Made by a program: the position numbers and the translations under genes
Shown: piece by piece, positions 1-64,000 of the stretch
Layout of the letters: each line of letters starts with the position of its first letter
How positions within the stretch are numbered: position 1 is the first letter of the stretch
The notes under the pieces: model-generated
The model's database searches: none
Told to the model about the DNA's origin: nothing
Seen by the model: only the letters and a program-made list of their open reading frames with translations
Origin: Oculina patagonica
Taxonomy: Eukaryota
Direction: 5' to 3'
Length of the DNA: 64,000 nucleotides
NCBI RefSeq assembly: GCF_052425735.1
Contig: NC_135763.1
Location: 16,740,001-16,804,000 of the forward strand

Positions 1-36
1 ACGATCAGAATGCGAAAAATGTGTCAATCACAACAG

Positions 37-3000
37 TTTTTTTTTTTTTTTTTTTTTTTTTTAGATAAAGCAGTTTATTGATTAACACTGACTTACAATA
101 CATTACAATACATAGCTTACTTACAATTACAATACACTACAATACATAGCTTACTACAGAGAATAATTTACGTTACACAAAGGGCATGCAAAAAACTAAA
201 TAAAAAAGAATATATTACAGAGAACAGGAAACCTGGGTGCCTACTTTTGTTGTTGTTATTATATCTATTATTTCTATATATGTTTATTTCTATATATACT
301 TATTTCTATAGTTGTTGTTACGGATTACAACTGTATCTGTTTCTTAGATTTATGCATCTCTATCTGAATTTTACTTTCAAGAACGGCCATGAAAGCTTCC
401 CAGTAGTACTCTTCTTCTTTTCTGGAGGCAGTGTAAATGTAATGTTTTGCGATAATCAAGCAGAGGTTTAAACCAAGTCGACGAGAGAAGTCATTGGCAA
501 CACCGTAAATGATCATGTTTTCATCAAGAGTTATTGGCTCGGAGTTTTTGAAATTCCACCAATTAGTAAAATGAGACCAAAAGCTCTTAACTTTTGAACA
601 GGAAGCGAAAAGATGAGCTAGTGTTTGTCTTTCAGAGCATAGGTGACATTTATCGGTTTCTTTAAGTGCGTCTCTAAAAAGTGTTGAGTTTGTTGGCAGA
701 ATGTGATGTATAATTTTAAATTGAAAGATGGCAAGTCTGGTGTCCTTAGTAACTTTGAAAGGAAGGCTTTATATGAGTTGTATTGTTTTTTCATTCAAAT
801 TTGCTTTTACCATCCTTTTTTCGGCAGTAGGTGTTACAAACTTTTTTTTGACAAAGAATCGTGTAGCCGATTTGCAAGAGAGCTTATTCAAAGGTATTCT
901 ATTGTTATCTTTACCATCCAAAGGCGCCTGGATATTTCCTTTTAGGATATTAACCCATTGTCTAGGGATTGAGTGGCATAATCCATGATACGTAAGAAAG
1001 TTAGCTTTGATTTTAAATCTAGAGCAGAACTCAGGAAAAGATAGAAAAGCATTGTTTTGGAAAATGTCTTTGATTTTAATGACTCCGGCTTCATGCCATT
1101 TTTTGTAATAAACAGAAACACCACCAACTTTAATGAAGCGATTGTTCCAAATAATTTCATTCAAAACTTGTTCTTTGGTGTTAGGAGAAAAATAATTTAT
1201 TTTTTCCCAAGCGTAGAGAGCTTCCGAGTAAAAAGCAAGTGGTATTTCAATTTTAAGTGCTTTTAAGTCAAAATTACATTGAAGTAGAAACAAGCCTCCG
1301 ACATCCCTTAGGTAGCTTAATGGTATGTAGCTCCAACTTGAAGTCTCATTACTGTCGTTGAGTCTTTTTATCCAGGAAACTTTAAGTGCATCGTTGATTA
1401 TTTCAAAATCAGGCATATCTAGTCCACCTTTTTCTCTCGGGCCGATCATAGTCTTTTGTTTTATTTTAACTTTCTTGTTCCACACAAATTGGGTAATTGC
1501 TTGATTTACCATGTTGACAAATTTCGAAGGAAAGGTGAGCACTGATGTATTATATACAAGTTTAGAGATTGCGAGAGATTTTAGAATCATTATACGGCCA
1601 TATAAAGTGAGGTTTCTAGGATACCATAAGTTGAGAAGGCTTTTCATTGAATTCAGTTTTTGTTCGAAGTTTTTCTTATATGCAACTTCATCATCATGTG
1701 AAAAATGAATACCTAATGCGAGTATTGAGTTGGAAGGCCAAGCTATTCCAAGGGGCTCTGTTGTATTGTTTCTGTTCGCGCCCAACCACATACCTTCAGT
1801 TTTGCTTTTATTAATCTCTAGGCCTGAACATTCCTGGAAGTTTGACAATAATTGGAACAAATTATTTGCAGATTTTAGGTCAGAGACAAAGGCAGTTGTG
1901 TCATCGGCATATTGAGAAAGCTTAAATTCTTTGTTGTGTATATTAATTCCTTGAATAGTTTTATCAGTTCTTATTGCATTGGCTAGGATTTCAGCGCATA
2001 GGACAAATAAAATACCCGAGAGTGGACAGCCTTGACGAACGCCTCTCTCAGGCATGAAAAAGTCAGACGCATATCCGTTGTTTATGAAGCAACTGGAGCA
2101 ATCCGTGTAAAAGGTTTTTATCCACTTTTGAATGCATGGACCGAAGTTAAAAGCTTGTAGGGTCTTGTGAAGAAAATTCCAGTCGACCGTGTCGAAGGCT
2201 TTCTTAAAGTCAATGAATATAGCCAGCCCAGGGATGTTTTCTAATTCAGTTACTTTCATAATATCCATAATGAGCCTAATGTTTTGACCAATATAACGCT
2301 CTTTAACGTATCCGGTTTGATCATCGTTGATTATTTTGGGAAGAACGTTTGAAATCCTATGAGCTATGGCTTTAGTTGCAATTTTGTAATCGACATTAAG
2401 TAGTGTCAGCGGTCTCCAGTTTTCAAGATATAGTTTGTCCTTACGTTTTTTTGGTATTACTTTGATAATTCCTTGTTTTTGCGTTATATTCAAATGTTGA
2501 TGTTCGAATCCGTAGTTTAGACTTTGTACCAACTCTTCACCCAGCATCGACCAAAAGCGTAGATAGAACTCTACTGAAAGTCCATCGCTACCAGGGCATT
2601 TGCCCTTGGCGCACTGCTCTAAAATGTGAAGGCATTCCTCGTTACTGAGTGGGTGCTCTAGTTCATTTTTTCCAGTTTCATCTAGCTTAGCAAGATTAGG
2701 ATTCTCAAAGAAAAGATTGTACTTCGAATTGTTGCACGGTGCTGCAGTATATAGATTTTTATAGAACATCTTTCCTTGTTCTAGGATATCGTTCGGAGTA
2801 GTAATTTCTCTATCATCGTTTGTTTTCAATTTGGAAATGTGCGTCTTAAAATGGTGCCTTTTTTCTAAATTCAAGAAATATTTAGTGTTTTTTTCGCCTT
2901 GTTCATGCCAGCGTGTTCTACTTCTTATTATTGCGCCTTTAGTTCGATATTCCGCAATAGCGTTAAGTTCAGCTCTAAGACGATAAAATTTTAAAATGTT

Positions 3001-3364
3001 TTCCTTTGAACGCTCCGTCTTCAGCAAGGTCATCAAATGGTCAATTTGAGTTTGAAGGTTTTTTTCAGCATTTCTGCGTTCTCTATTTTTCCGTTTTGCA
3101 TACTGGACACAAAAGCCTCTCACTTCCATTTTTATCATGTCCCAGTAGAGACCTTTATCCTCTAGATAATTGTGCTTTGTTTTGAAATCTGGTATCTTGT
3201 TAGAAAGTTCCTGTATGAATTTTTCATCGTGCAGCAGAGAGTTGTTTATTTTCCAAAAACCTGGGCCTCGCTGAGTATATTCTTTTGATTGCAGATTAAG
3301 GATAATTGCAGAATGATCAGACAATGTGTAATGAACAATTGTAGAGTCTTTCACAGAGTTTGAC
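37..3364 (-). mobile_element. 5'-truncated Tx1/L1-clade non-LTR retrotransposon with poly(A) tail and ~15-bp TSD
   Basis: Poly(T) on + at 37-62; caatcacaacagttt occurs at 25-39 and 3365-3379 (TSD, last T's ambiguous); contains ORF2 from the end of the APE endonuclease (SDHSAI) through RT to a C-terminal zinc finger. Confidence 0.93.
325..3364 (-). pseudogene. LINE ORF2 (partial endonuclease, reverse transcriptase, zf-RVT), 5'-truncated with one in-frame stop
   Basis: Motifs GPGFWKINNSLL, GEKNTKYFLNLEK, NWRPLTLLNVDYKI, IDFKKAFD, GVRQGCPLS, SQYADD. The frame continues past TAA at 769-771 as SLPFKVTKDTRLAIFQFKIIHHILPTN...CHLCSERQTLAHLFASC and joins ORF 325-516 in frame. Confidence 0.92.
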
Positions 3365-3903
3365 CAATCACAACAGTTTGTCGAAACACCGGAAGTTGAA
3401 AATCTGTTCATCAAGACGATAAGAATGCGAAAAATGTGTCAATGTCAACAGTTTGTCACATAAGATCGAGGCTTCTGTCACATGGAAGAAACATTACGTT
3501 TTGCAGACGTTGTTCAGGCGTTGGTTTTGAGAAAATTTGCTGTGATTGTATCACAGATAAACCAGAGCAAAACGAATGATTCCAACAACAGTTATTTAAT
3601 CTCGAAAAATTCCTTACAACACTGACAACATAGCGAGTTCGCCGACAGAGGAAAATCACATCTTAATTGCACCGCGTGCTCGATTAAATCATGCATTCCT
3701 CCCGTGACGCGTTACTTTTGTCCAGTGATTTGTCAATTATCAATCCGTAATCTTCCACCATGAACGGTTAATGCAAAAGGATCCGAAAATGTATCGTTCA
3801 AACACTGGGAAGTTGAGAATTTTTTTCCTCCACAAAGAACGATTAGAATCCGAAAACAAAAGTTTGTCGAGGCCCGCACTTTCTGACCTGTGGTTACCAC
3901 TAG

Positions 3904-4406
3904 TTATAGGAAATTAACGCTTCATGAAATTAACGCGAATTTCAAAAATTCGCGTTAATTTAAGTCGCGTTAATTTTTGTTAACGTTAATTTCCGCGCCG
4001 TTAATTAAGTGGAGCGTTAATTTCCATGACCTTAATTTCCATTATTTTGGTCCCAATTTTTCGATACAGTCCAGACGTTCTTGACTGCAAGGAAAAGACA
4101 TTATTTCATCAGGGTGGAAATCTGCTGTTATCACTGAAACAGCGAAGAACGTTCGAGGCGGTCAGATTCCTTCGCCTAACCCCTACGTCGAGGATTATAC
4201 GCCTAGTGTTGAAATAAACGTGTTCTTGTTGTCTCAACAAGTTTTTTTCTTTGTGTTCGTCGCGTTAATTTCCTTCATTTTGAAATGTCCCCCCCTCTTT
4301 CGCGTTAATTTCCTTTATTGGAAAGTAATTTTTCCTTCAATTCGCGTTAATTTAAGTCGCGTTAATTTCAAATACCTTAATTAACACAAACGTTAATTTC
4401 CTATAA
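3904..4406. mobile_element. MITE with 16-bp TIR and many internal gcgttaattt repeats
   Basis: ttataggaaattaacg (3904-3919) and cgttaatttcctataa (4391-4406) are reverse complements; subterminal motif reiterated many times. Confidence 0.75.
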
Positions 4407-5409
4407 TAAGGTAAATCAAAGTGACCTAAACGAAAATCACATCGGTGTTATTTTCATTTGGCTCCGTGACGCACGTTATGACGTCAGAGCAGTTGACATT
4501 GTTAATATTTGCGTGCGCTTACGTGCAACACAAAAACTTGTATTAACCTTCTCTTTATCGAAGCTATTAATATAACACGATGATTTATGGCTGGGTTTCG
4601 TTAATCGTGCAGTGCTTTGTCAATAAATATGTGTTTTCTTATCAATTTCACTTTCGATACAAGGGATGCGTATGAAGTATATTTATATCACGGAACAACG
4701 GAAAGAGTGTAATATAAGGTATAGTATTGGTTAAAAATATTCCAAAAGATGGAACTTGGCTGGCATACTAAGTGTCAAATAGAAGTCGAAGGCGATTCCT
4801 TGATATTTCAGTGCTGTTAGAGCAACAGAAACAATAGACTTCTGTTCGTCAGGTTACAGATTACACACTACTTAGCACTGCCGTCCCAAAAGGGCTCAAA
4901 CGAAACACAAAAAGACAGATAGATTGCTTAACCTAATTGGGCTACATTAACACAAACCTTAATAGATGTTTTCTGGAGTATATTCCCCGCACTTATTCCA
5001 GTGTTAACTGCACGGAACGATGTAGACTTGAACGACCATCAGCAATGATTTTCGAATAACTACATCATATAATTAGCGGCAGAACAATGGCGTGACACCA
5101 TATTTTGATAGGTTATTGGTATTGCGACACGTCACGCGATATGGTGCACGTCACGAACAAATGCCTTTTCGTTATATAGTGAAGCACACAGGTTATGCAC
5201 AGCGACAGGAGACAGCGAATTACATTACAGTAAATACGCCTTATCACAGTTTTCGACGCCATTTTGACGAGTAGGCAAAGCGGGTAGAAATTACAGTATT
5301 TGTATGGGAATTCCACGGCAAATATCTTTTAAAAAATTGAATTCTGGACAACTTATGAATTGTAAAGTTAAGATACTAGGCAAAAGTTTTTATTCACCAA
5401 GTTTGAAGG

Positions 5410-5587
5410 ATGTAGCGGGGCTAGAAAGCATTCAGTTCCGTTTTTAATTTCCCATACATTTGTCTATATTTTTTTTCCCGCGAACCGCGTCAACTCACCG
5501 AACTGGAACGTAAATCTGCAGAGAAAATACAGACAAATGTATGGGAAATTAAAAACGTAACTGAACGCTTTCTAGCCCAGCGACATC
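5410..5587. repeat. Palindromic/hairpin MITE-like repeat
   Basis: ggctagaaagcattcagttccgtttttaatttcccatacatttgtct pairs with agacaaatgtatgggaaattaaaaacgtaactgaacgctttctagcc. Confidence 0.7.
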
Positions 5588-6959
5588 ATTTTCATATGAA
5601 TGGTTTCGCAAGTAGACTCGTTTTGAAACAGAAGTAAACTCAGAAAAGGACTATTAGACCTGGGTTCCATCCATTGTATAAATCTGTCACGGCCAGACAA
5701 TTGATTGGTCAGACATAAAATAAGAGCTAACGGGTAAATCTGAAGAATAGGCTGATCACTTTAGGTTTAAACTATTTATCTTAACGTTTATAATGTGTGT
5801 TTCTTTGTCAAGTGAAATTACATTTCCTGGCCATCCATAACAAGAAATTAAGCCATCAAGACAAGCAGTTGTTGTGATGAAATGGTGCACATAGTTCCGT
5901 GTACCTTTTCTAAAAAAGAGAAGTTTTTAGTTGAGTGTGGAAAGAAATCTAAAATTGCTTCAGTTTGGTTTTTGTTGTAACTGGCAATCTGCGATTGGTT
6001 TAAAAATAACTTGCGCCACTTAGCCTACTCGACAAATCAGATGCAAAAACAAAACCAATCGCGACGTACTCGTGCGTGATTTCTCGCTCTTGGCGCCGGT
6101 TGCGTGTATTCCACATGTATTTGCTTCGTGCTTTTATTGGTTCAATGTGGTGAGTACATTTGTTGTCACTGATAGACTGTGCGAATCCCTCTATTTTCTC
6201 GTATTTTTCTTCAATCATTGAACGCAGGAATTGAAAGCTACTCTAATACTGAACGTTCATAATTATGGACTTCTGACAAAAAAATAGGAATAAAAATCTT
6301 AAACTCAAGAAAACATCTAAATTGCAAATTGATAAAGGTTACGAGAAATGTTCCAATCTGCTACAAAAGTGAAATTTAAAACGCACAGACAAGGTTACCA
6401 CGCGTAAGGTATCGATAAAAAATCTCCCAAATTACTAAAGTTAGTTTGCGAAACAATGATCTAACGTACACGTAGTCAGGCAGTATAATAATATGAAGAA
6501 TAACCTTAAAATTGCTGGCTGGCAGACATGCTAATGAGCCAATACCTCCTTTAGCTTCCTTTGTAAAAGTTAAATTAACAACGCGTCACAAAAAGTATTT
6601 AAATTTCCAGGAAAAGTTACTCGTGCCATGCTCTTCTATGCCCTACATCGATCACAAACTGAAGCACTCATGCAAATAAAACAAATGTTGTAAACAAAGA
6701 TCCGCCTCTCTTTTTAACTCTATTAACGCGGGTTTTCACTTACGCTTGCGCTGATGGGCGCCGTAAACAAACTTATTAACGACCGGCATGTACGTAGTCT
6801 CTTTTGAGTTAGTTCACTTTCAATTTTCAGATTACTTTCACAATAAGGGTTGAACGTATAAAACTATACCCTGAGATTTGTAAGACGAGAAACGTTCTGA
6901 GTCGACACTGTTCCGTGTTCTGCGCCAGTTTCTTTGCTTAAGCTTTACACTAAAAAAAC

Positions 6960-9498
6960 CTACAAGCTTCCTAATAAATCCACTGTAACGTCATCTCCAA
7001 TCAGAACAAATGGTGCCCAGTCACTCACGCTGTACTTCTTGGAGTCTCTCATCCACTTCATGGACTGGTGAAGAGCTTCACTTGCACTCAGTTTATCACG
7101 CACCAGATGCCCGTAGAAACGAATCATGAACTCTTTGGTGGAATCGTCATTCAGGAGCCACAGGGAAACCAGGACTGAACGAGCTCCAGATGCAATGAAG
7201 GCACGTGCGATACCCACCACTCCCTCTGCTTGCATGATCTTTCCGCGACCACTGTGACAACAGCTGAGCACAACCAGCTTGGCTCGGATGCCAACCTTTG
7301 AGATGTCTTCCATGGTCAGCACGAAGTCTTCTTTGCTTGGCACTCGAGGAGAAGATGGGTTTGGCGCACAAGCGATCTCTCCTCTTTTCGCATCACCATG
7401 GGCAGCGATGTGAATCAGACAGACATTATTTATCCTTCGTAGCACTTCTTCCTTTGTTGCCTGCTCGCCCAGCAGTGGCGAAACGTTTAAGAGTTCGGCA
7501 ATTTCTTTTGCCTCCTGTCTAGCCGCCGGTAATTGTCCCAATTCTCTCACTCTACTTACGTCTGGATCGCCTACGATCAGCGCTCCAGTCTGGCTGTGAA
7601 AATCTGCTGGGCTGTCAAGAATAAGCTTGAGTGTTGCTAAAGAAGGAGCGATTCGGATCCTGCATTTTTCAGACAAGAATTTTCCATTAGCATCTTGCAG
7701 TGAGGCAAAAGGAATCATAAACATGGATCCTTCAGGGACGATTACAACCTCTCGACCCTCAATACGATCGGCAAATGGAGCTATTAGCATGTCGTAAAGC
7801 TTGTGTGGTGTATTCCTTGCGTTGTCTCCATTTTCCTCGTCGTCCAATTCTATAAGACGTTTTCCTTCCCTTCCTCTGCCTTCTTCCTCGTTAGATGTAG
7901 ACTCCGAGTAATAAAATGCTGATAACGAACGGTCTTCACAATCGATGTCTCGACCAGTAGTAAGGGACCCGAAAGTTATCTGCAATGTTGCTTCCAGAAG
8001 ATCAAACATATCGTCTGCCGACGATTCCTTTGGATTAAACATCTCTGTTTTGCTGTCTACATTTGTCAATACCCAGAAAAATGTTTTGTCAAGTGTTATT
8101 GCAATGAACACTAAAGTTTGCTCTTTCGTCAAACTGTGAATCAAGTTGCTGAGGCTATTCTCATTAAGTGGCTCAAACTTCTCTTCAATGGCATAATTCT
8201 TTGATAACAATTCCCTCAATACGCGGGCACGTCCTCGCTCTGCTGCTAATAAAGCAACAAGGTTCCTCCCGAGTTCAATCAGTAAATAACTGTGCCATTT
8301 GTAACAACTAAAATAGCCGCAGAACATCTCACCGACAGAGAGTTTATACTCATCCGTCAAATGCTCAAGTTCACTTTCGAAGCACTTGACACTTTCAGCA
8401 GAAACGTCGCATGCCTTTTGGATGTCTCCTCCTGAAGACCAACTAGCAGCTAAGCGCGTAAGCGTAAAAGACATCGGAACCTTTCTGGCTCCCACTTCCC
8501 TGATAATTTCCATAACTTGCTCTTTGTATTCAGTTGCCTTGTCTTTTTGGCCGAGAGCAAGGTATATATCGGAGAGCCAAATGCAGGCGTTTTCCTTAAC
8601 CTGTCTGTCTCCTATTGAATTGCTTATTTCAAGAGCTCTTTCAAAGTACTTGATTGCTTCGTCATATTGCTCTAAAATACCAAAGTGGGTACCGATGGCG
8701 GCGCAACAAATCCCTTCACTTTCGCAGTCATTTGTTTCTTTACAAATTTGAAGCGTTTTTTGGAGCAATTCTAATGATTTGTTTTCTTTCTTCCCAATCC
8801 CGCCAGAAGCGATAGCTTCCCGATATAGCATTGCCGCTCTTGCGGAACCATCTCCAGTTTCGTCACTAAGTTTAAGTGCTTCGTCTCGTATCTGCTGAGA
8901 TTCCTCTAACTTATCAAGGTAAGTTAACACTTTACTGAGGTAGAATAAGGCCATTGTTTCCATCTCTTTATTTCCAATTTCCTTGGCAATTTTAATTGTC
9001 ATCAGTTGGCACTCCTTTGCTTTTTCATATTGACCGAGGTCATAATTTATTTGTCCAAGATAGCAGTAAACTGCTCCTTCATATTTTACATCTCCAGTTT
9101 CCTTGCTTACTTGAAGTGCTTTATCGAGATATTTAATCGCTTTGTCATAACGGCAAAGGGCTTCAAACGCACAAAAAATAAGGTAGTAAGACCTTCGTTC
9201 TCCTTTTTTGTCTACGATGCTCTTGCTTATCTTTAAAGCACGTTTAGCATTCGCTTTTGTCTCACTGTAGTTTCCTATAAAAAAGTAGGTGGTAGCAAGG
9301 GCATGGTAGGTATACACGGTAAACTCAACTGGACTTGGCAAATTTATGTCTTCCAAGAACTTGTTCAGCGTCAGCCACTCTTTGAAAAATTCTATCGCTG
9401 CATGGTAACGGCCGGTGTTCACCAAAAAATGTGGCACTATAGAAAGAATCATCATTGCTAACCCGAACCCAAAGTGGATCATGATTACGTGGGCGATT
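6960..9498 (-). CDS. TPR-repeat + CHAT (caspase/separase-like) domain protein, TTC28-like family; large terminal exon
   Basis: 840-aa ORF with ~40-aa TPR-like repeats (YDKAIKYLDKALQVS, YDEAIKYFERALEIS), AERGRARVL linker, and CHAT motifs IPFASL, IVGDP, LPAARQEA, HIAAHG, LVVLSCCHSG, GARSVLVSLW, WAPFVLIG. Splice acceptor at 9499-9500 just upstream of ATG 9482. Confidence 0.9.
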
Positions 9499-9651
9499 CT
9501 AAGTAAACAATATAAAGAAAGGTGTTAAAAATATTTAGTAAATTAACCCCTTCTGGCGGCTGGTATATTGGAGGATAATTGCCTGAGCCTGATAGATTGT
9601 CCGAAAAATAAACATTTAGCCGTTCGGACAATTCTTCAGCCAAGGGCATTA

Positions 9652-10956
9652 CCGTATTTTCTCAAATAAACGCCGGGGGCGTTTATTTAAAACTCGGCCT
9701 CTGAGACCCGGCGTTTATTTGAAGCCGGCGTTTAATCGGGGTCCGGCGTTTATTTATGAAAATTTTCAATCATTTTTAAGTTGATTTATTTTTTCACATT
9801 CGAATTCTTCGAGACCCATGAACAGTTTGTCGTGGCGGGACGTTGTAACCCTTGGACCCGACCTCAAATTATGTCCGTTTTTCTCATACATACGGCATTA
9901 CATACGGCCCGTCTATATTGTAATCAGTTTTGTGCAAACAGAACAGAACATTTAAAGTTTATAAACAGCAATGTCACCAACGTCCTTAACGTTTGTATCA
10001 TCTAAACATTCGCAATAATGTTTGTGTTCTAATCGGCTAATCTTCATAGACAACAATCTCATTACGTTCTTCTTCAAAAATGTCTGGCACTAGATCCGCG
10101 AAAGGGTCGTTTTCATCTGCGGGAGCACCTTGTCCTAGCGCATCGAAAAATGCCGTGGCCCTTTCAGTAAACTCCTCCCTCCCATTACTTAGTGGGCCTT
10201 CTTCCTGAAAACAGTGGATTTTCTCATCTTCCGATCCCTTAATGGGTAGCGAGATCGCACAAACTTCAAACCTCTTCTTGATGACGTCACTTGAGAGGCC
10301 TTCCCAGGCCGCTAATATTCTCTCAACGCAGCTGCGCCTTGAAGGTGCCTTAATGCGACCCGCTGGAGTAAATTCGTGCTCGGTTTCTGCCATCCAGTCA
10401 TCGTAAGCTATTTGGCACAGATTCTTAAATGGCTTGTTCCAGGACACGTCGGGAGCCTGGATATATTTCGTGCATCCACCAGGAACCAACGCTGCATCGA
10501 CGTTTGCCTGTCGTAGGGCTTGTTTGACTCCATTTGTCATGTGGCATTTGTATGTGTCCCATACAAGAAGCCTCGGAGCAAACGATAGGCGGCCGACAAC
10601 GTACTGAATCCATTCTTCCGTCAGGCTCTCGTTCATCCAGCCATTGGCTGAGGTGCGAATAACACACTTTCCTACTAATTGCCTTTCTTCGTTCATTCTC
10701 TTCACATCTCGTTTTCCACCTTTGAAAACAATAAATGGTTTAAGTTTGTGTCCATTTGCCTTGGCTGCTAAGCAAACAGTTACTCTGTCTTTCTCATGTC
10801 CAGTTGACCTTATAGTTACACTCGATGCTCCAGCCTCGTTCACTGTAGTAGCACTTGGCATATCTAGCCAGATCGGTGTTTCATCCATGGCGATTACATT
10901 TGACATTGCATACTGCTTTGTGTGAAACTTGCGCCTCACGTTAAGAATGAAACTTA
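9652..10956 (-). mobile_element. One-ended pogo-superfamily (DD35D) DNA transposon fragment
   Basis: TA followed by terminus ccgtattttctcaaataaacgccgg at 9652; first ~290 bp nearly identical to the start of the complete element at 49633; carries a DDE_1 transposase ORF; second TIR absent. Confidence 0.85.
10037..10956 (-). pseudogene. pogo/POGK-like DDE_1 transposase catalytic domain; N-terminal DNA-binding region missing
   Basis: MDETPIW, GHEKDRVTVCL, KLKPFIVFKG, LLVWDTYKCH, PGGCTKYIQAPDVSWNKPFK; 35 residues between the 2nd and 3rd Asp. Confidence 0.88.
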
Positions 10957-11236
10957 TCACTAATATACCACCAGCTAGCCAGAAAGGGTTTATTTATTTT
11001 ATATTTTTTTATAAACCTCCGAATAATTTCTACAACGCGTTTTTATCGCCGGTAAAAAAAAACTACAGCGGGGACAATCACGGGTCACTGTAGTTGAAAT
11101 GAATGCAAGTTAATTGGTTTACGTAGTTTTTTGTAACACTGATTTGGCTAAAAAGTTAGACCTAAAAAGGGGACTTTGTTCCTTTGTTTTGTACTTTAAG
11201 GATAAATCGGGCGACGGATATCAAATCCTACGGGGT

Positions 11237-11522
11237 ATATTTAACAATTATTCCACGAGCGCGCGTTGGATATGAGATGGTAGATAGCCAACGAGGCGCC
11301 TCGCGCCGAGTTATCTACCATCTCATATCCAACAAACGGCGCGAGTGGAATAATTGTTTTATTAAAAACGCCCAAAGAATTGCAATATTTGAGCTCCCAG
11401 CTGTTTTTGTTGAAGCGTTTGGGCTACCATATTTGTGGTCCATGGTATATGAGCTCATATACCATTGCCTATTAACGAATCAAAACGCAGGAATTGCAAG
11501 TACCATTGCTAGTTTTTAATAA
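11237..11522. mobile_element. Non-autonomous hairpin-plus-tail repeat element
   Basis: aacaattattccacgagcgcgcgttggatatgagatggtagata pairs with tatctaccatctcatatccaac...gcgagtggaataattgtt; the tail is bounded by ttattaaaaac / gtttttaataa. Confidence 0.65.
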
Positions 11523-11716
11523 TGCCTGATCATGCTGATACCCGTCGTCCGATTTTGTACCACTTGATGCGTTTTGTCTAATGAGGGCGCGCGAAAATTA
11601 ATCGGTGGTTTATAAATTCTTCTGTTGAAGGCTTGAATTATTTTAACGCGTCTTTGTAATGGGGTGAATCGCAAACAAATCTGAGAAGATCACTTCATCG
11701 CTTTAAAATTACAAAT

Positions 11717-11879
11717 AGGCCATTTCCGATATATTTAAGTTCTAACTTGGCTCCGAGGCTTGGGGGAATGAAACAATAGACATCACGTCGAGGTTGATTG
11801 ATGAATAAATCATTTCTTTTGTTTTATTCCCCCAAGCCTCGGAGCCAAGTTAGAATATTAATATATCGGAAATGGCTTA
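11717..11879. mobile_element. Palindromic MITE
   Basis: gccatttccgatatatttaagttctaacttggctccgaggcttggggga is inverted as tcccccaagcctcggagccaagttagaatattaatatatcggaaatggc. Confidence 0.7.
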
Positions 11880-14210
11880 ACAAAACTTCGTGAAAATGGG
11901 TTAAAAGTCTTAAAAGACTGCAACTACAACTGCTTATATATATATTTTATTTGACACTCCCCTTACGGGGCTTTTCAGTGACAATAAATTACAATAAAAA
12001 TAACAATTTTAAAACTAGAAATAGCTGACACTAGGTTGCCCCCGAAGTTTCGACGATGTTTATTGGTTTTTCTTTGCTCTTCATCATTTTCTACAATTCA
12101 GACATTTGATTGGAAATTAATTTTCTATTTTGGATGATTATTAATTATGATACGGTAAATCATTTAATTACAAGAACGCAACAGCATCTTGACATCATTT
12201 TGTCATGTTTTGCTGTGGTGCGGGATCTCAGCTAGACTCAAGCTAGACTTTAGAAAAAGTCAGTCGTCTTTATTAATTTAACACGCCGGGACGGTCGACC
12301 TATCGTGACTTGCGTGGCTCGTTTTCGCGACTTCGTCGCTTTGAATGGGCCGCTTTGCGGGCTCGAATCGAACTCACTTCACTGTGGTAAAGTCTTGATC
12401 TCAGCGAGGATAAACTTCAGAAACAGCAAAACGTTTTAAAATTACCATTTGAGCCGGCCCAATTGTTTTATAAATATATGGGCTGAGAGCCCGAGCATGA
12501 AGAATGACATGAGAATAATCAATCTTAAGAAAGAAAAGGATGTCGAAAGAATTTCTTACCTCTGTCAAAGCAAACGCTTGCCGCGAGTTTTAAATAATCA
12601 CAATGCATCTCGAGATCTCTTTTGAAATTCTTTTCTTGATGCCGCATATCATCTTGTAAAGTTAAAATTTCGTCCGGAAGTGGACCGATCAAGCGATCGG
12701 CGAATAAAATCGCCAAGTGTGTCGCCGGCTTTACTTCTCTGCGAGTTACTTAGTTAATTATCGCGAAGTCTTTTCAACAATTGCATTGCGTACGGCTTTT
12801 AGACATTGTGAAATGAATAGGCCTCGAATAAAACCTCAAATTATCTTTTTCAAAATTCTGCCCAACTGCAATCAACCTTTACAAGCTTCGTTTGTTTACT
12901 TGTTGTCATCTGTGCACGTGCTTATGCTTTGGGCTGTCATCATCACCCAATCATCGTTTACTTGCGTCATCATTGACCAATCACCGTATGTCGGCATTTT
13001 ACAACTCCCGATACCTACTTGCGGGCTTTCAGCTTGTCGGCATTTTACAACTCCCGAGACTATTTGCGGGCAAAAATTGATCAAATCGAGATTTTTCCCA
13101 GTGTATACTATATATTCGCGCGGATTACAATGATGCCTCCTCGGGTTTTGGCCTCTGGGCCAAAACCCTGCGGGGGCAATTATAAAAATTAAAATGGTAA
13201 ACATTACTATGATAAAAAACTACAATGATAAAAATTTGGATAAAATGAATTACTCGTAATTAATCTATGTTAAAAACTCCTCCATTAATTTTGATTTTAA
13301 ATGAAATTTAAAAGATGAAATAGTTCAAGAGTTTTTAAAACGGTCACTGCATTCAAAATTGTATGTAGTTTGTAACTTATCTCGCAAAACAATCTGGATG
13401 GGTCAACACCAAATTCAATTTACACTGCCGATTGTTCACATTTTTCCAAATTAACATAAAAATTTCACACGATAAACAAATACCACTCGGGTTTATACAG
13501 AGCGTATAAAAATGCCGCGGTTACGAATCGAGTCCTCGGGGTTCGCAAATGATAAACCACACTCTCCAACGTTGTAACTTAAGATTTATTACACGATTAC
13601 AATCATCAAAGCATGCGGTGATAAGTTGAAATTATAGAAATGTGCGTTACACGAAGAAACAGCAAAAACTCGAAGGAAAAGGGACACCAAACAAAATGAA
13701 TAGTACAAAGAAAGTAAGACGAAACTTACGTTGTAATTCCTGACTCCTTTGTGTGAAACGAAAAACAGATATCTCCACCGAATAACAAATATCTTCGAAA
13801 CAACAAAATGTGTCTTCGGCCGTACTATCTCCTAGCTATCTCCGTTGTGACTTCGTGCGATCAAGTTACGTTAACAAAATAATGAAAGGCTAGTGAAAAA
13901 TCAACTGGAAGAGAAACAAATGCAACGCAATATCAATGTTTGCGACAACAAACGTTTGGATGTATGCAGTTTCTCACTAAGTACAAAATTCTTTGCCATA
14001 AATATAAATCGAATCACTCAATGAAGGTTATATTTATGTCGGATTTTATCGTTTCACGAATTTTTTTGCAACTTTAGAAGTAAAGAAGGAATTTGAGGTG
14101 TGGCAAATTCAAATTCACGAGTCAGTTATATTACAGTCGTTAGCTATATTAAATACTAAAGAAATACATATATTTTTACATATTTTCTCGTTTCTCATCA
14201 GCGATTCATG

Positions 14211-14280
14211 TATATATCTGAGATTTTTAAGCATTGCGCTCAAAATTTGAGCGCAATGCTAAAAATTCTCAGATATATAT
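14211..14280. repeat. Near-perfect 70-bp inverted repeat
   Basis: tatatatctgagatttttaagcattgcgctcaaa / tttgagcgcaatgctaaaaattctcagatatata. Confidence 0.7.
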
Positions 14281-14419
14281 TCACTTCCGGCTTGCGATGT
14301 TGCATCGAGTCAATGAGAATAAATTTGTAAAGAAAAGAGCCAAGACTGTCGCATACAAACCTTTAAATAGCAGAAACTTTTGTTATCCTAGCAGAATTCT
14401 TTTCAGATGTCGCAAGGTA

Positions 14420-14832
14420 ATACTGTCGATTGCATCTACCTGTGAACGCACGCGCTGAAAACATGTTTTCAAATGATGTCAAACGTCAGCGTTTCAGGTG
14501 TCAAACTTTGAAGTTTAGCAGTTCGTAACGGCAACTTTCGCGCCGAAAATTCAACACATTCCGGTTTCGAAATGGCGGAAAGATTAGATATAGAAACTTC
14601 TTCTGAGAAACTGATGCTGATCTGTGTCGATATGCATACACAGGTTCACTTGAATCATTTCTAGTGTAAAGTTTCGCCCGTACTCAGTGTTTATGGTGAG
14701 TATTTTGAGTGCAAAAGTTCGCGTTTCGGTCGGCTAAACTTCACAGTTTGACACCTGAAACGCTGACGTTTGACGTCATTTGAAAACATGTTTTCAGCGC
14801 GTGCGTTCACAGGTAGATGCAATCGACAGTAT
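14420..14832. mobile_element. MITE with ~87-bp terminal inverted repeats
   Basis: atactgtcgattgcatctacctgtgaacgcacgcgctgaaaacatg... is repeated inverted at ~14746-14832; explains why two spurious ORFs both end ILSIASTCERTR. Confidence 0.8.
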
Positions 14833-16183
14833 GTGAAAATCGTTGAAAAGCTTGAGTTTTTCAATGGCTCTCGACCCTTTCGATTTCGACTGGTTTTCCT
14901 CGATTAGTCCGCTGACCGCTAAGCAATGTTGTGCAGACCAAACATTCTCGTCCCCAGAGCCGCTTGTCCCACTGAAGAATAAAAGCGCAAGCACAAGGAT
15001 TTTGCTCAAATGCTTGCCATGTTCACATTACTCCAGGAACAGCGCAACAGCTTATGCAGTATAATGTGAACACACTGCTATTCCAGTCGCAGAAGAAGAA
15101 ATATATTAAATAACAAACAAATCACTAAATAAATGCAAAAAAGCACAACCAGTATTTCTTTTTTGATGTAAAAATCTGCACTATTTTATTCAACACTTCT
15201 AAAGAACCCTGCTGTAATTAAAAATGGCTTAGTTACATTTTTTTGCATGCCTAACCCCTTGGATGCATTTTTCTTCGGCGAACTGACCTCACTACATTCA
15301 AACTCTACCTTTACAATTACAACAACAGTGTTTAATTCTCTGCATCTGAAACAATTTAACTTTTACTACCTCTCGTTCAAAAATAATTTGGTTAAAACTA
15401 CTGCCACGTATACACTTATAGTCCTATAATCCTATAACGTTTCTTTATTGTTACAATTGCGGTAACATTTATTAGATAAATTACTCCAGACCCAAAATGT
15501 ACTTTATCCATACCAAAAATAGAGTAAATTAAGTATTCTACAATCTGATAAGAGAATTTTGCCAATAAAGTTTCTCCTAAAAATAGACGATTGTATTTAC
15601 TGCAATATTCTTAATCTTTTTAAACCGTTTATTGAAACACTAAATATCGTATCAACAACAAAATTCTCAGTTTCTGATTGGCTTTCCACACGACTATCAC
15701 GTGACTGAAGTGGATCACGTGAGTGTGACAACCATTTGTAATAGAGTCCTTGTTAATTTCAATTCTTACAAATCATTTCGTTGATATATAAATATAAAGC
15801 CTAGAAGTTCCCGAAGGAGAGAATGAAGGTTGCAGGTATCGTAGATATGCCAGTTGACGATACTAAAAAGGAAAAAGAAAACAACATCTCAAAAGATTAT
15901 CAAGTTTGCGAAGTTTACACATTGCTTGGCATGTAAAACTTTATACTTTTTCCAAGGTAATTATTTCACGACACAAAACTACTCAGTAAATTGTGTAAGA
16001 TATATTTAAAACAAACGAAATCAACAAGCAGAAGAATCATTATCGGCCGACTGGGAATGTCTAAAAATATTGCCAAAAAAACATAGATGATTTAAAACTA
16101 AATTCCCCCCAAAATAATCATAGCAAATGTATTACGCATGTTAAGAGAATTTTGATCCAGACCTTGAAGCGTTAAACGTCACT

Positions 16184-19100
16184 CTATTGATCCTTCTGTT
16201 GCTTTTTGTGCTGAGCCAGGGCTGCTAGTCGCTTGTCTCTCAAATTCCTTCGTTCATTCAGTTGATCCAAAGGCATGCTTTGATTCAACGCCTTTTCAAG
16301 CTCGTCCAGTGTTTCACCAGCGAGGGCCCGAGGTCCCCCCTGCTCCTTGCACACATCTACAATGTTTGCTCCGTATCGCTCACAATAGTCTCTGATTCCT
16401 AAAAGGTGAACACTGCACTTCAGTCACACTCAAATCTGTCATTGCTTCTGCTAATAAATCAATGCATTTCTACGGAGGTTCCACCACAGAAATACTAATA
16501 ATGTTTTCTGGAACAATTTGTACTTCGGTAGCATTTAATTTTTTACAAAACCAGCGAAAATCATTCACCTTATATCTCGTTTACACCACCAATTAAGTAA
16601 ACATTTCACTTAGTTAAATGACGTTTCTCAATCTGAACTTGAGATATGAGAAATACTCTTGTTCCTTGGCCATTCAATATGAGAAGAAATAATTTTTTTT
16701 CGCATTTTATAACCGTCACTTCTGAAGATGTATGCTGTAGCATACAAAACGTCAAGTAAATTCTAGTTTTTTTTTTCAAACCATGCGTAGTCTATGTGTT
16801 ACAAGATTGTGCGCGATACATACCATTTGCATTCAGCTGCATGGTTTCAAATGGTCCTATCAGCGCGTAACGTAATCCCAGACCTTCTGTCATAGCGGTT
16901 TCTACATCTTCAGGAGAGCACACACCATCCTACAGAAAATACATGTAAGTTTATACATTTGCAGAGGGTCCTGAAAGGGGGGGGGGGGAATCCCATTTCC
17001 CAGCCTATCGTTTTCCCAAATCCCAGTCCCAGTTCCATAGTTTTTTGTTTGTGATTCCCAGTCCCAGTGACCTTAATCCTATTTTCCCAGTGAAAATTTG
17101 CCCAAATCCTAATTCCCATCTTACCCCTTCAAGCCCCTTTTTTGCACTAAAGTGTTGCCAGACTTAGCTTTTTGTTAGACAATTCCACACCGTCTTTTGC
17201 CTCCCGCTAAGTGATTTATAAGAGCACAATGTACAATAGATTAAGCCTCTATCGTGACAGACACTTCTTTGCCCCAGAAGCCTGCATGCCTCTTCATTTT
17301 TACATACCTTTTAACTAGCCATTAGCTACAGGGCCAGTGAATTTTTATTGAATCACGTGAAGTTAATTCAATTGTCTGGTACACTCCCCGTAAATGAAAA
17401 GAACTACCGAGCATACAGCTCTATAGAACCCCTTTTCCTTCCATACTTAATTTAACATTGCTAAAAAATTTTTTAAATACCCACTGAAGGAACACAGTCA
17501 TGTACACCATGCTGCAGTCGTTATAAAATATACCGCTAATCTAATTCCTTTTGTATTTTCAGTTGTTCAATTTTAACTATTACATGAACTGAAAGTGTTG
17601 GTGGAGGGATAATGTTATTTATACAATGATCTATACAGTAACTATGGTTGGCAACACGTTTTAGTGCAGAACAAAGGATGTCTATTCCTTATGAGGAACC
17701 ACAAAAGTGGTTTTAGTTAGAAGACTCGAGAAAACGTTTTACACATTATTGATTAAGACGTGGTATGCACAAGCATGGGCTACTGTGAAAATAAACTAGG
17801 TTTCCGTTAGTGCACCGTGCTTGCTTTGCTTTTCGTTGCTTTGTAATGCGTTTCAGGCTTTCCATTGCATTTTGCTTTGCATTGCATTGTATAACACCGC
17901 ATTTTGCTTTGATTTCTCTTTCCTTTGCCCTGCCTTGCCTTCCTTTGCCTTTTCTTGCGTTGTCTTCTCTTGCCTTGTGTTGCATTTCAGGCTTTCCTTT
18001 GCTTTGTTTTTTGCTTTGCTTTGCTTGTGTTGCATTGCTTTGCACTGTACTGCAATGCTTTGCTTTGTCTTTTGTTGCTTCGCCTTGCTTTCCTTCTCTT
18101 TGCTTTGTATCGCCTGCTTTGCTTCGCTTTGTTTTGCTTTGCTCTGCTTGGCTTTGCTTTCCTTCTATGCTTCGCTTTGTATCAGGGGCCCACCCTAAAA
18201 ATGAACCCCCTCCCCCCAATCTCTTTATACATACCTCAACAAGTCTCCAGGCCTCCATAATCACAGCATACTGCAAACGGTTTAAAATGAATCCATTCAC
18301 TTCCTTTTTGGTGACAACAGGTGACTGTCCAATTTCCTTCATTAAAGTTACTGTCTGTTCTAGAACTTTACTGTCTGTCCAGGGTGCAGGAACAACCTCT
18401 ACTAGAGGTACATAGTATGGAGGATTTATCTGAGAAAAGAGACATATTTATCCATCAGTTAAAGCCATCCTTACAATAAAAAAACCTTAATAATGAGACA
18501 GATGACCCTTTTTTCAAAAGGACTCATCGACCTTTCAAGAAAAAATATCTATTTGCAGCCTTGCTTTATGCCTATGATACTAGAAAATGTTGTCTGACAT
18601 TATAGGCACGCAATGTGTGCAGAGGGCAAAGTGCATGCAGAAGGCATGGAATTGTATGTATTTGCACGAATTGCAGGCCTATGTTACTGGATCATTTACT
18701 ACATCTTTGCACCAGTTTTATTTGTGGAATGTGGCAAAGAAATGGTTTAAAAAGTTGATACTCACTGGATGGGCCACAATACACTGACTGCGATGCTTTA
18801 AAGTTGAAGTAAACTTTGACGGCACAATGCAAGATGTTGAACTAGCTAGTATAGTCTCGTTGGAAGTGACAACCTTGTCCAGATTTTCAAACACTTTTTT
18901 CTTTAATTCAAGGTTTTCTGGAGTGCATTCCTGATATACAAAAACAATATAATGACATGAATAAAGCAAATTATTCACAAAAACAACATTAGCACAATCC
19001 TTGCCTAGCTTATCCATGTTAGTTACATACAAACGTATTTTATGTACTTTCTACATTTTAAATATTAGCTTTTTTTAAACATTATAATGAGCAATTGAAA

Positions 19101-21900
19101 AATTTATATTATTATTATTAAAATTATTATAATTATTATTATTATAAATTATTTTTTATTTATTTATTACTACTACTATTGTGGTTATTAATTTTTAGAA
19201 CTGGTTGAAATCAATAATCATTTCAGTAAATGACTCAGGCATTGAAGTAAAGAAAAAGAGTATGAACTTTCACAAACTCAATGATTAAATATATGAAGTT
19301 TTAGAAAATTATCACATTTTTATTTGTGGCACATCAAATCAACAGATTGAACGAGTTTGATGATTTAATTCTATATTCTTGCCACCAGTCCACTCAATAA
19401 TGCACCTATATTGAATGGAGAAATTAGCTGCTGATGATAATCTTCAAGTCTATCCTACCTGGACATACATAGCACCATCTACTGCCTTCTCCAGATCATC
19501 ATAGCTTGCAACCAACTTAAAAGCTGCTTGAGCTGTCATGCCCGGACTGCGCATCAACCCTTTAGACTCCATGTCACGCAACTGAGTCTCAATGCTTGTC
19601 AATGCATTAGTTAACTGACTAGCAACCGTGTCATACAATGCCACATTGAAACCAGCACTGGAGAATATCTAGAAAGTTAAATAGAGAAATTTACCAATAG
19701 TCAAATAGCTATGATGGTTAAAGGGAAGCCTCAAGCCATGTGGCCCATAGTGCAGGAGCTTATCCCGGTTTCTATAGCAATAAGTGGCTAGGGATATTTC
19801 TACCCCTGAATGGGATGTTAGTCCATGACAGGGTACCCCCTGGAAGCATTATGTCGCTGGTAACCATTTAATATACACCAGCTGGGTGGAGAGAGGCACT
19901 GTGTAAGAAACGTGTCTTGCCCTAGCCTGTGAGCAGGCTTCCGATCTTCTTAGCTTCCAAGCGGGCCTTCTCCCTTTCTCCCTTCCCCCTCCTTCTCTTC
20001 GTGCTTTCTTTATTTTTTTTTGCCCCATCCTTGACTAGAGAGCCTGTTCACAGACTAGTCTTGCCCAAGAACACAACACTGTGACCCCGGCCAGGGCTTG
20101 ACCTGGACTGCTTGATCTTGAGTCTGGCGCACTACGTTATTAAATGCAACCGAAATTATGATGGTTGATATCCTTAAAAACAAACTTTTCAGTGATCTTA
20201 CTGAATTAAAGTCCTTCTGTGTTTTTGGTTATGATTTAACTAAAATGTTTGTTCAGAAGTTCAAATGTTTCCTTTCAGTACAACCTGTGATATTCAGGTG
20301 CAAACTATCACTCACTGATTGGCAATTTACTTGAGCAAATCTCAAATAAGCAAGTAAAAGTTCCACTTGAGTTTTGTCAAGTTCCGGTTTTTAATTTATT
20401 GAGGTGTAAACTGAATAATAAGTGCCACACTTGTCACAGAGACAAAAGAAATAATTGTCCTATGGTAGACTTAAGTACTCCTTGTAAACAGATTGCAAGA
20501 AATATTAGTGACAATTTGAGTTTGCATTATTAGAAAAGAGACTGATTGATATACTTACAACTGACCAACATCTTCCTATTAACCCACTGGTGGAAAAATT
20601 AAAAAAAAAATACGAGAAATTTAGGTGTATAAACCCTTTTTTTTAAGGATATATTACTGTTCTAAGTAGTTATTCTTTTGAAAGAGGAATAAACAGTATA
20701 ATGTGATGTGCATTTTATTAAAATTCACGGCACTCTGCATGTCATGGTTCTGCGTTTTTCATGATTTTCAAAAAATCACAAAATTAAAGACCCCTGAAAA
20801 CACATTTTGTAACATTTTGTTTGTCTTTTTAACGTTTATAATGTAGTTTTTGGCCAAATTGCAAAAATTAAGTCTCATGAAATATGCCCGTTCCATTTTC
20901 GCGTAAATAAGTAACAATAAGGTAGTAGTACAATATGGTTGCTTTAAAGGAAAAAATAGTTAGGTTAATTTATATTGTCAATTTTGAGACTGCTGATGCT
21001 TATAGTGGTTTATCATTTCACCTTTCTCTATTCGTTTCTAAGCAACTTTTAGTTAAATGTGCTACTTAACCTTTTTTTATGATTGACAAGGTCACATGAC
21101 CACATGGCATGCAAAGAACCTATTAGGTGTGTTTTCACTGTTGGGATACTGACAAACAGGTACAAGTATAGAGGGGCCTGAAAGGGGTAAAATGGGAACT
21201 TGGATTTGGGCAAATTTTTACTCAGGGAGAATGGATTTGGGTAGCTGGGACAGGGAATTGCAAACAAATAAACAATAAATTAATTGGGACTGGGATTTGG
21301 AAAATTGGGAAAACAATAGGCTGGGAAATGGGATTTGGGCAAAATTTGCACCAGGAAATTAAATGAGATTCTATGTTCCCCCTCCCCCTTCTGAGGACCC
21401 TCTATCTGTAAAGTGGGGCTAGTGTACACATATCTTGAGTCAGCACCAAGAAAGTTGAAAGCTTGTATACAATGAACTGATGTCAAGGGTGGTTTCAAAC
21501 TTAGGTTGACACAAAATTGGTAGACTAAAAGCAACCAGAGACCTATGAAGTATTAAGTTTGCAAGGCTTGCTTCCCTGACACAAGTAAACATCATAAAAT
21601 ATCTTGGGGCAAGTCAACCAGTTTTGCTTTTTATTGCAGGGCTGAAAGTTCTTATCATTTGTTTAAAATCTACATGTACACAGTTAAAGTCAAAATGTAC
21701 CTAAACTCTGAGGGTTCCATTTTGACTGATAAAAGGTGATTTGTTTTGTAGTGCTGCAGTGGTTGTGCCTCAGTTGATGTAGCCTTGTCTGAATCCTCCT
21801 TGTTTGGACCAAGAAGTGATATATACTTTTTTCTTTTTTAAAAAAACACCTACCTGCCAATTATTGTGATTTTTCCTTTACTGCTTGGTGAAGATGCCAT
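16184..21900 (-). CDS. CRYL1: Lambda-crystallin homolog / L-gulonate 3-dehydrogenase (~321 aa)
   Basis: Seven GT-AG exons with consistent phases: 21900-21854, 20586-20559, 19668-19459, 18930-18766, 18429-18235, 16929-16824, 16398-16184. Protein [38 protein letters not shown]...[13 protein letters not shown]...ILASSTSC...[16 protein letters not shown]...[10 protein letters not shown]...[20 protein letters not shown]...[18 protein letters not shown]. Confidence 0.95.
17817..18180. repeat. Degenerate (CTTTG)n pentanucleotide microsatellite in a CRYL1 intron
   Basis: Runs of ctttg/ccttg/cattg; source of several low-complexity ORFs. Confidence 0.85.
19715..20135 (-). mobile_element. SINE-like repeat interrupted by a 135-bp TAG..CTA element (19923-20057, 9-bp TSD gtcttgccc)
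   Basis: gtcttgccc at 19914-19922 and 20058-20066 flanks tagcctgtgagcagg...cctgttcacagacta; the host reads as a tRNA-type head on the minus strand; related fragments near 32500, 45290 and 52610. Confidence 0.65.
21169..21404. mobile_element. MITE; a related copy in opposite orientation at ~16963-17140
   Basis: tagaggggcctgaaagggg ... ccccttctgaggaccctcta; shared internal ctgggaaatgggatt motifs. Confidence 0.65.
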
Positions 21901-23359
21901 TGCTGTTAAAAGAGTATTAGGCTTTTTTTCATGCAGTAAATGAATAAAATTAACATAACTAAAGTATAGTCAGAGTGCCAATAACTAAAATCTACCAATC
22001 ATATTGCTCCATTGCCAGTCCAATATTTTCTTTAGAGTATTTGACCGGGTATTGTCCCAAATGATTCCATACATGAAAATTCATACATATCAAGTAACTT
22101 GGCCGTTGAATGTAATAAGTTTTAAACCCTCTGATACTTTTTTGTAGGTTTGTAGATCAACACATGTTAGGGAATTCAATTCTACCCATTAGTCCAGCCA
22201 GACACTCCTTAACGGTATTTTCTTGGTCAGAATCCTGTTTGGGATAATATCGTCTTTTATCCTTCCAACTTTTTGCTAATATCTATGAAAATCTTTTTCA
22301 GTTGCGTAATAAATCTCTCATTAACGGACAAGCTTGCTTGTACTGGGAGAGTATAAGCCTTCGACTCGATTTTCTGAATAGACTTCTGGGGGTTGATATT
22401 AGCCCCAGTACAGCCCTCACACTAATGGTATTGGTTAAAATCATATTTATGTAAGAACATAAAATAATGTTATGTGGCGTAAAAGTGATCAAAATTGAAA
22501 AATTTGCTCTCGCCTCTAGCAAAACTTTATAAGCCTCCTCTGGAAAATTTACCTATGCATATTACCAGAAGCATATCACCTAGGTGATATGCTTCTGATA
22601 TTACACGTACATTTATCACACATATATACTGCACGACTTCTACAATGTAAATTAAGTCATGTGATTACAGGCTCTCGTGACATGTACTCCGACTGTGCTT
22701 TAATTAATTGTGCCATCTTCAAATAATAGCGACAGGATCTTCTTTTGGATCTGTTAGATAAATGATGGGTTTAAAGCTATCATACAGGATATTTATTTTC
22801 CTTCTATGGATCATAAAAAATTTAAGCTCCAATAACTTAATTTAAGCAAAAACGGCTAGGCGGGAACAAAGTTATTTGCTACATTTAGTATAGTTTTGGA
22901 GACAGGTAGCTGGTTTCACCGAGGCTCAAAAAATATTATCTTCGCTTGCAAAAGATTATATTCCATTTTGTTTTCCAAAATAAAAAATCCCCTTGATATA
23001 AAGCGAATTAGTATGCACAAACCTGGACTTGTTTACGACCTTGGGACGCGCAAAAACTTCCCGAGATGTTCTAAGAAAAGAAAGTGACAACAAATTACAG
23101 CATCGCTTTTTCTGTGCTGAGCCCGCGTGACTTGCTGGGCAGAAGCGTTTATTCTTCTAGGGTAGGGTGCGTGATATAAACGTTCAAGAACACTAAATCA
23201 AAGCTTTGATTAAGAATTAAACCTAAACTATCGACAAAAATACAGATCGAATATTTTTAGACACTTATGTAATATTTTAGACTAATTAAATTCTAGAAAC
23301 AATAGAAGATGTTTCAAACGCACTAGTAGGACTGTGTCCACCCCAGAGAAGTTTGATGT

Positions 23360-23512
23360 GCTCTGATTGGCCAACAGTGAAAATAACCAAGCAGGGTGGG
23401 TCGGGGATTCCCCGCGGGAAAAGTCCCGGGAACGAACGTTGATAAGAGAATATTCGTTGTTCGCGGTTTCGTTTCATCAAGAAGATTTGGGAGAGTATTT
23501 CCTGCGTAAAAG
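23360..23512 (+). promoter_or_regulatory. Promoter and non-coding first exon of the A20-like gene: inverted CCAAT box and two NF-kB sites
   Basis: ATTGG 23366-23370; GGGGATTCCCC 23403-23413; GGGAAAAGTCCCC 23416-23428; donor AG|gtgagc at 23513; acceptor tttcag ending 23641. Confidence 0.7.
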
Positions 23513-23812
23513 GTGAGCCTGTTTACAAGCTAATTAGCATGAGTTTTGAAAAGGGTACGGAGTTCATCATAAGGGTTCTTTTGGTTGATTATGTCAGCTA
23601 TAATTTCCCTAACTTTAACACAAGTTCACTTCCTGTTTCAGACGCATTTTAATACGTGATCGGTTTCTCTTTTTCAAAAGTTAACTCTGTTGAAGTCGGA
23701 GGAATGTTGGTTAAAGTTGGAATCGTCTCGATCCATTAAAAGAGCGAGCATTCTTAACAGAAACTCTGGTTGTTAGCAACGGATTCAATCGTTGTTCGAT
23801 CTACATTCAACA

Positions 23813-26800
23813 ATGGCTTCATTTCAGCCGCCTAGTCATCTTTTTGAGCGAAATATTTCCTTGAATGATTTGGACTCAGCTTTGGACGTGAGAGAGATCG
23901 TGCGCAGAGATGTCGTGGTCCCAGAAGACGTTACGAAACACCGCTATCTCGAGTCTTCAACCAAGTATTCATTTGTGCTGCCATCGTTTCAAGATTTCCC
24001 TATGGAGTTCCGCAAATTCGTGTACAGCTTTCTTGTTGATGGCCACATTCTCAGAGAACTGGAAGCAGCGAGGAGGCTGAATTGGTGTACGTCTTTGGGC
24101 CGTATGGTTACGGTGAATACTTTGGGCGATGGAAATTGCCTGATGCACGCAGCTTCGATTGGAATGTGGGCAGTAAATGATAGATATCAGATTCTGAGAA
24201 AAACTGTCTACGAAGCATTAGTGGAGGACGTGGAAGGTACAAGTAAGTTAAGATCTTAGGGGATATGGGGGAGGAGGGGGTTAGTGGCCTTAAAATGTGC
24301 AATATAAGTTTACCCTCCCCCTGTAATAACTGTGATTAAAAGGGAAAGAGGAAATGATGATTAGTGGTTCAGAATCTAAAGATAGTTAAATTACAGTTTC
24401 AGCATCTCCTTTGTTGGTAGTGGAGGTGTAATAGTTTCAGCATGGCTAGTTACATAAGGAAGTAAAAGAGTTCTGTTTTGTTTAACATTCAAAACAGAAT
24501 ATTGTTGTGTTAAGTCTCTATGGGAACTGTAAAGTGGCCATGGTTGACTGAAAACAGAAAAAATTGAATTCATGCACTTGATTTCTAAATCAAATTAAAA
24601 CAAACGTTATTTGTTTTGAAAAAAAGGGTATGTTTATTACAAAAATAGCAGTCGAGTCTTCACATCTGGCCAAATATGTTACATGCCTGTATAAAACTGA
24701 CAAACATTAGTATGTGCATGGAGAAGTTATTAAGAACCCTGATAATCAGTTAGACGAATATTCATATCTTCTCAGTTTTGAGCTTGTTTAATTACATATT
24801 TTCATCTAACCATGAAAAAATTCTAAAATTCTATGTAAATGTCATTTACATAGAATTTTTACAGTTATTGGTAGTCGCGTCTTTGCTAAAAGTCCTTTGC
24901 CATTACTTTTTTCTTGTTTTTAGGATTTTACCATAGCCGCTGGAAATGTGAAGAAGAGCGTCAAATCTCAAATCAGATTGGTGGATACAAACGGACAGAA
25001 GAGCAGTGGAATCATGAATGGGAAGAAGTTATTAGACACATTTCTCAGACAGAATTCCCATTTGGTCGAAATGGTGCCCAGTTCGGAAGCCTTGAAGAAA
25101 TCCACATATTTGTCCTTGCAAACATTCTGCGTCGTACCATCATAGTGCTGTCAGATGAGACTCTGAGAGGACCTTATGGCGATTCGTACTCACCAATTAA
25201 CTTTGGAGGTATTTATTTACCTCTGCTCTGGGACTCTGTTGACTGCGTAAAAAGTCCGTTGGTAATTGGCTATGCAAATGGGCATTTTACTGCAGTTGTC
25301 AATATTGAAGATGGTAAATTGGACCTGGGCAATGAAAATAACCCAAGTGGCTCAAATAATTGCATACATGCAGTGCCATTAGTAAAATATGATGGGATGC
25401 CATTACCAGTTCACTTCCTTTACGATCAAGAAGTACCATTTGCAAGTGACCGTCTCCGCCAATACTTAGATTGTGCAAAGGTTCCCTTTTCCAGCAATCC
25501 AGGAGAAGCCAGACAAACAGTTCTTGTTGCAAAATTGCATTTTTCTGAGCAACCCCGCTGTATGAAAGAACTCATTGAAGGGTACTTCACAAAGGCCATG
25601 GAGGAACATGAGCGTGTATTGAGACACAGTCAGCTTCATCCTCAGTTGCAACCGGGCACCAGACAGCCAGCTCTACAGATTGTTCCATGTCAAACTCCAG
25701 GCTGCAGTTTTTATGGATGTACCGAAACTGGTAACCGTTGCTCTCAGTGCCTTAACGAGTTTCTAAGGACCTTGGGAACTGCTTGTGAACCAGGTCAAAA
25801 TGTCTCCTCAGGACAGATCCAGCAACAAGTTGCAGTGACAACACAGCAAGCCCCAAATGCCAGTGCATGGCAACAAACTGCAACAACAACAACACAAGCA
25901 CCAGCGAACACCAGTGTTGCATCTTCCATGACCCTCCCTGTAGCAAGTTCTGCTAAATGCCGTACTGCAGGATGCAAGTATGGAGCTATGCCTGACAGAG
26001 GTGGTCTTTGTGAGAGATGCTTTGAAGCTGAAAGAAGTGCCGAAGAAATGGCTGCAAGCATGAATCACATGAGTTTGGCATCAGCAAAGCATTGTTCAAA
26101 CAGAGTGAATGGCTGTGAGTTCTTTGGTTTGCCCGAACATCACAACTTGTGTTCCAGATGCTACAGAACCTTCTGTCTTCGCATGGAAAACACTTTGGGG
26201 GTGCAATCTCCAACTGGATTACCACCAAGAAGTCCCGCGCCATTGACACCTCCAAACCGATGCCAGAATCCAGACTGCCCCTCTCCAGGTGTCCCTGCCT
26301 TGTATGGTATGTGTGTGCAGTGCTACACTGGGTGTATACATAATTTCATAACCTCTGAAGGAAGATCAGTTGGAAGTGCAGCGCAAACTACTCCACATCT
26401 GCCATCACCACCGATGGACGTCAGGAGAAAGAACATGTTACCTACAGGTGGCAGGACAAAAGGCGTCTTGTGTGCTTCTCCTGGTTGCTGCAATGAAGGG
26501 ATCTTTCAGTTATCTGACCTCTGTGCAGAGTGCCATGCAAGGAAGTCTGGTCCATCGCCACAGATGAGGAACACTCCAGTCTCGGCAGCAGGTGCGGTGA
26601 GTTTCCCAGTGGCTGCACCCCCTCCGAGCTCCATGCCAACATCGGCTGCTTCGACTCATCAACTGACATCAGCACTTACAGGTGCCATCGGGTACTACTG
26701 TTCCAACCCAATATGCAAGAACCCAATAAGAAAGGATGGAAGAGGCTTATGTCAAAGGTGTGAAAGTGCCTTTTTGACACATGGTAATCCTGCAGCTAGT

Positions 26801-29800
26801 TTGCAACAAGCAAGAACCAGACCAATTGGTCTGACAACCACAGCATCAAGCATGCCACCAAGACAAAACACACCAGCTTACACAAGCAGCGCCACCTCGC
26901 AAACGTATACTGTTCCTGGGGCCTCAATAGGACTTCCTCATCAAGTTGGGGCACCACAAGCGCCACATGCTGAAGCTAACACTGGGATGTGTGCCATGGG
27001 CTGTGGACAGCGTGCAGTGCAGGAAGGTGGTTTGTGTCAAGCATGCTATACTGCAGCTTTTCAGCTAGAATTGAACAGACAAACTGTCCCCCAGCCATCC
27101 AGACAACAAGGAGCAATGGCATCTGGAGTTACAAGCAATCAGGTATGCATTCAGCTGATGTGTATATCCGGCCTAGTTATTAGATAGATGGGTTTTCATG
27201 TCAGTAGTAACTTGCATTAATTTGCTGTGGTTTTGCATTAAATTTTACGCTTAGTGTTTGGCTAAAAAAAACTGGCGCCACTTTTTCAACCAATCAAAAA
27301 TGAAACCAGAACCAATCCTGACCCAAAAGCCTTAATGCACTGTTGCCCTTACAAAAATTATTAAATAAATACAAAACGTAATTAAAATAAAGAGTACTGG
27401 CTGCCTGGAATAACCAATGGGCAAGTAGAGCCAGGCAGTTCAGTCTGGTTCACTGGATTGATTGCATCCTAAGTAACTGCCCAGAATGATTTTTTGGTTT
27501 AAGTTTTATGAAATGCAACTAATTAAGTCTCAATTACAGGTTTTCAGCCTGTTCCCCCCCCCCCTCCCCCAGCAATCTGTGAGTTTCCATTAATTTTCAA
27601 CTACAGTGTACAATTATCACACGGAGATGTACATGTAGTAGAGGCATTCACAGTGCAAGTATGAATGTGATGTACAAAATAATTATCACGAAAAAATGTC
27701 TCACCCAAGACACTAAACAAGGATCCATAGTCAAGATTACTGAAGACTGACTATATATGGGCAAGCCTTTCTCTTATAAATCTGTAGGCCTGACCTCCCT
27801 TAAAACTGTGATCTAATTGCTTTCTTTTCTTTGTTTCATTTCAAAGGTTGAACAAAGAAATACTGTTGAAACAAGCTCTGGTAGAAACCTGCAACAGACA
27901 GAGGCGACAGCAGCTAAGAAGAAATTACAACTGCTGCCATGTACTACAACAGCGTGTTTGAATTTTGGCACCCCAGGACAAAATGGCCTATGTGACGATT
28001 GTTATCGGAAGAAGGACATCAGGCAGCAAGGTGCCCCATCAATTGCTGGAGCTAACAAACGACAGGTCTCAAGCATCAGTGGCAGCATGCACAGTGCTCA
28101 AACTACATCACAGAATCATCACTTCAGCAACAGCTCTGCAGAGCCAGCATATTATGGGCTACCGGGTCCTGTACAAGTGTCCCAGACTCAAAGCCCGTCA
28201 TATGAAGCAGGCACGGCAAATTCAGGAAATGATGCCTTCCATGATCAGAAGTGTCGCGGCACCAACTGTACCCTGTTTGGAACACCCGAAACAAATGGCT
28301 ACTGTTCTCGGTGCTTTTTGGAGAGCACAATACCTCTGTCATACCCACATTCAATTCCAGGTAAGGTTTCTTGAGTATCAATATAATTCACTGTGTTTGT
28401 TCGTTTGTTTTTCATCAGTTTTCCATGAACAAAAATACATGTAGGTTTTCTGACATTGAATGCAGTCACTTAAACAAGTCAGAGGCAATTGTAGTAGGGG
28501 GAGGGGGGAGCAATGCACTGAGCTCAGTGAGCTGTGTAGTCTCCCTCGCAGCCGTTCTTAGTGTCGTCACGCAAAATTCCTCCCCACTAACGGCTGCTCA
28601 CATTCGAACAACATTCCTTTCCCTTGTTTCTTATGTGACCAACACAGCACGGGAGATCGTAATCAACATGTTTTCCCGCGAATTCGGTTGTTGCAGAGAA
28701 GAACATTCGAGTACCGGAAAAAGCGGCCCCAGTCAACACGTGAACCACACGGCACCGAGACAGGATGTGAGCGCCAGCGTGAATCCACTACATTGAATTG
28801 GAGAGAACTAACAAATACACGGAGTACTCCTTTTTGCGACGTTAGTCTGCGGGATCGATCCCATGATTTCGCACGCACGCAAAGCTATATAATTTTTCCG
28901 CCCTCTGCGAACCCTTGGGATCAAAAGGGCGCGAGGCGACTCTAGCTAGCAACCGTTCATGCGGCGAATTGTCTGCCGTGTCTGCAAGCGCCCCCAAAAA
29001 ATATCGAGATGACACATGGCCGTAGACCGCGAGGCCGGGGAGACCACAAGCGTTATGAAGACCCAGTAGAAGCGAGCGGACGGGTAACGCGGAAGAGGAC
29101 ACGAAAGCCGAAAAGAGACAACACAAAAGCTCTTCAAGGCCAAGGGGGAAAGCGAGAACCCAAAAAAACACGAATGCGATGTGATGGGGGTACGGTTCGA
29201 GAAAACGAGGAGGGAAGGTGGAAAGGAATGGGAAGTGAGAGCCGTTAGGGGGAGGAGGGACGACACTAAGAACGGCTGCGAGGGAGACTATGAGCTGTGT
29301 AGCTTCGTGGAAGAAATGAGTTTGATTAAAAATAGTACCACGTTGAGCACTACATTTCCCATACAATGTATCATTTCAGTCATTATAATACCAGCCTGCA
29401 CCAGAAACAAAGCTACATCAGACGCCCAATTGCGAATCCTCCTGGCATTTCCAAGATACCTGTAAATTACATGTAAAATTGACATGATTGGAATGCAAAG
29501 TGACTTTAAGTTAATTATTTTTATTTTTAATTTAGTACTTTGTTTTACTTAGTTCTGGAAAGCACTTTAAAACCAGCAAATAAATTACACCTGAATTTAT
29601 TGTCAAGAACTGTCTTATAGTTTTGACTTGTATTACCCGTAATCAAGTTGTCATTCTCAATCTTTTGGCAGATTTTCCACCTCAAGTTTCACCATCACCT
29701 GCAGCTGCACCTCACACAACAGAAAAGTGCAGAGTTACTGGCTGTGCAAATTTTGCCGCACCAGAGAGGCATGGTCACTGCCAACAGTGCTTCACAAGGT

Positions 29801-29877
29801 TTTACCCTGAAGTGGTCCATCGCGAAATAGTTGTACAAAGACAAATGTCTGAACTGGATGAAAGTATTCCTTATTAG
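23813..29877 (+). CDS. TNFAIP3: A20/TNFAIP3-like OTU deubiquitinase with 10 A20-type zinc fingers (~1120 aa)
   Basis: Exons 23813-24236 (or -24242), 24924-27142, 27847-28360, 29672-29877 in consistent phase. OTU motifs RLNWC, TLGDGNCLMHAAS (catalytic Cys), SLEEIHIFVLANILRR, GGIYLPL, GYANGHF (catalytic His); repeated Cx4Cx11Cx2C-like fingers. Multiple fingers favour A20 over OTUD7. Confidence 0.9.
28537..29290. mobile_element. Non-autonomous DNA transposon: perfect 32-bp TIR (TAG..CTA), 9-bp TSD
   Basis: TIR tagtctccctcgcagccgttcttagtgtcgtc; TSD tgagctgtg at 28528-28536 and 29291-29299. Confidence 0.9.
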
Positions 29878-31604
29878 TCAAAGATTATGAATAGAACTTG
29901 TTAAATAGTGTAATTTACACAAGACTATTGTAAGAATGCTGCCGATATAATGGCATGCATTTACGTATACAGTGCTAATCAAAAAGGCTTGAACATAATA
30001 GATTTGTTTACAAGTGCATTGCTATTTTGTCACAACTGAAGAAACCCAATCAGATGCGAGATGAAGAAAAAAGTTATTGCAAAATTTATGTTAATTATTG
30101 CTGTCCCTTGTAGCAAAAATCAACTTTTGAATCACAATGTTCATGCCTTTTTTATTGACATAGTAAGCAATTAATTAAGTTATTAATATTAATCTTAAAA
30201 TTAATAAGCTTTTTGTTAAAAATAAAAGTACATGTAGGACCGTGACAGGTCATCATAATACACGTCTCAAAAGAAAAAAAAAATTGAATTATCCTTTGCA
30301 CGAGCGGCACTTAAATTTTGCTGGCCTGGGCAGTTTCATGCTTATAATCTTCGTTAACTTTACATATTTTATGATTTTGTGGGAAGCTGAGGACTTGCCT
30401 GGGCTCTTGCAAGCCCATAATGCAAGCAAGAATGAAATTAATTTTCCCAACAGGAAAAACCTTCTTGCCCTGGATGACCAAACAGCACTTTTTTTGAGCC
30501 CTGAATATAAACGTACTCTGCTCAAGGGGTACACTGTACAGGTAGACTTCAAGAAGAGCCAGGTGGTCTTCTTTTTCTCCACAGAGAACATTAGATTGGG
30601 AATGATCGGTGCAACCATTACATACATTGCTAATTTTGCTGCTTACAGTGCACATGTAATTTGGAAATGGGAAATAATTATACAGTAATTTCTCATGATA
30701 AGAGGAACATTGTCCGACTGCTATTCTCGTATGTAGAATAAAAAAAAAAATGACTGTATTAAAACAGTAGAGTGAATTTATTTCCATGTTAACCAAGACA
30801 ATAAGAAAATATTTATATCTTTAGTTAATACATATTTTTTTAAACAGAAAGTGAGTATTGGGAGAGGAAGTTAAAATCAGTTGATAGTTATGTCTTGTAA
30901 AAAAAAAAAGTTGTGTTAGAGTTATGAGAGGTTGGATTCAGAAAATTAATAGACTTTCTTTGCCTCTCGTTTCTGGTTTGGTAGCGCTCTGTGAGTTCGA
31001 CTTGTAGGCAAGTCTAGATCAAGAAAATATTTTATTTAACTTGCCTCTTAGCTTAGGATTTGCTAGGAGACTGAGTAGAAATTATTAAAATTGGAAGTAG
31101 AAAAAGAAAAAGAAAAGCTGTTGAAATGTAATTGTCAATAAATAGATTCACCAATCTCTGGTTTCAATCATTGAATTTTTCTGAGATCATCATAATGTCC
31201 GCACTTCAGTGAGTCTGTCTGCAGGGTTCGTACGGGTCATGGAACTTTTATTAGAATTTCATTTTCCTGGAAAGTTATGAAATTTAAGTTTGGGTCATGG
31301 AAATGCACGGGAAATATTGAATTGATTGTACAAAATAAAATTAATTAGGCAGGTTATTTTTGTGAAGAAACGGTTAAAACATACCTGAAATCAAGATTAA
31401 GAAATAATTATGGTCAAATCTAGGTCATCGAAAACTTTGAAAAGTCATGGAAAAGGAAAGTCATGGAATTTCAAATGCTCAAAAGACTACGAACCCTGGA
31501 CTGATAGTCATGTATAATATTCCGCATCACATTACTATAGATTTGCTAACAGTGGTCAAAAACCACACCAAAGGACCAGATGAGTTTTTGTCTCTTTAGG
31601 ACTA

Positions 31605-31996
31605 CCGTATTTATTTTATTAAGCGCCCTGGGCGCTTATTAAATTTTTGGATCTTTGAGGGTGGGCGCTTATTTCATTTTCGCAATCTTCAGCAAATAGT
31701 TTATTTTTGTAACAAAACAATAACTAATAACAAAACATGAAGATGTACCAAAGCAGAATTTTACTGTTATTTGAAAGCTTCTGTAAAATACTAAGAAAAC
31801 TCAGTCACGGGGGAATCTTTATAGTACCGGTAGTACTTGTTAGTCAATTTCAATATTCGATACTCCTCTTGTGCACTTCAGGGTTTTTTATGGGGGAGGG
31901 GGGTGGGCGCTTATAGGAGGCTGGGCGCTTAATAACTTTTCCTACCTTCAGGGTGGGCGCTTATTCGAGGTTGGGCGCTTAATCGAATAAATACGG
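31605..31996. mobile_element. pogo-type MITE (TA TSD, CCGTA termini)
   Basis: ta|ccgtatttatt...aataaatacgg|ta with gggcgctta repeats. Confidence 0.8.
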
Positions 31997-32889
31997 TAAG
32001 TGAACTGTCCATAATGGTAAGGTGTCCATAAGGTTGACAGTACTATTCATATCTTATGGATTCTGCTGAAATGTATCACCAGGTGTATTTTAACTTGGAC
32101 ATCATGAAAACCATGCAAATAGAATTTGTGTTGTGAGCAACACGACTGGAATTTGCACTAGTCTACTGTTGCATCGTGTTGTTACAAAAAATATCGATAC
32201 CCCATATCCAAGTTTCCTCTTTGCAAATTACACAATTGTTAGCCTCCTATGCATATACTTATTGGGCTCATCAACAAATTATAATTGCACAAGCTTAAAG
32301 ATTTTGTGTTGGTTTTAAAAAAATTAATGAACATAATGCACTACAGTAGTTAATTGCAATATTATATCAAAATAGTTGGCTAAAATAATAATATTTATTA
32401 ATATATACCACACAAGTGAATAGTGCTTTTCGCACGCATTGATTGGTTAACTCAGCGGTGATTAGCAAAGCCCGCTAGTTATTCAACTTGTGTAAGGTAG
32501 GTAAAGTCTGCTTCGAGCCAGTGGCCCTACAGGCCGGAGCTCCCGTTTCGGGGCCCCCCCGGCCCCCCGGGGGGGGGCCCCCCCCCCGCCCCTGTGGTAT
32601 AATTATACTAAAACAATAATTGTCGGTAAATGTGGTGGATATTTACCTTGATGCTCAGTAAATATCCACCACTATTCCCCTCCACTTCAGTGAATACTTG
32701 TTAAATATAGTTTGTCAGAAAAACTTCTGGCACAGGAAGCACACAAAATCTGTCATAAAAAGGGCACAATTACCGGGTAAACGGCACAAAAGTTATCACA
32801 CCAAACCAAACAAAGCACAAAACACATATGATTTATCTTTATCAAAGGCTTTATTACATGTTGGACACTTAAAGTACAGATGAATTTAA

Positions 32890-35800
32890 TTAGCGTTTTC
32901 CACCAACACGAGGAGCCTTCGTCTGCACAGGTTTTGCAGCCTTCTGCTTTTGTCGGGCAGGCTGTTGTGAGCTTGCCTGGAGAAGATAACAGAGTGTAAA
33001 TGAGCATACTAATTGAGTTTAACTGTCAATAAGACAGATGTACACAGTGATTTTGTATTGGTGTTTTGTTTTTGTCACTATTACTTTTTGTTTGGTATGC
33101 TCCTACAACTATATAAGTGATGACGGTTTTGCCCTGTTTTGAAAAGCAAATCAGTCTGACATCACTTTATTATGACCCCTGAGATATCGATCTGCGCAGC
33201 ATCACAGCTTAACCCTAGTTTGTCTAGTGTGATCGTCTGGGCAAGGGTAGTCCTGAAAAACACTGTTGTTTGGGCATTTCGACAACCTGAGCAGAAGTCA
33301 TTGACAGAGTCAGGCAAACAATTTGCTAGCCAGTCGATGGTGCTGAGTTCATGTAATTGACTCTAAAGAGCATGTCCTAACAACCATAATAACCAGAACA
33401 ACCATAAAGTAACAAGGTTCGTTTGTGGTTAGGATTAGGGTAAGATGTTAGTACATGTAGTTGGAAGTTGAGTTTAGTTTTGGAGAGGCTTTTCTGGGGT
33501 GTTCCAGTGTTCCTGGTTTGAGAATATGCTGCTGTAAAGGCTTCCATAGCCTGCGAACAGTCTTTCTGGAGAGCGCTCGGCCGGCGGGGCAAAAATGGAG
33601 GGGAAAGCCTGCACGCATCTCTGAGAATCGCAAATGTCGCCCACAGATTGCTGAGCTTGTCAATTGTCACAATTATACAAAAGCATTTAAACCGCACACC
33701 GGATATCAAATTCAAAACTAAGGTAAAAAAATAATGTTTGGTCACCCGCGAGCTAGAAATTACAGAAAGTTTCTTCTGACAGCCAACGGCCAAGTTCCGA
33801 AGATGCAGTTCACAGACCCAGAGTCGGAGCCAGTGCTCGAAAATTGCTGGGAATGCAATTTCAAGGACCTCGAGCACTGGCCGTCGCGATTCACGAGAAT
33901 GAAAACGCACTTCTGGTTATTGAGGATACAGTCGAAGCTCTCTTAACGGACACTCTCGTAAGCGGACAGCTCTACTAACAGCCGCCTTGTTTGAAATCCC
34001 GTTTTACGCTCCCATACAAACTCTGTATTTTTACATTCTCGTAAGCGGACATTCCCGTAAGCGGCCGCGGACACTTTCGGAGATTACGACTTAGACTTTT
34101 TCTTTGTTTTTACGCTCCCGTAAGCGGACATCCCAAAGAAAATCTTTTTAACAACCTCCGTATCTTGCTTTTATCAATAAACTTTACACCGCCGTTCGTC
34201 ACAATGATTTTACAGTAATTACAGTACTATATTTCAGTGTTTGTTTTGTCGTCATCCACGTCCGGTTACATTTCGAAACACCACTAACATGCATATTACC
34301 ATTATGTTAGCTGGGCAAGCTCCCGTAAGCGGCCATCTATCCCCTACACCTCTAGTGGCCGCTTACGAATACCATTCTCGTAAGCGGCCAGCTCCAGTTA
34401 CGGACACTTTTTTTGCGTCCCGAGGGTGTCCGCTTACGAGAGCTTCGACTGTATTATCGACATGTTCGAACACTAGATGTAAGGGAGAATATCTCTCTCG
34501 CGAAGAATATCGCCTCAAAAAATTGGCAAGCAGTTGCTAATGCCGTCACCGGCTCAAGAACGAGCAATTGAAACCAGACACGTTCTATTTTGATTTTTGT
34601 CTCTACTGGAAATGAAAAACAGCGACAACGTCACAAATAATTATAATCCATCAATCAGCGCACTGCGTCCAAAATTTGGACGCGATGCGTGCAGGCTTTC
34701 CTTCTCGGCGCTTCGCGCCGTCTAAGAGCTCTCCGGAAATCTCCAGAAAGCCTGTTCGCAGGCTAAGGCTTCCATGAATTCATAAACAATGATTGATCAG
34801 TTGCTGTCAGTTGTGATCTGTCTATTGTTAGACAATTGTTTGTTGGTTGTGTTTGCATTGGATAAGAGGTGTTTGTCCTACATGGCAAGTTGAAGTTTTC
34901 AGCTAATCTAGAGTCAGTAGTTGAAAGAACTTTTTACAGTTTTTAGAGTCAGTAGTTGAAAGTAGTTCTACAGTTAATGAACTAAAACATCAACCACCAA
35001 CAGCATTCCTTTTCAGCACTACCCTTACGGAGACAAACACACTAGAAAAACTACATGAACCGGGGTTCAATACTACATTGTGCCTTCACACTGTTAAAGT
35101 GGCCACGTACATGTATGTATGTTTATTATACACAAACAATAGTAAAACTTATGATAATACAACATGGAGTTTGTAGTTTGTTCCATGACTGATATTTTTT
35201 TCGAAGGGACTTTAGATTAAGAGTAATAATGAATGCATCAAGGAGTAAACTGTTTTACCTTGACAGCTTTCTTTTGTTGCTCTTTGGCTCTTGCCTTTTC
35301 TTTTGCAGCCCTATGGCAAAAAACTTAACTGTTAACACACAAAACTACTGTCTAGCTACTATTCACTCTAATTTTCTTTTTCTAAATATGCACTCTGGTC
35401 CAGAACATTTTTCTCAGAATAAAGTTACAATCAGAGACACTCCATGAGCATCTCAAACAATGTAGGTATAAAAAAAATCATCACTGAAAAATAGCTGGAC
35501 AAAAGCACATACAAGTACTATACCGTAGAATTCCGGTTATAAGCCCTGGGCTTATACAACTTCGTAAGGGGTTTTGTGTGGGCTTATAAGCTTAGGGGCT
35601 TATAAGCGGAATGAAAACACGTTTCGAAAAGAGCCACGGGAGTGTTGATCGAAATACTTTTTGAAGTTAAAAACGCATAATAAAGCAACATTTACCCTGT
35701 TCAGTACTGTCATCCGGTAGAGGGGGGCTTATATCCGGAGGGGCTTATAATCGGATGTATTTAATTGGCAGATGGGCATATAACTGGGGGGGGGGGCTCA

Positions 35801-59900: not shown

Positions 59901-61549
59901 GAGATATGTGAACTGCCTTTGTTGCCAGACATTAACTTTTTACATGAAGTACATGTAACAGCCAATCAGACATGATAACAATAACATATGTATCTTGACA
60001 TTATGATCAGTACAGGATTCAAACTTTAGGCAGCTCGTCAACAGGGGAGGTAGATATAGAGTAGATGTATATATTTATTCCAGCTACTGAACACTGTCTT
60101 TAGTAAAATAGGCAATGTCTTTAGGAACTCCACATTGTATACATGCACAAGTGATGTACATGTTACCAAGACTCACAAAAATAAAAACAAGAAATCAGTC
60201 TTTAGTTTACTGGTAACTATATACTAGTTATGCAACGCTTTTGAGTGGTATACTTAACAAATAGATTCCATTTTGCCGTGCGTCTGTTCAGTTATAGATC
60301 ACAGATGACATCAAAATGTGGTATGAACAGAGAAGTGGCCCATGAGGCGCTAGCCGAGTGGGTCACTGATGTTCATACCACATTTTGACGTCTTCTGTGA
60401 TCTATAACTGAACAGACCCACGACAAAATGGAATCTATTTGTTTTATATAATAACACAAGACTTCAACACACTTCAGTTTGAGCAATGTCGCCGTAAAGA
60501 TGAGCTAAGTTGTCTGATTTATTAAACTATTAAGTTTTCGTTAACACGAAGCACTGTTATAATCCGATTAATTAAATAAACAGAAAAATGGTCAATTGAA
60601 AGTCAATGAAAAAACTAACCTTTATTCCGATTTGGAAAGTTGTTCAAATCTGTAAACATAACCGAAGCGTTCAACCGTAATTCGTTTGTTTCCCGTGGCG
60701 TTGTCCAAAAATTTTGCACAACATCGGTCAAACTTTCATACAGATTTCGGATAATTTCTCGAATAATTCACTGTCTTCTTCAAGCTTGTTTCGCCCAGTT
60801 AAATGCTTCGAAGACCTTCAAAAGGTGAACGATGCTTGGCGTATTGTTTCTCACTGGACATTTGTAATTAATATCAGCTGAACTTTTTTGCTTTGTTGTC
60901 GCCTCGCAAGTTTGAAAAACTTTGCCGACAACTCTGATTTGGACTATGAACTCTGATCACGCGCGCGAGTCACACCACCGCGTGACGTCATCCATGTGTC
61001 TGTACTCTGATAGATCATAAGTTAAGAACCAATCAAAATGCGCGTAGAATTCAGGTTATTATATAATGTGGAATATCCCACGAGTCACTTGTATTTTCTT
61101 GGTATACACACTAGCCTTTAGGTGAGTGTGTATACCACGAGAAAGTGTTGTGTAACTATTTTATACCATGCCATAGGAAATACGCTTACTAAATTTCATC
61201 GAGAATAAGATCGCAGCGCACAATGGGAAGGTTGGGTTGAATACCGTCGAATATACAACAGCTTTCCTGTATTCTGATTGGCTGTATTTTCTATGGCATG
61301 GTATAAATGCCTGTAATGAACTCCTGGCCCGACAGATGCCAATGAAACTTGTCACTCTCGGACCTCTCATACAGGATTCCGACAGTCTGTTATGATTAAT
61401 ATAAACATTAATTAAAAGTGATTGCTCTCACCTGTTAAAATCATCTTAGCCTCCTGCTCACTGGGGAACATTTTCTTGCCAGTTTCAAATTCTAAAGTAG
61501 AATCTGAGTTGTGGACATCTTTATGCTTTCCTAGTCCTGTGTTGCCCAT
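53957..61549 (-). CDS. PRKAB1: 5'-AMP-activated protein kinase beta subunit (272 aa); PRKAB1/2 co-ortholog
   Basis: Exons 61549-61432, 59482-59305, 58639-58546, 56426-56303, 55621-55398, 54037-53957 in phase. MGNT N-terminus; carbohydrate-binding module PTVFTW..GG..V...GSFNDW...LPEGEHEYKFCVDGRW; SGSPPG; PPVLPPHLL; LLPEPNHVSLNHLYALSIKDGV; KYVSTLLYKPI. Probable 5'UTR exon ends at 63447. Confidence 0.96.
54731..55081 (+). mobile_element. Retrozyme-like non-autonomous element (~340 nt) carrying the hammerhead
   Basis: tttctgacagt repeated at 54731 and 55071; extensive internal pairing (54758-54769 with 55013-55024; hairpin 54781-54852). Confidence 0.6.
54923..54984 (+). ncRNA. Type I hammerhead ribozyme
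   Basis: Stem I accgcg/cgcggt; core CTGATGA 54939-54945; stem II gttc-caataa-gaac; GAAA 54960-54963; short stem III with palindrome ACAGCTGT; GTC cleavage triplet 54969-54971. Confidence 0.88.
56792..57234. mobile_element. pogo-type MITE (TA TSD)
   Basis: ta|ccgtaatgattcgatttagc ... gctaaatcgaatcattacgg|ta with aataagcgccc repeats. Confidence 0.85.
60254..61066. mobile_element. Hairpin-plus-tail repeat element, copy 2 (more complete)
   Basis: Near-identical to 47004-47691 but retains two segments deleted there. Confidence 0.8.
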
Positions 61550-62483
61550 TCTCTGTTTGTTTGTTTGTTTCTTTTTGTTCACAATTCCTCTATCACAAAC
61601 ATCAAGCTGCAAAAAGAATTGAGGCTGCTCTTAGAAATAAACTAACTAAAGGTAATTATATAGTTTAACCCTTTCTTACACAGGTACCCCATGGATCACA
61701 TAATTGTGTTAATTAACAAGATGTCTGTATTACAGGGCAGGAGAAATCTCAGGTCTGATTGCCTGAGGCAAGTGAATTTTGCTCTTGAGAAAGTGAAAAT
61801 AAACGTTTTGTGGTCTGATGAGCAAGTGAAAATTTTAAGCCTCTGTCAATAGTACGTTTGTGAGTTGTGTGGCGGCAAAAATATTTTAGTGGGGGCAAAC
61901 CAAAATGAATTACTGACCCACTGGGAAGTGGATTTCAATTTTCTGCCCTGTATAGCAAGAATGTTCAATATCACTTACAGACAGTGTAAAACTTTAAAAG
62001 CACTCACATTCATTACCTATACTAATTCAAAGCTGTGCTCTTAGACTAATTGCAGGGTGCCCAAAGACTCTTATGTAAGATATCTTGGGTCCCCAACTAT
62101 TAAAACCTTTCACGATAGCAAAGTTATACAAGTCAGCCAAAGACAAAAGTAAGTCTCCTGTGGCACCTGGGTTCTGCTAGAGAACAGCTCTCAATTGGTA
62201 ATTTTATGGTACTACTTTTAGCAATTGCACATGTGCATAAATTGTTATCAGTCAGGTAGATCAAGTTGGTGGGACATACATTCAGAAACCTGTTAAGACA
62301 TAAATATTCAATCCTTAATAAAGATGGGCAAGGATACATGAACCTGCATAGAAATGTGCTTGTTTATGCCAGCATTTTATCATGTTGAATTTACATTTTG
62401 TATAAGGTATAATGTGATATTAGCTACACCCCTAAACTTTGCCCATTTACCTCGTTTCTAACGCACAGCTGGGATCCTTATAA

Positions 62484-62882
62484 GGCCTGGTTCACACTAG
62501 CGACATAAGCATAACGACATAAAGAAAAGTTCAGTTCTTTTCTTATGTCGTTATGCTTATGTCATTATGTTCCAACTATGTCGTTATGTTGTTAAGGTAG
62601 GCTATTGTATTTTATTTAAAGTCGACATGTGGGGAGTGGTGCCCATCCCCGAGCCAGGGGCAGTAAAACCACACATTTAAAAATTAATTACAAGAAGCAT
62701 AATAATATATATATATATATGTACAAAAAAAATAAATAAATAAAAAATCAAGGTAAAACTATATACAGTTCATGCCTCCTAAGCGTCTATTGTTCACACC
62801 AGTTGGTGACATAAAACATCAAACATACAGTGTTTTTGCATTTGCGTGACCTTGCCGTTATGTCGCTAGTGTGAACCAGGCC
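62484..62882. mobile_element. PIF/Harbinger-type MITE (TAA TSD)
   Basis: taa|ggcctggttcacactagcgacataa ... ttatgtcgctagtgtgaaccaggcc|taa. Confidence 0.85.
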
Positions 62883-63446
62883 TAAGTACAGATTCTCATT
62901 TATTTTCTTGATCAGCTGAGTTAATTAGTTTCAATGGGAGATAATCAAATAAAACAACCGTGCGCGAGCATGAGAAACAGGGATTTCATAAACGAAACAT
63001 ACAGAAACTTGGGGAAGCTTAGCTGCCTTTAACAATAGGAAATATTGAGAGCAGCTATCTTATTTCTTCTTTTCTACAACTGCACAAAAAGTCACATCAA
63101 AATTACTAAGATCATTAGCTATAGAAACCCATCAAGGCATCAGATGGCCGATCAACTAAAAAGCGAAGTATTTTATTTCTTCCTTACTACATCACCCCCA
63201 AAGTTATGTCTAAAGTGCAATAATTAATATGAAATTTTACGCGGTCAAAAAATGATATTATTTACCTAAGCAGAAGTTTTTAACGGCCATTCATATCAAG
63301 CTTAGAACGTCGTGTGAATTTAAAGAAATCTCGGGTTTGACCAGTACATTAATCGCTCCACAAAAGCTTGAGCAAAACTAAAGAAATATGACCCATCTCT
63401 AACGTCTTACAATGATCAAAATAACTTTCTATACCAACAAAATTAC

Positions 63447-63830
63447 CTGTAACGGTCTTTGAGCACGAAATCATCACCAAAACACGAAATTTGACATTAT
63501 TTTTAGCTTTTATCCATGTGACCGCGCAGGAGTTGATGGGATAGATGGGACCCAGTTTTCCGACCTCATGGCCTACGGTAAGTCTGGGTCGAGTAAATCC
63601 GTACTTCAGTTTCGACTTCCGGTTTCGAAAACTTATATTTCCGGCTGTCGTTCAGAGAAACGACAGCCGGAAATATTATGTCACGGGTTTTTACCAATGT
63701 ATCGGAAATACGTCTGCGTTTACAAGCTAATAACAAGGCAGGCGATAACCAGATAGGATAATGGCAGGAAAAAGTTGGTTTCAATCACTTATATTGCTGT
63801 TGTGTGTCATTATTCAAGGTAGGTTTTAAG
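63447..63830. promoter_or_regulatory. Probable AMPK-beta promoter and first exon, possibly bidirectional
   Basis: Minus-strand donor acag|gtaat at 63446; CpG-richer stretch with several ETS-like CGGAA(G/A)T motifs (~63615-63710); plus-strand donor-like aag|gtagg at ~63819. Confidence 0.45.
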
Positions 63831-64000
63831 AAGACTATTTTAGACATTATCAGTCTATGCACTTCGGTATCGGTAAAGTTGTGACCGGTTTCTTGTTGAA
63901 CACTCGATCCTTCTCGATCGTGACATTTCTTCGTTGCTTATTAAGTGAATTAGAAAGTTCATTGAAATTTAGGTGGTTCTTCCAGCATCATCCAGATGAT

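Follow-up and report, generated by a model that had tools for sequence, protein, structure and literature searches.

Do corals place their A20 gene under the control of NF-κB, and if they do, how old is that link? The question is raised by a 64,000-nucleotide stretch of the Oculina patagonica genome (NCBI RefSeq assembly GCF_052425735.1, contig NC_135763.1, positions 16,740,001 to 16,804,000), referred to here as the window, with coordinates counted from its first nucleotide. An initial annotation, made from the letters alone, had pointed to tandem NF-κB sites in the promoter of an A20-like gene and had suggested that the regulatory wiring, and not just the gene, may predate the cnidarian-bilaterian split. 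We evaluated in turn the gene, the position of the sites relative to its transcripts, their conservation across anthozoans, and the factor expected to bind them.

The gene downstream of the κB pair is an ortholog of TNFAIP3, as its provisional name implied. It encodes 1,120 amino acids with an OTU domain and eight A20-type zinc fingers, all of which satisfy the strict pattern C-x2-4-C-x11-C-x2-C; human A20 has seven A20-type fingers. Pfam profiles matched the OTU domain across exons 2 and 3 as well as the zf-A20 fingers, and the exon 3 product is 100% identical to a 1,120-residue NCBI protein of O. patagonica (P0001). The catalytic-cysteine motif GDGNC lies at residue 105 and is invariant in 10 anthozoans. 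The top named noncnidarian protein matches were all vertebrate TNFAIP3 (E values of 1e-40 to 1e-50), closeness to TNFAIP3 rather than to OTUD7 or other OTU proteins being judged by best matches. The summed exon lengths amount to exactly 1,120 codons, and the reading frame closes. Alternative splice donors 6 nt apart (24236 and 24242) were seen in different RNA runs, which fits isoforms X1 and X2.

Table 1. Promoter elements and exon-intron structure of the O. patagonica A20 gene (window coordinates)
Feature	Coordinates	Strand	Details
CCAAT box	23366-23370	-	ATTGG on the + strand, in an NF-Y-like context (CTGATTGGCC); 32 bp ahead of site 1
κB site 1	23403-23413		GGGGATTCCCC, a perfect 11-bp palindrome
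κB-like site 2 and the invariant GG after it	23416-23429		GGGAAAAGTCCC at 23416-23427 (12 bp)
Exon 1, noncoding	~23450-23512	+	Observed from 23471; ~23450 inferred from the homologous Montipora transcript end
Intron 1, within the 5' UTR	23513-23680	+	GT..AG, 168 nt; RNA joint 23507>23676, cut shifted by 5
Exon 2	23681-24236	+	Rest of the 5' UTR, ATG at 23813, N-terminal part of the OTU domain with GDGNC
Intron 2	24237 (or 24243, alternative donor)-24923	+	Spliced RNA contigs
Exon 3	24924-27142	+	Remaining OTU domain and five A20-type zinc fingers
Intron 3	27143-27846	+	Spliced RNA contigs
Exon 4	27847-28360	+	Two A20-type zinc fingers
Exon 5	29672-29877	+	Last A20-type zinc finger and stop codon; loose RNA end after 28360 matches 29672 onward

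RNA evidence bears out the candidate noncoding first exon. In public RNA runs, spliced contigs join 23512 to 23681, and since the ATG is found only in exon 2, exon 1 is noncoding. The longest Oculina RNA contig (X3) extends back to 23471, 37 nt upstream of the exon 1/2 joint, and the loose end of the X1 RNA contig matches 23491 to 23507 within exon 1. In Montipora, a transcript contig (L011) starts 26 nt past site 2 of the corresponding genomic locus (L009) and uses the same homologous donor; its start corresponds to ~23450 in Oculina. A poly(A) raw-read run (X23) contributed a single read. The contigs start 26 to 44 nt after site 2, in agreement with the earlier placement of the sites just upstream of exon 1, and the κB pair precedes the first transcribed bases seen by ~25 to 70 bp, contig ends being distinct from mapped start sites, so that the sites might touch the transcript start. 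Both contigs put the two sites at approximately -20 to -70, which is core or proximal promoter.

A further element, AGTTTCGTTTCA (23466 to 23477), coincides with the 5' end of the transcript contig or lies close to it; it is nearly invariant in stony corals and includes, on the minus strand, the IRF-core-like word AANNGAAA. It may serve as an initiator or as a partner site of the IRF type.

From 23400 to 23430 the sequence runs GTC-GGGGATTCCCC-GC-GGGAAAAGTCCC-GGG, the dinucleotide GC at 23414 to 23415 forming the spacer between site 1 and site 2 and the two site centers lying ~13 bp apart. Site 1 is built of two 5-bp GGGGA half-sites flanking a central A/T. It matches the κB consensus GGGRNWYYCC in two registers and on both strands, and it also conforms to the 11-bp p50/p52 form GGGRN-N-NYCCC. 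Site 2 departs from the 10-bp consensus GGGRNWYYCC and conforms only to the 12-bp pattern GGGRN4YCCC. Its reverse strand, GGGACTTTTCCC, is the Ig-κB word GGGACTTTCC with one extra T, so that its two good GGGRN half-sites stand 2 bp apart, versus 1 bp in the Ig-κB word.

The tandem sites that the initial annotation had placed at 23403 to 23428 are thus both present, but the 13-letter word that it gave, GGGAAAAGTCCCC, ends wrongly, 23428 being G and not C. Its description of the two as a tandem pair likewise holds only in part: site 1 is canonical and deeply kept, whereas site 2 is noncanonical, and sea anemones and the octocoral lack it or have it in degenerate form. The CCAAT box that it had noted upstream of the κB sites is there, on the minus strand. 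Two other readings of this segment were rejected. A STAT/GAS reading of TCCCGGGAA (23424 to 23432) fails in that the word is not kept among corals, and a mechanical minus-strand open reading frame overlapping the κB block (23286 to 23480) is not conserved and has indels in its flanks.

How readily might such words arise by chance? Within the window, κB-consensus matches numbered 7 versus 3.0 expected, a weak excess, and 4 of the 7 are the site 1 palindrome itself. The 11-mer GGGGATTCCCC has 277 copies in the 529-Mb genome (~1 per 1.9 Mb, or 5e-7 per bp) and is 4.3-fold commoner than the reversed control 11-mer (64 copies); an exact copy in one 2.5-kb interval is expected approximately once per 800 tries per lineage. 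The 25-mer κB block as a whole is unique in the 529-Mb genome with 2 mismatches allowed, which excludes an origin from a repeat or transposon. A chance match is excluded by the position-specific conservation described below.

Several other occurrences of κB words were recorded during these scans. Genome-wide, GGGGATTCCCC is strongly clustered, for example at C1:25.21-25.35 Mb, C3:16.77-17.01 Mb, and C4:2.11-2.13 Mb. Two copies at C3:16.8 Mb have the arrangement TTCTCAGAA-aca-GGGGATTCCCC-TTATAAATA, in which a STAT-type word, the κB palindrome, and a TATA box succeed one another. The succession of GGGGATTCCCC and, within 10 to 70 bp, TTTCGTTTCA occurs only twice in the genome, at A20 and at a TMEM121-like promoter (C3:16808828). 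The TMEM121-like promoters resemble that of A20 in that the same 11-mer adjoins the core promoter, in one copy with TTTCGTTTCA, but differ from it in that their palindrome is paired with STAT-type sites and a TATA box. Elsewhere in the window, a second κB-consensus word, GGGGGAATCCC, lies at 16984 to 16994 in an intron of a dehydrogenase gene, beside the exon at 16804 to 16929, and a short low-complexity patch of G and C runs (32549 to 32592), which could be an assembly artifact or a G/C tract, gave spurious matches to the κB pattern.

Orthologous A20 loci were collected by protein look-up and one metagenome scan, the Montipora foliosa and Nematostella loci being reached via protein cluster members. 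Fourteen anthozoan loci were compared: those of 10 stony corals (62 to 85% exon 3 identity, including Desmophyllum and a Montipora-like member of the complex coral clade), the sea anemones Nematostella and Actinostola, a hexacoral (L025) about as distant from corals as from anemones, and the octocoral Dendronephthya. In every anthozoan locus with a visible upstream gene, a 3-hydroxyacyl-CoA dehydrogenase gene stands head-to-head with A20, and this shared neighbor indicates that the same locus is being compared in each species.

The dehydrogenase-A20 arrangement was seen in Oculina (window 16164 to 19668, minus strand) and, at loci L002, L005, L006, L008, and L010, in Desmophyllum, Actinostola, Nematostella, and Dendronephthya. 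A ribosomal protein L24e gene lies downstream of A20 in Desmophyllum and Dendronephthya, extending the microsynteny across anthozoans. In the Desmophyllum pertusum locus (L005, 8070 to 8210), residues 24 to 70 of exon 2 are out of frame relative to other anthozoans, after which the frame returns. Such a pattern suggests either a pair of erroneous indels in the assembly or a genuine frameshift, and it would explain the short annotated protein of 586 amino acids.

Site 1 is letter-identical in 12 of the 14 loci (nine stony corals, both sea anemones, and L025), and the other two carry κB-like variants of it, GGGTTTTCCCC in the Montipora-like coral and the consensus variant GGGATTTCCCC in Dendronephthya. 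Every one of the 10 stony-coral loci, including the Montipora-like one, has the identical site 2, and 9 of them share the invariant block GTCGGGGATTCCCCG[C/T]GGGAAAAGTCCCGG. When seven corals were aligned over 1,220 bp (-800 to +420), the longest invariant run was GGGAAAAGTCCCGG, at 14 bp, followed by the exon 1 splice donor (AAAAG|GT) and then by the TTCCCC half of site 1. The flanks in the same alignment are far less constant relative to Oculina: 41 to 72% identity over the 680 bp upstream and 51 to 87% over intron 1. Outside the stony corals, TCGGGGATTCCCC is present in Nematostella, Actinostola, and L025; the local sequences are GTCGGGGATTCCCCC in Nematostella, ATCGGGGATTCCCC in Actinostola, and TTCGGGGATTCCCC-GC-GGGAAAGTACC in L025, where the reverse strand of site 2, GGTACTTTCC, is one mismatch from the classical Ig-κB 10-mer. 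Site 2 was not recognizable in Nematostella and Actinostola and was absent or degenerate in the octocoral. In both anemones, the scan from the dehydrogenase gene to the A20 coding start found no κB-consensus site other than site 1.

The setting of site 1 is kept along with its letters. In 7 of the 10 species tabulated it lies 109 to 128 nt ahead of a splice donor, for which RNA support comes only from Oculina and Montipora, the other species having a donor-like sequence. Eight of the 10 tabulated loci, both anemones among them, have an ATTGG/CCAAT box ahead of site 1 at a distance of 37 to 85 bp (37 to 58 bp in seven of the eight), and L025 also has one. The Dendronephthya gigantea promoter (L010, 7283 to 7325) has, after GGGATTTCCCC, the half-κB word GGGAATTTTT and then a perfect AP-1 site, TGAGTCA.

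The alignment of promoters across anthozoans that had been proposed as a check therefore finds site 1 kept across Hexacorallia, with a consensus variant in the octocoral, and site 2 kept across stony corals. Relative to the flanks, this pattern points to purifying selection on the κB sites. We conclude that the link between site 1 and A20 dates to at least the ancestor of Hexacorallia and probably to that of Anthozoa, and that site 2 was gained or sharpened along the branch to stony corals, with an altered form in the L025 lineage. The link between gene and site is older than the tandem arrangement, and site 1 is the oldest element in the A20 promoter.

The metagenome scan returned distant contigs in addition to anthozoan-like loci. 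An A20-like contig with 35% identity (L029) showed no κB-like word over the 2.7 kb that precede the homologous exon, and in two others (L030 and L031) the match is limited to a short piece of exon. In positions 1 to 270 of L031 (Ga0209679_1035761), the palindromic κB-consensus word GGGATATCCC occurs three times (41, 123, and 229) and the related GGGATATTCC once (204), in repeats of ~83 to 105 bp immediately ahead of a short exon of OTU-like sequence (GDGNCLLHAVS…).

What protein would read site 1? A scan of the genome with Rel-homology-domain profiles found one strong NF-κB gene and a fragment copy. The recognition loop of the NF-κB gene, RGFRFRYPCEGPSHGGLPG, equals that of human p52 except for a noncontact P/G difference and is one residue off that of p50. 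It includes the His that, in p50/p52 structures, extends the half-site to 5 bp. Matches of the Rel homology domain in the PDB were strongest to p52 (3e-32) and p50 (5e-30), with c-Rel (2e-21) and p65 (1e-18) behind. The Oculina genome thus encodes a p50/p52-type NF-κB, in line with the p50-like protein that the initial annotation had ascribed to cnidarians. Protein-binding microarrays have revealed that cnidarian NF-κB has a p50/p52-like, highly conserved specificity (PMC5700166). The fragment copy, at C7:20844313-20844441 (L014), is an isolated partial recognition-loop exon (…GGPSHSGLLGQYSGKGKKSYP…) that lacks the RFRY start and is probably a pseudogenized fragment.

The closest known parallel is the mammalian TNFAIP3 gene itself, which has a noncoding first exon and κB sites at approximately -66 and -54, ~12 to 13 bp center to center, as in the coral. 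The two promoters belong to orthologous genes, have two close κB-type words in the first ~100 bp upstream of the start, and are TATA-poor with boxes for general factors upstream. They differ in that the general-factor box is CCAAT in the coral and, as reported, Sp1 in human, in that coral site 2 is a 12-mer with a noncanonical half-site spacing, and in the expected binder, a predicted homodimer of the single p50/p52-like protein in the coral versus p50:RelA in mammals. Furthermore, the site sequences cannot be aligned across phyla, so that homology of the sites themselves cannot be shown. The human A20 minimal promoter (-95/+9) acts through two NF-κB sites (PMC4104738), and mouse A20 has an A/T-centric κB site at -39 (PMC4167904).

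Two further comparisons place site 1 among known κB elements. The κB element of MHC class I (H-2) is the classical 11-bp site preferred by p50/p52 homodimers. Its sequence, GGGGATTCCCC (bioRxiv 10.1101/2022.05.03.490500), is letter for letter that of site 1, with the same two 5-bp half-sites and central A/T, but it belongs to another gene, organism, and promoter context; the identity reflects conserved NF-κB specificity and not descent of the site. Predicted cnidarian NF-κB targets (BCL3, TRAF-like, and heat-induced genes in Aiptasia and Nematostella) likewise have computed κB words within ~500 bp of their starts. Those predictions are motif counts in single genomes, whereas the A20 site has position-specific conservation across 14 anthozoan lineages.

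No other part of the promoter is as strongly conserved as the κB block, which has a CCAAT/NF-Y-type box ahead of it. We consider it likely that the 25-bp block is a functional proximal-promoter module that is bound by NF-κB and makes coral A20 inducible, both binding and induction being inferred. Under this model, activation of the pathway by TLR-, TNFR-, or STING-type signals via IKK would send the single p50/p52-like NF-κB to the nucleus as a homodimer. The homodimer would bind site 1, whose 11-bp geometry is optimal for p50-type proteins, and in stony corals it would also occupy the adjacent site 2; binding would then raise A20 transcription. By analogy with vertebrates, A20, an OTU deubiquitinase with ubiquitin-binding zinc fingers, would damp the upstream ubiquitin-dependent signaling and so close a negative-feedback loop. 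A published RNA-seq data set from Nematostella with NF-κB knockdown bears on the same pathway (PMC8713801).

A conserved block could be real and yet be read by something other than NF-κB: EBF/COE, an NFAT/NFAT5-type Rel factor on GGAAAAGTCC (TonE-like), or another cnidarian factor. The EBF reading draws on the junction of site 1 and site 2, CCCCGCGGGA, which matches the EBF core TCCCNNGGGA (CCCC-NN-GGGA) at 9 of 10 positions, and on the fact that the only letters varying among corals are those at the two EBF "NN" positions (GC, GT, or TC). However, the outer half-sites (GGG at 23403 to 23405 and GTCCCGG at 23423 to 23429), for which an EBF site has no need, are conserved as well. The EBF word is also absent from Nematostella, Actinostola, and Dendronephthya, where site 1 persists, there being no GGGA after site 1 in the anemones, and what is deeply kept in the anemones, L025, and the octocoral is a complete κB palindrome. 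Site 2 taken alone fits GGAAANNYNY, which is the TonE core minus its first T, as well as failing the 10-bp κB consensus, and an NFAT5-like reading is possible for that site; against it stand the L025 form of site 2, so close to the Ig-κB 10-mer, and the Rel-homology-domain scan, which returned no NFAT-like match in the genome, although short exons can escape such a scan. Taken together, a reader other than NF-κB seems unlikely to us.

NF-κB might, alternatively, bind the element and leave it basal or repressive, through p50-like homodimers with or without BCL3, in which case A20 would not be induced and cnidarians would have no feedback loop. In mammals, p52:Bcl3 acts as a repressor at A/T-centric sites, and late after induction the proximal A20 site is one of them (PMC4167904). 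The coral site 1 is itself A/T-centric, NF-κB of cnidarians is of the p50/p52 class, and because such dimers can repress at sites of this type, the direction of regulation is not given by sequence. We nonetheless judge this outcome quite improbable: truncated Aiptasia NF-κB activates reporters on its own (PMC5700166), and the Exaiptasia TNFAIP3 homolog is upregulated at 3, 6, and 12 h after Vibrio challenge (PMC7654579) and rises along with NF-κB in starved Aiptasia. A third explanation would be that the module serves the divergent 3-hydroxyacyl-CoA dehydrogenase gene, which is head-to-head with A20 in all anthozoan loci with a visible upstream gene, or that it is a chance or neutral match without function, the κB excess within the window alone being weak. 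The first detectable dehydrogenase coding exon (19453 to 19668, minus strand) is 3.7 kb off, however, compared with ~25 to 45 bp for A20 exon 1, and a letter-perfect site 1 in 12 of 14 loci between such divergent flanks excludes neutrality, which leaves this explanation hardly credible.

Inducible control of A20 by NF-κB through the 25-bp block is therefore the reading that we prefer. The conservation of site 1 from stony corals to sea anemones suggests that a self-limiting inflammation circuit may be very old. Whether it is older than Cnidaria is a more tentative matter. To our minds it is possible, if somewhat short of an even chance, that the NF-κB-to-A20 link is homologous between Cnidaria and vertebrates, in which case the cnidarian-bilaterian ancestor, more than 600 million years ago, would have had a promoter-proximal κB site upstream of a noncoding exon 1.

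A κB element in the promoter of an orthologous A20 gene is of a kind already known; its evolutionary depth is unusual. A single transcription factor binding site is usually lost or replaced in the course of tens of millions of years; the 11-bp site 1 of A20 has held its place in the promoter throughout Hexacorallia, and the octocoral has a consensus variant of it. Cleves et al. (2020) reportedly compiled Aiptasia genes with at least three κB sites, and TNFAIP3 is not named in one supplement of a 2023 preprint that uses that list. Our literature searches found no paper linking the cnidarian A20/TNFAIP3 promoter with κB sites, the mentions being of expression only, no functional data on cnidarian A20, and nothing relevant on amphioxus A20 ("bbtA20"). 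A 2026 review of holozoan NF-κB, in which A20, TNFAIP3, and feedback go unmentioned, calls for the identification of targets (PMC13042239).

On the strength of these promoter comparisons, A20 is a concrete, high-confidence candidate for a direct target of cnidarian NF-κB. The age of NF-κB negative feedback thereby becomes testable in Nematostella, for which shRNA, CRISPR, an NF-κB antibody, and agonists exist. If the homology with vertebrates is true, few retained connections of a transcription factor to a particular target gene would be older, and the link would count among the founding negative-feedback motifs in the innate immunity of animals. For coral biology, the finding nominates A20 as a readout, and possibly a brake, of the NF-κB activity that is tied to symbiosis, bleaching, and disease.
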